Below are positions 1 through 64,000 of a DNA stretch of 64,000 bases, one piece after another (position 1 is the stretch's first letter; every line of letters starts with the position of its first letter). The notes under the pieces were generated by a model that was given only the letters and a program-made list of their open reading frames with translations, did not search any database and was not told the origin of the DNA. Made by a program: the position numbers and the translations under genes. The stretch is from assembly GCA_026708965.1 (NCBI GenBank), contig JAPOTY010000024.1, forward strand, positions 20,785 through 84,784, given 5' to 3'. The DNA is from Gammaproteobacteria bacterium. Its GTDB lineage: Bacteria > Pseudomonadota > Gammaproteobacteria > Steroidobacterales > Foliamicaceae.

Positions 1-253
1 AGGCGCGCGAAGCCGCGGAATCCACCTTTGGCGGCGCGTATTCGATGCCTGCCTCAGCGAGCTGTTCCGCCTCCTCCATCACCCGCGCGATATGCAGCAG
101 CGCCTTCGAGGGAATGCAGCCCACGTTCAGGCACACGCCGCCCAGCGCGGGATAGCGCTCCACCAGCGTCACGTCCATGCCGAGATCGGCAGCGCGGAAG
201 GCCGCCGTGTAACCCCCGGGGCCTGAGCCCAGCACTGCAAGTTGCGTTTTCAT
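1..253 (-). CDS. lpdA: dihydrolipoyl dehydrogenase (PDH E3), N-terminal fragment running off the left edge
   Basis: My own minus-strand translation from the ATG at 253 gives [54 protein letters not shown]. This contains the FAD GxGxxG motif and the redox-active CLNVGC motif. The start forms an ATGA overlap with the aceF stop. Confidence 0.9.
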
Positions 254-1605
254 TCTTCGCTCTCCGCTTCCTTATCGTCGGTGACAGGCGCCAGCAGTCG
301 CCCGGGATCCGCCAGCAAGGCGCGCAGGCGGGTGGTGAAGCGCACCGCCGTGGCGCCGTCGATCACGCGGTGGTCGTAGGAAAGCGACAGCGGCGCCAGC
401 AGCCTGGGTTGAAACCCGCCGTTCGCGTAAACCGGGGTCATGCGGGCCCGCGACACGCCGAGAATAGCCACTTCAGGCGCGTTGATCACAGGCGTGAACG
501 CGGTGCCGCCAATTCCGCCTAGGCTGGAAATCGTGAACGAGCCGCCCTGCATCTCGTCCGGCGCCAGCTTGCCGTCGCGAGCCTTGCCGGAAAGCGCCTG
601 CAACCCCCGCGCCAAGCCGTCGATGCCCAGCTTGTCGGCGTTGCGGATGACCGGCACCAGCAGGCCGCGCTCGGTATCGGCGGCAAAGCCCAAATGTACG
701 AATTTCTTGAGCGCCAGCGAAGCGCCGCCCTCCGTCAGCGAGGCGTTCAGCGCCGGGAATTCCTTCAGGCACAGCACCGTGGCGCGGGCCACAAAAGCCA
801 GCAGCGTAAGCCGCACGCCGTTGGCGGCGAGCCGCGCCTTCATGGCCTTGCGGCGCGCCTCCACCTCGGTGATATCGGCCTCGTCGTGCTGCGTGACATG
901 CGGAATATTCACCCAGCTTGCCCACAGGCGCGGCCCGGAAATCTTCTGCACGCGGCCCAGCGGCACCACTTCGATTTCTCCGTGCGCGGAGAAATCCACC
1001 TCCGGCACCTGCGGCAAACCGCCCCCGGGCGCGCCGCGTTCTAGCGCCAGTTTCACCCAAGCCTTCACGTCGGCCTTGCGGATCCGACCCTTGTCGCCGG
1101 ATCCCGCAACCGCCGCCAGATTCACGCCCAGCTCGCGGGCGAACTTGCGAACCGCCGGCGAGGCATGCGCCTTCGAGAAGCCCTCCTCGTCAATGGGCGG
1201 CAGCGCGCCGGGACCTGAGGGGAGCTTTTGGGCAGCCGACGGAGCGGGCGGCGCAGCAGCGGTTCGGGAAGGCGGCGCGGTTCGGGAAGGCGAAGCAGGC
1301 GCGGCATCGGCGGACGGCTGTCCGGCCATCGGAGCGACCGGTTCCCCGGCATCCGCCGCTGCGGCCTCGCCTTCCAGTTCCGCGATGATGTCGCCCTCGT
1401 TGACCCGGTCGCCCACATCCACCTTCAGGCTCACGATGCGCCCGCCGCCTGGCGACGGCACATCCATGGCGGCCTTGTCGGTCTCCAGCGTGATCAGCGG
1501 GTCGTTGGCCGCCACCTCGTCGCCGGCGGAAACGGCCACCTCCACCACTTCCACATCGGTGAACTCGCCTAAGCCGGGCACGCGAACTTGATTGAATTCA
1601 GGCAT
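250..1605 (-). CDS. aceF: dihydrolipoamide acetyltransferase (PDH E2), single lipoyl domain
   Basis: The 451-aa ORF has a lipoyl-attachment motif ([11 protein letters not shown]), Ala/Pro linkers and the catalytic [10 protein letters not shown] motif. Confidence 0.95.
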
Positions 1606-1691
1606 GGCTCAATTCGGTCTATTCCTTCTAACTTCTTGCTAAATCGCTCTTTTGCACTTATTTATAATCTAACTTCTTTTATTTTCGTCAA
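1606..1691. other. strikingly AT-rich aceE-aceF spacer with an 11-bp direct repeat
   Basis: TCTAACTTCTT occurs at 1627-1637 and again at 1668-1678. The spacer is far AT-richer than the flanking coding DNA (by eye). Confidence 0.4.
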
Positions 1692-4385
<2,694 letters not shown>

Positions 4386-4490
4386 ACAATCTGGCCCGCG
4401 CCTTACCCGCAAGCGCGGCGGCGGCCTTTCGCCGCAGCCCGCGAATTGACGCAATCGACTGCGTCGCAAGCAACGAGACCGGAATTCCCC

Positions 4491-5126
4491 ATGCAAGCGC
4501 CTTGGAACCTGAAAGATCGCTTCCGCAGCTTCATGCCCGTGGCCGTGGACGTGGAGACCGGCGGCCTCGAACCGGAAACACACGCGCTGCTGGAAATCTC
4601 GGCGGTTCTGCTCAGCGTATGCGACGATGGCCAGCTGGCGCCTTCGGAGCATGTGTGGCTCCATGTGCAGCCGTTCGAGGGCGCCGCGATCGATCCAGAA
4701 GCGCTGCGCATCAATGAAATAAAGCCCAACCATCCGCTGCGCCCGGCGGTGCCGGAGCGCGAGGCGCTGCGGCGCGTATTTCGAGTGGTGCGCAGAGAGC
4801 TCAAGGCCACCGGTTGCTCACGCGCCATACTGGTGGGCCATAACGCGCACTTCGACTTGGCGGTCCTAAACGCCGCAATCAAGCGCAGCGGCATCAAGCG
4901 CAACCCGTTCCATCGGTTCAGCGTGTTCGACACCTGCACGCTGGGCGGGGCGATGTTCGGCCAAACCGTGATGAGCCTGGCGGCCCAGGCCGCCGGCCTG
5001 AAATGGAACGAGGAGCGCGCTCATTCCGCTCTGTACGATGCCCAAATCTGCGCGCAACTGTTCTGCGAGGCCATCAACCGGATCCACGATCAGTCCAATC
5101 CCGCGCTTTCCCGAACGCGCGCTTAG
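4491..5126 (+). CDS. rnt: ribonuclease T (DEDDh 3'-5' exonuclease)
   Basis: The 211-aa protein starts at the ATG at 4491. DEDDh motifs are present: VAVDVETGG, HNAHFDLAVL and HSALYDA. Confidence 0.88.
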   Translation: MQAPWNLKDRFRSFMPVAVDVETGGLEPETHALLEISAVLLSVCDDGQLAPSEHVWLHVQPFEGAAIDPEALRINEIKPNHPLRPAVPEREALRRVFRVVRRELKATGCSRAILVGHNAHFDLAVLNAAIKRSGIKRNPFHRFSVFDTCTLGGAMFGQTVMSLAAQAAGLKWNEERAHSALYDAQICAQLFCEAINRIHDQSNPALSRTRA

Positions 5127-5443
5127 TCCAGATCCTGGACCCGCTCGAGCAACTCGCCCGAGCGCGCCATCTGCGTGACGATATCGGCGCCGCCCACCAG
5201 CTCCCCGCGCACGTAAAGCTGCGGGAAAGTGGGCCAGTTCGAGAATTCCTTCAGCCCTTGGCGCAAATCCGGATCCTGGAGAATATCCACGTAGGCAAAG
5301 CGCTTGCCGCACTGCCTGAGCGCGGCCACGACCTGCGCGGAGAACCCGCACTGCGGAAAATCCGGCGATCCTTTCATGTACAGCAACAGCGGAAACTCCC
5401 CGATCTGCTTGCTGATGCGCTGCTCCAACTGCTTGTCTGGCAT
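5123..5443 (-). CDS. grxD: Grx4-family monothiol glutaredoxin
   Basis: It has the CGFS active site (PQCGFSAQV) and WPTFPQLYV. The start was trimmed to the ATG at 5443 (MPDKQLEQRI). Confidence 0.9.
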   Translation of the reverse strand: MPDKQLEQRISKQIGEFPLLLYMKGSPDFPQCGFSAQVVAALRQCGKRFAYVDILQDPDLRQGLKEFSNWPTFPQLYVRGELVGGADIVTQMARSGELLERVQDLD

Positions 5444-5618
5444 AACCGTGAATGACTTTGCGGAATAGGCCCGCAATTATAGGACACCTGCCCCCGCGGC
5501 ACCGCCCACGGCACGGCGGCAGGCGCATGGCCGCAGCCTGCCGTTAATTTCCGGAAATAATGCGCCGCGAACGCTTGTGGCACAATCGGTGCTTTGGATT
5601 GGAATGCGAGGGGAAGTT

Positions 5619-6242
5619 ATGAACCCATTGAATACCCTAACCGGCACGCTTGTCGGCGGCCTGGTGCTTTCACTGGTCATTATGGGGATTGCCGCGGGCA
5701 CAGGCAGTTCAATGGCTGGCGCCAACTGGGTCAACTCAATGCTGATTTGGCTCCATGTGTTTGCCGGCATTACCTGGATCGGCCTGCTCTACTATTTCAA
5801 TTTCGTGCAAGTGCAGGCTCTGGCGGATGCCGCATCGGACGACGACGGGCCGAGCGGCGCGGCCATTACCCGCTATGTGGCGCCGCGAGCGCTTTGGTGG
5901 TTCCGCTGGTCGGCGCTCGTCACATGGCTGGCCGGGGCCACCTTCCTGCTCCACAAGGGCGACTTCATCAACGCGTTCACCCTAGGCTTGGTTGCGGGCG
6001 GCGGCGACGCGATGTACGGCCTGACCATCGGAATCGGCGCCTGGCTGGGCAGCATCATGCTTTTCAATGTCTGGTTCGTGATCTGGCCCAATCAGAAACG
6101 GGTACTGGGCATCGTGGAAGCCAGCGCGGAGGAAATCAACAAGTCCCGGCGCACGGCGTTCGTGTTCTCCCGCACCAACACCCTGCTATCCATCCCCATG
6201 CTGGCCAGCATGATCGGCGCCGGGCACGGCACCATGTTCTAG
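5619..6242 (+). CDS. integral membrane protein of unknown function
   Basis: The ATG at 5619 is preceded by GAGGGGA. There are several hydrophobic helices. The motif WLHVFAGITWIGLLYYFNF resembles the membrane domain of PuuD-type urate hydroxylases, but this is from memory only. Confidence 0.6.
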   Translation: MNPLNTLTGTLVGGLVLSLVIMGIAAGTGSSMAGANWVNSMLIWLHVFAGITWIGLLYYFNFVQVQALADAASDDDGPSGAAITRYVAPRALWWFRWSALVTWLAGATFLLHKGDFINAFTLGLVAGGGDAMYGLTIGIGAWLGSIMLFNVWFVIWPNQKRVLGIVEASAEEINKSRRTAFVFSRTNTLLSIPMLASMIGAGHGTMF

Positions 6243-6322
6243 GTTCCAGCCAAAGTTTCAGCGCGATTTCCGCAGCGGCAGCGCCTTCGACTGCCGCGGA
6301 GATGGCCATGGACATCGCAGGC

Positions 6323-7474
6323 TCAGGTGCCCTCGAATAAGGCAAGTTGCTCCACCTGCGCCGGCCGGGTTTTGGGAATCACGATATCGGCAAGCGTAAG
6401 TCCGCCTTCCAACAGATGACGCGCCTCGCTAATGGCTGACGCTGGTTCTATTGAGGCGCCTTCCTTGCCCGGAGTAATCAGCAGTGTTTCATCAAGCCCG
6501 ATTCCCTCATCACGCAGTAGATCGGGCGAGTGAGTGCTGATCAATATCTGTCGATTGGATTTTCGCTGAACCCGGGCTAGCATCTGGGGCAGCGCACGAA
6601 CGATTTCGGGATGCAAGGAAAGTTCCGGTTCTTCAAGAAGCAAGGGGCCGCCTTTTTCCATGATTGCCCACAAGAGTCCCATAAGCCGTAGCGTCCCGTC
6701 CGAGAATTGCTCTTCCGTTTGCCAAGCGCCTCGCGGCCGCCAGTGCTGGTACTTGCCGCGCAGATGTGGCTTGCCGCGGTGATCCCGTTGGAGATCAATC
6801 TCCTCCAGTTGGGGCAATGCGGCGCTGAGCGCCTAGCGTATGCGCTTTAGGCGCACGTCGCGCGTTCGTGTGTGTGTTTTTGTTATCTGCTCTAGGAAAT
6901 TGCCGCCAAAAGGATCGTTAGTTCGCCCAATCGAACGATCGGGTTCGCGCACCAATTGCGGAACAATGTGAAGGTATTTGATTGACTTGAAGAAATCAGC
7001 CAGGGCGCGGAACCGCTTGTTGACGTTCACCTGCTCCAAATGAGTCTGTATGAGCCGTGTGCGGTCAGCCTCATCTTCTTGGTCAGGACGATCGACGATC
7101 AGATGGCTATTGTGGGTAACACGTTCCCTGCGTAGAAACGGTCGGCTACGATTGTCCTGCGAGAAGACGACTCCATAAGTCCATTGAGAATCTTCTTTTT
7201 CGTCGTGCAGCTCGACACGGACCTCGATGTCCGGTTTCCGGCGCGCTGCCAGACAACGAATAGAACCCACGCCGCCGCGCCGCCGCACAGCTTCTCGAAA
7301 ACCGCCGCCTGTGGAGGCGAGGTCCCGCAAAAACCGCAGAGAATCAAGAAGGTTGGATTTCCCCGAGGCATTTGGGCCTATGAGAAAGACACGATCCGTA
7401 ACCGAAACTTCCACATCAAGAAAGTTCTTCCAGTTGCGAAGGTGTAATTTGCGGATCTTCATGGTGGCATTCAT
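6323..7474 (-). pseudogene. AAA_15/AAA_21-type (RecF/SMC-like) ATPase interrupted by a single in-frame TAG at 6833-6835
   Basis: The N-terminal ORF has KIRKLHLRNWKNF and a Walker A (GPNASGKSN). The C-terminal ORF has SDGTLRLMGLL, a Walker B (LLLEEPELSLHP) and STHSPDL. By hand check the two ORFs are in the same frame, separated only by TAG plus 5 codons. The region is AT-richer than its flanks. Confidence 0.75.
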
Positions 7475-7611
7475 TGTCTCACCTTATTCGCCATGACTGA
7501 ATCGGCCCGGATTAGCCGGAGGCTGATTAGTTTGAGTCAAGCCGCCATGGCTGATACTGCCAGTTGCCGATAATACCCGTCATCCTTTTCCGTCGGCGGT
7601 CGGTTGCAGGA

Positions 7612-8478
7612 TCAGGGAGCGATGCGCATGGAGAAATCGCAGGCCCGGACGTTCTTGGTGAGGTCGCCGCAGGAAATGCGGTCCACGCCGGTGGCGGCGA
7701 CGGCGGCGATGCGGCTCCTGTCGATCCCGCCTGAAGCCTCAAGGATCACATCGCGGCCCTGCCGGTCGCGCTCCCGGACCGCCGCCGCCATCTGGTCCAA
7801 GGAGAAATTATCCAGCATCACCCAGCGGGCGCCGGCATCCAGCGCTTGGGCCAATTCATCCAGATTCCGCACTTCCACGGTAACCGGGAGGCTGGCTTCG
7901 GCGGATGAAGCCGCTCGAAGGGCCGCTCGAATCCCTCCGGCGGCGGCGATATGGTTTTCCTTGAGCAGCACGGCATCGTAAAGACCCATGCGGTGATTGC
8001 TCCCGCCGCCCACGCGGACCGCATACTTCTGGGCCAGCCGCAGGCCGGGGAGCGTTTTGCGGGTATCGAGCAATTGGGCGGAGGTTCCGCGAATGGCCGC
8101 CGCCATCTCGCGGGCCCGGGTAGCCACGCCCGACAGCAACTGCAGGAAATTCAGGGCCGACCGCTCGCCGCTCAGCAGTCCCCGCACCGGGCCGCGCAAC
8201 TCGCATACGGCTTGATCCGCCGTTGCGGGCGCGCCCTCCTCGACCCGCCAGCGAACGACGACACGCTCATCAAGGGCGCGAAACACTTCCTCGAACCAGT
8301 CGCGCCCGCACAGCACGCATTCCTCGCGCGCCGTCACCGCCGCGCAGGCCTGCGCGGCTTCCGGGAGAAGCCGGGCCGAAACATCGCCGGCCCCGATATC
8401 CTCGCGCAACGCCCGCCGCGCGTCTTCGCGAACGGCGGCGAGCGGCAACTCAAGCGCGGAGCGGCTCTTGTTTCCCAT
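7612..8478 (-). CDS. nadC: nicotinate-nucleotide pyrophosphorylase (carboxylating)
   Basis: The 288-aa protein has ALREDIGAGDVSA, LDTRKTLPGLR and KENHI motifs typical of NadC. Confidence 0.9.
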   Translation of the reverse strand: MGNKSRSALELPLAAVREDARRALREDIGAGDVSARLLPEAAQACAAVTAREECVLCGRDWFEEVFRALDERVVVRWRVEEGAPATADQAVCELRGPVRGLLSGERSALNFLQLLSGVATRAREMAAAIRGTSAQLLDTRKTLPGLRLAQKYAVRVGGGSNHRMGLYDAVLLKENHIAAAGGIRAALRAASSAEASLPVTVEVRNLDELAQALDAGARWVMLDNFSLDQMAAAVRERDRQGRDVILEASGGIDRSRIAAVAATGVDRISCGDLTKNVRACDFSMRIAP

Positions 8479-8487
8479 TCCTTAGCT

Positions 8488-8531
8488 GCAAGCAGTCATG
8501 CGTCTCCCGGAAGAGGGGAGAGGGAAATGGC
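8488..8531 (+). repeat. partial copy of the palindromic element family (loop remnant GCAAGC..CATGCGT plus right arm)
   Basis: CATGCGT followed by CTCCCGGAAGAGGGGAGAGGGAAATGGC matches the loop end and purine-rich arm of the full copies. No perfectly complementary left arm is present. Confidence 0.55.
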
Positions 8532-8543
8532 TTCATCCGCAGG

Positions 8544-10040
8544 TTAATCGAGCGCGCCGCCGAGGCGCTTGGCCAATGCCGCCACATCCGCCGGATCGGC
8601 CTGGCTCACTTCAGGGTAGTCGGTGAAACGCTCCGGAATCTTGATCGTGGCGTCGATGCCCATCTGCTCCGACTGCACCGGAACGCCCTGGGCCGATTTG
8701 GGCGCCGAGGGATCCAGCACGAATGCCTGGCCGGAGGGGTTCATGATGATGTCCGACACCGGCTGAACGCGGCTTGAGATGGCCCACTCCACCGAATCCA
8801 TATCGTAGGGATTCACGTCCGGGCCCACCACAATCACAATTTTGGCGGTGCGCCCCCAACGCCCGGCAGCGCCCCAAACGGCGTGCAGCACGTACTTGCC
8901 GAATTCCGAGTGCGGCTTGGCGGCGCCGTCCACGCTCAGCTGCACGATATAGGTCATGTTGGGCGTCACCACCACATCTTTCACCTCGGGAATCTTGCGC
9001 GAAAGATCGCTCAGCACCTCGCCTTCCACCGGCACCAGCGCCAAGTAGTTATGATCGAACGGCGGCACCATCTCCATGGTGGAATGCCAGATCGGATTCC
9101 TGCGGTGGGTGATGCGGTTGACCTGCATGAGCGGAAACACCTGCACCTTGTCGTAGTAGCCCAGCGGGTTGGAGTGCCAGCCGATCTGCTCCTGCTGGCC
9201 GGGAAGGAACTCGCCTTCGAGCACGTACTCGGCGGTGGCGGGAACCTCCAGATCCACCGTGTCGCATTTCACCAGCTCAAGCGGCGCCCCGCGCAATCCG
9301 CCGGCAAGCTCGTACTCGTCCTGGCCGTAGGGCAGCCCGGTGGCCGACGCCAGATGCAGCGCCGGATCGCAATTGCAGGCAATCGCTATTTCAAGCTTCT
9401 TACCGGCGGCAACCGCCTTGGCCAGGTGCAGGCCGCCGTGGTTCATCGGCGGGTTCCAGTACACGAACACCGCCAGACAGCGGTCCTGGTTGTGCTGCGA
9501 ATATTCGCCGCCCGCCGGATGCCGGGCGTTCCAGAGCTGCGTGTGGCGGTACCAGCCCACGTTGCGGGCGCCGGTTTCGGGATCCTTGGTAATGGCGATG
9601 CCATTGGTGATATAGGCCGGCCCCTCCTTGCCGAACCAAACATGCGGAATTTGCTGGCCCAGCGACACCTCGTCCTCAGGGATCACCACCTCCTTGCACG
9701 GCGCCTCGGCGGCATCCACCATGACCGGCTTGTGCCATTGGGCCGGGTTGGCAAGAATGCGGGCGAGCTTGCGTTTGGCCTCGAGAGGATCCTCCTCGTC
9801 GATACACAGGCTGGTGCGTTCGCGGGTTCCGTAGGGATTAAACGCCACCGGCACGCCCGGCGTGTTGTAGCCGGTCAGGTTTTCGAGGATCAGCGCCCGG
9901 TTGGGGCCGGAGTGCAGCAGCGCCATCAGCGGCTGCAGATCGGAGCTGTCCAGGGCCACGCTCAGGGGTTCGCTGATGCGGCGCAGATCGTCCCGCTCCT
10001 CGAGCAGCTTCAAGTAGGCGCGAAAATCTTCAAAGGCCAT
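8544..10040 (-). CDS. UbiD-family (prenyl-FMN dependent) decarboxylase
   Basis: The 498-aa protein has the N-terminus MAFEDFRAYLKLLEERDDLRRISEPLSV, which resembles UbiD/AroY-type enzymes. A ubiX partner lies nearby. Confidence 0.88.
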   Translation of the reverse strand: MAFEDFRAYLKLLEERDDLRRISEPLSVALDSSDLQPLMALLHSGPNRALILENLTGYNTPGVPVAFNPYGTRERTSLCIDEEDPLEAKRKLARILANPAQWHKPVMVDAAEAPCKEVVIPEDEVSLGQQIPHVWFGKEGPAYITNGIAITKDPETGARNVGWYRHTQLWNARHPAGGEYSQHNQDRCLAVFVYWNPPMNHGGLHLAKAVAAGKKLEIAIACNCDPALHLASATGLPYGQDEYELAGGLRGAPLELVKCDTVDLEVPATAEYVLEGEFLPGQQEQIGWHSNPLGYYDKVQVFPLMQVNRITHRRNPIWHSTMEMVPPFDHNYLALVPVEGEVLSDLSRKIPEVKDVVVTPNMTYIVQLSVDGAAKPHSEFGKYVLHAVWGAAGRWGRTAKIVIVVGPDVNPYDMDSVEWAISSRVQPVSDIIMNPSGQAFVLDPSAPKSAQGVPVQSEQMGIDATIKIPERFTDYPEVSQADPADVAALAKRLGGALD

Positions 10041-10193
10041 CAGTTCCTCTCTTGGGCACTTGCGTAAAAGCGCAGCCTAATGCAATTTAGCGTTTCTTTC
10101 CACGGGCGCCGACAAGGAGCATCCTGCTGAATAACTCATGCGCAATGCTGATCCAACCTGGCGCGCTATAAGATCCGCCAGCAGGCAAGAACC

Positions 10194-11594
10194 ATGAGCG
10201 AGCTTTCCGTCAGCCCGCAGGACAATCCGTTCCGCCACGCGGGCTTTAGGCGGCTGTTCGCGGCCCAAGCCGTTGCGCTGGCGGGAACCGGCCTGAGCAC
10301 GGTGGGCCTGCAACTGCTGGCCTACCGTCTGACAGGCGGCCAAGCGGCGCCAGTGCTGGCTACGGCCCTGTCGATCAAGATGATCGCCTATGTCTTCCTG
10401 GCGCCGATCTGCGGCGGACTGGCGCATCGAACCTCGCGCAAGTCCATTTTGGTGGCCAGCGACGCGCTGCGGGCGGGCCTGGTCCTGCTGCTGCCCTTGG
10501 TGGCCGCGGAATGGCAGATCTACCTGCTGATCTTCGGAATCCAGGCGCTGGCGGCGGCGTCCAAGCCGGCGCTCCAGGCAATCATTCCCACCGTGCTGCC
10601 GGACCAGGCCACCTACATGCGGGCGCTTTCCTGGACCCGCTTGGCCTACGACCTGGAGACCGCGGGCAGCATGATGCTGGCTATTGCGCTGATGGCCGCC
10701 GGCAGCGGATTCGAGCTGTTGTTCGAACTGAATTCCGGCGCCTTCCTGCTTTCGGCCTTGCTCATCATCTTCACCCGCCTGCCGAAAGCCGCCCCGGCCG
10801 AGCGCACAGGCCGGATCCTCGACGACATCACCTTCGGCCTGCGTTCGTACATGGCCACGCCCAGGCTGCGGGCGCTGCTGGCGCTCTATTCCGGCGCCGC
10901 CATGGTGAGTGGCGCGGTGCTGGTGAACAATGTCGATTACGTTCGCACCGTGCTCGGCGGAGCGGACTATCTGGTGGCCGTAACCATGCTGGCCTACGGC
11001 GCCGGATCGATGGCCGCCGCCCTCGCCACGCCGTTGATCTTGCGCCGCATCAGCAGCCGCCAGCTGGTGTCGCGCGGCGCGCTGCTGGCCGGTTTCGCCG
11101 CCCTGTGCCTGATTTTCTCGCCCGGTCTGTTCCCGGCGCTGGTTATATGGATGGCGATGGGCGCTGGCGGCGCCTGGGTTTATACGCCCTCGGGAGGGAT
11201 CATCAACCGCTCCTCCAGCCCGGCCGACCTGCCAGCCTATTTCTCGGCGCATTTCTCCCTTTCCCATTTAGCATGGCTGGCGAGTTATCCGTTGGCGGGA
11301 TGGCTGGGAACGATGCTGGGGCTGCCCGCGACCGGCTTGATTCTCGGGCTGGTCTGCATCGCGCTGGCGCTGGCGGGCGCACGGCTATGGCCGCGCCAGG
11401 AGCAAGACGAAATCGCCCACGAGCATGAGGCGGTGGAACACACCCACAAGCACTCCCACGACCGCCATCATCAGCATGCCCACCAGGGCGGCGAGGCCGA
11501 GGAGCCGCACAGCCACCCGCACCGCCACCCGCCGGTGCGGCATTCGCACGACTACGTGATCGACCTGCACCATACCCGCTGGCCCGCCGGCTGA
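10194..11594 (+). CDS. MFS transporter with histidine-rich C-terminal tail
   Basis: The protein has 12-TM-like hydrophobicity. The last ~60 aa read HEHEAVEHTHKHSHDRHHQHAHQGGEAEEPHSHPHRHPPVRHSHD. Confidence 0.85.
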   Translation: MSELSVSPQDNPFRHAGFRRLFAAQAVALAGTGLSTVGLQLLAYRLTGGQAAPVLATALSIKMIAYVFLAPICGGLAHRTSRKSILVASDALRAGLVLLLPLVAAEWQIYLLIFGIQALAAASKPALQAIIPTVLPDQATYMRALSWTRLAYDLETAGSMMLAIALMAAGSGFELLFELNSGAFLLSALLIIFTRLPKAAPAERTGRILDDITFGLRSYMATPRLRALLALYSGAAMVSGAVLVNNVDYVRTVLGGADYLVAVTMLAYGAGSMAAALATPLILRRISSRQLVSRGALLAGFAALCLIFSPGLFPALVIWMAMGAGGAWVYTPSGGIINRSSSPADLPAYFSAHFSLSHLAWLASYPLAGWLGTMLGLPATGLILGLVCIALALAGARLWPRQEQDEIAHEHEAVEHTHKHSHDRHHQHAHQGGEAEEPHSHPHRHPPVRHSHDYVIDLHHTRWPAG

Positions 11595-11698
11595 GGAAAA
11601 CCAGCGGCGCAAAAAATTAGGCGAACGCGTCTCATTTCCGATCTTTCGGTCCGGCTTCCTTATGCTATCGTGGCAGCGTTCGCTATGAGCACAGACAA

Positions 11699-11989
11699 AT
11701 GAGCAAGGAAACATGGATCAGCGTCGGCAAGGTTTCGGCAGCGATCGCGGCGATCGCTTTGTTGCTCGGAGCCGATTTCCAAGGGTATGCCCAGCAGCGA
11801 AGCGACATGGCGGATGTCCGGGCCGAAATGCGCGGCGGCTTCACAATGATTAGCGGGCGGCTTGACGATATTGGCCGCGATGTAGCGAATTTGCGAGAAC
11901 GGGTGGCAAGAATCGAAGGGCATCTCGCGCTGCCTGCGGACATGGACGTTCAGGCGAACGCACAGCAGGAATTCCTGCAGGAAGGCTAA
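11699..11989 (+). CDS. hypothetical small membrane-anchored coiled-coil protein
   Basis: The 96-aa ORF has an N-terminal hydrophobic helix followed by RLDDIGRDVANLRERVARIEGHL. There is no clear SD sequence. Confidence 0.35.
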   Translation: MSKETWISVGKVSAAIAAIALLLGADFQGYAQQRSDMADVRAEMRGGFTMISGRLDDIGRDVANLRERVARIEGHLALPADMDVQANAQQEFLQEG

Positions 11990-12072
11990 AGCACACGCTG
12001 CGGGGCTTGCCTTTCCGGCTCGCTAAGGCAACGCACGAAGCGGCGCGCCCGGTTCATCGCGAGCCGGCCGGA

Positions 12073-13050
12073 TTACTCGAAGCCTTTAAGCCGCTTGATG
12101 GCCTGGCAATAGCCGGCTTCAAGCTCCGCCACCAGTTCGGATGTGGACTGCACTCGCTCGACCGAACCCACGCCCTGGCCCGCCGACCAGATATCGCGCC
12201 AAACCCGCGAGGGCCTATCGTCGGGACCGAACTGGATTGGCGGGCTGGGGCGGTCCAGATCCGCGCGGTCAATGCCCGCGCGCTCCAAGCTGGGCTTGAG
12301 GAAATTCGCAGGCACGCCGGTGAAATACGGCGAGAGCGCCAAGTCGTCCACGCTGCTTTCCACCAGCATCTGCCGGTAGCTGTCCGAGGCGAGACTCTCG
12401 CGCACGGCAATGAAACGGGTGCCGATATAGGCGAAATCCGCCCCCATAGCGATTGCCGCCGCCACGTCCGCTCCCGAGGAAATGCCTCCGGCCAGCGCAA
12501 TGGGGCCGTCAAAGAACTTGCGCACCTCAGCGAGAAACGCGAATGGCGTGATCGTGCCGGTATGCCCGCCCGCGCCGGCCGCCACCAGCACCAGCCCATC
12601 GACCCCGGCATCGACCGCCTTGCGCGCATAGAACAAGCTATTGACATCGCAGAACAGCAGTCCGCCATAGGCATGCACCTCGTCGCGGACCCGCCTGGGC
12701 GTGCCCAGCGATGTGATGACCACCGGCGCGCGGTATCGCACGGCGAGCTTGAGATCGTCGGCCAGCCGCTTGTTGCTGCGATGCACGATCAGATTGACCG
12801 CCCAGGGCGCAATCTTCCCGGGGCGGCGCTCCTCATCGCTAGCCAGCGTCGATGAAATCCGCTCAAGCCATTCCTCCAGCGTTTCCAGAGGCCGGGCGTT
12901 CAGCGAGGGAAAGGCGCCGACCACCCCCTCCCGGCAGGCCGCGATCACCAGATCCGGCCCGGAAACCAGAAACATGGGCGCAGCGAAAACCGGCAGGCGC
13001 AGCCGCGCCTTGATTGGCGCCACAGGCACGGCTATGCCCTGACCCCGCAA
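12073..13050 (-). CDS. nitronate monooxygenase / FabK-like FMN oxidoreductase
   Basis: It has the FAAPMFLVSG and GADFAYIGTRF motifs of the NMO family. The start is uncertain: TTG at 13050, or GTG at 13029 or 13023. Confidence 0.78.
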   Translation of the reverse strand: MRGQGIAVPVAPIKARLRLPVFAAPMFLVSGPDLVIAACREGVVGAFPSLNARPLETLEEWLERISSTLASDEERRPGKIAPWAVNLIVHRSNKRLADDLKLAVRYRAPVVITSLGTPRRVRDEVHAYGGLLFCDVNSLFYARKAVDAGVDGLVLVAAGAGGHTGTITPFAFLAEVRKFFDGPIALAGGISSGADVAAAIAMGADFAYIGTRFIAVRESLASDSYRQMLVESSVDDLALSPYFTGVPANFLKPSLERAGIDRADLDRPSPPIQFGPDDRPSRVWRDIWSAGQGVGSVERVQSTSELVAELEAGYCQAIKRLKGFE

Positions 13051-13055
13051 ATAAA

Positions 13056-13159
13056 GCCTTTCCGCGCCCCCCTCTTCCGGGAGTATCGGAGGCAGGATGC
13101 CGGAGCAAGCCCCATGGAAGGGTTGATGCGTCTCCCGGAAGAGGGGGGCGCGGAAAGGC
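13056..13159 (+). repeat. palindromic element copy E1 (28-bp perfect stem, 48-nt conserved loop)
   Basis: The arm 13057-13083 (CCTTTCCGCGCCCCCCTCTTCCGGGAG) is the exact reverse complement of 13132-13158. The loop is TATCGGAGGCAGGATGCCGGAGCAAGCCCCATGGAAGGGTTGATGCGT. Confidence 0.9.
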
Positions 13160-13213
13160 GAAGGGCAGGCAAAATCCTGCGGTGCCTCCGCGCCCCTTGG
13201 CGCAATATCCGGG

Positions 13214-14008
13214 CTAGCCGGAATCGCCGCTGGACAGCGGCGGCAATTGACCCAGATGCGCGCCGCTGTCGGCGATCAGAGTCTCGCCGGTCACCAGCGG
13301 AGCGCCTTCAAGGAACCAGACAATCACCTCGGCCACATGCCGCGGCTCGGCAACCTGCTTAAGCGGGAGGATGGAACCGGCCATATCCAGCATGCCTTCG
13401 TAGGCCGCATCGCCCATGCCGCCCTTCAGCCAGCGGGTCTGTATCATGCCGGGGGCCACGCTATTGATGCGGATTTCCGGGCCCAGCACATGGGCCAGGG
13501 ATTTGGTCATCAGGTTCAGCGCGGCCTTGGAGGCGGCATAGGGAATCGACGACGCGATGCCGGTCACGCCGCCGATGGAGGAATTATTGACCACGGCGCC
13601 GCTGCCCAAAGCCCGCATATGCGGCTCCACGGCGCGGATCATCTGGTAGGCGCCGACCACGTTGACCGCGTAGATATCGAGAAAGTCCCTCTTGTCGATG
13701 CCGTGAAGATTGGCGAACGGATTGAACTTGGTCCGCCCGGCGTTATTGACGAGGTAGTCGATCCGCCCCCAGGCATCCATAGCGGCCGCCGCCAGCGCCT
13801 GGCAATCGGCATCCTCGGACACATCGCCGCGCACCATCCTTGTTTCGGCGCCTGAGGCCTCGCAGCGGTCAGCGGTTTGGCGCGCCTCCTTCCCGCTGCG
13901 CGTGTAGTTCACCACAACATTGCAACCGCGGGCCGCCAATAACTCGGCGGTTGCCGCGCCGACGCCTGTGGCCGATCCCGTTACGATGGCCGTTTTTCGC
14001 TCGTTCAT
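13214..14008 (-). CDS. SDR-family oxidoreductase
   Basis: It has the TGSATGVGAA (TGxxxGxG) and YAASKAAL (YxxxK) motifs. The start was trimmed to the ATG at 14008 (MNERKTAIVTG). Confidence 0.85.
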   Translation of the reverse strand: MNERKTAIVTGSATGVGAATAELLAARGCNVVVNYTRSGKEARQTADRCEASGAETRMVRGDVSEDADCQALAAAAMDAWGRIDYLVNNAGRTKFNPFANLHGIDKRDFLDIYAVNVVGAYQMIRAVEPHMRALGSGAVVNNSSIGGVTGIASSIPYAASKAALNLMTKSLAHVLGPEIRINSVAPGMIQTRWLKGGMGDAAYEGMLDMAGSILPLKQVAEPRHVAEVIVWFLEGAPLVTGETLIADSGAHLGQLPPLSSGDSG

Positions 14009-14083
14009 CACACGCGATTTTAGCCGCTGCGCCAAGATTGCGTTAAAGTTGCAGCGGATCCACCAATCTTAGGGAACCTCGTT

Positions 14084-14566
14084 ATGGCCGCACTTGGCGG
14101 AAGAGAAATGCCGGCGTGGGTAACACGCCCGATATCCGATATGCCCGTGCTCGGCCCGGCAGAGTCGCTGAGCGGGATACAGAAGGAATTGCAGGCGCTG
14201 CTGGATCGCTACGCAAGCGCCGTCGAATCGGCGCAGCTGGCCGAAGTCGAAGCCTGCATGCGCACCGACGAGGCGTTCCTGAGCGTCGAATCCAGCTTCC
14301 CGAATTACGGCTGGGCGGACTACAACAACAATCACTTGAGCCTTGAGCTGGGCATGCTCAAGGATATGGAATACAAGGCGCAGCTGGTGCATGCCTTTGG
14401 CAATGACGGCCTTTCCTACGGCGTTTTCGTTTTCCGCGCCTCCGCCGTGAGGGATGGGCAAAGGCGCGCCAAGGAAGGCATGGGCACCCTGGTGGCCGAG
14501 AAAATCGAGGGCGACTGGCGCATCCGCCACTGGACCACCTGCGCGCGGCGACCGCCCACCTCCTAG
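14084..14566 (+). CDS. NTF2-like (SnoaL/DUF4440-like) protein
   Basis: The 160-aa ORF has an LQALLDRYASAVESAQLAEVEACM helix and a C-terminal GDWRIRHW strand, typical of the NTF2 fold. The assignment is by pattern only. Confidence 0.5.
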   Translation: MAALGGREMPAWVTRPISDMPVLGPAESLSGIQKELQALLDRYASAVESAQLAEVEACMRTDEAFLSVESSFPNYGWADYNNNHLSLELGMLKDMEYKAQLVHAFGNDGLSYGVFVFRASAVRDGQRRAKEGMGTLVAEKIEGDWRIRHWTTCARRPPTS

Positions 14567-14590
14567 GGGGCCGCAACACCGAATAGACGG

Positions 14591-15169
14591 CTAGCCCTTC
14601 GCGGCTTCCTTGCCGCCGGGCCAGCGGCGCACGAGGTCCGTATCGAGGCCGAACAGATCCAGCAGCCTGCCCACAGTATGGTTGACGATATCATCCACGC
14701 TGGCCGGTTTAGCATAGAACCCCGGAACCGGCGGGGCGATCATCGCGCCCATCAGCGATGCTTCATGCATCAAACGCAGATGGCCGGAATGCAGCGGCGT
14801 TTCGCGCGGCGCCAGCACCAGCCGGCGGCCCTCCTTCAGCGTGACATCCGCCGCGCGCGCAAGCAGATTGGCCGCATAGGAATTCACGATGGCGCCCAGA
14901 GTCTTCATCGAGCAAGGCGCCACAATCATTCCGGCAGCGCGAAACGAGCCGCTGGCAATGGTGGCCGCCACATCGCTGTCGGAATGCACCACATCGGCCA
15001 GCGCCTTCACGTCCCGAACTTTCCAGGGCGTCTCCAGCGCGATATTGACCTTGCCTCCATTGCTGATAACGAGGTGGGTCTCCACCCCGTCGGCCTGCCG
15101 CAGAGCTTCGAGCAGCCGGATGCCGTAAATCACGCCGCTGGCGCCGGAAATTCCAATAATGAGCCGCAT
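14591..15169 (-). CDS. ubiX: flavin prenyltransferase UbiX
   Basis: MRLIIGISGASGVIYGIRLLEAL closely resembles the E. coli UbiX N-terminus. Length is 192 aa. Confidence 0.9.
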   Translation of the reverse strand: MRLIIGISGASGVIYGIRLLEALRQADGVETHLVISNGGKVNIALETPWKVRDVKALADVVHSDSDVAATIASGSFRAAGMIVAPCSMKTLGAIVNSYAANLLARAADVTLKEGRRLVLAPRETPLHSGHLRLMHEASLMGAMIAPPVPGFYAKPASVDDIVNHTVGRLLDLFGLDTDLVRRWPGGKEAAKG

Positions 15170-15216
15170 GCGATCCCTTAGCCTAGTGCCGGAAGCCGGA
15201 CTCTAACATGCGGTCT

Positions 15217-16677
15217 CTAGCCGTCTTCCTGCGAAGAAGAGCGAAGGAACTCGCGCACTCGTTCCATATAGGGCGTGCGGTCCTTGCCGTGGAAAATGGC
15301 GCCCGCCATGCGCACGGGATCGCCGAAGAAATAGGTTTCGTATTGCACTTGGCGCGCCGCGAACGCCGAAAGAGCGGTGTCCCAGGCCAGGCGGTAGAGC
15401 GGAATGCGCTCCTTCGCTTCAAGCCGCGCCGCCTGGTAGTAGCGGTTCACTTCGTCGCTCAAGGGGCCTTCCAGATCCGCCCGCGTGGGCATGGCGACCA
15501 GGCCGCTGGCGCCAAGCAGGCGCACGATCTCGATCATGCGCGGGTAAAGGCGGGGATACAGGTTGCGGGCCGCATCCAGCGGATCGAAAGCCGGCGTCAT
15601 CATGCCGTGCCCGTTCAGCGCAGCGTCGGCCTCGGCCGCCCGGCGAAAGGCCCTCATGGTTTCAAGGTTGACCCAGATCTCGGCCACCTTTTCCTGCACA
15701 TGCTGAAAAATCTCGATGCCCACGGCATCGATCATCAGCGACACCAGCCCCAGCAGGTATTCGGTCTTGGCAATATTCTTGCAGATCACCTGATGCGACA
15801 TATGGACCACCGCCGAAGTGGCGGCGTAGGCCTCGTTGCAGGCTTTCACGTCGCGGTACAGGAACACGTTCTCCCAAGGCACCAGCACATCGTCGAACAC
15901 CACCAGCGCGTCCATTTCCTCGAACCGGGAACCCAAGGGGTGGTCGAAGCGGTTGCGGCCGTAATCCACCGACTCGCGGCAGATGAACTTGAGTCCGGGC
16001 GTGGCGTTGGGCAGGCAGAACGCGAATGAGTAGGGCGCATCCTTTTCCGGGTTCTTGAGCAGCGTGGAAGGGAACACCATGATCGAATCGGAAATCGGCA
16101 GCGTGGCCAGCATCCGGGCGCCCTTGATAATGAGGCCGGCGTCGGTTTCCTTCTTCACGCGGGCGGCCAGGAACGGGTCGGCCTGCTTCGCGGCGCTCAC
16201 GGCGCGGTTGATCTGCGGATTAATCAGGGTATGGGTGAGCGCCAAGTCGCTCTCGCGCATTTCGCGGTGGTAGGCCCGGGCATTGGCGCCGCCGCCCGAG
16301 TGCGCGGAATCCAGCCAGTCGGCGCCGGCGGCGTAGGCGCTCATGGCGCGGTTCAGGTAGCTGGGATCGCGCCCCGCCATGCCGAAGCTGAAATCCGCCA
16401 GGCGGTGCATGGAATCGCCCACCCGCGCCAGATCCTCGCGGGTGCGCGGAATCATGAAGCTCATGCCCACGGGATCGCCCGTGTCCGGCGAGGGGAACAG
16501 CAACCGCTCCGGTTCGCTGTGCTGGAAATCGTAGCGTGCCGCCAAGCTGCGAACCCCGCCGGCGATGCCGTCTTCGGCGGTGATATCTTCGACTTTTCGT
16601 CCCCGATGCCATAATTCCATCGGAGACTCCTTCAGTGCCTGTATGAGTTCGGCGCCCGTTCGCGCTGCCATATTCAA
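15217..16677 (-). CDS. 4-hydroxyphenylacetate 3-monooxygenase oxygenase-component family (HpaB-like)
   Basis: The length (486 aa) and sequence pattern fit two-component flavin-dependent phenol hydroxylases. It sits next to hpa meta-cleavage genes. Confidence 0.8.
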   Translation of the reverse strand: MNMAARTGAELIQALKESPMELWHRGRKVEDITAEDGIAGGVRSLAARYDFQHSEPERLLFPSPDTGDPVGMSFMIPRTREDLARVGDSMHRLADFSFGMAGRDPSYLNRAMSAYAAGADWLDSAHSGGGANARAYHREMRESDLALTHTLINPQINRAVSAAKQADPFLAARVKKETDAGLIIKGARMLATLPISDSIMVFPSTLLKNPEKDAPYSFAFCLPNATPGLKFICRESVDYGRNRFDHPLGSRFEEMDALVVFDDVLVPWENVFLYRDVKACNEAYAATSAVVHMSHQVICKNIAKTEYLLGLVSLMIDAVGIEIFQHVQEKVAEIWVNLETMRAFRRAAEADAALNGHGMMTPAFDPLDAARNLYPRLYPRMIEIVRLLGASGLVAMPTRADLEGPLSDEVNRYYQAARLEAKERIPLYRLAWDTALSAFAARQVQYETYFFGDPVRMAGAIFHGKDRTPYMERVREFLRSSSQEDG

Positions 16678-16691
16678 ATCCTCCTACGCAA

Positions 16692-17162
16692 TCATTGCGG
16701 CTTGGTTTTTTCCATCCGCGAATGGAATTCCGCCAACAGTCGGTAGAGCCGCTCCAGCCGCTCGCGCCCAAAGTCCGATTCGATTCGCGCATAGGCGGCT
16801 TCCGAATCGGGCGCGGCCGCTTCGAAGCGTTGCCGCCCGGAATCGGTCAGCGACACGATTTGCCTGCGCTGATCGCTCCCGTCAACGGACCGCCGCACCA
16901 TACCTTCGTTTTCAAGGTGCCGGAGGATTCGAGTCAGGCTCGGCGCCAGCAACAGGCTTCGCGAAGCCAGTTGCCTGGCATCCATCGGTTCCGAGTCGGC
17001 CAGCGCGCGGATCACTCGCCATTGTTGTTCGGTAAAGCCCCACGCTTTCAGCAACGGGCGGAATCGCGCCATCGCGGCCTCGCGGGCCTTCAGGAGTTCC
17101 ATGGGCAGGGAATGCCGAAAGTCCCGAAGCCCGGGCGCAGGCGCCATGCGGGCTTTTGCCAT
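16692..17162 (-). CDS. MarR-family regulator (HpaR-like)
   Basis: It has a winged-helix core (EQQWRVIRALADSEPMDARQLASRSLLLAPSLTRILRHLENEGMV). Its start overlaps the FAH stop (TGATG). Confidence 0.8.
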   Translation of the reverse strand: MAKARMAPAPGLRDFRHSLPMELLKAREAAMARFRPLLKAWGFTEQQWRVIRALADSEPMDARQLASRSLLLAPSLTRILRHLENEGMVRRSVDGSDQRRQIVSLTDSGRQRFEAAAPDSEAAYARIESDFGRERLERLYRLLAEFHSRMEKTKPQ

Positions 17163-18019
17163 CACAGCTCCTCTGCGGCGACCGGGTTGGTCAGGATTCC
17201 GATGCCGGGCACTTCAACGTCCACCATATCGCCGCTCGTCAGATATTGAGGAGGATCGAGTCGGGCGCCCGCTCCATTAGGGGTTCCGGTGGCGATGATA
17301 TCGCCCGGCTTCAACCTGAAGAATATCGACAAATAGCTGATTAGATAGCGAAAAGAAAACCGGAGATTGGCAGTGACATCGTTTTGGCGCTCCTCTCCGT
17401 TAACGCGCGTCATAACGCGAAGGTTGCCGAACGGATTCAATTGGTCCGCAGTCACCAGCCACGGTCCTAAGGCGCCTGATTTTTCAAAGTTCTTGCCTTG
17501 CGTGACATTGAACTTGGCGTGCCTGAGAAAATCGCGCAAGCAGCCTTCATTCATGATGGTGAGGCCCGCAACATGCTCAGGCGCGGCCGCTTCCGGGATC
17601 CGGCGCCCTTCCTTGCCGATCACCATCACGATTTCGCCCTCGTAATCGAGCTGGTCCGATTCCGGCGGGTCGAGCAGCGGAACTTCGTGGCCAACGAGCG
17701 ATCCGCGGGTTCGCATGAAGACGCTGGGGTACCGGGCGGGCGATGCATCCTGGTACTCGGCATGCCTGTTGGCGTAATTGATGCCGATGCAGATAATCTT
17801 TTCGGGATTCGGAATGGTCGGCAGGAATTCAATTTCATCGAGCGAGTAGTCGATCGGGGCGGTCGAGGCATGCTTGGACAGCAATTCAAGCTTGCCGCCG
17901 CCAATCGCTTCGCGCAAATGGGCCAAGTCAGGAAATTTCCGGCCGAGATCGATCACGCCGCTGCCAACGACCGCGCCAAAGGATGCCTTGCCGGAATGCG
18001 TGAAACTCAGAAAACGCAC
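17162..18019 (-). CDS. fumarylacetoacetate hydrolase family protein (HpaG-like decarboxylase/isomerase)
   Basis: The 285-aa protein has a FAH-fold C-terminal pattern (DYEGEIVMVIGK, GDIIATGTP). Confidence 0.85.
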   Translation of the reverse strand: MRFLSFTHSGKASFGAVVGSGVIDLGRKFPDLAHLREAIGGGKLELLSKHASTAPIDYSLDEIEFLPTIPNPEKIICIGINYANRHAEYQDASPARYPSVFMRTRGSLVGHEVPLLDPPESDQLDYEGEIVMVIGKEGRRIPEAAAPEHVAGLTIMNEGCLRDFLRHAKFNVTQGKNFEKSGALGPWLVTADQLNPFGNLRVMTRVNGEERQNDVTANLRFSFRYLISYLSIFFRLKPGDIIATGTPNGAGARLDPPQYLTSGDMVDVEVPGIGILTNPVAAEEL

Positions 18020-18152
18020 GACCGTATTTATTGGCCGCGCCGTTCATGCGAAAAAGACGGGGCGGACTCTCTCCTGAATGCTCTCGTTGTTTCCAGCGTT
18101 ACGTCGCTCACGATCCACCCCCGGATGGTTTGACATCATGGCGGAAGGCAGT

Positions 18153-18172
18153 ATGCTTAACATGTTAAGCAT
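18153..18172. promoter_or_regulatory. perfect 20-bp palindrome, candidate operator in the divergent hpa promoter region
   Basis: ATGCTTAACATGTTAAGCAT lies between the divergent FAH-marR-hpaB genes and the hpaF-hpaE genes, 31 nt upstream of the hpaF ATG. Confidence 0.5.
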
Positions 18173-18202
18173 TGTCAATGGCTATCCGGATCCCCGCCAA
18201 TC

Positions 18203-18613
18203 GTGCCCCACCAGATCATCGAGTACTCGTCCAATTTGGAGGACAGGATCAATATCAAGCGACTGGTGGATATCCTGCATGCCGCCGCTATCGGACTCGA
18301 GGCGCTTCCGCAGGCGGGCATGCGCACAAGAGCGGTTCGACGCGACCTATGCAAAATCGCGGACGGCCATGCCGAGAACACCTTCGTCCATGTAACGCTT
18401 CGCCTCGCCGCCGGACGATCGCGCGAAGCGAAGACGGCAGTCGGCGAGCAGCTGTTTGCAGCGCTCAAAAAGCATATCGGGCCGTCCGGCGATTCCTTTC
18501 CCGTTGCTTTGTCGCTGGAAATACAGGAAATCGATCCAATCGCGCGCTGGAAGGACGGCAACATCCGGGACCACCTCAAGCGTCGCGCCGCCGCCGCGCG
18601 CGGGCAACGATAA
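18203..18613 (+). CDS. hpaF: 5-carboxymethyl-2-hydroxymuconate isomerase
   Basis: The N-terminus MPHQIIEYSSNLE resembles E. coli HpcD/HpaF. Length is 136 aa. Confidence 0.85.
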   Translation: MPHQIIEYSSNLEDRINIKRLVDILHAAAIGLEALPQAGMRTRAVRRDLCKIADGHAENTFVHVTLRLAAGRSREAKTAVGEQLFAALKKHIGPSGDSFPVALSLEIQEIDPIARWKDGNIRDHLKRRAAAARGQR

Positions 18614-18626
18614 GAAGGATCGTCCA

Positions 18627-20144
18627 GTGCCAAGGATCGACGAGAGGCTGCAGGCGGTGACCGGGCTGGCGGCTCGGTTTCAATCGGCGGTCTTGCCGCA
18701 CTTTATCAATGGCCGGCCAGCGCCTGGCGTATCGGGCGCCACCTTCGAGAGCTTGTCTCCGATCGATAACTCGCCCATCGGCTCTGTTGACGCGGGAAGC
18801 GCCGCGGATATCGACCTCGCATGCCAGGCGGCCGCGAATGCGTTCGATGAATGGAAGGCGATGGCCGGCGGAGAGCGCCGCCGAATCCTGCGCAAGATAG
18901 CCGACGCGATCGAGGCGAATGCGAAGGAAATCGCATTGATTGAAAGCTGGGATTGCGGGCAACCCCTCAAGTTCATGTCCAAGGCCGCCATTCGGGGCGC
19001 GGAGAATTTCCGTTTTTTCGCCGACAGGGCGCCGAGCGCCAGGGACGGGCTGTCGCTCCCGGCCGAGCAGCACGTTAATTTCACGCAGCGCCAGCCCATC
19101 GGCCCGATTGCTGTGATCACGCCTTGGAACACCCCGTTCATGTTGTCAACATGGAAAATCGCTCCGGCCCTGGCCGCCGGCTGCACGGTGGTTCACAAGC
19201 CGGCCGAATGGTCGCCTTACACGGCCATGCTGCTTGCGGAAATCGCGCATGACGCGGGGTTGCCGCCCGGGGTGCTCAACTGCGTTCAGGGATTGGGCGG
19301 GCAGGCCGGCAGGATGCTCACTGAGCATCCCGCCATCAAGGCTGTCGCGTTCATTGGCGAATCACTCACAGGCCGCCGCATCATCAAACAGGGCGCCGAT
19401 ACCCTCAAGCGCGTGCATCTCGAATTGGGCGGGAAAAACCCGGTCATCGTCTTCGCCGACGCGGACCTCGAACGGGCGCTGGATGCCGTCGTTTTTATGA
19501 TTTTCAGCCTGAATGGCGAACGCTGCACTTCATCCAGCCGCCTTTTGATTGAAAAATCGATCGAGCGCCGTTTCATCGACAGGCTGATCGAGCGGGTGAG
19601 CAGGCTAAAGGTGGGCAATCCCCTGGATCCCGATACCGAGATCGGCCCGCTGATCCATCCCGAGCATCACGAGAAGGTTTGCGGTTTTTTCAAATACGCG
19701 ATTGAAGACGGCGCCGATATTGTTGCGGGAGGGTCGCCCATCGAAGGCCCCGGAAACTACGTTCAACCAACGGTCATTGCAGGCGCATCCAACCGCATGC
19801 GTATTGCCCGGCAGGAGATCTTCGGCCCCGTATTGACCGTGATCCCCTTTGCAGGCGAAGACGAAGCGTTGCGGATCGCCAATGAAACCGAATACGGCCT
19901 GGCGGGGTACATCTGGTCGAGCGATGCGGGCCGGGCCCATCGCATGGCCCAGGGGCTTGATGTCGGCATGGTGTGGGTGAATTCGGAGAACAACCGCCAT
20001 CTTCCGTCCCCTTTCGGCGGCATGAAGGCCAGCGGCATCGGCCGGGACGGCGGGGACTACAGCTTCGAGTTCTATATGGAAACGAAGAATATATGCGTGG
20101 CCTTCGACAGGCATCGAATTCCCCGGATGGGCGCGGGCTCGTGA
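18627..20144 (+). CDS. hpaE: 5-carboxymethyl-2-hydroxymuconate semialdehyde dehydrogenase (ALDH family)
   Basis: The GTG at 18627 is preceded by AAGGAT. ALDH motifs ELGGKNP and FSLNGERCTSSSR are present. The upstream part of the ORF was trimmed. Confidence 0.85.
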   Translation: MPRIDERLQAVTGLAARFQSAVLPHFINGRPAPGVSGATFESLSPIDNSPIGSVDAGSAADIDLACQAAANAFDEWKAMAGGERRRILRKIADAIEANAKEIALIESWDCGQPLKFMSKAAIRGAENFRFFADRAPSARDGLSLPAEQHVNFTQRQPIGPIAVITPWNTPFMLSTWKIAPALAAGCTVVHKPAEWSPYTAMLLAEIAHDAGLPPGVLNCVQGLGGQAGRMLTEHPAIKAVAFIGESLTGRRIIKQGADTLKRVHLELGGKNPVIVFADADLERALDAVVFMIFSLNGERCTSSSRLLIEKSIERRFIDRLIERVSRLKVGNPLDPDTEIGPLIHPEHHEKVCGFFKYAIEDGADIVAGGSPIEGPGNYVQPTVIAGASNRMRIARQEIFGPVLTVIPFAGEDEALRIANETEYGLAGYIWSSDAGRAHRMAQGLDVGMVWVNSENNRHLPSPFGGMKASGIGRDGGDYSFEFYMETKNICVAFDRHRIPRMGAGS

Positions 20145-20476
20145 GCCTGTATCAACTGCAAAAATTCCTCTACGCGCTTAATCGAGACGAAGCGTCAAAG
20201 CGAAGATGCCGCGATAATATCCATGAGCTTTTGAATGATTTCGACTTAAGCGATGAGGAGCGGACCGCACTCATCGAGGGCGATATCGGCTTGCTCTACG
20301 TTCTGGGCGTGAATGGACAGATCCTGATGCATTTTGCGGCCTTCCTCGGAATCGAGTGGTTCGATTACCTGGAGCTCATGCGGCAAGGCATTCGCAAGCA
20401 CGGCCCCGTGCGCGCCGGCGTGTACGCGATGACCGGCGGCGGCGAGCGCTTCACTGCGGAGGAGAGGGCGCGATGA
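20141..20476 (+). CDS. small LigA-like subunit of class III extradiol dioxygenase (tentative)
   Basis: The 111-aa ORF forms a GTGA overlap with the hpaE stop and an ATGA overlap with the next gene. The pattern LYQLQKFLYALNRDE..LSDEERTALIEGDIG resembles the PCA 4,5-dioxygenase alpha chain. Confidence 0.55.
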   Translation: MSLYQLQKFLYALNRDEASKRRCRDNIHELLNDFDLSDEERTALIEGDIGLLYVLGVNGQILMHFAAFLGIEWFDYLELMRQGIRKHGPVRAGVYAMTGGGERFTAEERAR

Positions 20477-21297
20477 GCCTCGTTTACGTGGGCGTCTTAA
20501 GCCATGCGCCGGGCATTACCGGGCGGGCCGATCTGGTCAAAAACGTAGCGGTTAGAAACGAGTTCTACGAGAAACTGGACCAGCAGCGCCAAGAGATCGA
20601 AACAGCGAAGCCCGATGCCCTGGTTGTGGTCGCCGCGGAGCACTTCGCGAATTTCTTCATGAGCAATATGCCTGCTTTCTGCATCGGAATCGGCGCGCAG
20701 CACACTGGCCCTATAGAAGATCCGCAGTGGCTCAAAATCCCGGCCACGACGGTGCCGGGCCATGCTGATCTCGGCCGCCGGCTCTGCACCGAGATCATGC
20801 AGTCGGTTGATCTCGCTTATGCGGAGGAATGGAAGCTGGACCACGGCATCATGGTTCCGCTGCATTTCCTCACCCCCCGCTACGACCTGCCCGTGATCCC
20901 CGTGAACATTAATTGCCAAGGCCCTCCGCTCACGCCGCTGCATCGGGCGTGGGCATTCGGCCAAGCCTTGAAGCGCGCCTGCGCCGCGGTCCCGGAACGA
21001 GTGGCGGTTGTGGGAACCGGAGGGATTTCCCATTGGCCGGCAACGCCGGATTCCGGAAAAATAAACGCCAAGTGGGATCTTGAGTTTCTCCACCGCCTTG
21101 GCCGCGCCGATAAAAAAGCGCTGCTGTCCTACACCGATGAAGCGACTTACCGCGAGGGCGGCCAGGGCGCTTTCGAGATCCGGACCTATATCGCCGCCGC
21201 CGCCGCCGCAGGCGGGCCGCTGCGCCTGCAGTTCTACACCGAAAAGCTGCCGATTTTCGCCGTGGGCTGCACGGTCGGCCGATTTGACATCAGGTGA
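20473..21297 (+). CDS. class III extradiol ring-cleavage dioxygenase, LigB/HpaD family
   Basis: The 274-aa protein starts MSLVYVGVLSHAPGI. It also has the EHFANFF, DHGIMVPL and GGISHWP patterns typical of the LigB family. Confidence 0.85.
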   Translation: MSLVYVGVLSHAPGITGRADLVKNVAVRNEFYEKLDQQRQEIETAKPDALVVVAAEHFANFFMSNMPAFCIGIGAQHTGPIEDPQWLKIPATTVPGHADLGRRLCTEIMQSVDLAYAEEWKLDHGIMVPLHFLTPRYDLPVIPVNINCQGPPLTPLHRAWAFGQALKRACAAVPERVAVVGTGGISHWPATPDSGKINAKWDLEFLHRLGRADKKALLSYTDEATYREGGQGAFEIRTYIAAAAAAGGPLRLQFYTEKLPIFAVGCTVGRFDIR

Positions 21298-21332
21298 ATG
21301 AGGCGCGTCCATGCCTTAAGCTCGCAGATGAA

Positions 21333-21360
21333 GCCTTTTCCCGCCCTCTTCTTCCGGGAA
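21333..21360 (+). repeat. isolated left arm of the palindromic element family
   Basis: GCCTTTTCCCGCCCTCTTCTTCCGGGAA fits the pyrimidine-rich arm consensus. No partner arm lies within 200 bp. Confidence 0.45.
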
Positions 21361-21418
21361 TTCCAGCGACTATGCGCAACGCTGCTATTGTGTCATCCGC
21401 TCATTTGGCCAAGAATGC

Positions 21419-24400
21419 ATGGAGACAGTTCTCTCTATGGCGATGAATACGCACGAACGGGAGCTTGAGGAGGCGCTTGTCGCCAAGCTCCGGCGCCTCA
21501 ACTACGAATACCGCCCCGATATCCGCGACCGGGCGGCGCTCGAAGCGAATTTCAGGGAGAAATTCGAGGCGCTGAACCGGGTCCAGCTCAGCGACGGCGA
21601 GTTCCGGCGGCTTCTCGACAATATCGTCACGCCCGACGCGTACGAAGCCGCGCGCTCGCTCCGCAACCGGGAAGCGTTCCTCCGCGACGACGGCACGCCG
21701 CTCAACTACACGCTGGTCAATATCAACGACTGGTGCAAGAACACCTTCGAGGTGGTCAACCAGCTCCGCATCAATACCGACTACAGCCATCACCGCTACG
21801 ACGTGATCGTCCTGATCAACGGCATTCCGGCGGCGCAGATCGAGTTGAAGTCGCTCGGGATCAGCCCCCGGCGGGCCATGGAGCAGATCGTCGATTACAA
21901 GAACGATCCCGGCAACGGCTACGCCCGCACGCTGCTCTGCTTCGTCCAGCTCTTCATCGTCAGCAACCGCGCGGACACCTGGTACTTCGCCAACAACAAC
22001 GCGCCGCACTTCGCCTTCGACGCGGACGAGCGGTTCCTTCCGGTCTATCAGTTCGCCGACGAGGACAATGCCAAAATCACCCATCTCGACGATTTCGCCG
22101 AGCGTTTCCTCGCCAAATGCGCGCTCGGCGAGACGATCAGCAAGCACATGGTGCTGATCGCGACCGAACGGAAGCTGATGATGATGCGCCCGTACCAGAT
22201 CTACGCGGTGAAGGCCATCGTCGATTGCATCGAGCAGAACCGCGGCAACGGCTATATCTGGCACACCACCGGCTCGGGCAAGACGCTCACCTCCTTCAAG
22301 GCCGCGACGCTGCTCAAGGCCAACGGCAGCATCCGCAAGTGCCTGTTCGTGGTTGACCGCAAGGATCTCGACCGGCAGACCCGCGAGGAGTTCAACCGTT
22401 TCCAGGAGAACTGCGTGGAGGAAAACACCAGCACCGCCGCGCTGGTCCGCCGCCTCCTTTCCGACGACTATGCGGACAAGGTGATCGTCACCACCATCCA
22501 GAAGCTCGGGCTGGCGCTCGGCGAGAGCGGCAAGCGCAACAAGCGGAGCGCCGCGCGGGGCCGGCCAACGTTCAAGCGGCGGCTTGAGCATCTCCGCGGC
22601 CAGCGGATGGTGTTCATCTTCGACGAATGCCACCGCTCGCAGTTCGGCGAGAACCACAAGGCCATCAAGGCGTTCTTCCCGAACTCCCAGCTATTCGGCT
22701 TCACCGGCACGCCGATCTTCGAGGACAACGCGGCCGCGAGGAAGATCGAGGGGGATGCCGCCACCCTGCGGACCACGGAGGACCTGTTCCAGAAGCAACT
22801 CCACGCCTATACCATCACCCACGCCATCGAGGACCGCAACGTCCTGCGCTTCCATGTCGATTACTACAAGCCCAAGGACGCCCCGGCCCCCAAGCCGGGG
22901 CAGACGCTCGCCAAGCAGGCGGTCGCCCAGGCCATTCTCGGCAAGCACGATGCCGCCACCGGCGGCCGGCGCTTCAACGCGCTGCTGGCCACCGCCTCGA
23001 TCAACGACGCCATCGAGTACTTCGAGGTGTTCAAGGCGCTGCAAGCCGAGCGTAGCGCCGCCAACCCCGGCTTCGTCCCTCTCAAAATCGCCGCCGTGTT
23101 CTCGCCGCCCGCGGAGGGCAACAAGGACATCCAGCAGATCCAGGAGGACCTGCCGCAGGAGCAGGCGGACAACCGGCACGACCCCGAGGGCAAGAAGGCC
23201 GCGCTCGCGGCCATCATCCGCGACTACAACGAGCGCTACGGCGCCAACCACGACCTCAGCAACTTCGACCTCTACTACCAAGACATCCAGCAGCGCATAA
23301 AAAGCCAGCAGTTCCCCAACCGCGATTTGCCTCTAAAGGGCGCGGAGAAGATCGATATCGCCATCGTGGTCGATATGCTTCTCACCGGGTTCGACGCCAA
23401 GTATCTGAACACGCTCTACGTTGATAAGAACCTCAAGCACCACGGCCTGATCCAGGCCTTCTCGCGCACCAACCGCGTGCTCAACGCCGCCAAGCCCTAC
23501 GGCCAGATCCTCGATTTCCGCCAGCAGCAGGAAAGCGTGGATGCCGCCATCGCGCTGTTCTCCGGCGCCCAAGCCGACCGCGCCCGCGAAATATGGCTGG
23601 TCGATAAAGCTCCCGTGGTGATCGAGCGCTTCGGGAAGGCCGTCGCCGAACTCGACGGGTTGATGCGCTCGCAAGGGCTGGAGGCGAAGCCCGACCAGGT
23701 GGGCAACCTGAGGGGCGACGATGCCCGCGTCCAGTTCATCAAGCGGTTCAAGGAGGTGCAGCGCCTCCAGACCCAGCTCGACCAGTACACCGACCTCGCC
23801 GACGAGCAGCGGGAGCAAATCGAGCGGGTTCTTCCGAAGGACGACCTCCGGGCCTTCCGCGGCGCCTACCTCGAAACCGCCCGGCGCCTGAAGGACCAGC
23901 AGGGCAGGAGCGGCCCGGACGGCGGGCCGGCCAATCCCGATATCGACCAGCTCGATTTCGAGTTCGTGCTGTTCGCCTCCGCGCTGATCGACTACGACTA
24001 CATCATGGCGCTGATCGCCAAGTATTCCCGGCAGGACCCGAAAAAGGTCGAGATCAGCCGCGAGCAACTGATCGGGCTGATCCGCTCCGACGCCAAATTC
24101 CTCGGCGTGCGCGAGGAGATCGCCGAGTACGTCCATTCCATCGAGGAGGGCGAGGGCTTGGACGAGAACGAGGTCCGCGCCGGCTACCAGCGGTTCAAGG
24201 CCGGGAAGCAGGCGCAGGAGATCGACGATCTCGCCCGGGCCCACGGCCTGGCGACCGATTCGCTGTCGGCCTTCGTCGAAACCATCCTCCAGCGCATGGT
24301 CTTCGACGGCGAGCGGCTCACCGACCTGATGGAGCCGCTGGGCCTAAGCTGGCGCGAACGCCGCGAGCGCGAGCTCGCGCTGATGGCCGATCTCGCCCCG

Positions 24401-24457
24401 CTGCTGAGGAAGCGAGCGGAAGGCCGGGAAATCTCCGGCCTCGCCGCGTATGATTAG
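21419..24457 (+). CDS. hsdR: type I restriction enzyme R subunit
   Basis: The 1012-aa protein has helicase motif I (HTTGSGKTLT) and motif II (FIFDECHRSQ). Length is typical for HsdR. Confidence 0.95.
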   Translation: METVLSMAMNTHERELEEALVAKLRRLNYEYRPDIRDRAALEANFREKFEALNRVQLSDGEFRRLLDNIVTPDAYEAARSLRNREAFLRDDGTPLNYTLVNINDWCKNTFEVVNQLRINTDYSHHRYDVIVLINGIPAAQIELKSLGISPRRAMEQIVDYKNDPGNGYARTLLCFVQLFIVSNRADTWYFANNNAPHFAFDADERFLPVYQFADEDNAKITHLDDFAERFLAKCALGETISKHMVLIATERKLMMMRPYQIYAVKAIVDCIEQNRGNGYIWHTTGSGKTLTSFKAATLLKANGSIRKCLFVVDRKDLDRQTREEFNRFQENCVEENTSTAALVRRLLSDDYADKVIVTTIQKLGLALGESGKRNKRSAARGRPTFKRRLEHLRGQRMVFIFDECHRSQFGENHKAIKAFFPNSQLFGFTGTPIFEDNAAARKIEGDAATLRTTEDLFQKQLHAYTITHAIEDRNVLRFHVDYYKPKDAPAPKPGQTLAKQAVAQAILGKHDAATGGRRFNALLATASINDAIEYFEVFKALQAERSAANPGFVPLKIAAVFSPPAEGNKDIQQIQEDLPQEQADNRHDPEGKKAALAAIIRDYNERYGANHDLSNFDLYYQDIQQRIKSQQFPNRDLPLKGAEKIDIAIVVDMLLTGFDAKYLNTLYVDKNLKHHGLIQAFSRTNRVLNAAKPYGQILDFRQQQESVDAAIALFSGAQADRAREIWLVDKAPVVIERFGKAVAELDGLMRSQGLEAKPDQVGNLRGDDARVQFIKRFKEVQRLQTQLDQYTDLADEQREQIERVLPKDDLRAFRGAYLETARRLKDQQGRSGPDGGPANPDIDQLDFEFVLFASALIDYDYIMALIAKYSRQDPKKVEISREQLIGLIRSDAKFLGVREEIAEYVHSIEEGEGLDENEVRAGYQRFKAGKQAQEIDDLARAHGLATDSLSAFVETILQRMVFDGERLTDLMEPLGLSWRERRERELALMADLAPLLRKRAEGREISGLAAYD

Positions 24458-24606
24458 CAAATGGTCCGTCAGCCAGCGGCCTTCGGGGTGTCGGGCGGCA
24501 GCCTCGCCGACCATTTTGCCGATGCCGGGAAAATGGCCGAACCCGGCTCTGGCAGCAAGCGAAAAACCGGCGACTTCGCGCCGCCCCGCCTGCTCACCAA
24601 GCGCAG

Positions 24607-24825
24607 TTATTGGCTCGCCGCCGCACCGCTTGAGTTTTCGCCGCCGATCAGCCGATTCTCAATGACTGCGAGGCGAATCTCTAAACCCGTCACGCGGTCG
24701 CTGAGCCGATCAATCCGATTGCTGGTATTTCCCCACGCCATCCATATAGCAACCAGGATGGTGGCAGTGCTGGCAACAACAGTGGCACCCAAGCCAAGAG
24801 TGCATCCGATCAACGTCTTGTTCAT
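24607..24825 (-). CDS. hypothetical small membrane-anchored coiled-coil protein, antisense to the R-M operon
   Basis: The 72-aa ORF has an N-terminal TM helix followed by RIDRLSDRVTGLEIRLAVIENRL. It lies in the AT-richer hsdR-hsdS spacer and has the same architecture as the ORF at 11699-11989. Confidence 0.35.
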   Translation of the reverse strand: MNKTLIGCTLGLGATVVASTATILVAIWMAWGNTSNRIDRLSDRVTGLEIRLAVIENRLIGGENSSGAAASQ

Positions 24826-24946
24826 ACCCCGGAGTATATAGTAGCCGGAGGCTTTGCGTGGTCAGGCGGATCATGCCCAAAGAGAGTCGATCAACAACTG
24901 GCATCAGCAGAGAAAAAGCGCCGAAACACCCGCCCGGACTGGAAGA

Positions 24947-26185
24947 ATGACGCGAGCAGCGAAAGCATTGACACCGAAACTCCGCTTCCCGGAGTTTCGA
25001 GAATGGCCCAAATGGGATTTACTGACGTTGTCGTCCGCTAGTGATGTAAACCCAAAAAATGGCGGGTTGCCGAAGCAGTTCATCTATATCGACCTCGAAT
25101 CGGTCAAGAACAGCACACTTATCGAGCGAAAAGAAATCAGTCGAGACGCTGCCCCGAGCCGTGCTCAGCGACTACTGAGTCGCAAGGACATCATTTACCA
25201 AACGGTACGCCCCTATCAACGAAACAACCTCTTTTTCGACATTGACGACGGGCGCGAATACGTGGCTTCAACGGGCTATGCGCAGATTCGAGCATATGGA
25301 AGTCCAAGGTTTCTGTACCAGCTACTTCACACAGATTCATTTGTGAGGAGTGTCCTAGCCCGATGCACGGGATCAAACTACCCTGCAATAAACCCTTCAG
25401 CTCTCGCATCAATTGAAGTGTTGCTGCCGAAGGAAGGCGAGCAGCGGAAGATCGCCGACTGCCTCGGCTCGCTGGACGATCTGATCGCGGCGGAGGCCCG
25501 CAAGCTCGAAGCCCTGCGCCAGCACAAGAAAGGGCTGATGCAGCAACTCTTCCCCCAACCCGGCGAAACCGCCCCCCGCCTCCGCTTCCCCGAGTTCGTG
25601 GGGCAGCCGTTGCATCACGTTCGACTCCGCGATTTGACGGAACAATCCACGGCAAGAAATGGCAAGAAACTCTCGTTGGAAGCAGTGATGGGAGTGAATA
25701 AAGAGCATGGCATTGTTCCGATGAAGAAGCGGTTGGTTGCTGCGGACATTTCCCGTTACAAACTTGTCCGCAGCAATTGGTTCGCCTATAACCCGATGCG
25801 ACTGAACATTGGCTCTATTGCGCGATACCAAGGCAACGGCAATATCCTCGTGAGCCCGGACTACGTCGTATTCCGCTGCCTTGAGCGATCCATGCCAACA
25901 GGGCTTCTTCCAGAATATCTCGATAGCTTTCGCAGTTGTTGGCAATGGCACGTGTTCGTAAACGAAGCCGGTGATGGTGGAGTACGTGTGCGAATCTACT
26001 ACCGTGACCTCGCGCAACTGCAATTGGCACTGCCTAGCATTGCGGAGCAGCGGAAGATCGCCGAGTGCCTCGGCTCGCTGGATGCCTTGATCGCGGCGGG
26101 GGGCCGGAAGCTCGAAGCGCTGCGACAGCACAAGCGAGGGCTGATGCAGCAGCTTTTTCCGAATCCCAAGGAGGGTCATGCATGA
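24947..26185 (+). CDS. hsdS: type I restriction-modification specificity subunit
   Basis: There are two variable TRDs, each followed by the conserved helix EQRKIA(D/E)CLGSLD.LIAA..RKLEALRQHK.GLMQQLFP. The start was trimmed to the ATG at 24947 (LRFPEFREW). Confidence 0.9.
   Translation: MTRAAKALTPKLRFPEFREWPKWDLLTLSSASDVNPKNGGLPKQFIYIDLESVKNSTLIERKEISRDAAPSRAQRLLSRKDIIYQTVRPYQRNNLFFDIDDGREYVASTGYAQIRAYGSPRFLYQLLHTDSFVRSVLARCTGSNYPAINPSALASIEVLLPKEGEQRKIADCLGSLDDLIAAEARKLEALRQHKKGLMQQLFPQPGETAPRLRFPEFVGQPLHHVRLRDLTEQSTARNGKKLSLEAVMGVNKEHGIVPMKKRLVAADISRYKLVRSNWFAYNPMRLNIGSIARYQGNGNILVSPDYVVFRCLERSMPTGLLPEYLDSFRSCWQWHVFVNEAGDGGVRVRIYYRDLAQLQLALPSIAEQRKIAECLGSLDALIAAGGRKLEALRQHKRGLMQQLFPNPKEGHA
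25439..25555 (+). repeat. hsdS conserved-region direct repeat, copy 1
   Basis: This ~117-bp segment is near-identical to 26045-26161 and encodes the central conserved helix. Confidence 0.85.
26045..26161 (+). repeat. hsdS conserved-region direct repeat, copy 2
   Basis: This is the partner of 25439-25555 and encodes the C-terminal conserved helix. Confidence 0.85.
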
Positions 26186-26649
26186 GCTATCCCTACAGCA
26201 CCCACCGGATTCACGAAATCCTCAAAGCGGAAAAGCGCTTGCCCGAGGGCGATGCCGACGAGTCGAAGAAGGTCGGCAAAAGCGGCCTTTACGAAACCCG
26301 CCCGGAATTGATAGACGGGCCGTTCGTGGACATGCGCTATATCGCCAAGGCGCCCGTGCTGACTGAGGTGACGACTTGCGAGGCCAGCTTTCTGCTCGCC
26401 AATCAGCGGGTGCGCGGCGTAGGCTATCATTCAGTGGGTCGCTGGAACTTCCGTTTCAAGCAACGCATCCCCAAGGGCTGGCATCTCAATGTTTGCGATC
26501 CGAACCTGCCGACCAACGATCCCAAGCAGAACATCCACCAGCCCCTGCCGGAATTCACGACAACCGATTTCAAGGACTTCATACGAAAAACGACAAAACT
26601 CTGGAAAATAGATCTTGGCCGAACACAGGAAGGAGAACTATTCTCATGA
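26182..26649 (+). CDS. hypothetical protein (155 aa) embedded in the R-M operon
   Basis: The ATG at 26182 forms an ATGA overlap with the hsdS stop, and its own stop forms an ATGA overlap with the next gene. I recognise no family. The region is AT-richer than hsdR and hsdM. Confidence 0.6.
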   Translation: MSYPYSTHRIHEILKAEKRLPEGDADESKKVGKSGLYETRPELIDGPFVDMRYIAKAPVLTEVTTCEASFLLANQRVRGVGYHSVGRWNFRFKQRIPKGWHLNVCDPNLPTNDPKQNIHQPLPEFTTTDFKDFIRKTTKLWKIDLGRTQEGELFS

Positions 26650-27080
26650 CCAGCGCCACGGACTTGAAAGCCGAATTACGCGGGCTCCTGAATGGATTCT
26701 GGAATGAGGCTCTGGAGATGGAGCCGCTCCCGGAGGGGGTGGCGTTCACCATGCCCATGTCCTATCCCGACGGCTGGCAGGTGACGATGGAGTTGCGCCA
26801 GAAGACCCCCGCCGGGTTTTACTTGAGCGATGGGGGCAAGACGCTGGCTTGGCTGCTGGGGCAAGGGCAAAACATTGCCGCCGATGCGGTACAAGGCCAT
26901 CTCAGGCGGCTTTGCTCCGAGCACGCCATCGAAGAGGCCAATGGCGTGCTCTACCGGTGGTTGCAAGCCCCGCTCAACCCGCTCGACTTGCAAGTGTTCG
27001 CCGAAGGGCTGGTGGCGGTTTCCCGATTGGATATTCTGAACGTGCGCCGAATACCCGAGAAGGAGGCATGCCATGATTGA
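26646..27080 (+). CDS. hypothetical protein (144 aa), possibly DUF1828-like
   Basis: It is translationally coupled on both sides. The segment FTMPMSYPDGWQVTMELRQKTPAGFYLSDGGKTLAWLLGQG recalls the DUF1828 pattern (from memory, unverified). Confidence 0.55.
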   Translation: MTSATDLKAELRGLLNGFWNEALEMEPLPEGVAFTMPMSYPDGWQVTMELRQKTPAGFYLSDGGKTLAWLLGQGQNIAADAVQGHLRRLCSEHAIEEANGVLYRWLQAPLNPLDLQVFAEGLVAVSRLDILNVRRIPEKEACHD

Positions 27081-27492
27081 TCCGACGCCCCGCTGGCATT
27101 ACCGGTTTGACAATTATCGCCGCGCATTCAATCTGTTGCGCGAAGCTGTTGAACGGGAAGCGCCGCTGACGCAACTGGAAACGGAGGGCGTTATCCAGCG
27201 CTTCGAATACACTATGGAACTGGCATGGAAAACCTTGAAAGACTACTTGGAGAGCGAAAACGCAGTGCTGGATCAAATGACGCCGCGCACCGTGATTCGC
27301 CATGCTTTCGAGGCAGGCATCGTTCGGCAGGGCGAGATTTTGCAAAAGGCGCTTGATGCGCGCAATCGCATGTCGCACACCTACGACTTTGAAACTTTCC
27401 AGCAGGTCGTTGCCGATATTCGCGGCGGTTATCTGGCGGCATTCGAAGAATTGCACGAATTTCTGCTGACCCGGCGGGCTGGTGAACTATGA
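27073..27492 (+). CDS. HI0074-family nucleotidyltransferase substrate-binding protein (HEPN)
   Basis: It has WHYRFDNYRRAF, QRFEYTMELAWKTLKDYL and an Rx4H HEPN motif (RNRMSH). The RBS AGGAGG lies at 27061-27066. Confidence 0.85.
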   Translation: MIDPTPRWHYRFDNYRRAFNLLREAVEREAPLTQLETEGVIQRFEYTMELAWKTLKDYLESENAVLDQMTPRTVIRHAFEAGIVRQGEILQKALDARNRMSHTYDFETFQQVVADIRGGYLAAFEELHEFLLTRRAGEL

Positions 27493-27827
27493 GCAATGAC
27501 TTTGGTTTGTCCGCAACCCAGCGAGAGACACTGAGAGAGATATTGGCCACTCTCAGCGGCCAGTTTGAGAGCGTGGCCGTTTTCGGATCGCGCGCCGTAG
27601 GGCGGCAGCGGCCCAACTCCGATTTGGATCTGGTGCTTTACGGCTGCGCCGACGAAGCCGTCTGCGACCGATTGCGAACTCTATTGCAGGACAGTCCCTT
27701 GCCTTTTTCCGTCGATGTGAAAAATTATGCTGCTATCGGGCATTTGCCGTTGAAAGCCCATATCGATTCTGTCGCGCTGCCTTTATTTGAGCAGACCGAG
27801 CATGGGTTGATGGCGGTTGCCAGCTAG
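27489..27827 (+). CDS. minimal nucleotidyltransferase (MNT, HI0073-like)
   Basis: It has the pol-beta NTase motif VAVFGSRAVGRQRPNSDLDLVL. Its start forms an ATGA overlap with the HEPN gene stop. Confidence 0.85.
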   Translation: MSNDFGLSATQRETLREILATLSGQFESVAVFGSRAVGRQRPNSDLDLVLYGCADEAVCDRLRTLLQDSPLPFSVDVKNYAAIGHLPLKAHIDSVALPLFEQTEHGLMAVAS

Positions 27828-27876
27828 GAGACTGCGCTGTGGCGCATCTGTTTTTCCGGGGCGTGAAAAGTAGGGC

Positions 27877-29508
27877 ATGAACGGGCAGCGCCAGCAGCAA
27901 CTCGGCAAGACGCTGTGGGCCATCGCCGACCAGCTTCGCGGGGCGATGAACGCGGACGATTTCCGCGACTACATGCTGGCGTTTCTGTTTCTCCGCTACC
28001 TTTCGGACAACTACGAGCGGGCCGCGAGGAAGGAGCTTGGGCGCGACTGGCCCGATCCGGCCGCAGGCGATGCGGGCAATAGCGGCCGCTCCCCGCTGTC
28101 CGCTTGGTACGAGCGCAATCCCGCCGACGGGCCGGTGTTCGAGCAGCAGATGCGGCTCAAAGCGCATTACGTGATCCGTCCGGAGTTCCTCTGGAGCGGC
28201 ATCGCCCGCATGGCCCGCACCCAAAACGGCGAGCTGCTCAACACGCTGCAAGCGGGCTTCAAGTACATCGAGAACGAGTCGTTCCGGAGCACGTTCTCGG
28301 GGCTGTTCTCGGAAATCAACCTCGGCTCGGACAAGCTCGGCAAAACCTACGAGGAGAGGAACGCCAAGCTCTGCGCCATCATCACCAAGATCGCCGAGGG
28401 CTTCGCGGAGTTCTCCGCGGACAGCGATGCCTTGGGCGACGCCTACGAGTACCTGATCGGCCAGTTCGCCGCCGGCTCGGGCAAGAAGGCCGGCGAGTTC
28501 TACACGCCGCAGCGCATATCGGACATCCTCTCCGCCATCGTCGCGCTCGACAGCCAGGCGCCGAGCACCGGCCAGCGGACGCGCCTCGCCAGCGTGATGG
28601 ACTTCGCCTGCGGCTCGGGCTCGCTGCTGCTGAACGTGCGCAAGCGCATGGGGCCGCGCGGCATCGGCAGGGTTTACGGGCAGGAGAAGAACGTCACCAC
28701 CTACAACCTCGCCCGGATGAACATGCTGCTGCACGGGGTGAAGGACTCGGAGTTCCAGATCTTCCACGGCGACACGCTCACCAACGACTGGGACCTGCTG
28801 CGCGAGGCGAACCCGGCCAGGAAGCCCCGATTCGATGCCGTGGTGGCCAATCCGCCGTTCAGCTACCGCTGGACCCCGAGCGAGGCGCTGGGCGAGGATA
28901 TGCGCTTCAAGAGCCACGGGCTGGCCCCCAAGTCGGCGGCGGATTTCGCGTTCCTGCTGCACGGCTTCCACTACCTCAAGGACGACGGCGTGATGGCCAT
29001 CATCCTTCCGCACGGCGTGCTGTTCCGCAGCGGCGCGGAGGCGAGGATCCGCCGCAAGCTCTTGGAAGACGGGCGCATCGACACCGTGATCGGCCTGCCG
29101 GCCAACCTGTTCTATTCAACCGGCATTCCGGTTTGCATCCTGGTGCTGAAAAAGTGCAAGAAGCCCGACGATGTGCTGTTCATCAACGCGGCCGAGCATT
29201 TCGAGAAAGGCAAGCGCCAGAACTCCCTGTCCGACGCGCATATCGCGAAGATCATCGCCGCTTACCGGGAGCGCCCGGAGCATGTCGAGCGCTACGCCCG
29301 GCGCGTGCGGATGGATGAGATCGAGCGCAACGACTTCAACCTCAATATCTCCCGCTACGTGAGCACCGCCAAGCCGGAAACCCCCGTCGATCTCTCCGCC
29401 ACGCACACCGAGCTGGTCGAAACGACCAAGCAGGTCCGGCAATCAACGGCCAAGCACAACGCTTTCCTCAAGGAACTTGGGCTATCCCCGTTGCCAACAC
29501 CCGATTGA
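27877..29508 (+). CDS. hsdM: type I restriction-modification DNA methyltransferase subunit
   Basis: It has N6-MTase motif I (DFACGSGSLL) and motif IV (VVANPPFSYRW). Length is 543 aa. Confidence 0.95.
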   Translation: MNGQRQQQLGKTLWAIADQLRGAMNADDFRDYMLAFLFLRYLSDNYERAARKELGRDWPDPAAGDAGNSGRSPLSAWYERNPADGPVFEQQMRLKAHYVIRPEFLWSGIARMARTQNGELLNTLQAGFKYIENESFRSTFSGLFSEINLGSDKLGKTYEERNAKLCAIITKIAEGFAEFSADSDALGDAYEYLIGQFAAGSGKKAGEFYTPQRISDILSAIVALDSQAPSTGQRTRLASVMDFACGSGSLLLNVRKRMGPRGIGRVYGQEKNVTTYNLARMNMLLHGVKDSEFQIFHGDTLTNDWDLLREANPARKPRFDAVVANPPFSYRWTPSEALGEDMRFKSHGLAPKSAADFAFLLHGFHYLKDDGVMAIILPHGVLFRSGAEARIRRKLLEDGRIDTVIGLPANLFYSTGIPVCILVLKKCKKPDDVLFINAAEHFEKGKRQNSLSDAHIAKIIAAYRERPEHVERYARRVRMDEIERNDFNLNISRYVSTAKPETPVDLSATHTELVETTKQVRQSTAKHNAFLKELGLSPLPTPD

Positions 29509-29541
29509 CCTGGGCCTATGCCGCCCCGAGGTGCCGACCGG

Positions 29542-29578
29542 GATGCGTCCGGCCCGGATGAAGGTGGCGCAGCGGGGA
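29542..29578 (+). repeat. isolated loop-end plus right arm resembling the palindromic element family
   Basis: GATGCGTC followed by CGGCCCGGATGAAGGTGGCGCAGCGGGGA resembles the GATGCGTCTCCCGGAAGAGGGG.. end of the full copies. The match is degenerate. Confidence 0.35.
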
Positions 29579-29579
29579 T

Positions 29580-29655
<76 letters not shown>

Positions 29656-29847
29656 CGGTCCGCCAACGGCCTAGGCTGGCGCGGGCGCGCCGCGCTCGCC
29701 GCCGTGCTTGAAGGGGCGGATTGTAGCGCAATAGCGCTCTGAGCGATTTATCGGCGAATACGCACGATTTCCGCCTTCAAGGCAGCGGCCCTTGCGCTTA
29801 TCTTTGCTTTCGCGCCCGCGGTAACGGCGCACGCAAGGGATCGCAAG

Positions 29848-30369
29848 ATGCGTGGCTTTACGCTAATGGAAATTCTGGTCGCACTGACTATCACCACCAT
29901 TGCGGTGCTCCTGACACAGCCCGTTATCGCAACCGGAACGCTCAACTTGCAGCGGAGCACAACGATCAACGGATTGATCCGCAGCCTGCACTTCGCTCGC
30001 CGGTCGGCCGCTGAAAGGGGCAGGAGCACCGTTGTGTGCGCCAGCTCCGATGGCCAGCGGTGCAGCGGCAGCGAGCACTGGAGCTCCGGGTGGATCGTGC
30101 ATGACAACTTCCTCCAAGCGGCGCCTTATGCGCCGCCGTCAGGCTCGATCCTTTACCGATCACGAGGCGGAACCGGTCTTGCCATAAGCGCCAACCGCAC
30201 CCAGTTCGTGTTCCGGCCGTTCCGCGGGCGCTCCACCAACGGCACGCTGATCGTGTGCGACCGGCGCGGCGGCACCGAGGCCCGCGCCGTGATCGTTAGC
30301 AATATCGGGCGCCCGCGCCTAGCCCGAACCAGCAGTAGCGGCACTCCCCTTGAATGCTCCTCCGGGTAA
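29848..30369 (+). CDS. fimT: GspH/FimT-family type IV minor pilin
   Basis: It has the prepilin leader and N-methylation site MRGFTLMEILVALTI. Confidence 0.8.
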   Translation: MRGFTLMEILVALTITTIAVLLTQPVIATGTLNLQRSTTINGLIRSLHFARRSAAERGRSTVVCASSDGQRCSGSEHWSSGWIVHDNFLQAAPYAPPSGSILYRSRGGTGLAISANRTQFVFRPFRGRSTNGTLIVCDRRGGTEARAVIVSNIGRPRLARTSSSGTPLECSSG

Positions 30370-30721
30370 ACGCGAACGCGGGTTCAGCCTTGCCGAATGC
30401 CTGCTGGCGGCGGCGATCTTCAGCCTCGGGCTGCTCGGCGCGGCAGCGATGGTCACGGAACGCGTGCGCGAGACCCGGGCGGCGCACAGCTACTTCCTGG
30501 CCGGCATGCTCGCCGAAGACCTTGCGGCGCGCATCCGGGCCAACCCGCAGGCCGCTGCCGGGAGCGATTACCAGAGCTGGCAGGCAGAGGCCGCAAGGCG
30601 CCTGCCCGGCCTGCAATGCGCGGTCACGCCCGCAGGCGGCGCATCGGCCTTCCGCTTGGAATTGAGGTGGCCGCTCAGCTCGGAGGACTCGGGGCGCCTA
30701 GTGGTATGGCTGGGCCGCTAG
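30350..30721 (+). CDS. pilV: type IV pilus minor pilin PilV (short)
   Basis: It has the GFSLAECLLAAAIFSLGLLG prepilin motif. The position after fimT supports the call. Confidence 0.7.
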   Translation: MNAPPGKRERGFSLAECLLAAAIFSLGLLGAAAMVTERVRETRAAHSYFLAGMLAEDLAARIRANPQAAAGSDYQSWQAEAARRLPGLQCAVTPAGGASAFRLELRWPLSSEDSGRLVVWLGR

Positions 30722-31671
30722 CCCGCATATCGCGTCAAGGGGCGGGGAAAAGCTTTGGCTGCGGGCTAGGCCGAGGCGGCGAGCGCGGGAGCAGCCTGGC
30801 GGAATTGCTTGTGGCCTTGGGGGTATCCAGCATGCTGCTTTTAGGCGTATTCGCGTCATCGCAGCAACTCCGCCACGCGGCCCGCGCGGCGGACAATCTG
30901 CACCAACTGGAGGAACGGGCGCGTTTCGTGCTGGACTTGCTGCGCGCCGATATCCGGCTGGCGGGTTTCTGGGGATTGCATGCCGATCGGCAGGCCGTGA
31001 GGCGCGGCAGCGGCGCAACGGTCCGCTGCGGCCGCGCCGATGCCACCGGCTGGGCCTTGCGGCTGACGCATCCCGCCGCGGCGGCGGATGATGCCTGGAA
31101 CCTGCCCTGCCCGCCCTTCCGGAATCGCCGCCAGCCAGGCGCGGACGTGCTCGAAATCCGGCGCGCCAGCCTCGCCACTTCCGGCGCGGATGCCCGCAGC
31201 GTCCAGATTCTGTCATCCCGCCGCGAGGCCGTGATCTTCTCCGCCGCCGCGCCGCCAACGCTGGAGGGTTCCACGGAACTTCGCGACCTGCGGGTGCATG
31301 CCTGGTACGTGGCGGCGGCCTCCAGCCGCAGCTCGCAAGTGCCGTCTCTCCGGCGCAAGACGCTGATAGGCGGCAGGCTGCTCAGGGACGAGGAAATACT
31401 TACTGATATCGAAGACCTGCAAATCCGGCTGGCGGTGGATTCCAATCTCGACGGAGCGGCCGATCGAGTGGTCGATCCCGCCGTGCCCCTGAGTGCTGAT
31501 GAGCGGGTCGTCGCAGTGCGGTTCTGGCTGCTGCTGCGAAGCGAAGCGCCTGAAACAGGCTACAAGGACCCCCGTGCCTACGCCTACGCCAACCGGCCCC
31601 CTAGGATTTTCAACGACGGACGGCGGCGCTTGCTGGTGGCGGGAAGCGAGGTGGTGGCCAATGCGCTTTGA
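30706..31671 (+). CDS. pilW: type IV pilus assembly protein PilW
   Basis: It has the GSSLAELLVALGVSSMLLLG prepilin-like N-terminus. The start was chosen at the ATG at 30706. Gene order supports the call. Confidence 0.7.
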   Translation: MAGPLARISRQGAGKSFGCGLGRGGERGSSLAELLVALGVSSMLLLGVFASSQQLRHAARAADNLHQLEERARFVLDLLRADIRLAGFWGLHADRQAVRRGSGATVRCGRADATGWALRLTHPAAAADDAWNLPCPPFRNRRQPGADVLEIRRASLATSGADARSVQILSSRREAVIFSAAAPPTLEGSTELRDLRVHAWYVAAASSRSSQVPSLRRKTLIGGRLLRDEEILTDIEDLQIRLAVDSNLDGAADRVVDPAVPLSADERVVAVRFWLLLRSEAPETGYKDPRAYAYANRPPRIFNDGRRRLLVAGSEVVANAL

Positions 31672-32194
31672 GCGCTTACGGCCCGAAAGCGGCATCGCCA
31701 TTTCGGCGGTCCTGATGATCTTGGCGGCGTTGTCGATGATAGCGGCTGCCGGCAAGGGAGATGCGGCGCTGCAATGGGCGCAGGTTCGCAACGCCCGGGA
31801 TTACGCCGATGCCGTGGGGCTTGCCGAAACGGGGATGGCCAGGGCGCTGGCCGCGCAAAGCTTCCGCCTCGATTCGAGCGAGTCCGGACGCTATTGCCGC
31901 ACTCAGTCGCGATGCGTGCAATGGACCGTTCGCCACATGGAAACCACCGCGGTCCCGCCAGGACTGGAGCAAGGCGCGGGCCCGCAGCGCGCATTGCACT
32001 TTGAGGTGAACGCCGAGGCCCGCGCCGGCAGGCATGCGCGCGCCGCTGCGGCGCTGGGGTTTGTTATGGTTGCATCCGGCTCGCCGACCGACCCGGCTGC
32101 CAACGAAATCGTGGTGTGCGGCGATCAGGACGGCTGCCCCCAGAACGCAGCCAAGCCTCCGGTCCGCCGCTATTGGCGCGAGGCTGCCGAGTGA
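31661..32194 (+). CDS. pilX: type IV pilus minor pilin PilX-like
   Basis: It starts MRFERLRPESGIAISAVLMILAALSMIA with a hydrophobic N-terminus. The assignment rests on position after pilW. Confidence 0.55.
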   Translation: MRFERLRPESGIAISAVLMILAALSMIAAAGKGDAALQWAQVRNARDYADAVGLAETGMARALAAQSFRLDSSESGRYCRTQSRCVQWTVRHMETTAVPPGLEQGAGPQRALHFEVNAEARAGRHARAAAALGFVMVASGSPTDPAANEIVVCGDQDGCPQNAAKPPVRRYWREAAE

Positions 32195-32211
32195 GCGGGC
32201 TCCGCTGCGGA

Positions 32212-32682
32212 ATGCGCAAGGCTCGCGCCATGCCCGACGCGGCCTGTAAACGCGGCTTCAGCCTCACGGAGTTGCTGGTTGCGCTGGCGATCCTGGCTCT
32301 GCTGGCCGCCGCCGCCGCGCCGCTGTGGCAGCGCCAGATTGAGCGAACCCGGCGGCTGGATGCCATCGACGCGCTGCTGCGCATCGCCGTGGCGCAGGAG
32401 CGCTTTTATCTTGAAAACGGGCGCTACGCCGGCTCCAGCGAGCTGCAGGCCGCGCCGCCGGCGGGACTGGGGGTTGCCGGAACAGAGCGCGGATACTACG
32501 CCTTGGAACTGCGGGCACTGGCAGGCGACGCGGATTCAGGCTACGAGGCGCGGGCGGTGGCGCGGCAGCCCGGAGCGCAGGCGGAAGACGAGCAGTGCCG
32601 GATGCTCGCGCTCGATTCCACCGGCAGGCGATCCGCCGAAACCTCCGGGGGCGCAAACAGCAGCGAAGCCTGCTGGCCCTAG
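32212..32682 (+). CDS. pilE: type IV pilin PilE-like
   Basis: It has the KRGFSLTELLVALAILALLAA prepilin signal and the ERFYLENGRY motif. Alternative starts are at 32191 (GTG) and 32230. Confidence 0.75.
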   Translation: MRKARAMPDAACKRGFSLTELLVALAILALLAAAAAPLWQRQIERTRRLDAIDALLRIAVAQERFYLENGRYAGSSELQAAPPAGLGVAGTERGYYALELRALAGDADSGYEARAVARQPGAQAEDEQCRMLALDSTGRRSAETSGGANSSEACWP

Positions 32683-33167
32683 CGGGAGCGTTTGCCGAGG
32701 ACCACGTTCACCAGCGCCAGCGCCACGCCCGCAGTGATCGCGGAATCGGCCACGTTAAAGGCCGGAAAATACCAGCCGCCGTAATGCAGCGACACGAAAT
32801 CCAACACGTATCCGCGCGCCGCGCGATCAATGAGGTTGCCGACCGCGCCGCCGGCCATCAGCGACAAGCCCGCAGCCCATAGCGGGTCGTTCCCGCGCGC
32901 CGCTTGGCGCATGAGAACCCCCAGAAACGCAAGCAAGCCCAGCCCGAGCGCAAAAAACAAGCTGTTCTGCCACCCGGGGGCGTTCGACAGGATTCCGAAG
33001 GCGGCGCCCGTGTTGTGCCAGCGCACCAGATCAAAAAAAGGCAGCACGGCAATGCGGTCAAGCTCGGCCAGCCGCGCCGCGACCAGCCATTTGACCGCTT
33101 GGTCGAATACCGCCACCACGGCGGAAATCGCCAGCAGCGCGCCGAAGCGCGGCGTCCTCAGGCCCAT
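32679..33167 (-). CDS. lspA: lipoprotein signal peptidase II
   Basis: It has the NTGAAFG and FNVADSAI motifs. The start was trimmed to the ATG at 33167 and overlaps the ileS stop. Confidence 0.9.
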
Positions 33168-35932
33168 ACGCGCACCTCGCCGCCGCCCCCGATATTCATC
33201 ACGCAGCGGTCGCACAAACCGGCGTGCTCATCATCCGCCGCGCGAACCGGCGCCCGGTGCCAGCAGCGCTCGCACTTGGGGTGCGGGCTGGGCCGGCATT
33301 CAGGCGCTTGGCCAGGCGCTCCTTCCTCCAGCTCCACGGAGGCTGAAATAAACACGAAGCGCAGTTCGTCTCCAAGCTGCCGCAACGCCTTGAGCGTGGC
33401 CTCGTCCGCCGGCACCGTCAATTCTGCCGCTAGGGAAGAACCCACGCGGCCGGCTTGGCGCGCTTCCTCCATCACCCCCAGCACCTCGGAGCGGACCTCC
33501 CGGAGCTTGGCCCAATCCGCCCGGCATTCAGGCAGCTCCGGCAGCGGGTGCGGCGCGCCCATGAACACCGATTCGGGGCGATCGCCGGGCATCTCGCCCC
33601 ACATTTCCTCGGCGGTGAAACTGAGCGCCGGCGCCAGCCAGCGCACCAGGCACTCCGCCAAATGCCACAGCGTGGTTTGAGCCGAGCGGCGGCCATGGCT
33701 GTCGGCGGGCATCGTGTAGAGCCGGTCCTTGATCACATCCAAGTAGAAATTGCCCATATCGACCACGCAGAAATTATGCACCTGCTGAAAAATCGGATGG
33801 AACTCGTAGCCGCGATAGTGCTTCCGCACATCGTGGTCGATATCGCGGGCCCGGCGCAGCGCCCACAGGTCGATATCCACCGCTTGCTCCGGCGCCACCG
33901 CGTGCTGTTGCGGATCGAAATCGTGCAGGTTTCCAAGCAAAAAACGGGCGGTATTCCTCATCCGCCGGTAAGCATCGGAAACGCGCCTTAGGATTTCCGG
34001 GGAAATGCTCATTTCGCGGCGGTAGTCGGTGGTCATTACCCACAGCCGGAGCACATCCGCGCCCAGCTTTTCGACCACCTCGCCCGGATCCACCACATTG
34101 CCCAGCGATTTGGACTGCTTGCGGCCTTGCTCGTCCACCGCGAAACCGTGCGTAAGCACCGCGCGGTACGGGGCCCGCCCGTCAATGGCCACCGAGGTCA
34201 ACAGGGACGACTGGAACCAGCCGCGGTGCTGGTCGGAGCCCTCCACATAGAGGTCGGCAGGATTTTCAAGCTCCGGGTGCTCAGCGCCCACGCAGCGATG
34301 CACCAATCCTGAATCCATCCAAACATCCATCACGTCCGTGACCTTGCGGTAGCGCGCGCCTTGATCCCCCAGAAGCTCGCCCGGATCCAGGGCAAACCAA
34401 GCCTCGATGCCCTCTTTGTCCATCCGCTCGGCGATCTCCGCCATCAGCCGGGGGGAATCCGGGTGCGGCTCGCCGGTTTCCCTATCGACCAGAAGCGGCA
34501 GCGGCACGCCCCAGGCGCGGCTGCGCGAAATGCACCAGTCCGGACGGGTCTCGACCATCGAGGCGATGCGCTGCTCGGCCCAGCCCGGGTGCCAATCGAC
34601 TTCGCCGATGGCGGCAACGGCTTTGCCGCGCAGCCCTTCCCGGTCAAGCCCCACGAACCACTGCGGCGTGGCGGTGAACAACAGCGGCCGATGGTGCCTC
34701 CAGCAGTGCGGATAGCTGTGCCGGTAGCTTTCACGGCAAAGCAGCATGCCGCGCTCAGCCAGCAGGCCGGGGATGCGCTTGTCGGCCTCTTCCACGTGCA
34801 AGCCGCCCACAAGGCCGGTGTCTTGCCGAAAATGGCCGTCCATCCCCAGCGGATTTTCCATTGGCAGGCCCGCCTTGCGGCCGATCTCAAAATCGTCCTG
34901 GCCGTGGGCCGGCGCTGTATGCACGGCGCCGGTGCCCGCGTCCAGCGTGACGTGGTTGGCGGTCAGCACAGGCGCCTGGCGATCGTAGAGGGGATGCCGC
35001 AGGCTGAGGCCGGCCAGCTGCCCGCCCTTGAGCGCCGCCAGCTCCCGCGCGCCAACCGCGCCGTAGCGCTTGAGGGCGCTGTCGGCGAGTCCGCGCGCCA
35101 GCACCAGCCGCTCGGTTCGCCCGCCGATTTCCGCTTCCATGAGCGCGTAGTCGAAAGTATCGCTGAGCACCACGGCGCGGTTGGCCGGCAAAGTCCACGG
35201 CGTGGTGGTCCAGATCGGGATATAAAGCGGCGCGCCGTTGTCCTCCACGCCTGGAATGCGGGCATGGAAATCGGCGGGATCATTGGCGGGGAAACGCACA
35301 TCCACGGCAATCGAGGTTTTGTCTTCGTATTCGACCTCGGCTTCCGCCAGCGCCGACCCGCAATCCAGGCACCAGTGGACCGGCTTTTGGCCGCGATAAA
35401 CGTGCCCGCGCGAGAAAATCTCCGCGAACGCTCGAATCTGGTTGGCCTCGTAGCGGGCCGCCATGGTCAGGTACGGCCGCTCCCATTCCCCCAGCACGCC
35501 AAGCCGCCGAAAAGCCTCGCGCTGGCCTTCGACCTGGCTGGCCGCGTAGCGGCGGCAAGCCTGGCGGAAGGCCGCGCCGTCGATGGCGGCGGCATCGTGG
35601 CCCAGCTCGCGCTCCACCCGCACTTCGATCGGCAGGCCGTGGCAATCCCAGCCCGGCACGTAAGGCGCGTCGTAACCGTCCAGGATCTTCGATTTCACAA
35701 TCAGATCCTTAAGCACTTTGTTATAGGCATGGCCGATATGGATCGAGCCGTTGGCATACGGCGGGCCATCCAGCAGCGTGAACTTCCGCCGGCCGGCCAT
35801 GTGCTCGCGGATGCGCCGGTAGCGGCCGCCGCTCTCCCACTCGCGCAGCATTTCCGGCTCGCGGCGCGCCAGGTTGGCGCGCATCGGGAAGGCCGTGCGC
35901 GGCAGGTTCAGGGTGTGGCGGTAGTCGGGCAT
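33158..35932 (-). CDS. ileS: isoleucine--tRNA ligase
   Basis: It has the HIGH motif (SIHIGHAYN), the KMSKS-like motif KQSKSLGN and a C-terminal Zn finger (CERCWHR..CDRC). The start is the ATG at 35932. Confidence 0.95.
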
Positions 35933-35972
35933 GTCAAGCGGCTGGGCTCCGGGGCGGAAGTGTGACGAAGCG

Positions 35973-36908
35973 CTAAGCGGCACGCAAGAGAGCACGGGCC
36001 TGATGGGCGTCGCGATCCATTTGCTCGCGCAACTCGTCCAGGTTTCCGAAATGCGCCTCGTCGCGCAGCTTCGCCACCGGTTCGATATCGAGGAAACGCC
36101 CGTACAGATCGCCGCTGAAATTAAAGATATGGGCTTCCAGTATTTTGTCCTTGCCGCCCACAGTGGGTCGGCAGCCGATGCTGGCCACGCCGGCCAGCGG
36201 CTCATCCTCCACGCCATGCACGCGCACTGCGAAGATGCCGTCCAGCGGACTCACCCGGCCTTTCAGCGGAATATTGGCGGTAGGGTAGCCGAGCTTGGCC
36301 GCGCCGATCTTCAGCCCGTGGATAACACGCCCGCCCATAAAGTAGCGGCGGCCCAGAAGCCTGGCGGCCTTGGCCAGATCGGAAGCCGCCAGCGCCTGGC
36401 GCACGCCGGTGCTCGACACGCGCTCGCCGTCCACGCTCACGGGCGGCGCCTGCTCCACGCTGAAGCCGAGTCGGCGCCCGCCGGCCGCAAGCTCGTCCAT
36501 CCCGCCGCTGCGCTTGTGGCCGAAGCGGAAATCCGGACCCTGGATCACGTGGCGCGCCTTGAGCAGTCCGGCCAGCAGCTTTTGCATGAACTCATCGGGC
36601 GAGAGCGTGCGAATGGCATCGTTGAAGGGCGGGCAGTAGAAGGCGTCCATGCCGGCGGCGTTGAGCGCGGCGCATTTCTCGCGCAGGGTCATCAGCCGGG
36701 GCGGGGGCGAGCCTTGAGCCATGAATTCCTTGGCAGGCGGCTCGAAGCTGAAAACAACTGCCGCCAGATGCCGCTCGCGGGCTGCCTTAAGGACGCGGCT
36801 TAAGAGTTCCCGATGGCCGACATGCATGCCGTCGAAGCCGCCTATGGTGACGGCGCATCCCTTGTCGATGGAGGCCGGCAAGCGGGAAATTCGGCGGAGG
36901 AGAAGCAT
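35973..36908 (-). CDS. ribF: bifunctional riboflavin kinase / FAD synthetase
   Basis: It has [12 protein letters not shown] and the PTANI riboflavin-kinase motif, in the conserved ribF-ileS-lspA order. Confidence 0.9.
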
Positions 36909-37026
36909 CGCTTGCGGATCCTGAAACCTGTGGTTGAACGAATAATTGCTCCAGTGGAGCGATTATAGAAGTCTCGCACGAGAAACAGCTTGGCAAGCGA
37001 GGCATGCCCTCCGCTCCCGGGGCGCC

Positions 37027-38598
37027 CTACGCAGAGTCGCGCCAGCGGTGGCCGGTCAGAAACAGGCAAAGGAAATACGCCGCCGCGGCGGCGCCGACGC
37101 AGGCCAGCATCCACAGCACCCGGACCATCCGGGCAACCTCCGGCCAGAGCGCGGGCGCCGGCGCGAATTCAAACAGCAGCATCGCGATCACCCCCGCCGC
37201 CACCGCGATCCGCAATAAAGGCTTGAGCATGGCGCCCCGCTTGCCATCAAGGTCCTGGCGCTTGAACAACAGCCACAAGACCGCCGCATTGACCGTGGCG
37301 CCCAACGCCGTGCCGCCCGCCAGCACCGCGTGCGGCGCATGCAGGCCGCCGGCCACCCAGTACCAGAGCAAAGGCAGCGTCACAAGAAATTTGCAGCCGA
37401 GCGCCATGATCGCCACCTTCACGGGAGTCTTCATGTCCTGGCGGGCGAAGAACGACGGCGCCAGCGTCTTGATTCCGATCAGTCCGGGCAGCCCCGCGGC
37501 ATAGGCCTTGAGGCTCACGGCCGCCATTTCGACATCCTGGAGATTGAATTTTCCGCCGAGGAACAGGGTTGCCATGATGGGCTCGGCGAGGATAAACAGG
37601 CCGGCGGCGCAGGGCAGCGAAATAGCCAGGCCCGAACGGATCGCCCAGCCTGTCGATGCCAGGTACTCGTCGCGTTCTCCGGCGGCGTGCAAGCGCGACA
37701 GCCGGGGTAGCGCCACCGTGGCCAGGGCCACGCCGAACACGCCTAGGGGGAATTCCATCAGGCGCTGGGAAAAGTTCAGCCAACTGATGCTCCCGGACAT
37801 GAGAAAGCTGGCGAGTATCGTGTCCAGCACCACGCCCACCTGGGCCGCCGACGAACCGATGATGACCGGCGCCATCAAGGTCAGGATTCGCCGCACTTTC
37901 GAGTCGCGCCAACCCCACTGGAGGCGGAACGAGCCACAGGTGGAGCGGGCGAAGAAGAGCAGGAACACCATCTGCGCCAGCCCCGCGGCGAAAACGCCCC
38001 AGCCGAGCACTGCGCCCTGCGTTTGCGGCTGCATGGCGTAAAGGCTGGCCGCCGCAATCAGGCTGATATTCATCAAAACGGGAGTGAAGGCTGCGGCGGC
38101 AAACTTGCGGTGGGCGTTGAGCGCCGCGGCCAGCATCGCTGTAATCGAGATGAAGAACAGATAAGGAAAGGTGCGGCGCAGCATCGTGACCGCCTGTTCG
38201 TACGACTCGCCGCCCTGCATCGCGAATCCGGGCGCGCAAAGCCACACAAAGATCGGCGCGAATACCACTCCCGCCAGCGACACCAGCGCCACGGCCGCGC
38301 CCAGGGTGCCCATGACGCGGCCCAGCAGATCGCTCAGCGCTTCCCTGCCGTCTCCCGCCTCCATGCGCTGGGAATAGACCGGCACGAAGCTCTGCGATAG
38401 CGCCCCCTCGGCAAAGAAGTGCCGGAACAGGCTAGGGATCCGGAAGGCGACGATGAACGCGTCCATGATCACGCCGGCGCCAACGAACCATGCAAAGGCG
38501 ATCTCGCGCGCCAGCCCCAGCACGCGGGAAACCGTGGTGAGTCCCGCCACCAGCGACCAGGAGCCCAGCAATCCCCGCTTTGTCGATGCCTCGTTCAT
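37027..38598 (-). CDS. murJ: lipid II flippase MurJ
   Basis: The protein is polytopic and starts MNEAST..VSRVLGLAREIAFAWFVGAG (MviN family). The start was trimmed to the ATG at 38598. Confidence 0.9.
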   Translation of the reverse strand: MNEASTKRGLLGSWSLVAGLTTVSRVLGLAREIAFAWFVGAGVIMDAFIVAFRIPSLFRHFFAEGALSQSFVPVYSQRMEAGDGREALSDLLGRVMGTLGAAVALVSLAGVVFAPIFVWLCAPGFAMQGGESYEQAVTMLRRTFPYLFFISITAMLAAALNAHRKFAAAAFTPVLMNISLIAAASLYAMQPQTQGAVLGWGVFAAGLAQMVFLLFFARSTCGSFRLQWGWRDSKVRRILTLMAPVIIGSSAAQVGVVLDTILASFLMSGSISWLNFSQRLMEFPLGVFGVALATVALPRLSRLHAAGERDEYLASTGWAIRSGLAISLPCAAGLFILAEPIMATLFLGGKFNLQDVEMAAVSLKAYAAGLPGLIGIKTLAPSFFARQDMKTPVKVAIMALGCKFLVTLPLLWYWVAGGLHAPHAVLAGGTALGATVNAAVLWLLFKRQDLDGKRGAMLKPLLRIAVAAGVIAMLLFEFAPAPALWPEVARMVRVLWMLACVGAAAAAYFLCLFLTGHRWRDSA

Positions 38599-38703
38599 CG
38601 CAGCGGGCAGTTTAACGGGAGGGCGCGGCGCGCGTGGATTCGATTGGCGGCTATACTCCCGCAGCATGGACGCGCAAGCAAATGCTGCAAAGATACCGCG
38701 CCC

Positions 38704-39699
38704 ATGCTGATACGTCGGCTTAGGTTCGACCGCAACGGCGAGCCGGCCGAAGTGGTCCGGCTGGAGGAGATTGAGCTAGGCATCCCCGGCGCCGGCGAAA
38801 TGATCGTCCGGATGGAGGCCAGCGCGATGCATATCGCCGATATCAAGCTGGTTCAGGGCATTGACGCCCTCCGCCGCCCCCTGCCCGCCACGCCCGGCTT
38901 CGAGGGCGTGGGAGAAGTGGTCGAGACCGGCCCTGATTGCGGATACGAGGCGGGGGAGCGCGTGTTTCTTCCGCTGGGCTGCGGCACGTTCTCCGAGCAT
39001 GTGCGGGTCCGCAATAGCGATATGGGCATCCGCAGCGCGCCGTCGGGCGATGCGGAGCAACTCGTGCTGTCGAATATCAACGGCGCCACCGCCTGGACCC
39101 TTCTACAGGACTTCGTGGACCTCAAGCAGGGCGAATGGGTGCTGCAGGACGCAGCGAATTCGAATGTCGGGCGGTATCTGATTGCGCTGGCCGCAAAATG
39201 GGGTTATCGCACGGTGAATCTGGTGCGGCGGGAGGAGGTCGTTCAGGAACTGAAGGATCTAGGCGCCGATGCCGTGGTTCTGGACGGACCGGGCCTGCCG
39301 GCGCGCATCCGCGAGGCAACCGGCGGAGCCGATATCCGCCTCGGCATCGATGCCATTGCCGGCGAAGGCGTCATGCGCATGGCCGACTGCCTGGCCGACG
39401 GCGGCCTGATCGTCAACTACGGGGCATTGACCGACCAGCCCTGCCAAATCGATTTCTGGCAGATGTTCCTGCGCGATATCCGCCTGTGCGGCATGTCAAC
39501 CACGCGCTGCTTTGCGGCGCGTTCCAGAGAAGAGATCGAAAAGCTGCAAAACGAGATTGCGCGGATGGCGTCGGACGGGCGCTTGAGCGCCAAGATCGCC
39601 GCCCGCTACAGGCTCGACCAGTGGCGCGAAGCCTTCGCCCACGCCGCCCGCACCGGTTCGGCCCGCGACGGCAAGATCATCGTGCTTCCAAACGGGTAG
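38704..39699 (+). CDS. zinc-independent MDR-family NAD(P)H oxidoreductase (quinone/enoyl reductase-like)
   Basis: It has PATPGFEGVGEVVETG and a Rossmann segment. The start was trimmed to the ATG at 38704. Confidence 0.78.
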   Translation: MLIRRLRFDRNGEPAEVVRLEEIELGIPGAGEMIVRMEASAMHIADIKLVQGIDALRRPLPATPGFEGVGEVVETGPDCGYEAGERVFLPLGCGTFSEHVRVRNSDMGIRSAPSGDAEQLVLSNINGATAWTLLQDFVDLKQGEWVLQDAANSNVGRYLIALAAKWGYRTVNLVRREEVVQELKDLGADAVVLDGPGLPARIREATGGADIRLGIDAIAGEGVMRMADCLADGGLIVNYGALTDQPCQIDFWQMFLRDIRLCGMSTTRCFAARSREEIEKLQNEIARMASDGRLSAKIAARYRLDQWREAFAHAARTGSARDGKIIVLPNG

Positions 39700-39716
39700 A
39701 GCAGCGCTTCGAATCC

Positions 39717-39816
39717 GCCTCTTTGAGCGCATTCCTCTCGTGGAAGGCGCCATCCTTGGCTCGGTTCCGCTATCCCTGCTTCAACGCTCCCACGAGAGGA
39801 ATGCGCTCAAAGAGGC
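39717..39816 (-). repeat. palindromic element copy E4 (27-bp perfect stem, 46-nt loop, inverted orientation)
   Basis: The arm 39717-39743 (GCCTCTTTGAGCGCATTCCTCTCGTGG) is the exact reverse complement of 39790-39816. The reverse complement of the loop contains AGCGGAACCGAGCCAAGGATGG, similar to the E3 loop segment AGCGGAACCAAGCCCATGGATGG. Confidence 0.85.
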
Positions 39817-39872
39817 TACGGTCGGCGAAGAGCCTGAAAGGCAGGCAGCGCGCTGATTATCCGGCGCTTCGG

Positions 39873-40844
39873 TCAGGGCAGAAGGATGGTCGAGCCCGTG
39901 GTGCGCCGAGCGGCGGCATCCTCGTGCGCGCGGGCCGCATTCCGCAAGGCGTAGCGCTGCCCGACCGTGATCGACAGGGTGCCTGAGGCCACTTGCTCGA
40001 AGAGCGTGGCGGCGGCGGCGCGCAATTCATCCTGCGTGGTCACGAAATCGAACAGCACCGGCCGGGTGAGCTTCAGCGAGCCGCGCCGCGCCAGCTCCAT
40101 GGGCGCGAACGGCTCCACCACGCCCGTCGCATTGCCGAAGGTCACCATGGTGCCGTGGCGGCGCAGGCAATCCAGCGACTGGCGGAAGGAATCCTTGCCC
40201 AGCGAATCATAGACCGCAGCCACTCCGCCCCCGCTCAATTCCCGAACCCGTTCCACGAAATCGGGATCGTCGCCTAGCACCACGTCGGCGCAGCCGGCCT
40301 TTCGAGCGGTATCGACCTTGGCGCCGCTGCCCACCACGCCGATCACATGCGCGCCGAGCGCCGCCGCCCATTGCGCCGCAATCTGCCCCACGCCGCCCGC
40401 AGCGGCGTACAGAAGAACCGGGTCGCCCGCTTGGACGGGGTAGCTGCGGTGCAACAAGTACCAGCTGGTCAGGCCCTTGAGCATCATCGAGGCCGCCTGC
40501 TCGTAGCTTACTTCCCGGGGCAGCGGCACCAGGCGGTTGGCCGGGTAGATCCGTTCCTCGGCATAGGCGCCAACCGGGGGTGTGCAATAGGCGACGCGAT
40601 CGCCGGCGCTGATGCCCTCCACGCCCTCGCCCGCCGCGAGCACATCGCCAGCGCCCTCCGAACCCAGGCCGCTGGGGTATTCAAGGGGATACACGCCGGT
40701 GCGGAAATAGATATCGATGAAATTGAAACCGAGCGCCCGGTTGCGCACAAGCACCTGTCCGGGCCCTGGAGCGCCCACCTCAACGGCGCGCCACTCCATA
40801 ACTTCCGGGCCGCCCGCCCGGTCCACCTGAATCGCATACGGCAT
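39873..40844 (-). CDS. qor: NADPH:quinone oxidoreductase
   Basis: GGPEVMEW..NFIDIYFRTGVYP..PSGLGSEGAG closely parallels E. coli Qor. Confidence 0.85.
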   Translation of the reverse strand: MPYAIQVDRAGGPEVMEWRAVEVGAPGPGQVLVRNRALGFNFIDIYFRTGVYPLEYPSGLGSEGAGDVLAAGEGVEGISAGDRVAYCTPPVGAYAEERIYPANRLVPLPREVSYEQAASMMLKGLTSWYLLHRSYPVQAGDPVLLYAAAGGVGQIAAQWAAALGAHVIGVVGSGAKVDTARKAGCADVVLGDDPDFVERVRELSGGGVAAVYDSLGKDSFRQSLDCLRRHGTMVTFGNATGVVEPFAPMELARRGSLKLTRPVLFDFVTTQDELRAAAATLFEQVASGTLSITVGQRYALRNAARAHEDAAARRTTGSTILLP

Positions 40845-40900
40845 CCAAGAATTCTATCCGCGAAGCCAAACGGCCGCGAAGCTTCTCGCCAAAGATCGAA

Positions 40901-42034
40901 TCAACGCGCGGTCGCGGCGCTTCGGTCCGGCGGCGCCCAGAAGATGGCCGCGGCCACCGCCGCGACAGGCGCGAGCGAAGCGTAGAGCACGGCATCCCAG
41001 CCCAGCGTTTGCATGACCAAGCCGGCGCTGAGCGATCCGATGGCGGCAATGCCGAAGATAGCGAAATCGTTAAGCGCCTGGACGCGGAAGCGCTCGGTCG
41101 GACGGTGGGTTCGCGCCAGCAGGGCCGTACCGCCCACGTAGAGGAAGTTCCAGCCGAAGCCCAGCAGCACCATTGCCGCGCCGTAATGAAGAATATGCCG
41201 GCCCGCCAGGCCGGCCGCCAGCGTCGCGCCCAGCAGCGCCGCGCCGGCCAGCATGATCCGGCCCACGCCGAAGCGCGTGATCAAGTAGCCGCTGATGAGC
41301 GAAGGAAGGTACATGGCCAGCACGTGGGTCTGGATGATGTTCGCGGTCACCTCAAGCGAATACTGATCGACAAGATGCATGGCCAGCGGCGCGGCGGTCA
41401 TCACGAACGACATCACGCCCTGCCCGATCGCAGCCCCCATCACCGCCACGACAAACAGCCGGCTGCCCGTGATGGCGCGCAGCGGGCGCGCCGCTTCGGG
41501 ACTGTCGCCGCCGGTCGCATGGGCTGCCGGGCGCAGCGCCATCAAAGCGCTGGCGGCCAGCAGATAGCAGCCGGCAATCGCCGCGAATGCGCCGCCAAAC
41601 GGTATATCCGGCATCCATGATTCACCGCGGGCGGCGAGGCCCGGCCCGAGCACGGCTCCCAGCATGGACCCCACCAGCACCACCGAAACGGCCTTCGGCC
41701 CTGCCGCCTCGCTTACGCTCTCCATCGCGGCGAAGCGGTATTGCTGCGAGAACGCCGCCGCGCATCCAATCAATGCCGCGGCAGCGCAGAACAAGACAAA
41801 GTCTTGATAGGCAATGGCTGCGATCGCCAGCGCCGAGCCCAGCGCCCCCGCGCCTGCGCCCAGCGCAAAACCCCGGGCGCGGCCGATGCGGGCCATGGTC
41901 CACGAGGCAATGACCGTGCATAGCGCCGTGCCCACGATCAGCAGCGAAACCGGCAAGGTGGCCAGCGCCGGATCGGCAGCCAATTCCCGCCCGATAATGC
42001 CTCCGATGGTGACCACGGCCACCGCTCCGGTCAC
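40901..42034 (-). CDS. MFS transporter (N-terminus unresolved)
   Basis: The protein is polytopic. TM1-like sequence continues in frame upstream of the GTG at 42034, up to a stop at 42110-42112, with no ATG/GTG/TTG in that stretch. Confidence 0.7.
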   Translation of the reverse strand: MTGAVAVVTIGGIIGRELAADPALATLPVSLLIVGTALCTVIASWTMARIGRARGFALGAGAGALGSALAIAAIAYQDFVLFCAAAALIGCAAAFSQQYRFAAMESVSEAAGPKAVSVVLVGSMLGAVLGPGLAARGESWMPDIPFGGAFAAIAGCYLLAASALMALRPAAHATGGDSPEAARPLRAITGSRLFVVAVMGAAIGQGVMSFVMTAAPLAMHLVDQYSLEVTANIIQTHVLAMYLPSLISGYLITRFGVGRIMLAGAALLGATLAAGLAGRHILHYGAAMVLLGFGWNFLYVGGTALLARTHRPTERFRVQALNDFAIFGIAAIGSLSAGLVMQTLGWDAVLYASLAPVAAVAAAIFWAPPDRSAATAR

Positions 42035-42319
42035 GGAGGCGACCTGCGCCAGGATCAGGATCGCGAGATTGCGGTTGACGAGTTCGGAGCGAGTAACCAG
42101 CGCACTGCTTCCTTAGGGCCACTGCACGAGAACTGTACGCGCTGCGCCGCCACTTGTCCAAGCCATCGGCGCGGCTAGAGGGAGTTGGGCCGCATCCTCT
42201 TTCTGATCCCACCTGCCTCCGCCCTTGCGGAACCGCACGGGCGCGAGGCCCGATCAACCCACGCAAACCGCGCGCCAACAGGCCCACTAGCGCAAACGCT
42301 TCGGCTACAATGCGCGCCC

Positions 42320-42589
42320 ATGGCCAATTCACTCCAAGCCGCAAAGCGCGCCCGCCAAGCCGTTGGCCGCCGTGCCCGCAACATGTCGGCACGCTCAAAG
42401 CTTCGCTCCGCCATCGGCAAGGCAGTCCGCGCGCTCGATTCCGGCAACGCGGAAGAGGCGGCGGCCGCCTACCGCGAAGCCGCGCCCGTCATCGATTCCA
42501 TGGCCGACAAAGGCATCATCCACGCCAACAAAGCCGCCCGCCACAAAACCCGCCTCAACAAACGCCTCAAATCCCTCTCCTCCAACTAA
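42320..42589 (+). CDS. rpsT: 30S ribosomal protein S20
   Basis: MANSLQAAKRARQAVGRRARNMSARSKLR..HANKAARHKTRLNKRLKSL. Confidence 0.95.
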   Translation: MANSLQAAKRARQAVGRRARNMSARSKLRSAIGKAVRALDSGNAEEAAAAYREAAPVIDSMADKGIIHANKAARHKTRLNKRLKSLSSN

Positions 42590-42651
42590 ACGCTGCCATG
42601 TCGGGCGTAGCTTCCTAAACGCGCCGCACCCCTTCCCCTCAGCAGGCGCCC

Positions 42652-42969
42652 ATGAAAGAAATTTACGACTGGGTTCCTTGGTTCACGGAGCTGGCGGATC
42701 TGCGGGCCTACGATGAAGCGGCGCAGCGGCTCGCTGCGGGGCAGGATGAAATGCTTCCCGCCCAATTCGCGGAGCGGATTCTGGAGGGTGAGAGCGCGAT
42801 TCGGGTTTGGCGCGAATTCCGGCGGATCAACGCCAAGGAGCTGTCCCGGCAGGTTGGAATCAGCCGCGCCTACTTGTCGCAAATTGAGAACGGAAGCCGC
42901 GCGGGAGCTTTGCCCACCATGAAGGCGCTTGCGCAGGCGCTGAATCTGGACCTCGGCGATTTGGCCTGA
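42652..42969 (+). CDS. XRE-family helix-turn-helix protein (antitoxin-like)
   Basis: The pattern IRVWREFRRINAKELSRQVGISRAYLSQIENGSRAG..LKALAQALNLDLGDL is a typical HigA/XRE HTH. No adjacent toxin ORF was seen. Confidence 0.75.
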   Translation: MKEIYDWVPWFTELADLRAYDEAAQRLAAGQDEMLPAQFAERILEGESAIRVWREFRRINAKELSRQVGISRAYLSQIENGSRAGALPTMKALAQALNLDLGDLA

Positions 42970-43060
42970 GGTGTTGTCCCGCACGAATCAATCCGGTTTC
43001 TTTACCGTTCGATATATCGAAGCCGGGAGAGAGCAATTCTGAAAGTTGGGGAGCGGCAAT

Positions 43061-44254
43061 CTAGCTGGTTTTCCAATCGCTGCCGGGCATGATGCGTTTC
43101 ATGAATTGGCCGAATAGCGGCACCGTGAAGGCGGTGTCGCCGTGGCTGGGGCTCCAGATCATGCCCTTGGCGATCAGTTGGCTTCGAGTGGGGCCGAGCG
43201 AGGTCACTTCACGGCTGAGCGTTGCGGCGACATCGCCCGAACGATGCGGACCGCCGCCTAATTCGGCCATGGCGCGCAGGTAGCGTTTTTCGGACGGCGC
43301 AAGGCGGTCGAAGCGAACGCGGAAAAAGCCTTCGTCCAAAGCGGCCACCGCGCTTCTTGTGCCTTGCTGCGCGTCGCTTAGCGTAATCGGGGATGCTTCG
43401 GCAATATCCCAAGCATGCTTGCCCCACTCCTGTAGAAAGTAAGGATAGCGATGGGTCACTTCAACAATGTACCGCACCGCATCCTCGGCAAAGCGCTCAT
43501 TCTCGGCTGCCGCAGGCCGCTCAATGGCTTGGCGCGCCGCATCAGCGGATAGCGGCCCCACTTCCGGGAAGTCGAACAAGCGTTCCGCGTAGGACCTTGC
43601 CTGCCCGGTGCGCCCTCGCAGTTGCGGCAACCCGGCCGCCACGAGCACAACAGGAAGGCTGCGCTGAGAGGCCCTGTGCAGCGCGGTGATCAATGCCGCC
43701 AATTGGTTCTCCGGCACGTACTGGAGCTCGTCAACGAACAGCGCCAAGGCTGTGCCTGCGCTGGACGCGGCTCGGCCCGATGCCTCAAGAAGAGCCTGCA
43801 AATCGAGCGTGAGATCGCCGTTATCCGCGAGCCCCGGCTCCGGATCCAAGTCCAAGCTCACCTGAATATCGCCGTATTGAACCTTCAGCGCGCCAACGAA
43901 TCCAGCCAGCGCGCGCTGAGCCCTGCGCGCCAGTTCCCGCGCCTGCTCATTGCGTGATAGCCGATTTAGCGACTTGCGTAATTCGGGGGCGAGAAGGGCT
44001 GGCAGCGATCGGTCTTCCGGGGCCTCCACGAATAACCCCTGAATGCCTGCCGATTCGGCATCGCTTCGCATCCGGTTCAGCAAAACCGTTTTTCCCACTC
44101 CGCGCAAACCAATCATGATGACGCTCTTGGCAGGGCGCCCGCGCATGATTCGCTGCGTAGCGATTCGCGCCCGCTCCAGCAGCTCGTCGCGTCCGGCCAA
44201 ATCCACGGGCGGCGTTCCCGCTCCGGGCGAATAGGGGTTTCGGATAGGGTCCAT
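43061..44254 (-). CDS. AAA+ ATPase (ORC/Cdc6-like, archaeal-ATPase type) with C-terminal winged-helix-like region
   Basis: It has a Walker A (GLRGVGKTVLL) and a Walker B (ALFVDELQ). Length is 397 aa, and an AT-rich promoter lies upstream. Confidence 0.8.
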   Translation of the reverse strand: MDPIRNPYSPGAGTPPVDLAGRDELLERARIATQRIMRGRPAKSVIMIGLRGVGKTVLLNRMRSDAESAGIQGLFVEAPEDRSLPALLAPELRKSLNRLSRNEQARELARRAQRALAGFVGALKVQYGDIQVSLDLDPEPGLADNGDLTLDLQALLEASGRAASSAGTALALFVDELQYVPENQLAALITALHRASQRSLPVVLVAAGLPQLRGRTGQARSYAERLFDFPEVGPLSADAARQAIERPAAAENERFAEDAVRYIVEVTHRYPYFLQEWGKHAWDIAEASPITLSDAQQGTRSAVAALDEGFFRVRFDRLAPSEKRYLRAMAELGGGPHRSGDVAATLSREVTSLGPTRSQLIAKGMIWSPSHGDTAFTVPLFGQFMKRIMPGSDWKTS

Positions 44255-44300
44255 GGCGATTTATATCTAAATTAGGAAGTTTATGCTGGAATTATAAACT

Positions 44301-44323
44301 CGCTAATTTCACTCAAATTAGCG
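44301..44323. promoter_or_regulatory. 9-bp inverted repeat in the AT-rich region upstream of the AAA+ ATPase gene
   Basis: CGCTAATTT-cactc-AAATTAGCG lies 47 nt upstream of the ATG at 44254. Confidence 0.4.
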
Positions 44324-44441
44324 CGGCGGCGGCGTGGCGCAGAGCATCTAATACGGCTGGCATGATGCTGGAAGCGAGGGCTGGAAGCCGCCGTTTCCAA
44401 GAGTTAGCGCAGGCGCGCGGCGGCGGCGTTGGAATTGGCGG

Positions 44442-45618
<1,177 letters not shown>

Positions 45619-45691
45619 GGAGAAAGCACGCTCCGCATCGGACAGAACGCGGGCAAAGCGCGCTCCGGCCAGTTCCTTGCGTTGCAGCGCG

Positions 45692-45949
45692 CTAGGAGGG
45701 AACGACTGAAACGAAGCGCCGGTTTGCCGCACCCTTGCGTTCGTACTTGACCACGCCGGTGGAGGTCGCGAACAGGGTGTGGTCGCGGCCCAGCCCAACG
45801 TTATCGCCGGCATGGAAGGCGGTGCCGCGCTGGCGGACCAGGATATTGCCCGCCAGCACCTGCTCGCCGCCGTATTTCTTGATTCCGAGCCGTTTGGATT
45901 CGGAATCGCGCCCGTTTCGGGAACTGCCTGCTGCTTTCTTGTGAGCCAT
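45692..45949 (-). CDS. rpmA: 50S ribosomal protein L27
   Basis: [28 protein letters not shown]. Confidence 0.95.
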
Positions 45950-45952
45950 CGG

Positions 45953-46396
45953 TCAACTCTCCTCGCTTGCTTTATTCTCGGGCGCTTTGGCCGCCGCTTT
46001 TTTCTTCGCCGGGGTTTTTCTGGCTGCGGCCTTTTTCACCTTGCCTTTCGTGGACGGCGCCGGCGCCGCCCCGGCCTTCGCGGACGGTTCGATCCCGCCG
46101 ATCTCCAGCATAGTGAATAGCTGCCGGTGCCCCAGCGTGCGGCGATAATCCTTGCGCCGCTTGAACTTGATCACTTCGATCTTCTTCGCCCTTCCATGGT
46201 CGCAAACGGTTGCCCGCACCTGCCCGACCGGCGCCGCAGCGGTCCCGATGCGGGTCTCACTGCCTTCATCGCCGCCGATCAGCATGGCGTCGAACCGCAA
46301 TTCGTCGCCCACTTCCGCGCTGAGGCGCTCCACGCGCAAACGCTGCCCCTCGCTCACGCGATACTGCTTACCGCCGGTGCTGATCACCGCAAACAT
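45953..46396 (-). CDS. rplU: 50S ribosomal protein L21 with Lys/Ala-rich C-terminal extension
   Basis: MFAVISTGGKQYRVSEGQ.. starts from the ATG at 46396. About 44 extra C-terminal residues follow (KGKVKKAAARKTPAKKKAAAKAPENK). Confidence 0.9.
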   Translation of the reverse strand: MFAVISTGGKQYRVSEGQRLRVERLSAEVGDELRFDAMLIGGDEGSETRIGTAAAPVGQVRATVCDHGRAKKIEVIKFKRRKDYRRTLGHRQLFTMLEIGGIEPSAKAGAAPAPSTKGKVKKAAARKTPAKKKAAAKAPENKASEES

Positions 46397-46509
46397 CTGG
46401 ATTCTCCGCGACCCTATGGCCGGACCACGATTATATCCGCAACGCGTTCCATACGTCCGCTGGAAGCCAGCAGTCTGCGCGCCCGCCCGGCCCCACGCAA
46501 CGGCTGCCG

Positions 46510-46998
46510 CTAAAGCCAGCCCTCCAGCGATGCTTCCCATCCAGGCTCAGGCGGATTGCGAGGGCTTCGATGCAAGGGGTTGCGGTAATTCGAGCTCGCG
46601 CCTTGGATGGACATGACGCGCTCGCGAATCCGCCAGCCGGCAGCGGTGCGAACGAATTGATCCACGTAGCGGCCATAGATCACGGTATCCTCGCCTTCGG
46701 TCGGACTCTGCCATGCGATGAAATAACTCTCCACTTCCGCAGCGCTTTGGTCGATGGCGCGAACGTGGATATTCGAGGTGTGGTGCGAAGTGGCCCGAAA
46801 CCGCCACATCCGGCGAAGGCTTGAGCGCAGCCGGGAGCGGCCCCGCACGATGTAAGGCTCCTTCTCGCCATAAGTGACCCGGCAATCCTCGGTGAAGACT
46901 TCGCCCAGGCAATCCAGCTCCATGCGGTCGAGAATCGAGCAATAGCGATGAATCAGGGCGGATATCGCCGCGCTGTCCTCAAAGGTAAGCTGCGCCAT
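46510..46998 (-). CDS. SnoaL-like / NTF2-fold protein
   Basis: The 162-aa ORF has AAISALIHRYCSILDRMELDCLGEVFTEDC.. and GWRIRER patterns typical of SnoaL_4-type proteins. Confidence 0.55.
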   Translation of the reverse strand: MAQLTFEDSAAISALIHRYCSILDRMELDCLGEVFTEDCRVTYGEKEPYIVRGRSRLRSSLRRMWRFRATSHHTSNIHVRAIDQSAAEVESYFIAWQSPTEGEDTVIYGRYVDQFVRTAAGWRIRERVMSIQGASSNYRNPLHRSPRNPPEPGWEASLEGWL

Positions 46999-47022
46999 GC
47001 CCGGTTCCGCTTCGCCTGTGCG

Positions 47023-49143
47023 CTACTGGGCCGGCCCGGTGGCCAGGCCAACGGCTTCGGCGGCGAAGGCGAACTGGTTGGCGATATCTTCGATGCGCAT
47101 CCAAGTGGGGGTGCCGGCGCCGTGGCCCGCGCGCGTTTCTATGCGGATCAGCACGGGATTGGCGCAATTCTGGGCATGCTGGAGCGCGGCCGCGAACTTG
47201 TAGCTGTGCCAAGGCGCCACGCGGTCGTCATGGTCGCCGGTGGTGACCAGCGTGGGCGGATAGCAGACCCCTTCGGCCACGCGGTGCACGGGCGAGTAAG
47301 CGTGCTGGGCGTGAAAATCCGCCTCGTTCTCCGACAGGCCGTAGTCGTCGGCCCAGGCCCGCGCGTTGGCGCTGGCCGTGTGGTAGCGCAGCATATCGAG
47401 CACTCCAACGCCGGGCAACGCCGCCCCAAACAGTTCCGGGCGCTGCGTCATTACCGCGCCCACCAGCAGGCCGCCATTGCTGCGTCCTTGTATGACCAGC
47501 CGGCCGGGCATGGTGTAGCCTTGGTCAACGAGCCATTCGGCGGCGGCGATAAAGTCGTCGAATACGTTCTGCTTGCGCTCGCGGGTGCCCGCCAAGTGCC
47601 ACTCGCGACCGTATTCGCCGCCGCCGCGAAGATTCGGAATCGCCACCATCCCGCCCATCTCCAGCCACACCAGCCAAGCGCTGTTGTAGCTCGGCCGCAG
47701 CGATATATTGAATCCGCCGTAGCCGTAAAGCAGCGTGGGCTGATCGCCGGTCGCCTCCAGATCCTTGCGGCGCACAAGGAACATGGGAATGCGGGTTCCG
47801 TCGCTGCTGGCGTAGAACACCTGCCGGGTCAGAAACTGCGAGCCGTCGATGACCGTATCGATGCGGTGGTGCAGGCGGCCCTCGCCAGTGCTTGCGTCGT
47901 ACCGGTACACGGCGCCGGGATCGGTAAAGCCGGAAAACGTGTAGAAGGTCTCCGGATCGTCCCAACGGCCCGAAAAGCCTCTCACCGAACCAACGCCGGG
48001 TAACTCGATGTCCTCCACCAGCGATCCGTCGCGCTCATGGACCCGGACCAGCGGCTGCACATCCTTCAGATACGAGGCGATGAAGCGCCCGCCCACCGCG
48101 CTCACGTCCGCCAGCACGTTCTCGGCCTGCGGCACGATCTCCGCCCATTCCCCCGGCCTGGTGATGTCCAGCGCGATCACCTTGCGGCGCGGCGCATCCT
48201 TGTTGGTCGCAAAATAGAACGTGTCGCCTTCGTTGGCGAGATAGCGGTAAATCGCGTCCCAGCCGTTGAGCAGCGGCCGGATCTCCGAATCCGGTTCGCT
48301 CATGCGCCGAAAGTGGATCGCGTTGGCGAGGTAGCCCTCCTGCAGCGCCACCACAAGGAATTGTCCGTCCTCCGTGACGGACGCATAAGCGTTTCGCTCC
48401 TCGTCCGGAGGCATCCGCAAAACCAAGCGGTCCTCGGATTGATCCGTTCCCAGCGCATGAAAATACACCGATACAGCCTTCTGGTCGTCGCCGCGGCCCT
48501 GGCCATCGAGCGGATAGCGGCTGTAGTAGAAACCGGATTCGTCCGGCGCCCAGGAAATGCCGGTGAACTTGGTGAATGTGATGCGGTCCGGAAGATCCGC
48601 GCCATCCGCCACTTCGCGCACCCGCCAGTCGCGCCAATCCGAACCGCCGTCGGACTGCGCGTAGGCGATGTAGCGCCCGCCCGGGCTTGCCGCATGGCCT
48701 GCCAGACTCACCGTGCCGTCTTCCGTCCATGTGTTGGGATCGATCAGCACCCGCGGGGCGCCGTCAATTCCCGCCCGCACGTAAAGCACGTTGTGATCCT
48801 GCAAGCCATCGTTGCGAAACTCGAAGTACCACGGCCCATGGCGCCATGGCGCAAAGCGGCGGGAATAGTTGCGGGCTTCGGTCAGCCGCGCCCGCAGCGC
48901 TTCGGTGAGTGGCAGGTTCTTGAGGAAAGGCTCAGCGAGCGCATTCTGCGATGCGACCCACTCGGCCGTTTCCTCGGAGTCCAAATCCTCCATCCAGCGG
49001 TACGGGTCGGACACCTCCGCGCCGAAATAATCGTCGCTCTGATCCGAGCGCCGGGAATCGGGATACTGGGGTCCTTTATCCGCGCCGGGGGCGCATCCGC
49101 CCGCCAGAACCGCCACGGCAAGAAGGGTTGTTGCTTTGCGCAT
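47023..49143 (-). CDS. prolyl oligopeptidase (S9A) family serine peptidase, lipoprotein
   Basis: The start is the ATG at 49143, giving the lipobox MRKATTLLAVAVLAGGC. The catalytic GRSNGGLL motif and a beta-propeller N-terminal region are present. Confidence 0.85.
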   Translation of the reverse strand: MRKATTLLAVAVLAGGCAPGADKGPQYPDSRRSDQSDDYFGAEVSDPYRWMEDLDSEETAEWVASQNALAEPFLKNLPLTEALRARLTEARNYSRRFAPWRHGPWYFEFRNDGLQDHNVLYVRAGIDGAPRVLIDPNTWTEDGTVSLAGHAASPGGRYIAYAQSDGGSDWRDWRVREVADGADLPDRITFTKFTGISWAPDESGFYYSRYPLDGQGRGDDQKAVSVYFHALGTDQSEDRLVLRMPPDEERNAYASVTEDGQFLVVALQEGYLANAIHFRRMSEPDSEIRPLLNGWDAIYRYLANEGDTFYFATNKDAPRRKVIALDITRPGEWAEIVPQAENVLADVSAVGGRFIASYLKDVQPLVRVHERDGSLVEDIELPGVGSVRGFSGRWDDPETFYTFSGFTDPGAVYRYDASTGEGRLHHRIDTVIDGSQFLTRQVFYASSDGTRIPMFLVRRKDLEATGDQPTLLYGYGGFNISLRPSYNSAWLVWLEMGGMVAIPNLRGGGEYGREWHLAGTRERKQNVFDDFIAAAEWLVDQGYTMPGRLVIQGRSNGGLLVGAVMTQRPELFGAALPGVGVLDMLRYHTASANARAWADDYGLSENEADFHAQHAYSPVHRVAEGVCYPPTLVTTGDHDDRVAPWHSYKFAAALQHAQNCANPVLIRIETRAGHGAGTPTWMRIEDIANQFAFAAEAVGLATGPAQ

Positions 49144-49204
49144 AGGTGTACTCGAATCTTGCGTAGCTGCGCATTCTAGCCCGCCTGCCGCGTGGCGAGT
49201 TGAT

Positions 49205-50203
49205 ATGATTGTCAGGGTGACCGGCACGGATGTATTCAAGCAGGCGATCCGGCTTGTGGGCAAGGATTGGAACCTGCTGAATCGGCTCATCTACGAAAGC
49301 CTGCGCAGCGATGTTCCGCTGGTGGGGCGGGTGGCGCAGTATCTTCTCAGTTCCGGTGGCAAGCGCATCCGGCCCATGTTGTTGATGCTCGCGGCCCGCG
49401 CCCTGGGTTGTCCGCCCGGCGGCCCGCAGGTGCGCGCCGGCGTGATCGTGGAATACATCCACTCGGCAACGCTGCTTCACGACGACGTGGTGGATGAAGC
49501 GGAATTGCGCCGCGGGAAGACCGCCGCCAACGTGCTCCACGGTCCGGCGGCGAGTGTGCTGGTGGGCGATTTCCTCTATTCCCGCGCCTTTGAATTGATC
49601 GTGAAAACGCTCAAGAAGGATCGCGCCGTGGAGGTGCTGGCGGCCACCACCAACCGGATTGCCGAGGGCGAGGTTCTGCAGCTGATGAATCTCAAGCAGG
49701 CCGCCGTAACCGAGCACCAGTACCTGGAAGTGATCCGCCGCAAGACGGCATCGCTGTTCCAGGCCTGCGCTCAAATTGGCGCCATCCTCGCCGATGCGGA
49801 TCCCGCCTTTGAGAAAGCGGCGACCACTTACGGGCTTGAGCTCGGCATGGCCTACCAGATCACGGATGACGTGCTGGACTACTCAGGCGGAGCAAGCGCC
49901 TTCGGCAAGAGCGTGGGCGCCGACCTCAAGGAAGGCAAGACCACGCTCCCGATAATTTATGCGATGCATGCCGGCTCGCCCTACCAGCAGGCAGCCCTGC
50001 GCAATGCCCTGCGCACAGGCGGACTGGACAACCTGCCGGAGGTGATGGAAGCGATTGAATCCACGGGGGCGCTACAATACGCCGCCAAGCGCGCCGGGGA
50101 AGCCGCCGGACGCGCCGTGGACGCATTGGCCGGCCTGCCCGATTCAAAGTTTCGCGACCTGCTCGAATCGTTGGCTCGCTTCTCGGCGCAGCGTGCCTTT
50201 TAG
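49205..50203 (+). CDS. ispB: octaprenyl-diphosphate synthase
   Basis: It has the two Asp-rich motifs LLHDDVVDE and DDVLD. The start was trimmed to the ATG at 49205. Confidence 0.9.
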   Translation: MIVRVTGTDVFKQAIRLVGKDWNLLNRLIYESLRSDVPLVGRVAQYLLSSGGKRIRPMLLMLAARALGCPPGGPQVRAGVIVEYIHSATLLHDDVVDEAELRRGKTAANVLHGPAASVLVGDFLYSRAFELIVKTLKKDRAVEVLAATTNRIAEGEVLQLMNLKQAAVTEHQYLEVIRRKTASLFQACAQIGAILADADPAFEKAATTYGLELGMAYQITDDVLDYSGGASAFGKSVGADLKEGKTTLPIIYAMHAGSPYQQAALRNALRTGGLDNLPEVMEAIESTGALQYAAKRAGEAAGRAVDALAGLPDSKFRDLLESLARFSAQRAF

Positions 50204-50230
50204 CGTCCGGGCGGCCTTTCGCCCAACGGT

Positions 50231-50307
50231 CGGGGTGTAGCTCAGCCTGGTAGAGCACTGTCTTCGGGTGGCAGGAGTCGCTGGTTCAAATCCAGTCACC
50301 CCGACCA
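50231..50307 (+). tRNA. tRNA-Pro (anticodon CGG)
   Basis: CGGGGTGTAGCTCAGCCTGGTAGAGCACTGTCTTCGGGTGGCAGGAGTCGCTGGTTCAAATCCAGTCACCCCGACCA folds as a cloverleaf. The anticodon loop is TTCGGGT. Confidence 0.9.
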
Positions 50308-50426
50308 TCAATCCGCCAAGGAAAAAAGATTCGCGCAATCTCCAGCACGGTCGAAACGCCTTCCGCCGAGACATCGATTTGATGCAGGTATGATGAGCCG
50401 ATGCCCAAAGCAAGGAGGTAAGGAGA

Positions 50427-50693
50427 ATGAAAGGAATCAAGAAATGGTCTGTTGGCGTGTTGGCGGCGTGTGGCATGTTGGCGGGGCTATTGATTGCATC
50501 CACGGCACACACCCAAGGCTCCCCCAACTATGGCGTGGCGTATCGGCAATTGCACTGCCAAGGAGTAGGCACCAATGTTGTGGGCAGTTATTCGAGCAAT
50601 CAGACCGCGTTCGAAGCCAAGCTCAGAAGCTATGGCTACTGCTTTTATGAATGGCAAGTGCATATAGCGCACCATGCCTGCATCAACCTATAA
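50427..50693 (+). CDS. small secreted Cys-containing protein (88 aa), unknown function
   Basis: A strong SD (AAGGAGGTAAGGAGA) precedes the ATG. The signal peptide is MKGIKKWSVGVLAACGMLAGLLIASTAHT. It lies in the AT-richer DNA downstream of tRNA-Pro. Confidence 0.5.
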   Translation: MKGIKKWSVGVLAACGMLAGLLIASTAHTQGSPNYGVAYRQLHCQGVGTNVVGSYSSNQTAFEAKLRSYGYCFYEWQVHIAHHACINL

Positions 50694-50707
50694 GCGGGGA
50701 AGACGCC

Positions 50708-51004
50708 ATGAAATGGAGGAGTGTTTGGTTGATCGGGGTGATTACGGGGCTCGTCATTGCAGCTGGCGGACATATTCTTTGGGAAAACCAAAAGATGCAG
50801 GATTACTCGTACTCGTGGGAAAAAGATCAGTCTCGGCTGACCACTTGGGAGGAGTCGAAGCATATCTTGAAATACATGCCGTCCTTGTCGCCTAATTCCG
50901 ATGGGTTGCTGCTGCTGGACGATGGCACTTTTGTGCCGCGGGCCTATTTCGACATGCCGCCGGCATTGCGCTTTATCGTTCCTGTGCGGCATCAAGGCCT
51001 ATAA
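50708..51004 (+). CDS. small single-pass membrane protein (98 aa), unknown function
   Basis: MKWRSVWLIGVITGLVIAAGG is a TM helix. The gene starts 15 nt after the preceding ORF, in the same AT-richer islet. Confidence 0.4.
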   Translation: MKWRSVWLIGVITGLVIAAGGHILWENQKMQDYSYSWEKDQSRLTTWEESKHILKYMPSLSPNSDGLLLLDDGTFVPRAYFDMPPALRFIVPVRHQGL

Positions 51005-51101
51005 GGCTGCATCGCTTGCTGCGGCGAGGAATGCGTGGTCCGCATGCGCCTTAATGAAGGGTGCGGGCGTGGGCAGTTTCTAAAATTTGGTGAAGGAAAT
51101 A

Positions 51102-51129
51102 TTGACAAGTCAATGAAATAATATATATT
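51102..51129 (+). promoter_or_regulatory. candidate sigma70 promoter for the SYLF-domain gene
   Basis: TTGACA (51102-51107), a 16-nt spacer, then TATATT (51124-51129), about 35 nt upstream of the ATG at 51163. Confidence 0.35.
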
Positions 51130-51162
51130 TGCTGAACCGAAAACGCCATATCGGGGGCCACC

Positions 51163-52698
51163 ATGATTCGCAAATCGGTTATTGGGCTTGCCCTTTTCCT
51201 GCTCGCCGTCCCGCTGCTTGCCGACAACAAGCTGGACGACCGGATGATGCATGCCGCGTCGATCATTCATGAGATCCGAGGCTCGCTGGATGAGGAAGCG
51301 CCCGGAGTGCTGGGCAACGCCTATGCGGTGGCGGTGTTTCCGGAGTTCGTGAAAGTGGGGCTGCTCGGCGGAGTGAGGCACGGGCGCGGCGTTTTGGCCA
51401 AACGGCTGCCTTCCGGAGACTGGAGCAAACCGGCATTCGTGCGAATCACCAGCGGCAGCCTCGGCTTGCAGTTCGGCGTGTCGATATCGCAATTGCTGAT
51501 CGTGTTCAAGGATCCGAAAGCCGTCGAGGCAATCTCCGGAGGGCAGTTCACGATTGGCGCCGACGCAGGCTACGCGGCGGGCGAACTGGGCGGCATGGCC
51601 GGCGCGGGCACCGACAGCCGCTTCCGCAACGAAATCGTGGCGGTGGCGCGCTCCAAGGGCCTGTTCGCCGGGGTCGCGCTGGAAGGCGGCGTTCTGCGGA
51701 TCGAAAAGGACTCCAATGTCGAGTTCTACGACAGCGCCATCGGGCTGGACGGCCGCACGCTCTTGGAGGATATCGAAGTGGAGATGCCGGCGGTGGCGCA
51801 GCATTTCCGTATCGTGCTGGCCGAATCGATTCCGCCGCTGGCCGAAGGCGAGCGACCGATGAGCGCCGATAACGCCAAGATCGATATCGATATCAACCGC
51901 CCGAAGGCTGGCGGCGCTGAAAGCTCCGCAAAGCAGGCTAACTCCTCTCCCGCCGGCTCCGGCGGGGGCGCGCAGCCGCAGGCCGGCCCGGCGAAGGCGA
52001 AGGGGGTTGAGCCTCCAGCTGGCGCGCAGCCGCCCTCCGTGCAGGCTTATACGAATACGGCGCCCGCGCCGAGGCCGGAAGAAGTCGCTGAAGGGACGTG
52101 GGTGAAGCCGGACGGGCAGGCATTCGCCTCCGCCGATCGCCCCAGGGCAACCCGCGCATACGAATACAGAAACTCGGGCGGAGATTCGCGCGTGGCCGAC
52201 AAGGTGGCCGACAAGCTGGCAGGCAAGGTGGCCGGCGCGCTGTGGGACGGCGCCGTGGAGCTGGGGAAGAATGCGCTGCGCAACGATCCCGAGACGCAAA
52301 CCGCAAAGGCGGCGGCGAGCGCCGGCGGCAAACTGGTTGAAGCCGTGCTTCCAAAGCCAGGCGCGCCCAAACCGAAAAAGCCGACGGCGCCTAGCACCAA
52401 GCCGGCGGCGCCGGCTCCCAACTCGACAGCGCCCGACTCCCGGCTGGCGGCGTACGCTCCTAAGCCGGCCAGCCAGTGGGTTGAAATTCCCGAGGCGGAG
52501 CCGCAACAGCTTGCCTCATACATGCGAGAGGGAGCAGCGGGGAAAACTGGAAGCATCACTCCCAGAAGCCTCAGAAGGGCTGCCGGAGCCGCTTCGGACG
52601 CGGGCTTCACCGGCCCTCCCCCTCCTTCGGAATGGCCGCAGGAGTGGCTGCTGCAGCAAGCGGCGGGCGGCGCCTGCGTGCAAGTGCAAGGCTCCTAA
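51163..52698 (+). CDS. SYLF (DUF500/Ysc84-like) lipid-binding domain protein with long disordered C-terminal tail
   Basis: It has a signal peptide and an N-terminal ~200-aa SYLF pattern (GSLGLQFGV, FTIGADAGYAAG, GLFAGVALEGG). About 290 aa of Ala/Pro/Gly/Lys-rich tail follow. Confidence 0.75.
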   Translation: MIRKSVIGLALFLLAVPLLADNKLDDRMMHAASIIHEIRGSLDEEAPGVLGNAYAVAVFPEFVKVGLLGGVRHGRGVLAKRLPSGDWSKPAFVRITSGSLGLQFGVSISQLLIVFKDPKAVEAISGGQFTIGADAGYAAGELGGMAGAGTDSRFRNEIVAVARSKGLFAGVALEGGVLRIEKDSNVEFYDSAIGLDGRTLLEDIEVEMPAVAQHFRIVLAESIPPLAEGERPMSADNAKIDIDINRPKAGGAESSAKQANSSPAGSGGGAQPQAGPAKAKGVEPPAGAQPPSVQAYTNTAPAPRPEEVAEGTWVKPDGQAFASADRPRATRAYEYRNSGGDSRVADKVADKLAGKVAGALWDGAVELGKNALRNDPETQTAKAAASAGGKLVEAVLPKPGAPKPKKPTAPSTKPAAPAPNSTAPDSRLAAYAPKPASQWVEIPEAEPQQLASYMREGAAGKTGSITPRSLRRAAGAASDAGFTGPPPPSEWPQEWLLQQAAGGACVQVQGS

Positions 52699-54029
52699 TT
52701 CCTGGGGCTTGGGCGGAGCGCGTTCCAGAGCCATAGGGCGGCCATTGCCGCGAGCAGGGTATCGATCGCGGTAACGGTGGTGACGCTCCACCCCGAAGCG
52801 CTTTCCAGAAAACCGACCGCGCAGCCTAAGGCCCACGCCGCGACCGCGTCCCATCGGAAATCCGGCACCGGGCCGTCCCGGCCGGCGTTGATGCGGGTGA
52901 GCCGGAGCAGGAAGTAGTCCGCCAAATAGATTCCGGCGATCGGCGGAACGATGATGCCGAGCAGAATCAGGAAATCGATAAAGTGGTCCATGATCCCGGC
53001 GAGAGCCAGCAGCGTGCCGATTGCGCCGCAAACGAGCGTGATCAGCCAATCCCGAGCGTCCGGCAGTATCCGGGCAACGCTGAGCGAGGCGGAGTACAGA
53101 TTATTGACATTGGTGGTCCAAGTAGCGAAAACCAGCACGGCCAGCGCCGGAACGCCCAACCCCAGGCTGGCCATGGACGAAATCAGGTCCGTATCGGCGG
53201 ACACAAGAACCGGCAATCCGGCCAGCAGCAAAACCAGAGGATAGCCCATGCCGTAGCTCAAAAAAGCGCCGGTGACGGCATCGCCGCGCCGCCGCGCGAA
53301 ACGGGACAGGTCGGGAACCAGGGTCACGCCCACGAAAAAGCTTCCGATCACGATGGAAACGCCGGCGGAAACCGATGCGATGGCCGCATCGGCCCGCGCC
53401 GGCACCGCGCTAAGCGCCGCCAGACTGGTCCCGCCCAATACCTTCCAGACTCCGTAGAGAAGCAGCGCGGCGAGCAGGGGCACCGCAATGCGGCTCAAGC
53501 GGTCGATGGCGCGGAATCCGTAGATGGTGGTCGCCACCATCAAAACGCCGCCCGCGATCGTGAAAAGCCAGGGCGGCGCATCGGCGCCGAGCGTATCGCC
53601 CGCCGCCTGTGCAAGCGCCCGGCCGAACAAGGCCGCGGTCACGCCGTACCAGCCGAACAGCGTGATGGCGAGTATCAGATTAACCAGGTGCGAGCCTTTG
53701 CCGCCGAAGCAGAACCGGATAACGCTGTAAGTCGAAAGCCGGGTCTCGGCGCCCACGCGCATGGTCAGGTAGCCGATGCAAGCCATCAGGAATCCGCCGA
53801 GAAAGATCGCCAGCGCGCCGTCGGCCAGCCCCAAAGAGCCGACCAGCTCGGTGCCGATAAGAAAAGCCGGCAGCGTGATGCCCACGCCGATAATCACAAC
53901 GGCGATGGCCAGGCCGCTGACGGATTCAGCCGCCGGAACCCGGCCGCGCGAATGGTTGTCGGTCAGGCGGCGGGAGGTCAAAAAGCGGCTCGGCGCGATA
54001 GGCCGGCTAGGCGCGGCCGAGTTCCTCAA
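52695..54029 (-). CDS. NCS1-family purine-cytosine/hydantoin-type permease
   Basis: The 444-aa polytopic protein is CodB-like by pattern and context. The start is probably the TTG at 54029. Confidence 0.75.
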   Translation of the reverse strand: MRNSAAPSRPIAPSRFLTSRRLTDNHSRGRVPAAESVSGLAIAVVIIGVGITLPAFLIGTELVGSLGLADGALAIFLGGFLMACIGYLTMRVGAETRLSTYSVIRFCFGGKGSHLVNLILAITLFGWYGVTAALFGRALAQAAGDTLGADAPPWLFTIAGGVLMVATTIYGFRAIDRLSRIAVPLLAALLLYGVWKVLGGTSLAALSAVPARADAAIASVSAGVSIVIGSFFVGVTLVPDLSRFARRRGDAVTGAFLSYGMGYPLVLLLAGLPVLVSADTDLISSMASLGLGVPALAVLVFATWTTNVNNLYSASLSVARILPDARDWLITLVCGAIGTLLALAGIMDHFIDFLILLGIIVPPIAGIYLADYFLLRLTRINAGRDGPVPDFRWDAVAAWALGCAVGFLESASGWSVTTVTAIDTLLAAMAALWLWNALRPSPRN

Positions 54030-55134
54030 GCGGTCGATAGGCGTAGTCCATGCCGAACGCCTGGGGGCCCACCACTTGCAGCGCGCTGCCGGTGCGGAAC
54101 ACCGGGTCGCAGGACAGGCCCAGCGCCGTTACCCTCTGGCCGTAGCGCACATCCGGCGTTGGAATCGGTTCGGCGGTTTCGCTATCGACCAGGCAGATCA
54201 GATCCGGGGTCAAGGCGCGGGGCTTGCCGTCCAAGGTGCAGGCCAGGTACTCGTTGCGAAACTCAATGCGAACCTTTTGCCCCGCTCCGTTCAGGGGCGC
54301 CAGATCCAGCCAGCCGATCACGAAGCCGCGCTCGGTGGAGCGCCACACATCGACCACCTTGCCGTCGAACAGCCGTGCCACTTCGATGCCTTGGGCGCTC
54401 TCCCGGATGCCTCCCATCAGCGCTTCAATGGAAGACTTGCCGGACCTTGCGCTCTCGATGGCGCCGCCTAAAGCGTGGGCGAGCGTGACCGTATCGGCAA
54501 TCGCCACGCGCTTGGCCTCGCGGCCCGTCATCGGGTAGGCGGCAAGAAAGCAGAACAGGCCCATTCCCATGCATATGGCCCGCGCCAGCCTCTCTCCCTT
54601 GCCGTTGTCATTGCTGCGGCAGAGCACCGTATCGCGATGCTCGTCGGTCATCACGAAGGGCGATGCCGAAATCCCATGCAGCGAGAAGCTGGTCATCTGG
54701 AGTTCGGGAAAAGCGCGCCCCATGCCGTCGCCATCGATCACCGGCAGGCCGCAGGCCGCCGCAGCCATGATCGGAACCAGCGCGTTGAAGCCGCCCATCT
54801 CGGCGGCAATCAGCGCATCCGCCTTGCGGCCCAAGTGCTGCTCCAGCGTGCGCATCCCATGCAGAAGATGCGGCAGCTCGAACAGCCGCTCCTTCTCGAC
54901 CGTGGGGGCGCCGAAACCGGCCACGCAGATCACCTGCGCCTCGTCGTCGAGCTCGGCCAGCGGGATCAGATCCGCGGCGCGGTCGCCATCGGCATAAATC
55001 TGCCGCGCCGCGAGCAGCGAAATATAGGGATCGCCGCCGCCGCCGGCCCCTAGCAGCGTGGCGCCCAGCGCAATGCGCGCCACATGGTCGATTTCGAGCC
55101 GGCGGAGGCTGTCCGCCTTGTCGCTTGCCTGCAT
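54007..55134 (-). CDS. DUF917-family protein
   Basis: It has the characteristic LLGAGGGGDPY and VIDGDGMGRAFPELQM motifs. Confidence 0.8.
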   Translation of the reverse strand: MQASDKADSLRRLEIDHVARIALGATLLGAGGGGDPYISLLAARQIYADGDRAADLIPLAELDDEAQVICVAGFGAPTVEKERLFELPHLLHGMRTLEQHLGRKADALIAAEMGGFNALVPIMAAAACGLPVIDGDGMGRAFPELQMTSFSLHGISASPFVMTDEHRDTVLCRSNDNGKGERLARAICMGMGLFCFLAAYPMTGREAKRVAIADTVTLAHALGGAIESARSGKSSIEALMGGIRESAQGIEVARLFDGKVVDVWRSTERGFVIGWLDLAPLNGAGQKVRIEFRNEYLACTLDGKPRALTPDLICLVDSETAEPIPTPDVRYGQRVTALGLSCDPVFRTGSALQVVGPQAFGMDYAYRPLEELGRA

Positions 55135-55144
55135 GGGCCGCCCC

Positions 55145-57304
55145 CTAGAACCGGTAGCGCAATTCGGCGCCGATCGACCGCGGCAGGCTGTAGGCGCGAA
55201 TGAAATAGCCTAGGAAGCCGGGGTCGCTGGCGTACTGCTCGTCGAGGGCGTTCTTCATATAGGCCGAAACCGACCAGCGCTCGCTCTCCACGCCGGCGCG
55301 CAGGCTGACCAGATCGACAGGATCGATATCGAAGAGGAACCCGGCGTCGTTGATAAGGAAATTGCCCTGATGGCGCCAATCGGCGCGGGCGAACAGTTCG
55401 CGGTCGTTGCCGAGGGGCTGCCGGTACTCGCCCGCCAGATTCGAGGTCCATTCCGGCACGCTGTCGGGCCGGGTATTGAGTTCCGATATCTCGGCATCCA
55501 GGTATCCAAAGCCGCCGCTCAATTCAAGCCGCTCGGCGGCGCGCCACACGAACTCCAGCTCGACCCCGTTGATATCGGTGCTGGGCACATTGGTGGTGGT
55601 CCTGAACGGGGGTTCCGCGATAATGCTGGACTGCTGCTGATCGGAATAATCGATGCTGAACACGGCGCCGTTGACCGTCAGGAGATTGCCTGCCAGCGTG
55701 GCCTTGAAGCCCAGCTCGAAATTATCGGTGGTTTCGGGCCGGGTCAGATTGCCGGTATTGTAGAAGCCGAAGCGGAATCCCTTGGCATACGTCACGTAGG
55801 TCATCAGATCGTCCGACCAGTCATAGGACAGCTGCACTTTCGGCTGGAACTGGCTGTCTTTCGCCGCCAGCCGGTCCACCGGATTGCCGCCGGCGTCCAA
55901 GTTCTGGATCGTCGCGCCTGTCGCCAGGTTGAATTGGCGGGTGTCGTATTCGTTTTCGTCGTAGCGGCCCGCCACCGTTAATTCCAAAGCGGCGCTCAAA
56001 TCGAAATTCAGCTGTCCGTAAATGCCGAAAATCTCGTCCTCCTTCTCGTCGAACCGACCGAATATTTGCGCCAGAGCGCCCGGCGCGGGCGCCCGCACCA
56101 GGCCGATATCGAGATGGTTGACCGTCGTGCGCCGCAGCCATTCGACGCCGGCGATCCAGCGCAGCGATGCGTCGCCCGACGATGTCAGGCGAAGATCCTG
56201 GAAGAAGACCTCGAAATTATCCGCCAGGTCCTGGTATTGATCGATCGTCTCTCCCGGCATGGCGTTTTCGCCAAGAATCGGACCAAAGAGAGCGGCGATG
56301 GGCGGTTCGCCCCGCGCCGGAGGGCGGGTCCAGCTGATGGAGCCGAAGATATCCTGGTCGAGATCCACGGAGCTGGTGACCGACGTGAGCGCGGCGAACG
56401 GCAATTCGATATCGATTTTGGCCGACAGCTTGGTCGATTCCCGGTTCTCCTCGCCCACAATGCCGCGGTCCAAGGTGAAATCGGCGCTTGAGAAGCTGTT
56501 CACCTGGCCGATGGTCTCGAAGCGCTCCTGCATGGCCGCTCCGGCGTTCACGTCGGAATAGGCAGCGCGCAAGTCGATGCGGAAGCGCTCCGAGGGCGTG
56601 AACAGCAGTTGCGCCCGCACGGAGCCCTGATCGATGAAGTCGATATCATCGCCGGTGGTGGAATCAATCAGGCCGTCGCTGTCGCGCATAAAGCCTGTCA
56701 GACGGAATGCCACCGTGTCCTCCACGAGCGGCCCTGAGACCGTGCCTTGCAGCGTCAGGTCGTTGCCCTCGGCGTAGGAGATGCGGGCCTCGCCGCCGAA
56801 TTCGTCGCGAGGGCCTTTGGTGACGATATTGACCGCGCCGGCGATGGCGCCATTGCCGTAGAGGGCGCCCTGCGGCCCGCGCAGGATTTCGATCCGCTCC
56901 AAGTCGAACAAAGTGCCGGGGTTCAGCGCATCGAGCATGCCGGCCTTCACGCCGTCCACGGTGTAGGAGATCGGCGGAAAGCCCTGCTGCCCGGTGGTGA
57001 TGCCCCGAATGGTCACGAACACCACGCCGGCGCGGAAACCCTGCCTGGCCAGGAAATTGGGCGTCCGGTTCACGTACGACTCGAAGCTGTCGATGCCCAG
57101 CCTCTCAATCTCCGGGCCGCTGAACGCGGTGATGGCGTCGGGCACGTCCTGCAGCCGCTCGGCCCGCTGCCGCGCAGTCACCACGATCTCCTCCAGAATA
57201 TCGGCGGATGCCTGCTGGGCCGGCGCCGGAATGGAAACCACGGCGGCGGCAATAGCGATCCCCGCAGCAAGCGGCGCGCGCAAATGGATGGACTCTTTCT
57301 TCAT
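55145..57304 (-). CDS. TonB-dependent outer-membrane receptor
   Basis: It has a signal peptide, a plug region (EEIVVTARQRAERLQDVPDAITAF) and a C-terminal beta-barrel ending ELRYRF. Confidence 0.9.
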   Translation of the reverse strand: MKKESIHLRAPLAAGIAIAAAVVSIPAPAQQASADILEEIVVTARQRAERLQDVPDAITAFSGPEIERLGIDSFESYVNRTPNFLARQGFRAGVVFVTIRGITTGQQGFPPISYTVDGVKAGMLDALNPGTLFDLERIEILRGPQGALYGNGAIAGAVNIVTKGPRDEFGGEARISYAEGNDLTLQGTVSGPLVEDTVAFRLTGFMRDSDGLIDSTTGDDIDFIDQGSVRAQLLFTPSERFRIDLRAAYSDVNAGAAMQERFETIGQVNSFSSADFTLDRGIVGEENRESTKLSAKIDIELPFAALTSVTSSVDLDQDIFGSISWTRPPARGEPPIAALFGPILGENAMPGETIDQYQDLADNFEVFFQDLRLTSSGDASLRWIAGVEWLRRTTVNHLDIGLVRAPAPGALAQIFGRFDEKEDEIFGIYGQLNFDLSAALELTVAGRYDENEYDTRQFNLATGATIQNLDAGGNPVDRLAAKDSQFQPKVQLSYDWSDDLMTYVTYAKGFRFGFYNTGNLTRPETTDNFELGFKATLAGNLLTVNGAVFSIDYSDQQQSSIIAEPPFRTTTNVPSTDINGVELEFVWRAAERLELSGGFGYLDAEISELNTRPDSVPEWTSNLAGEYRQPLGNDRELFARADWRHQGNFLINDAGFLFDIDPVDLVSLRAGVESERWSVSAYMKNALDEQYASDPGFLGYFIRAYSLPRSIGAELRYRF

Positions 57305-57320
57305 CTCGCTTCTCCTTAGG

Positions 57321-58880
57321 TCAGGCGCTCATGCCTGAAAGCGCCAGTTCGCCGGCGGCCTTGATGCGCAGCCGCACCAGCGCGCCCGGCACATAGCTGA
57401 GCGGAATTTCCTCGATATTGGTGATCTGCACCGTGCCGGACTTCGCGCCGGCATCGATGGCGGCCTGGCTGGCCTGCTCCCGGGCCGCCTCCAGCGCCGC
57501 GTCCCGCCCCATCGCCTCATAGGAATAGACGCTATCGACCTCGCCGCCGACCAGCGCGATGGAGGCGCCCACGGCGTTGGCCACCGCCGCGCTGTCCGGA
57601 ACGATGATTTCGGAAACGCCGGGAATCTCCTCGGAAATAAGCACCGAGCCGCCGCCCACCAAAACCAGCGGTATCGGCTCGGCGCTGGTCTTCATCCGGT
57701 CCACGCCTTCGGCCAGCATCCTGTGGATTTCGCCAACGACCGCTTCAACGGCATCCCTCGGCAAATCGGCGACCCGCGAGGGCTCGCCCATTCGCGCGTA
57801 GCCGGCGGCAACCGCCGCATCGCTGGCGGTGAAAGTGCCGCCGCCGAAGACCTTGGCTTGCTCAAGCAATCGGTAGCCCACCGATCGCGGCCCGATGGCC
57901 ACGCCGCCGCCGCGCTGCGATACCAGGCTGCCGCCCCCCAAGCCCAGAGCGAGGATATCGGGCATGCGGAAATTGGTTCGGACTCCGCCGATATCCGCAG
58001 TCATCGAAGATTCGCGCGGAAAGCCGTTGGACAAGCTGCCGATATCGGTGGTGGTTCCGCCGATATCCGCCACCAAGGCATCGGTGGCACCGGACAAAAA
58101 GGCCGCGCCCCGCATGGAATTGGTGGGGCCGGAGGCGAAAGTGAGGACGGGATAATCCTCCGCAGCCTCCGCCGTCATCAGCGTTCCGTCGTTCTGGCTG
58201 AGAAAGAACGGCGCCTCGATTTCGAGCTCGCTCAAGGCGCGGCCGATCGACTTCACCACCTTGGACGACAGCTCCGCAAGGCTGGCGTTCATAATGGCGG
58301 CGTTTTCGCGCTCCAGCAGGCCGAGGCTGCCGATTTCGGACGAGCGGGTCACCGAAACCCCGGGCATCTCGTTGTGGACAATTTCCTCCGCGCGCTTTTC
58401 CATGCTGTCGTTGACGGGAGAAAAAAGGGCGCTGATTGCGACGGTTTTCAAGCCTTTGCGGCGGAATTGCCTAGCGGCGTCGCGCACCGCCAGCTCATCC
58501 AGCTCCGAATCGACGCTCCCGTCCACATGGTAGCCGCCGCCCACCAGCACCATGCTGTCGCCAATCGCGGATGCGAGGCCGGACGGCCAGCCGCTCAGAG
58601 GCAGGACGCCCGAGGAGGCCGGCAGCGCAATGCGGATCAGCCCCACATTCAACAGCCCTTCCCTGGCCACGAACGCATTGGTGAAATGCGTAGTGCCTAT
58701 GGCCACGCACCGAATGCGCTCCGAAGGAATTTCGGAGCGCTTGAGGACTTCCCGAATAGCATCGACGATGCCGTCCCCCACATCGGCGGTGGTGGGCAGC
58801 TTCCGGGAAGCGATCAGGGCCGCGCCATCCATAAGCACGGCATCGGTATTAGTGCCCCCCACGTCAACGCCAATAATCAT
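57321..58880 (-). CDS. hydantoinase/oxoprolinase family protein (HyuA-like)
   Basis: It starts MIIGVDVGGTNTDAVL at the ATG at 58880 and has a second ADIGGTTTDIG ATPase motif. Confidence 0.85.
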   Translation of the reverse strand: MIIGVDVGGTNTDAVLMDGAALIASRKLPTTADVGDGIVDAIREVLKRSEIPSERIRCVAIGTTHFTNAFVAREGLLNVGLIRIALPASSGVLPLSGWPSGLASAIGDSMVLVGGGYHVDGSVDSELDELAVRDAARQFRRKGLKTVAISALFSPVNDSMEKRAEEIVHNEMPGVSVTRSSEIGSLGLLERENAAIMNASLAELSSKVVKSIGRALSELEIEAPFFLSQNDGTLMTAEAAEDYPVLTFASGPTNSMRGAAFLSGATDALVADIGGTTTDIGSLSNGFPRESSMTADIGGVRTNFRMPDILALGLGGGSLVSQRGGGVAIGPRSVGYRLLEQAKVFGGGTFTASDAAVAAGYARMGEPSRVADLPRDAVEAVVGEIHRMLAEGVDRMKTSAEPIPLVLVGGGSVLISEEIPGVSEIIVPDSAAVANAVGASIALVGGEVDSVYSYEAMGRDAALEAAREQASQAAIDAGAKSGTVQITNIEEIPLSYVPGALVRLRIKAAGELALSGMSA

Positions 58881-59036
58881 TGAATCCGCTTTCCGCCCGC
58901 CTAGCTGGCCAATTGATAAAACTAACATCCGCAAGGCCGCCGGAGGCCTCGCTCAAGCAGTAGGAAAACTACTTTTTCAAGTAGGTTATAGAATCAGTCC
59001 CCACGCTTTAATTTACTATTGTTTTCGGTAGTTGAT

Positions 59037-61754
59037 ATGAGCAGCATATTGAGCTTCGAGGGCCAGCGGCAGGCAAGCCGGGAATCATTTTTCCCGATCG
59101 GGCTGATCCGCTCGAAAATCGAGCCTGAGCCTCGAGGGGCGGCCTTGATGAGGCGGAACCGGCTGATTCAACGCCTCAACGAGGGTCTGGACCGCAGGCT
59201 GACGCTGATCTCGGCAGCGGCGGGCTACGGCAAGTCCGCGCTGATGCGCAGCTGGCGCCAAGCGCTCCTCGACCAGGGCAGAAGGGTGGCCTGGCTCGGT
59301 TTGGACGAGGACGACAACGCGCCGGGCGCGCTGGCCGCCTATATCGCTTTCGCTCTGCACCGCGCGGGGCTGGGCAGCGCGATCGACGAGTTTTCTCGCG
59401 AGGATTTCGGCCCCCGGCTGGATCCCCGGGCCGCATTGGGAATCCTTGCCGCGGCCCTGGAGAAAAGCGGGCAGCCATTCGTTCTGATGCTCGACAGCTT
59501 CGAGGCGCTCCGGGCCGAAAGCGCGAAATGCGTGATCGAGCCCATGCTTAAGTACTTCCCCGGCAATATCCATATTGCCATTGCAGGCCGGACCAGCGGC
59601 CTGCTGCGGTTATCCAGCTACCGCTTGGGCGGGGCGGTCTCCGAACTCAACGCTGAAGACCTCGAATTCACCTTGCTTGAGATGGAAAATTTTCTCGAGC
59701 CGCTGCTGGACAGAACGCAGATCAAGCAGGTGGCGCGGATTTCCGCAGGATGGCCGGCGGCGCTTCAGTTCATGAAAATCGCGCTCGGAAAGAGCCACGA
59801 CCGCAAGGCGCTGCTGCGCGGATTCAGCGGAACCCGGCAAGATCTTCGCGGCTATTTCTCGGAACACTTTCTGCACGGCGTCCCGCAGGCGCAGCAGGAT
59901 TTTCTCATTGAGGCCAGCATCTTGGACCGCATCGGCCCGGAATCGGCGGATTTCGTGCGCGACAGAACAGACAGCCGGCTGCTCCTCAATCAAATGGAGG
60001 ATCTGCGCGGCTTCGTAGCGCGGCAAAAACCCGGCCGCGGCCGCTATCGCCTGCATCCGCTGCTCAGGGAATTTTTGCGGCACCACCTCAAGCTGCACCA
60101 TCCAGTCCGCTACAGCGCCTTGCATCGGCGCGCCGCCGCCTGGGCGGCGCGGAACGGGCAAGTGATCCGGGCCATGAAGCACGCGCTGGAAGCAGGCGAC
60201 AAGGAGGCCGCCGCGGAGATTATTGAATCGGCCGGCGGCATCGCCCGCTGGGACCGCGAAGGCATGATGCGGCTGCGCGCCGCCCATTCCTTGCTGCCGG
60301 ACGATATCGTCATGCATCGCCCCCGGCTGCTTCTGATCCGCGCGCTGGTGCTGCTCAAGGACGGCCGTCTGACCGAAGCGGGAAGAATCATCGAGCAGGT
60401 ACGCGAACGCAGCGCGGCATCCAGCGACGCGCGCCTGAAATACGAGATCGCGATGCTGGCATACACGATGAGCTTCTATGAAGGCTCCGATCCGGCGGCG
60501 CATATTGCCGATTTGAAGCGCTTTCTGGCTTCGGCGCACAGCCAGGTTGAAGCGGAGCGGCCTTTCCTGTACACGACGCTTTGCGTGTCGGCTTTGCAGT
60601 ACGGGCGCTTGGACGAAGCGCGCGAGGCCGCGCTTGCGGGCATCGCCGCAGGGAACTCCTTTGTCAACGCCTATTTCCATTTGCACCTTGGCGCAGTGAG
60701 CCTTGCACAGGCCGATGTTCGCGAAGCGATGGCCCAGTACCGCAAGGGAATGGCCATCATCAGAAGGGACTTCAAGGAGGATAAAGACATGCATCTGGTG
60801 GCGGATATGCTGATGGCCGAATGGCATTTCGAGCGCAATGACCTCAACCGCGCAAGCAGCCTTCTGGGAGAGGCCAGCGAGCGTCTGGTGCATGGCGAGG
60901 CCTGGCACGAGATTTACGCTGCGGGATACACCACATCGTCGGCCATCGCCTACGAGCTCGGCGGCTGGGAGGAAGCCGCCAAGGAAACCGAAGGCGCGCT
61001 GGCCTACGTCCAAAGAGAGGGCCTGAAACGGACCAGGAACCTGATCGTGGCGAACCGCTGCGGATACTTGACACGCTCGGGTGAAACCGCGCGGGCCCGC
61101 GCGCTGGTCCAGGAAGGCGGGCTTTCGCTGGATGAATACAAGGCGCCCGCGGACGGGAATATCGTGATCCGCGAGCGCTTTGGCGTCGTGCCCTCCCTGT
61201 GCCGGCTGCTGATTGCCGAGAAGCGCTACAAGAAAGCGGCCGACGAATTATCCGCATTCATCGCAATGGAAGAGGGAATCGGGCATCAGCGGGCCGCGCT
61301 GAAGTATTCGCTGCTGTTGTCGCTGGCGCAATATCTCTCGAGGAAGCGGCGGCGGGCGTTCGCAACGCTCAACGAAGTGCTGGGCGCGGTCCGCAGGCAG
61401 GGCTTTGTGCGGCTGGTTCTGGATGAAGCGCCGTTCATCGCGGAGCTGCTGCGAGCCTATGCGAAATCGCGCAACGCGACGGAATCCGATCATGCCGCGC
61501 ATCTGCTGCATCTTCTGGATAAGGGCGCCGCGAACCCGCAAACCACGAAGCTGAGCAAGCGGGAGCGGCAGGTGCTGGAGGAGCTATCGAAAGGATTGCC
61601 GGACAAGATCATCGCCCGAAGCCTAGGGGTGACGGAGCACACCGTGCGGTTCCATCTGAAGAATATTTTCCGCAAGCTCGGAGTCAAGAACAGGCTGCAA
61701 GCCGTCACGGCGGGCGGCGCCCTGCTCACCGAAGCCTCCCGCCCACCGCCCTAG
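59037..61754 (+). CDS. MalT-like LuxR-family transcriptional regulator (ATPase + TPR-like + HTH)
   Basis: It has a Walker A (AAAGYGKSALM) and a C-terminal LuxR HTH (LSKRERQVLEELSKGLPDKIIARSLGVTEHTVRFHLKNIFRKLGV). Length is about 905 aa. Confidence 0.85.
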   Translation: MSSILSFEGQRQASRESFFPIGLIRSKIEPEPRGAALMRRNRLIQRLNEGLDRRLTLISAAAGYGKSALMRSWRQALLDQGRRVAWLGLDEDDNAPGALAAYIAFALHRAGLGSAIDEFSREDFGPRLDPRAALGILAAALEKSGQPFVLMLDSFEALRAESAKCVIEPMLKYFPGNIHIAIAGRTSGLLRLSSYRLGGAVSELNAEDLEFTLLEMENFLEPLLDRTQIKQVARISAGWPAALQFMKIALGKSHDRKALLRGFSGTRQDLRGYFSEHFLHGVPQAQQDFLIEASILDRIGPESADFVRDRTDSRLLLNQMEDLRGFVARQKPGRGRYRLHPLLREFLRHHLKLHHPVRYSALHRRAAAWAARNGQVIRAMKHALEAGDKEAAAEIIESAGGIARWDREGMMRLRAAHSLLPDDIVMHRPRLLLIRALVLLKDGRLTEAGRIIEQVRERSAASSDARLKYEIAMLAYTMSFYEGSDPAAHIADLKRFLASAHSQVEAERPFLYTTLCVSALQYGRLDEAREAALAGIAAGNSFVNAYFHLHLGAVSLAQADVREAMAQYRKGMAIIRRDFKEDKDMHLVADMLMAEWHFERNDLNRASSLLGEASERLVHGEAWHEIYAAGYTTSSAIAYELGGWEEAAKETEGALAYVQREGLKRTRNLIVANRCGYLTRSGETARARALVQEGGLSLDEYKAPADGNIVIRERFGVVPSLCRLLIAEKRYKKAADELSAFIAMEEGIGHQRAALKYSLLLSLAQYLSRKRRRAFATLNEVLGAVRRQGFVRLVLDEAPFIAELLRAYAKSRNATESDHAAHLLHLLDKGAANPQTTKLSKRERQVLEELSKGLPDKIIARSLGVTEHTVRFHLKNIFRKLGVKNRLQAVTAGGALLTEASRPPP

Positions 61755-61791
61755 CCCTTCCCGGAGGCCGCGTGCTTCCCCCGCCCCCGTA

Positions 61792-61917
61792 GCCAGTTCT
61801 TGTCCCTTCCTTCCGGGAGTATGTGGAGCCACTGCGCGCCAATGGCTTGGCGCGCAGAGCGGAACCAAGCCCATGGATGGTCCATGCGTCTCCCGGAAGG
61901 AAGGGACAAGAACTGGC
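61792..61917 (+). repeat. palindromic element copy E3 (28-bp perfect stem, 70-nt loop)
   Basis: The arm 61793-61819 (CCAGTTCTTGTCCCTTCCTTCCGGGAG) is the exact reverse complement of 61890-61916. The loop carries an inner hairpin (CTGCGCGCCAATGGCTTGGCGCGCAG) and the conserved AAGCCCATGGATGGTCCATGCGT. Confidence 0.9.
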
Positions 61918-62070
61918 GGGATCGAAGCGACCCTCGGTGCAATATGCGGGCTGGCGGCGCTATGCTATGCTTGAGCCGTTTTCAATAAAGCGTATTCCTG
62001 AACGGGTTAAGTGGGAATACGGGTTTCAGGTAGAAGCGCCAATCGCCGAACGCTCCAGAGGTTGCTTTCC

Positions 62071-63327
62071 ATGCAGTTCTCCAATTTTGTCCGCATCTTC
62101 AACGCCCACAGCGGCGCGAAGGAGTTGATGGAAGACATGTCCTGCAATCCGCCCGGCATCGACACCGTGTATCGCCTGGGCGGCGGCAATCCGGCGATCA
62201 TCCCCGAAGTGGCCGAGCGCTTCCGCGCCGAACTGGCGAAGATCGCATCCGATGCCGGCCGTTTCGACCAGATGGCTTCGATCTACTCGGAGCCGCTCGG
62301 CGACGCGCCATTCCGCGAAGCCTTGGCCGACTTTCTGCGCGACGAGTACGGCTGGCCGCTCACAGCGAAGAACATAGCGCTTACGCCGGGCAGCCAGCTC
62401 GGCTTCTATTTCCTTTTCAACCTGTTCGGCGGCGTGGGTCCCGACGGCAAGCGGCGGCGCATCATTATTCCGCTGTGTCCCGAGTACATCGGCTACAAGG
62501 GCCTGCTTGCCAACGAGGAGGATATCGCGTCAAGGCGCTCGGTCATCCGCAAGCTCCCCGACCGACAGTTCAAGTACGGGCTGAGCATGGACGGCTTGGA
62601 GGATGTGGAGGACATGGGCGCGATCGTGGTGTCGCGGCCCACCAATCCCACCGGCAACGTGATCAGCGAGGGGGAGCTGGCGCGGCTCGACGAGGTGGCC
62701 AGAGCGCGAAAGGTGCCGCTCATCGTCGATAACGCCTATGGCCTTCCCTTTCCCGGCATGATCTACGTGGACGCGGCGCCGAAATGGAACGAAAACACGA
62801 TCCTCACCATGAGCCTGTCGAAGATCGGCCTGCCCGCGCTGCGCACGGGAATCGTGGTGGCGAACGAGGAGGTCACGGAGATTCTCGGGCGCATCAACGC
62901 GCTTACCCAGCTGGCGGTGGGGGCGGCCGGGGCGGCGCTGCTGGCGCCCCTGCTGGAGAATCGGGAATTGCTGCGGATCGCGCGCGAGATGATCAAGCCG
63001 TTCTACCAGCGCAAGATTTCCGAGGCCATCGGCTTTTGCCATGAAGCCCTCGCGGCCTGCGACTACTACATCCACAAGCCGGAGGGGTCGATGTTTCTGT
63101 GGCTGTGGTTCCCGGGGCTGAACGATAACCGGGCGCTGTACCGTCGGCTCAAGGCGCGCGGGGTGATGATCCTGTCCGGCAGCGAATTCTTCCCGGGGCT
63201 GCGCGAGCCTTGGAGCCATTCGCGCGAATGCATCAGGATCAACGTGTGCGGCGATGCCGGGATGGTTTCCGGCGGCCTGAGAATTATCGGCGAGGAAGCC
63301 GCCCGCCTACAGGCGCGGGCCGCCTGA
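62071..63327 (+). CDS. avtA: valine--pyruvate aminotransferase
   Basis: MQFSNFVRIFNAHSGAKELMEDM..LGGGNPAIIPE..NIALTPGSQLGFYFLFNLFGG parallels E. coli AvtA. The start is the ATG at 62071. Confidence 0.85.
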   Translation: MQFSNFVRIFNAHSGAKELMEDMSCNPPGIDTVYRLGGGNPAIIPEVAERFRAELAKIASDAGRFDQMASIYSEPLGDAPFREALADFLRDEYGWPLTAKNIALTPGSQLGFYFLFNLFGGVGPDGKRRRIIIPLCPEYIGYKGLLANEEDIASRRSVIRKLPDRQFKYGLSMDGLEDVEDMGAIVVSRPTNPTGNVISEGELARLDEVARARKVPLIVDNAYGLPFPGMIYVDAAPKWNENTILTMSLSKIGLPALRTGIVVANEEVTEILGRINALTQLAVGAAGAALLAPLLENRELLRIAREMIKPFYQRKISEAIGFCHEALAACDYYIHKPEGSMFLWLWFPGLNDNRALYRRLKARGVMILSGSEFFPGLREPWSHSRECIRINVCGDAGMVSGGLRIIGEEAARLQARAA

Positions 63328-63339
63328 GGGCCTGCGGCC

Positions 63340-64000
63340 ATGCCCTCGCTGATGCTGGTGTTCCCGGGCCAAGGCGCCCAATACGCCGGGATGGGAAGCG
63401 ATCTGCATGCATCGTTCGCCGCCGCGCGCGCGGTCTATGACGAGGCCTGCGAGGCGCTTGGCTACGATATTCGGGAACTGAGCTTCTCGGACCCTGGCCA
63501 GCGGATCGGTCTGACGCGCTACACCCAGCCTGCCCTCCTCACCCACTCGATCGCCTGTTTGCGGGTTGCCGAATCCTTGCGGGGCGGGGCGTTCGCGCCG
63601 CTGGCGACCGCCGGCCACAGCCTCGGCGAATACAGCGCGCTGGTGGCCGCCGGCGCCCTGCGCTTCAAGGACGCTCTGCGCCTGGTGAGCGAGCGCGGGC
63701 GGCTGATGGGCGAGCATGGCGAGGGAGGGATGCTGGCGCTGGCCATGCCCCCCGAGGAGGCGCTTGAGCTTGCCGACCGGCATTGCTGCCAGATCGCGGG
63801 GCTGAACCTGCCGGCCCAGACCGTGGTGGGCGGCACCCGCGCGGACCTTGAGAAGCTGACGGCGGATCTGGCGGAGAACCATCCTCGCAAGCGGGCAACG
63901 CCGCTGGCCACTGAGGGCGCGTTCCATACCTATCTGATGGTGACGGCGGCGCGCCAGTTCCGGGCGGTGCTGGAGGCCACGGAATTCTCGGCGCCGCGCT
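63340..64000 (+). CDS. fabD: ACP S-malonyltransferase, 5' fragment running off the right edge
   Basis: My own translation from the ATG at 63340 gives MPSLMLVFPGQGAQYAGMG..GHSLGEYSALVAAG. These are the FabD N-terminus and active-site Ser motif. Confidence 0.9.
   Translation, partial: MPSLMLVFPGQGAQYAGMGSDLHASFAAARAVYDEACEALGYDIRELSFSDPGQRIGLTRYTQPALLTHSIACLRVAESLRGGAFAPLATAGHSLGEYSALVAAGALRFKDALRLVSERGRLMGEHGEGGMLALAMPPEEALELADRHCCQIAGLNLPAQTVVGGTRADLEKLTADLAENHPRKRATPLATEGAFHTYLMVTAARQFRAVLEATEFSAPR

Follow-up and report, generated by a model that had tools for sequence, protein, structure and literature searches.

Intergenic palindromes with diverging, mutually complementary arms and a conserved loop in uncultured Gammaproteobacteria

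The long palindromes found in the 64,000-nucleotide stretch of gammaproteobacterial DNA analysed here (the window) are probably best read as members of a lineage-specific, high-copy and strictly intergenic family of DNA repeats of the REP/BIME-like kind, in which the usual pattern of conservation is reversed and templating of one arm on the other (quasipalindrome template switching) keeps the pairing of the arms perfect. We infer template switching from rates and patterns of change: divergence of the stem is close to that of third codon positions, and the apical module that it carries evolves 3-5 times more slowly. The palindromes represent an uncatalogued repeat family in a poorly studied clade of uncultured Gammaproteobacteria. 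They would also provide a natural case of textbook-looking covariation for which a mutational process is a better explanation than selection for an RNA structure, which is a caution for covariation-based RNA discovery. The presence of many copies per genome makes the family a potential bacterial system in which the switching of templates between long inverted repeats could be measured.

Copies in the window and anatomy of the element

The four full copies, designated c1 to c4 (Table 1), rank first to fourth in an inverted-repeat search of the window, with 40-70 nt between their arms. A search of the window with the covariance model of the family recovers exactly these four, the next-best match having an E value of 0.055. 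Complementarity of the arms is 100% over 28, 29 and 28 nt in c1, c2 and c3, respectively, and 97% over 30 nt in c4. A preliminary description of this DNA had located four intergenic copies, c4 being inverted, at the positions of Table 1, which is confirmed. It had also assigned perfect arms of 27-29 nt to all of them; this is correct for c1-c3 and not for c4, whose longer arms include one mismatch. As single strands the four copies have folding energies of -67 to -92 kcal/mol, with z-scores of -8.8 to -11.6, and none of 200 shuffled sequences folds as well. The partial copies mentioned in the same description reduce to one clear case, the truncated copy of Table 1, the covariance model finding no other at E < 0.05. 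The arm type of this truncated copy is also present in locus L040 of the relatives sampled (see below).

Genes flank every full copy without being entered by it. Two - strand genes, for an SDR protein and for a nitronate monooxygenase, flank c1; rpmA and obg, also on the - strand, flank c2, which is antisense to them. Copy c3 is situated between two + strand genes, coding for a LuxR/MalT-type regulator and an aminotransferase, and c4 separates two alcohol dehydrogenase genes that converge on it. The truncated copy is flanked by two - strand genes, with the start of the quinolinate phosphoribosyltransferase gene (ATG at 8478) on one side and the stop codon of the neighbouring gene on the other. 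The window also holds the reading frame of rplU (45953-46540, - strand), which codes for 195 residues with the L21 domain at residues 49-150, so that the protein either has extensions at both ends or starts at a codon further in. Two tRNA genes, at 29583-29655 (-) and 50231-50304 (+), are the sole matches of the window to Rfam at gathering score.

Table 1. Palindrome copies and associated short repeats in the window, with covariance-model scores of the full copies
Feature	Position	Strand	Score	Composition or context
Full copy c1	13056-13159	+	83.3 bits, E 2.9e-18	5' arm 13056-13083; 48-nt apical module 13084-13131, with hairpin A GGC-AGGAU-GCC and hairpin B CCC-AUGGAA-GGG; 3' arm 13132-13159
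Full copy c2	45511-45618	+	108.7 bits, E 1.7e-24	5' arm 45511-45539; 50-nt module 45540-45589; 3' arm 45590-45618
Full copy c3	61792-61917	+	54.6 bits	5' arm 61792-61819; 70-nt module 61820-61889, hairpin A replaced by a longer hairpin; 3' arm 61890-61917
Full copy c4 (short-loop subfamily)	39717-39816	-	49.1 bits	arms 39717-39746 and 39787-39816, 30 nt, one mismatch; loop of ~40 nt made of two GCCA-NGGA-UGGC-type hairpins
Truncated copy	8484-8531	+		8484-8503, remnant of a loop with CATGCGT at its end; 8504-8531, 3' arm lacking its 5' partner
12-nt linker GGGATCGAAGCG	61918-61929	+		abuts the 3' arm of c3
12-nt linker GGATTCGAAGCG (same linker as GGGATCGAAGCG)	39705-39716	-		abuts the 3' arm of c4
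Companion repeat module TTGGCGCAATATCCGGGCTAG	13197-13217	+		38 nt downstream of c1
Companion repeat module CGGTGCAATATGCGGGCTGG	61935-61954	+		downstream of c3
Companion repeat module, further site	30718-30738	-		

Across the family the unit is composed of a semi-conserved left flank of ~12 nt, which differs between subfamilies, a stem of 28-32 bp and an apical module of ~48 nt. The ends of the arms are fixed, with GCC at the base and GGGAG at the top, and the stretch between them varies freely. C and T predominate in the 5' arm, where A amounts to only 6%; the element being a palindrome, this composition is the same on both strands. Of 98 copies, 77 have A immediately before the 5' arm and 76 have G immediately after the 3' arm. 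The tetranucleotide GTAG, reported earlier to precede two copies, does so in the window and is not a family trait: it is found, overlapping the start of the arm, in 8 of the 98 copies. Runs of 10-18 G abut or enter some copies at the GGGAG junction (L068 at ~3038, L079 at 836-952, L022 at ~2880) and are either real homopolymer expansions or assembly artefacts.

The commonest form of the apical module is UGUCGGCGGCAGGAGCCGCCGCCAAGCCCCAUGGAUGGGUUCAUGCGU. It features two small hairpins: hairpin A, of 7 bp, which is closed by AGGA, AGGAU, AGGGAU or AGGACA, and hairpin B, of 3 bp around AUGGAU. Both of them covary. Hairpin A is changed on both sides at 6 of its 7 pairs, the versions of its loop region reading CAGGAG, CAGGAUG or CAGGGAUG. 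In hairpin B the pairs CCC/GGG are replaced by UAC/GUA in 12-14 copies, two pairs switching together around an invariant AUGGAU-type loop, and a further variant carries CAC/GUG around AGGGAU. Variation of the module is limited to a few positions and to such compensated stem pairs. The shared CCATGG and CATGCGT motifs of the preliminary description are part of a loop that is conserved across the family, with the exception of the short-loop subfamily of c4, which has neither of them. A peptide encoded by the loop, already considered unlikely, is rejected: the loop lengths, 47-50 nt and above, allow no common frame, and translation would run on into the variable arm. Three other resemblances were dropped. 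A sigma-54 promoter in CATGGATGGGTTCATGC fits the GG-N10-GC spacing, but by eye the flanking consensus positions do not, and the likeness of ATGCGTCT to the Neisseria uptake sequence and that of the linker to the T-loop of tRNA are weak.

Two short repeats accompany the palindromes. The 12-nt linker recurs after many copies. The companion module, TTGGYGCAATATSCGGGCTAG, is found in the relatives as an inverted pair that brackets composite units (L094). The same module is also present 8-15 nt upstream of ATG starts (L019, L022) and could be a promoter-like or a terminal motif.

Range, copy number and catalogue status

One genome per species (185,579 species) was scanned for the pattern CCCATGGANGGN{2,4}ATGCGTCTCC, which corresponds to 20 bases of the loop. 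At least 95 stretches were retrieved and, among the matches listed, all belong to about a dozen related gammaproteobacterial MAGs, so that the copies expected beyond the window do exist. Among the same matches the MAGs are labelled Gammaproteobacteria bacterium or Candidatus Foliamicus, for which NCBI has an order of its own. The isolate names SB0673, RHO1, COS2 and PNGco are presumably those of sponge-metagenome bins, the record titles being silent on this point, and the host clade probably consists of sponge-associated uncultured Gammaproteobacteria. The same pattern retrieved seven stretches from a metagenome collection, all in contigs of two record sets, and had no match in a viral collection. 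Part of the complete chromosome OZ243929.1 (2.48 Mb) aligns with the window at 91-94% identity.

The DNA of relatives that was sampled is made of 8-kb blocks around the pattern matches (0.8-0.87 Mb), a small part of any genome. The covariance model R1 identifies 122 copies at E <= 1e-12 in 0.8 Mb around the listed matches, 53 of which lie within 304 kb of OZ243929.1. This substantiates the high copy number proposed before, and the density in the window (4 per 64 kb) would extrapolate to ~150 copies per genome. An inverted-repeat search that is blind to the loop sequence returned 142 long inverted repeats from this DNA; almost all are members of this family or its loop variants, including the short-loop type of c4.

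The palindromes have no match in Rfam at gathering score. Raising the limit to E values of up to 10 adds merely generic hairpin (miRNA precursor) matches far below threshold, and the absence of a family name noted earlier thus stands. A literature search on sponge-symbiont repeats, on Foliamicus and on CsrA together with REP elements yielded nothing relevant, the palindrome family not being found described there.

Pairing of the arms, rates of change and rearrangements

Alignment of many copies shows how strictly the arms are paired. There are 3320 Watson-Crick pairs among 3371 arm pairs (98.5%), the others being 20 G·T (0.6%), 7 A·C and 24 other mismatches. Changes on both sides are observed at 28 of the 29 pairs of the arm, and none of 500 shuffles reaches the observed covariation. 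The dispersed family with diverged yet compensated arms that had been proposed from the window copies is therefore found again in the full set of 122.

Divergence differs strongly between the parts of the element. Mean pairwise identity over the whole family is 57% in the arms and 72% in the loops. In 12 pairs of copies that sit at the same site of related genomes, divergence amounts to 24.0% in the arms. It is 8.8% in the 5' part of the loop, a part outside the retrieval pattern and free of its bias, and 5.2% in the 3' part, whose apparent conservation is inflated by its inclusion in the 20-base pattern. Third codon positions of the same genome pairs differ by 16% (O-J), 36% (V-J and O-V) and 31% (V/F1/OY1). 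The arm pairs that differ at the same sites comprise 34 fully compensated double changes and 17 one-sided ones, 7 of the latter being traced to a single chimeric copy. Note that arm identity in the deep same-site pairs (~62%) is near the family background of 57%, and these may include replacement of one copy by another instead of drift in place.

If the two arms mutated independently at the observed rate, about one third of the pairs would be expected to be mismatched at the deeper distances. If selection alone purged the mismatches, the arms would change far more slowly than neutral sites. Neither such a load of mismatches nor an arm rate far below neutral is seen, which argues that one arm is copied from the other. 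According to the mechanism proposed, one arm would repeatedly template its partner during replication or repair, by quasipalindrome template switching or by intra-palindrome conversion, such that a change in either arm would be erased or copied across to the other. The same process would flip the loop. Template switching between inverted repeats is known to homogenise their arms and to invert the spacer, reversibly (PMC8604942).

A flip of this type is found at an orthologous site. The flanks of loci L041 and L095 can be aligned on either side, their arms are homologous, and both contain the same rare variant of the loop (20-nt insertion), but facing opposite ways; this is the one clean loop inversion among ~13 same-site comparisons. 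Classification of 111 copies by gene context, based on gene calls from a crude GC3-based caller, gives 33 sense, 38 antisense, 29 convergent and 11 divergent positions. The orientation of the loop is random relative to the neighbouring genes and its conservation is equal in the four classes. Comparison of loop orientation with position and local GC skew along OZ243929.1 is at most suggestive, at the two ends of the sampled range, the skews of 8-kb blocks being noisy. The near-neutral rate of the arms, their almost complete Watson-Crick pairing, the loop flip and the random orientation together argue that the covariation of the arms is a mutational signature and not the product of RNA-level selection. 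The preliminary description had taken the compensated arms as a sign of selection on an RNA or single-stranded DNA structure; the same features, with the scarcity of G·T pairs, favour DNA templating instead. Single-strand structure is supported for the two small loop hairpins only. The slower change of the loop could reflect function, exchange between copies, or both: a factor that recognises the folded single strand may keep the apical module, which is the weaker inference, and loop exchange between copies may also help to keep the loops alike.

Copies are frequently rearranged, and the rearrangements inform on the unit that is copied. Some loci, such as L008 and L034, have arms that are identical to one another, and thus what gets copied is the whole unit, arms included. 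Locus L018 (1737-2095) carries three tandem units with their flanks, whose middle unit joins the 5' arm of one type to the 3' arm of another and points to unequal recombination within loops; the orthologous site of a relative has a single unit. Loci L034 and L087 share the same arms with different types of hairpin A, from which exchange of loops between copies follows. Three loop-plus-3'-arm repeats are present in L016 (1380-1800), the orthologous cluster of L053 (4700-5100) being a nested pair. These two orthologous clusters are positioned directly upstream of a gene whose product starts with MPHDILVVEDE (response-regulator-like by eye).

In arrays of solo 5' arms (L053, 1260-1500; L093, 1560-1700) each arm is followed by the 12-nt linker, here aYGCTTCGATTC, and a full element is found at the end. 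The linker of these arrays, as in nested clusters, appears to be the remnant of the loop end of an outer copy, so that new copies would arise inside older ones. The loop of L060 (346-431) is itself palindromic, with an antisense hairpin-B part, hairpin A and a sense hairpin-B part, as would be expected if template switching had taken place around hairpin A. Head-to-head pairs of copies also occur, as do nested composites of 280-330 bp, which are found repeatedly with identities of 92-96%.

Alternative explanations and relation to known systems

The most concrete candidate role for the loop is the binding of its transcribed sense strand by a CsrA/RsmA-type protein, a proposal that is weaker than the templating of the arms and is put forward from the sequence motifs as a lead, not a finding. 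Published features of CsrA/RsmE sites are the CsrA consensus RUACARGGAUGU, an ANGGAN hexaloop on a short stem (~4 bp or less), the CAGGAUG repeat of CsrB and a bridging distance of 10-63 nt between sites (PMC7652899). On one strand of the palindromes, the GGA strand, both loop hairpins present GGA in loops that read A(N)GGA(N), at a distance of 21 nt in the 48-nt consensus loop, which is within the bridging range. The hairpin B forms CCC-AUGGAU-GGG, UAC-AUGGAU-GUA and CAC-AGGGAU-GUG agree with the published site features, and the hairpin variant ACAGGGAUGU matches the SELEX core ACARGGAUGU exactly. Over all helices the non-Watson-Crick pairs of the GGA strand are G·T in 31 cases and A·C in 9, which hints that this strand matters as a single strand. 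Against the lead, it applies to one strand only, yet about half of the copies between co-directional genes are antisense; the loops fold equally well in either orientation, csrA is absent from the 0.87 Mb sampled, and no promoter is evident for the elements. An extension of this lead, to which we give little credence, is that the genomes of the clade could hold more than 100 self-perfecting, flip-flopping palindromes, each with a two-site CsrA/RsmA-binding module, that would form a dispersed, orientation-switchable Csr sponge or regulon, replacing or standing beside CsrB/RsmZ-type sRNA genes, with template switching setting the strand transcribed at each locus. If the GGA hairpins do bind CsrA, this would be a new architecture for Csr control.

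The explanation by templating has to be weighed against two others that invoke the transcript. The whole element could be a structured non-coding or cis-regulatory RNA whose long stem and two GGA hairpins are under RNA-level selection, with transcripts that would bind a dimer of CsrA/RsmA and serve as a sponge spread over the genome or as local regulators, perhaps once RNase III has cut the perfect stem. Covariation of both small hairpins, the fit of motifs and spacing to CsrA and RsmE sites, the slower change of the loop relative to the arms and the prevalence of G·T (20 in the arms and 10 in hairpin A) over A·C (7 and 1, respectively) among the non-Watson-Crick pairs of the GGA strand agree with it. 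So does the presence of at least two GGA on that strand in 127 of 130 loops, with none on the other strand in 100 of the 130, a count that is partly circular because GGA number set the orientation. However, G·U amounts to just 0.6% of the arm pairs, far below what is usual for tolerated RNA helices, sense copies are not in excess of antisense ones, the antisense copies are not less conserved, and the loop is inverted at an orthologous site. The folding energy of the loop does not differ between sense and antisense, giving the sense no advantage, Rfam has no match even at E values of up to 10, and tblastn with E. coli CsrA found no csrA in the 0.87 Mb sampled, which is a small part of any genome. 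Selection at the RNA level on the complete element is, for these reasons, unlikely.

Alternatively, the stems could act as orientation-independent hairpins at transcript ends (terminators or 3'-end stabilisers, as REPs do in E. coli), the loop being conserved only by exchange between copies. Such a role, which we hold to be quite unlikely, would account for the enrichment of copies after gene ends (convergent sites outnumbering divergent ones, 29 to 11) and for a palindromic build that gives the same stem from either strand, and loop exchange is seen in the L018 chimera and in L034 compared with L087. Against it, the 3' arm is not followed by a U-tract, one copy is inside the rplU-rpmA-obg cluster, and the confinement of loop variation to few positions and compensated pairs is more like constraint than pure homogenisation.

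Two further explanations involve a transposase. REPINs have a cognate RAYT gene, which the repeats usually flank. A REPIN-like element mobilised in hairpin form, as a single strand, by a RAYT (Y1/HUH) transposase with its gene at another place in the genome is improbable, in spite of several shared features: copies are numerous, extragenic, depleted between divergent genes (11 of the 111 classified sites) and able to form hairpins, they build tandem and inverted clusters, and identical arms are present at different loci. The module, with its pair of hairpins on one strand, is also reminiscent of HUH recognition sites. The GTAG motif is rare, the arms are not conserved REPs, a single arm not being itself palindromic, and conservation follows the opposite pattern to that of REPINs (PMC3116915). 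The best tblastn match to E. coli RayT in 0.87 Mb enriched for copies has an E value of only 0.99, this being a single, insensitive query. The doubt expressed earlier about a REP/RAYT origin is justified by these observations. A MITE, that is to say a deletion derivative of an IS moved in trans by a transposase that binds its terminal inverted repeats, would share the length of 100-130 bp, the inverted terminal arms, the intergenic position and the multiple copies. We regard it as very improbable: the supposed terminal repeats are the least conserved part of the element (57% mean identity), no target-site duplication is visible at the presence/absence sites, where the intergenic flanks are too diverged to align, and the 0.8 Mb holds no multi-copy transposase gene or IS and no multi-copy repeat of transposase size, only composites of 250-390 bp being repeated.

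Arm-to-arm templating, which we prefer to these four explanations, has its closest counterpart in the quasipalindrome template switching described in the literature, with which the palindromes share near-perfect arms despite fast change and the inversion of a spacer at an orthologous site (PMC8604942). The latter is known from isolated short repeats with arms of 7-16 bp and spacers of a few nt, whereas the palindromes have arms of 28-32 bp, spacers of 48 nt, and number over 50 per genome. Template switching is a mechanism and does not define a family of elements. The CsrB and RsmX-Y-Z RNAs also present GGA in the loops of short hairpins, as do the CAGGAUG and ACAGGGAUGU versions of the module with their two sites ~21 nt apart. 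They are, in contrast, the products of single-copy sRNA genes that have their own promoter and terminator and 5-22 sites each, while the palindromes have two sites per unit, more than 50 dispersed units in random orientation, no evident promoter and no Rfam match.

Among repeat families, Correia elements and bacterial MITEs are likewise intergenic inverted-repeat elements of ~100-150 bp that can form hairpins in transcripts. Their terminal repeats are conserved and accompanied by target-site duplications, neither of which is seen here, where the arms are the most variable part in place of terminal inverted repeats matching an IS. In REPINs two conserved REP ends, which carry a GTAG-type motif on their 5' side, enclose a spacer of lower conservation, and the tandem clusters that they form extend over the flanks (PMC3116915). 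The palindromes resemble them in being high-copy, extragenic, hairpin-forming elements of roughly 100 nt with compensatory changes along the hairpin and tandem clusters (PMC3116915), all 122 copies in 0.8 Mb being intergenic. They differ from REPINs, and from REPs with their conserved sequence and 5' GTAG or GTGG, in that the ends are variable and the centre conserved, arms being 24% and loops 5-9% divergent at the same sites.

BIME-1 or RIP elements of enterobacteria are built from two inverted REPs of the conserved type around a central motif that binds IHF as a duplex. The palindromes have in common with them the inverted arms that flank a conserved, presumably protein-binding central module, and a mosaic organization with short linkers and companion motifs, represented by the head-to-head pairs, the solo-arm arrays with their 12-nt linker, the nested composites and the companion module. 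They differ in that their arms drift freely and in that the hairpin covariation of their centre suggests a folded single strand instead of a duplex site. The palindromes thus lack the defining features of REPINs and MITEs and share the lifestyle of REP and BIME elements, and the family is therefore filed within the REP/BIME kind.

Follow-up and report, generated by a model that had tools for sequence, protein, structure and literature searches.

The locus described here raises the question of whether four genes lodged between the specificity and methyltransferase genes of a type I restriction-modification (R-M) operon form a single defense module with that operon or are cargo of more than one origin. 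It was analyzed within a stretch of 64,000 nucleotides (the window), whose host is an uncultured gammaproteobacterial MAG; related loci are referred to by number (L008, L044, and so on). Seven genes are encoded on the same strand in the order hsdR, hsdS, X, Y, HEPN, MNT, and hsdM. Direct reading of the sequence bore out the gene set and the overlaps of 4, 4, 8, and 4 nt claimed in a preliminary description. ATGA overlaps occur at 26182-26185 (hsdS/X), 26646-26649 (X/Y), and 27489-27492 (HEPN/MNT), the Y/HEPN overlap comprises 8 nt at 27073-27080, and GGAGG-type ribosome-binding sites lie 7-14 nt 5' of the starts of X, Y, and HEPN. The arrangement is not an assembly artifact, because it recurs, identical and in an identical chromosomal context, in three further independent assemblies of this species (L130-L132).

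The three R-M subunits were assessed by domain composition and sequence motifs. HsdR (21419-24457, 1012 aa) has the N-terminal PD-(D/E)xK nuclease, SF2 motor, and C-terminal helical domain of a type I restriction subunit. Pfam assigns HSDR_N, SWI2_SNF2, ResIII, T1R_D3-like, and EcoR124_C domains, the PADLOC model REase_I (PDLC03048) is matched with an E-value reported as 0 and TIGR00348 with 384 bits (cut-off 284.55), and the translation contains the Walker A motif TTGSGKT, a DECH box, and the nuclease motif D...ELK. HsdS (24947-26185) comprises 412 aa from the ATG at 24947, or 443 aa from an alternative TTG at 24854. It matches PADLOC Specificity_I (PDLC03146) in two stretches at 2e-105, as well as multiple Specificity_I models and Pfam Methylase_S. 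Its two target-recognition domains are separated by conserved repeats, and a direct repeat of 123 nt within the gene (85%; 25439-25561 and 26045-26167) matches the pair of conserved regions of HsdS. HsdM (27877-29508, 543 aa) matches HsdM_N and N6_Mtase (4e-101) in Pfam and TIGR00497 at 4e-108 (362 bits, cut-off 242.75), and its NPPF and DFACGSG motifs are those of a gamma-class N6-adenine methyltransferase. Type IC (EcoR124-like) systems have the order hsdM-hsdS-hsdR and show subunit complementation with EcoR124I; assignment to this type was rejected, the order here being hsdR-hsdS-cargo-hsdM and the sole shared feature being the EcoR124_C domain of HsdR. Judged by its encoded proteins, this is a type I R-M operon that is intact and follows the known R-S-M order, with predicted restriction and methylation activity. 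The order had initially been taken as atypical, but hsdR-hsdS-hsdM is one of the four main type I arrangements (PMC12255300) and is common to every close relative (L008, L016, L020, L044, L046, and L047).

The gap of approximately 490 nt between hsdR and hsdS is occupied by a minus-strand 72-aa ORF (24607-24825) and then a terminator-like hairpin, with terminator-like hairpins at 24585-24569, directly past the stop of this ORF. Owing to the reverse ORF and hairpin, the coupled unit would run from hsdS to MNT or hsdM and exclude hsdR. A simple scan found no sigma-70-like promoter 5' of hsdS. The 72-aa ORF encodes a predicted hydrophobic helix followed by a coiled-coil-like tail and has no family match among Pfam, PADLOC, NCBIfam, and PHROG profiles. 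It is a gene call in L131, is 100% identical in L130-L132, and keeps only its C-terminal 44 aa (82%) in L044 and L045. A weak stem-loop followed by a T-run in the gap between MNT and hsdM (27833-27846, plus strand) is a possible attenuator by consensus match only, and such sites are not above shuffled expectation in this region. A tRNA-Thr(CGT) gene on the minus strand (29580-29655), its 3' end towards hsdM, forms the right border of the 8.2-kb R-M islet; the rest of the window revealed no direct repeat of the tRNA 3' end.

HEPN (27073-27492, 139 aa) is a predicted RNase toxin of the HI0074 (NTase_sub_bind) class. It matches PF08780 (2.6e-41) and TIGR01987 (HI0074 family) and, in the Protein Data Bank, the HEPN toxin of 8xdj/8xeh (4e-21), TTHA0048, and HI0074 (1jog). 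The stretch R97-N-R-M-S-H102-T-Y104 contains the R-x4-6-H motif and aligns with SRNQTSHTY of 8xdj, and Tyr-104 is a candidate residue for MNT-catalyzed nucleotidylylation. MNT (27489-27827, 112 aa), a minimal nucleotidyltransferase and predicted antitoxin, matches Polbeta and NTP_transf_2 in Pfam, HI0073 (1no5), and the MNT chain of 8xeh; its translation contains the motif GSRAVGRQRPNSDLDL, in which GS...DLD follows the pattern GS-x(n)-DxD. Assignment as the MntA equivalog was rejected, since the NCBIfam score, 25.5 bits, falls below the cut-off of 60. Characterized pairs such as HI0073/HI0074 and SO_3165/SO_3166 are MNT-first, whereas HEPN lies 5' of MNT in the window. Between the window and L008, dN/dS is 0.19 for HEPN and 0.11 for MNT, as compared with 0.16 for hsdR and 0.17 for hsdM.

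The origin of this pair was apparent from comparison with L044 and L045 (85-87% DNA identity), which have the same operon as R-S-X-Ylong-M with the same ATGA overlaps. Homology between the window and L044 ends at 27052 (L044 position 7413) and restarts at 27874 (L044 position 8032), placing the breakpoints at 27052/27053 and 27873/27874. The intervening 821-bp cassette (27053-27873) consists of a leader with a ribosome-binding site, HEPN, MNT, and the trailing hairpin described above, and stands where the L044-type relative has the nuclease-encoding half of Y and then a 61-aa ORF. The window and L008 are collinear throughout 26643-29557. In two scans of the collection, a HEPN or MNT homologue adjoined X-Y in none of 110 other X loci. 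The HEPN-MNT cassette is separate in origin from the conserved X-Y pair.

Y (26646-27080, 144 aa, here Y-short) is the gene altered by this replacement. The usual Y protein (Y-long, approximately 260 aa) consists of a DUF1828-type domain, a linker, and a PD-(D/E)xK-like nuclease domain. Y-short aligns with residues 1-140 of these forms, and the inserted cassette supplies the codons for roughly its last nine residues. In the Y-long model, a disordered linker at 132-139 joins two domains, and the window protein ends exactly there. Y-short scores 20.5 bits (6e-4) against DUF1828 (PF08861), below the gathering threshold of 22 bits, whereas its relatives score 22.5-30.8 bits, and P0122 and P0198 are named DUF1828 proteins by a source. 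All conserved motifs of the N-domain are kept (YPDGWQ, D62, G64, P109, D114, F118, and E120). The best structural matches of Y-long are mostly PD-(D/E)xK nucleases (Can2, PspGI, NucS, an XisH-like protein, BspD6I, and EndoMS), although the similarity is weak (E 1e-3 to 1e-2, TM 0.28-0.35). Asp-174, Lys/Arg-191, and Glu-199 are conserved, and the acidic position of ExK is Gln in 82% of sequences. Because Y-long does not conserve the canonical (D/E)xK triad, it is the fold alone that points to nuclease activity, and the C-terminal domain is a predicted PD-(D/E)xK-like nuclease. The window protein itself was rejected as such a nuclease, since it stops at the linker and the domain is absent. Without this predicted domain, the ancestral X-Y system is incomplete in the window. 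Nevertheless, Y-short has no stop or frameshift, and its dN/dS is 0.20 at a dS of 0.83 (window against L008). Such purifying selection argues that the truncated protein still has some role beyond what the explanation favored below specifies.

X (26182-26649, 155 aa) had no Pfam, PADLOC, NCBIfam, or PHROG match, and it and 32 homologues (33 members) matched no PADLOC model, PDC-M24A included, at E up to 1. A total of 137 homologues were found, and the family comprises 119 representative clusters among 1.84 billion proteins. An AF2 model of good quality (pLDDT 86.5, pTM 0.82) had no fold match in the Protein Data Bank or BFVD. The window protein keeps all 17 family-invariant residues, with a dN/dS of 0.235 against L044, and both X and Y are identical in L130-L132. 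X was absent from the phage contigs and plasmids searched. By the profile and homologue searches, X alone among the cargo is a truly undescribed family.

A Y gene lies 3' of X in all 72 non-redundant loci with enough downstream sequence (70 full-length, 2 truncated). In the near clade of X, type I hsd genes are present at 28 of 33 loci. Homologues of the two ORFs clearly do recur inside R-M loci, a check that had been proposed for them. In the far clade, 12 of the 43 loci with enough upstream sequence place X-Y directly 3' of an MmeI-type, type ISP-like, or HsdS-like gene. Where X-Y directly follows the gene with target-recognition domains, stop and start codons often overlap. Many far-clade pairs adjoin housekeeping genes and have no R-M gene within 10 kb (L003/L027, L029, and L034), and one copy is found in a non-R-M defense island, adjoining an SLFN-type helicase, DUF1016, PDDEXK_4, and Mrr. 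A proposed PADLOC check recovered hsdR and hsdS and a partial PDC-M24B match for Y, a distant relative of that candidate, with no match for X. The suggestion that both ORFs might be new holds for X, whereas Y-like proteins are already listed as the PADLOC candidate PDC-M24B (bioRxiv 10.1101/2024.01.29.577857). Y-long matches both domains of that model (E 1e-8 to 1e-10, positions approximately 22-208 of 256), and Y-short matches it partially (1.3e-5, positions 26-101 of 256). PDC-M24 (cassette FAM_00129>>FAM_00065) resembles X-Y in being a two-gene cassette with a small upstream gene and in being embedded in R-M, BREX, or DISARM loci. The window was rejected as a PDC-M24 system on account of the partial B match and the lack of an A component. 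X-Y is a new candidate gene pair that travels with R-M, and the copy in the window is chimeric and probably crippled.

The junction between hsdS and hsdM varies among relatives. The Verrucomicrobiota loci L016 and L020 are R-S-X-Ylong-M with the same ATGA overlaps. L008-L011 lack X, cleanly deleted in L008, and keep the trio of Y-short, HEPN, and MNT with its overlaps, at a dS of 0.4-0.8 from the window. L046 has Y and a 47-aa remnant of X, and L047 (Coraliomargarita algicola) has eight called genes between hsdS and hsdM, including Y and a 55-aa X-remnant ORF in the same position as X. In the heavily fragmented locus L012, a C-terminal fragment of X is followed by a short Y and then directly by hsdM, with no HEPN-MNT. 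In L025 and L026, Y is shortened to 79 aa.

The best explanation, and one that we hold to be probable, is that an intact R-S-M operon carries chimeric cargo, in which an X-Y remnant lacking its nuclease is combined with a HEPN-MNT pair that replaced the missing half. The hsdS-hsdM junction would be a landing site for embedded accessory genes. The first piece would be X with a Y of approximately 260 aa, usually directly 3' of a gene with target-recognition domains, and the second an HI0074/HI0073-class HEPN-MNT pair, arriving as the 821-bp cassette in place of the nuclease half of Y and the small ORF. hsdS, X, the N-domain of Y, HEPN, MNT, and hsdM would be translationally coupled on one transcript. 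HsdM and HsdS would methylate, and HsdR, from its own unit, would restrict. MNT-catalyzed nucleotidylylation would hold the HEPN RNase inactive, as in characterized type VII HEPN/MNT toxin-antitoxin systems, and the pair could provide an abortive-infection or addiction layer. The position between hsdS and hsdM may protect the cargo, and the chromosome would become exposed to HsdR if hsdM expression were lost through polarity. With the ancestral effector domain missing, X and the N-domain of Y are presumably unable to function in the manner of the full pair at other loci. By their substitution rates, both remain under purifying selection.

An effector swap is a different reading of the same trio, and one we consider doubtful. 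The DUF1828 N-domain of Y would be a sensor or adaptor now working with HEPN and MNT in trans instead of with the nuclease once fused to it, the three genes making up one functional unit and X being optional. Both the window and L008-L011, which are diverged lineages, keep the trio and its overlaps at dN/dS 0.11-0.20 for all three genes, and in L008 even after X was lost. The intact N-domain motifs and the 8-nt coupling of Y to HEPN are likewise consistent with it. However, the arrangement occurs in one lineage only, as the scans of the other 110 X loci showed, in other settings HEPN-MNT pairs are modules sufficient by themselves (PDB 8xeh; PMC4621449), and in L012, though fragmented, short Y leads to hsdM without them. 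The wider proposal, that the N-domain is a portable sensor/adaptor of R-M-associated immunity, open to connection with different effectors, and that the window shows a natural exchange in which a HEPN RNase and its regulator MNT took over from the nuclease, is likewise unlikely.

X and Y-short could also be functionless leftovers, retained only as their deletion would risk hsdM expression, which again seems to us unlikely. Damage has occurred repeatedly and independently, to X in L008-L011, L046, L047, and L012 and to Y in L025 and L026, and the predicted effector domain is absent from the window Y. Yet both ORFs are intact with all family-invariant residues, the dN/dS values given above for X and Y-short are low, and both proteins are identical in the three further assemblies.

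A role for X and Y as accessory subunits that regulate or help the neighboring R-M enzyme, for instance in control of restriction onset, modulation of the specificity subunit, or a guard against anti-restriction proteins, is less probable still. It would fit the placement directly 3' of the target-recognition gene in three R-M classes (HsdS, MmeI-type, and type ISP-like), the frequent overlap of stop and start codons, and the absence of X from the phage contigs and plasmids searched, but not the many solitary far-clade pairs or the copy in the non-R-M defense island, and a nuclease-fold effector domain is better suited to an autonomous system than to a subunit.

That hsdS and all four inserted genes form one co-adapted five-gene composite defense module, as the preliminary description proposed, is very improbable: the overlaps are unbroken from hsdS to MNT and four assemblies of one species keep the arrangement unchanged, but the cargo is of two separate origins, its recombination breakpoints have been mapped, and relatives persist with X-Y only (L044, L016), Y-HEPN-MNT only (L008), or Y only (L046).

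The claim that accessory genes are nested in this R-M locus did stand, the four inserted genes being cargo in a type I operon. The classical example of an embedded gene is PrrC, from the EcoprrI locus. The window cargo differs from it in having no ABC-ATPase/HEPN anticodon nuclease, comprising instead the small orphan X, the DUF1828-type Y, and HEPN-MNT as a separate pair; a PrrC/RloC anticodon nuclease was rejected, since none of the four proteins had an ATPase domain in profile searches. Embedded defense cargo in an R-M operon is an already known phenomenon: defense genes embedded in type I operons have been described as guilt-by-embedding (Payne et al., bioRxiv 10.1101/2024.01.29.577857), and the occurrence of HEPN genes within R-M operons is itself well documented (PMC3710099). 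As in those cases, the accessory genes here are nested on the same strand between hsd genes with predicted co-expression, and the cargo differs among related operons. The HEPN-MNT pair shares with the HI0074/HI0073 class (1jog, 1no5, 8xdj/8xeh), a functional analogue of type VII HepT/MntA of Shewanella, the R-x4-H followed by T-Y in HEPN, GS...DxD in MNT, and overlapping genes. Unlike that class, it is HEPN-first, lacks its own promoter region, and is spliced into the reading frame of another gene inside an R-M operon. Y-long is predicted to resemble Can2/Card1, which are CARF nucleases, and NucS/EndoMS in its N-terminal non-catalytic domain, linker, and C-terminal restriction-endonuclease-like fold. 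However, its N-domain is a four-strand meander with helices rather than the Rossmann-like CARF, its ExK motif is non-canonical, and the window Y has no nuclease domain. If the wider proposal of an effector exchange is correct, X-Y would be a new R-M-coupled defense system with an X of unseen fold, and the window together with L044 (intact), L008 (no X), and L046 (X broken) would constitute a natural deletion series for its dissection.

The seven genes of the operon all lie on the forward strand: hsdR (21419-24457), hsdS (from ATG 24947 or TTG 24854 to 26185), the 155-aa ORF X (26182-26649), the DUF1828-type ORF Y (26646-27080), HEPN (27073-27492), MNT (27489-27827), and hsdM (27877-29508). Family scans identified the three hsd genes unambiguously and assigned HEPN to PF08780 and TIGR01987; MNT is a minimal nucleotidyltransferase, Y has a sub-threshold DUF1828 match, and X is an ORF with no family match. 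ATGA overlaps at 26182, 26646, and 27489 and an 8-nt overlap at 27073-27080 were read directly in the sequence, and the GGAGG-type ribosome-binding sites of X, Y, and HEPN fall within the 3' end of the preceding gene. All seven genes recur in the same chromosomal setting in three independent same-species assemblies (L130-L132). The gene content and overlap positions of the preliminary description were thus confirmed by direct reading, by family scans, and by these assemblies. hsdR stands outside the coupled block, separated from hsdS by a gap of approximately 490 nt that holds an opposite-strand 72-aa ORF (24607-24825) and then a terminator-like hairpin. A weak hairpin with a T-run occupies 27833-27846 between MNT and hsdM.

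The same description had regarded the gene order as unusual. However, hsdR-hsdS-hsdM (RSM) is one of the four main type I arrangements in a survey of 4273 genomes (PMC12255300), and all recovered close relatives of the operon share it, so the order is typical of the lineage. These relatives comprise the gammaproteobacterial loci L008-L011, L044/L045, and L046, with HsdR 78-89% identical, and the Verrucomicrobiota loci L016, L017, L020, and L047, with HsdR approximately 69% identical where measured. GC content drops to 0.54-0.59 over hsdS, X, Y, HEPN, and MNT (24500-27999), against 0.62-0.69 in hsdR, hsdM, and the chromosome on either side. This drop is compatible with a history of the specificity gene and the cargo that differs from that of the other operon genes. 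A 123-nt repeat in hsdS was considered as a special feature and dismissed, being the normal pair of conserved HsdS regions.

The preliminary description had also proposed a check on whether homologues of the two ORFs behind hsdS recur in R-M loci, and they do. In total, 99 non-redundant X loci were surveyed (from 30 genome and 80 metagenome loci, with duplicates removed). Among the 72 loci with at least 820 nt downstream of X, a Y gene follows immediately 3' in every case (72/72), usually overlapping, which makes X-Y a strict two-gene cassette. Y is full-length (~260 aa) in 70 of these loci and truncated in two; the normal Y is therefore almost twice as long as the 144-aa protein of the window. 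Within the X clade at least 55% identical to the window protein, type I hsd genes are present in 28/33 loci, in the patterns R-S-X-Y-M or M-S-X-Y-R, some with extra cargo between hsdS and X. In the distant clade, an R-M-type gene ends no more than 250 nt from X in 12 of the 43 loci with at least 1.2 kb upstream. These 12 genes are of the MmeI-family type IIG, type ISP-like, or HsdS-like kinds, some with overlapping stop and start codons. Distant pairs lie directly behind MmeI-family or type ISP-like enzymes, so the cassette is not tied to type I systems. Examples of X-Y after an MmeI-family type IIG gene (with stop/start overlap) or a type ISP-like gene are L048 (6604-10795), L037, L117, L036, and L038. 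A Pfam census of upstream neighbors (n=29) yielded Methylase_S (6), MmeI_Mtase (5), and Type_ISP_C (1), one each of ThsB_TIR, Schlafen-type helicase, SLFN_AlbA_2, AAA_13, DUF4357, HicB, and DUF3644, and a few housekeeping genes. Some X-Y pairs stand alone amid housekeeping genes (L003).

X itself has no match in Pfam, NCBIfam, PADLOC, or PHROG, and 33 homologues searched against PADLOC at E up to 1 gave none either. Its 137 homologues are all unnamed and come mostly from Verrucomicrobiota MAGs. When 1.84 billion representative proteins were searched exhaustively with the profile, only 119 clusters were recovered, and since almost all are single-domain proteins of ~150 aa, there are no informative fusions. 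The family has 17 invariant positions, including a G-W-H-x-N...P-x-L...N-x-H stretch. The AlphaFold model of X is confident (pLDDT 86.5, pTM 0.82). Foldseek comparison of the model gave no meaningful match in the PDB (best E 0.56, TM below 0.35) and nothing informative in BFVD (best E 0.04, an uncharacterized siphovirus protein), and a search of the X profile against PDB sequences was likewise uninformative. X was not found in viral contigs, and neither X nor the ~260-aa form of Y (Y-long) was found among PLSDB plasmids.

The window Y matches DUF1828 at 20.5 bits against a cut-off of 22 and the PADLOC profile PDC-M24B only partially (E 1.3e-5, profile positions 26-101 of 256); its profile gave no significant match to PDB sequences, and the literature searched has two incidental mentions of DUF1828. 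Y-long was modelled from the intact L044 operon (P0195, 260 aa; the part it has in common with the window Y is 83% identical). The model (pLDDT 86.9) has two domains with a disordered linker (residues 132-139) between them, and its C-domain runs alpha, three beta strands, alpha, beta, alpha, beta, alpha. PD-(D/E)xK nucleases predominate among the top Foldseek matches, with Can2 (E 1e-3), PspGI, NucS, an XisH-like protein (target TM 0.58), BspD6I, and EndoMS. An alignment of 118 full-length sequences shows D174, K/R191, E199, and R204 to be fully or almost fully conserved. At the acidic position of the canonical ExK motif, 82% of the sequences have Q, so a nuclease activity of Y-long is plausible from the modelled fold. 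Despite matches to Can2/Card1, an assignment of the N-domain as CARF was rejected, its strand order being a meander and not Rossmann-like. The window Y aligns to Y-long residues 1-140 and ends at the linker; it keeps all conserved N-domain motifs and lacks the entire C-domain. A tblastn search of the whole window found no displaced nuclease half elsewhere.

The origin of the short Y was mapped by DNA comparison with L044 (hsdR-hsdS-X-Ylong-61-aa ORF-hsdM), which is 85-87% identical. Homology stops at window position 27052 (L044 7413) and resumes at 27874 (L044 8032), 3 nt before the hsdM start. The intervening 821 bp of the window (27053-27873) contain a leader that includes a ribosome-binding site, then HEPN, MNT, and the hairpin, and stand in place of 618 bp of L044 encoding the Y C-domain and the 61-aa ORF; the last ~9 residues of the window Y are encoded by the leader of the HEPN-MNT cassette. 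The 61-aa ORF, located between Y-long and hsdM (L044 7836-8021), was lost together with the nuclease half of Y and has no detectable counterpart in the window. These breakpoints show cargo between hsdS and hsdM being replaced piece by piece. The view of the preliminary description that the operon is a composite module holds as far as embedded defence cargo is concerned, but the inserted genes form two pieces of unrelated origin that a replacement event brought together. L008-L011 align collinearly with the window from Y to hsdM and thus share the replacement; in addition, X is cleanly excised in them, window position 26186 being joined to 26643.

Other relatives have lost other parts. L046 keeps Y-long behind an X that is internally deleted to a 47-aa ORF, and in L047, from the complete genome of Coraliomargarita algicola, Y-long follows a 55-aa ORF at the X position. 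A role of X as the essential antitoxin of a toxic Y nuclease was rejected on the basis of these two loci, where full-length Y persists beside a short X remnant. L025/L026 keep X and have Y cut to 79 aa, and in the fragmented L012 locus a short Y directly adjoins hsdM. That X, or part of Y, has been lost repeatedly and independently within the clade argues against either being indispensable. Simple decay of the truncated Y was assessed by dN/dS (Nei-Gojobori, window versus L008). The short Y gave 0.20 (dS 0.83), and the corresponding values were 0.19 for HEPN, 0.11 for MNT, 0.16 for hsdR, and 0.17 for hsdM; X, compared with L044, gave 0.235. Two lineages share the truncation, and across their divergence the short Y has kept an open frame under constraint, which speaks against simple decay. 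X and the N-domain of Y would be retained for some role.

Fragments of hsd genes were also observed beside cassettes. In L001/L018 and L005/L023, where the context is non-R-M or rearranged, hsdS 3'-end fragments immediately precede X (L001 7848-7994; L005 7374-7628), and short hsdM 5' fragments flank X-Y and neighboring cassettes in L014 (9805-9987 and 11990-12079) and L017 (11263-11418 and 12402-12488). Judged by sequence, they look like scars of cassette exchange, suggesting that cargo may move between operons via recombination within the conserved flanking hsd ends.

The HEPN protein belongs to the NTase_sub_bind/HI0074 class (PF08780 at 2.6e-41; TIGR01987), carries the motif R97-N-R-M-S-H102 followed by T-Y104, and resembles the solved HEPN toxins 8xdj/8xeh (E 4e-21), TTHA0048, and HI0074. 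A GS...DLD motif is present in MNT, which is similar to HI0073 and to the MNT chain of 8xeh. With 25.5 bits it remains far below the cut-off of 60 of the NCBIfam MntA equivalog, and the pair was therefore filed as HI0073/HI0074 class and not as MntA. HEPN lies 5' of MNT in the window, the reverse of characterized HEPN/MNT pairs, in which MNT comes first. R-M operon links are well documented for HEPN genes, in at least 16 HEPN clades (PMC3710099). The HEPN-MNT pair of the window is ordinary, and the R-M system is probably functional. Taken as a whole, the locus is most likely a functional type I R-M system with a HEPN/MNT abortive-infection/addiction layer co-expressed between hsdS and hsdM. 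X-Y is present in the window only in a form without the predicted effector domain, as a probably crippled copy.

Defence genes embedded in type I R-M, BREX, and DISARM loci were the subject of a guilt-by-embedding study, the source of the PADLOC PDC candidates (bioRxiv 10.1101/2024.01.29.577857). Since such embedding is an established route to new immune systems, the architecture itself is not new. Among known systems, the candidate PDC-M24 comes closest to X-Y, its B component being a distant relative of Y. In the supplement of that study PDC-M24 is the cassette FAM_00129>>FAM_00065, a candidate outside the tested systems, and the B family FAM_00065 is listed there with a second upstream partner as well, FAM_01408 (bioRxiv 10.1101/2024.01.29.577857); the main texts of the literature searched do not mention PDC-M24. 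Y-long matches PDC-M24B over both domains with E down to 1.7e-10, whereas X has no PADLOC match and the A component has no detectable similarity to X. X-Y is a tightly conserved, so far undescribed two-gene cassette of an orphan X and a DUF1828/nuclease-fold protein, a new candidate within a known general kind, embedded defence cargo. It lies behind the gene that bears specificity in type I, MmeI-type, and type ISP-like enzymes and is a candidate restriction-linked defence or guard system; the natural variants (an intact pair, loss of X, loss of the nuclease domain) could guide experiments.

The 8.2-kb R-M islet lies between LigA/LigB-type dioxygenase genes (20356-21297) and a tRNA-Thr(CGT) gene on the reverse strand (29580-29655), which lies 72 nt past hsdM with its 3' end toward the operon; a minor-pilin cluster (GspH, PilW, and ComP_DUS in L130) follows from 29848 onward. 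No direct repeat of the tRNA-Thr 3' end was found as an island border and no integrase near the islet, nor did any integrase-sized ORF stand out in the flanks, which were judged by ORF size. The 72-aa ORF between hsdR and hsdS encodes a predicted hydrophobic helix at the N-terminus and a tail resembling a coiled coil, has no family match, and is directly followed after its stop by terminator-like hairpins (24585-24568). The same-species assemblies carry it with 100% identity, and gene calling includes it in L131. In L044/L045 conservation is limited to the C-terminal 44 aa (82%), and L008 lacks the region.

In relatives the operon occupies different chromosomal sites: in L044 it is flanked by SURF1/DUF2909 and a peptidase S8 gene, and in L008 it sits within a glycine-cleavage gene cluster. 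L008 has a HicA toxin gene 5' of hsdR, and L008-L011 have an ApeA-type HEPN gene (ApeA_NTD1 + HEPN_Apea, 509 aa) directly 3' of hsdM (the two side genes are at 4478-4702 and 11972-13501 in L008). The hsdS of L010/L011 is divided into two half-length genes (193 and 198 aa). The C. algicola genome (L047 580-15018; CP138858.1) has a heavily loaded R...S...M operon, with a KilA-N gene between hsdR and hsdS and eight called genes in the hsdS-hsdM interval: a 418-aa unknown, a D12-class methyltransferase, an AAA_15/AAA_21 ATPase, the 55-aa X-remnant ORF, Y-long, DUF1016/YhcG, RhuM, and a 23S_rRNA_IVP protein.
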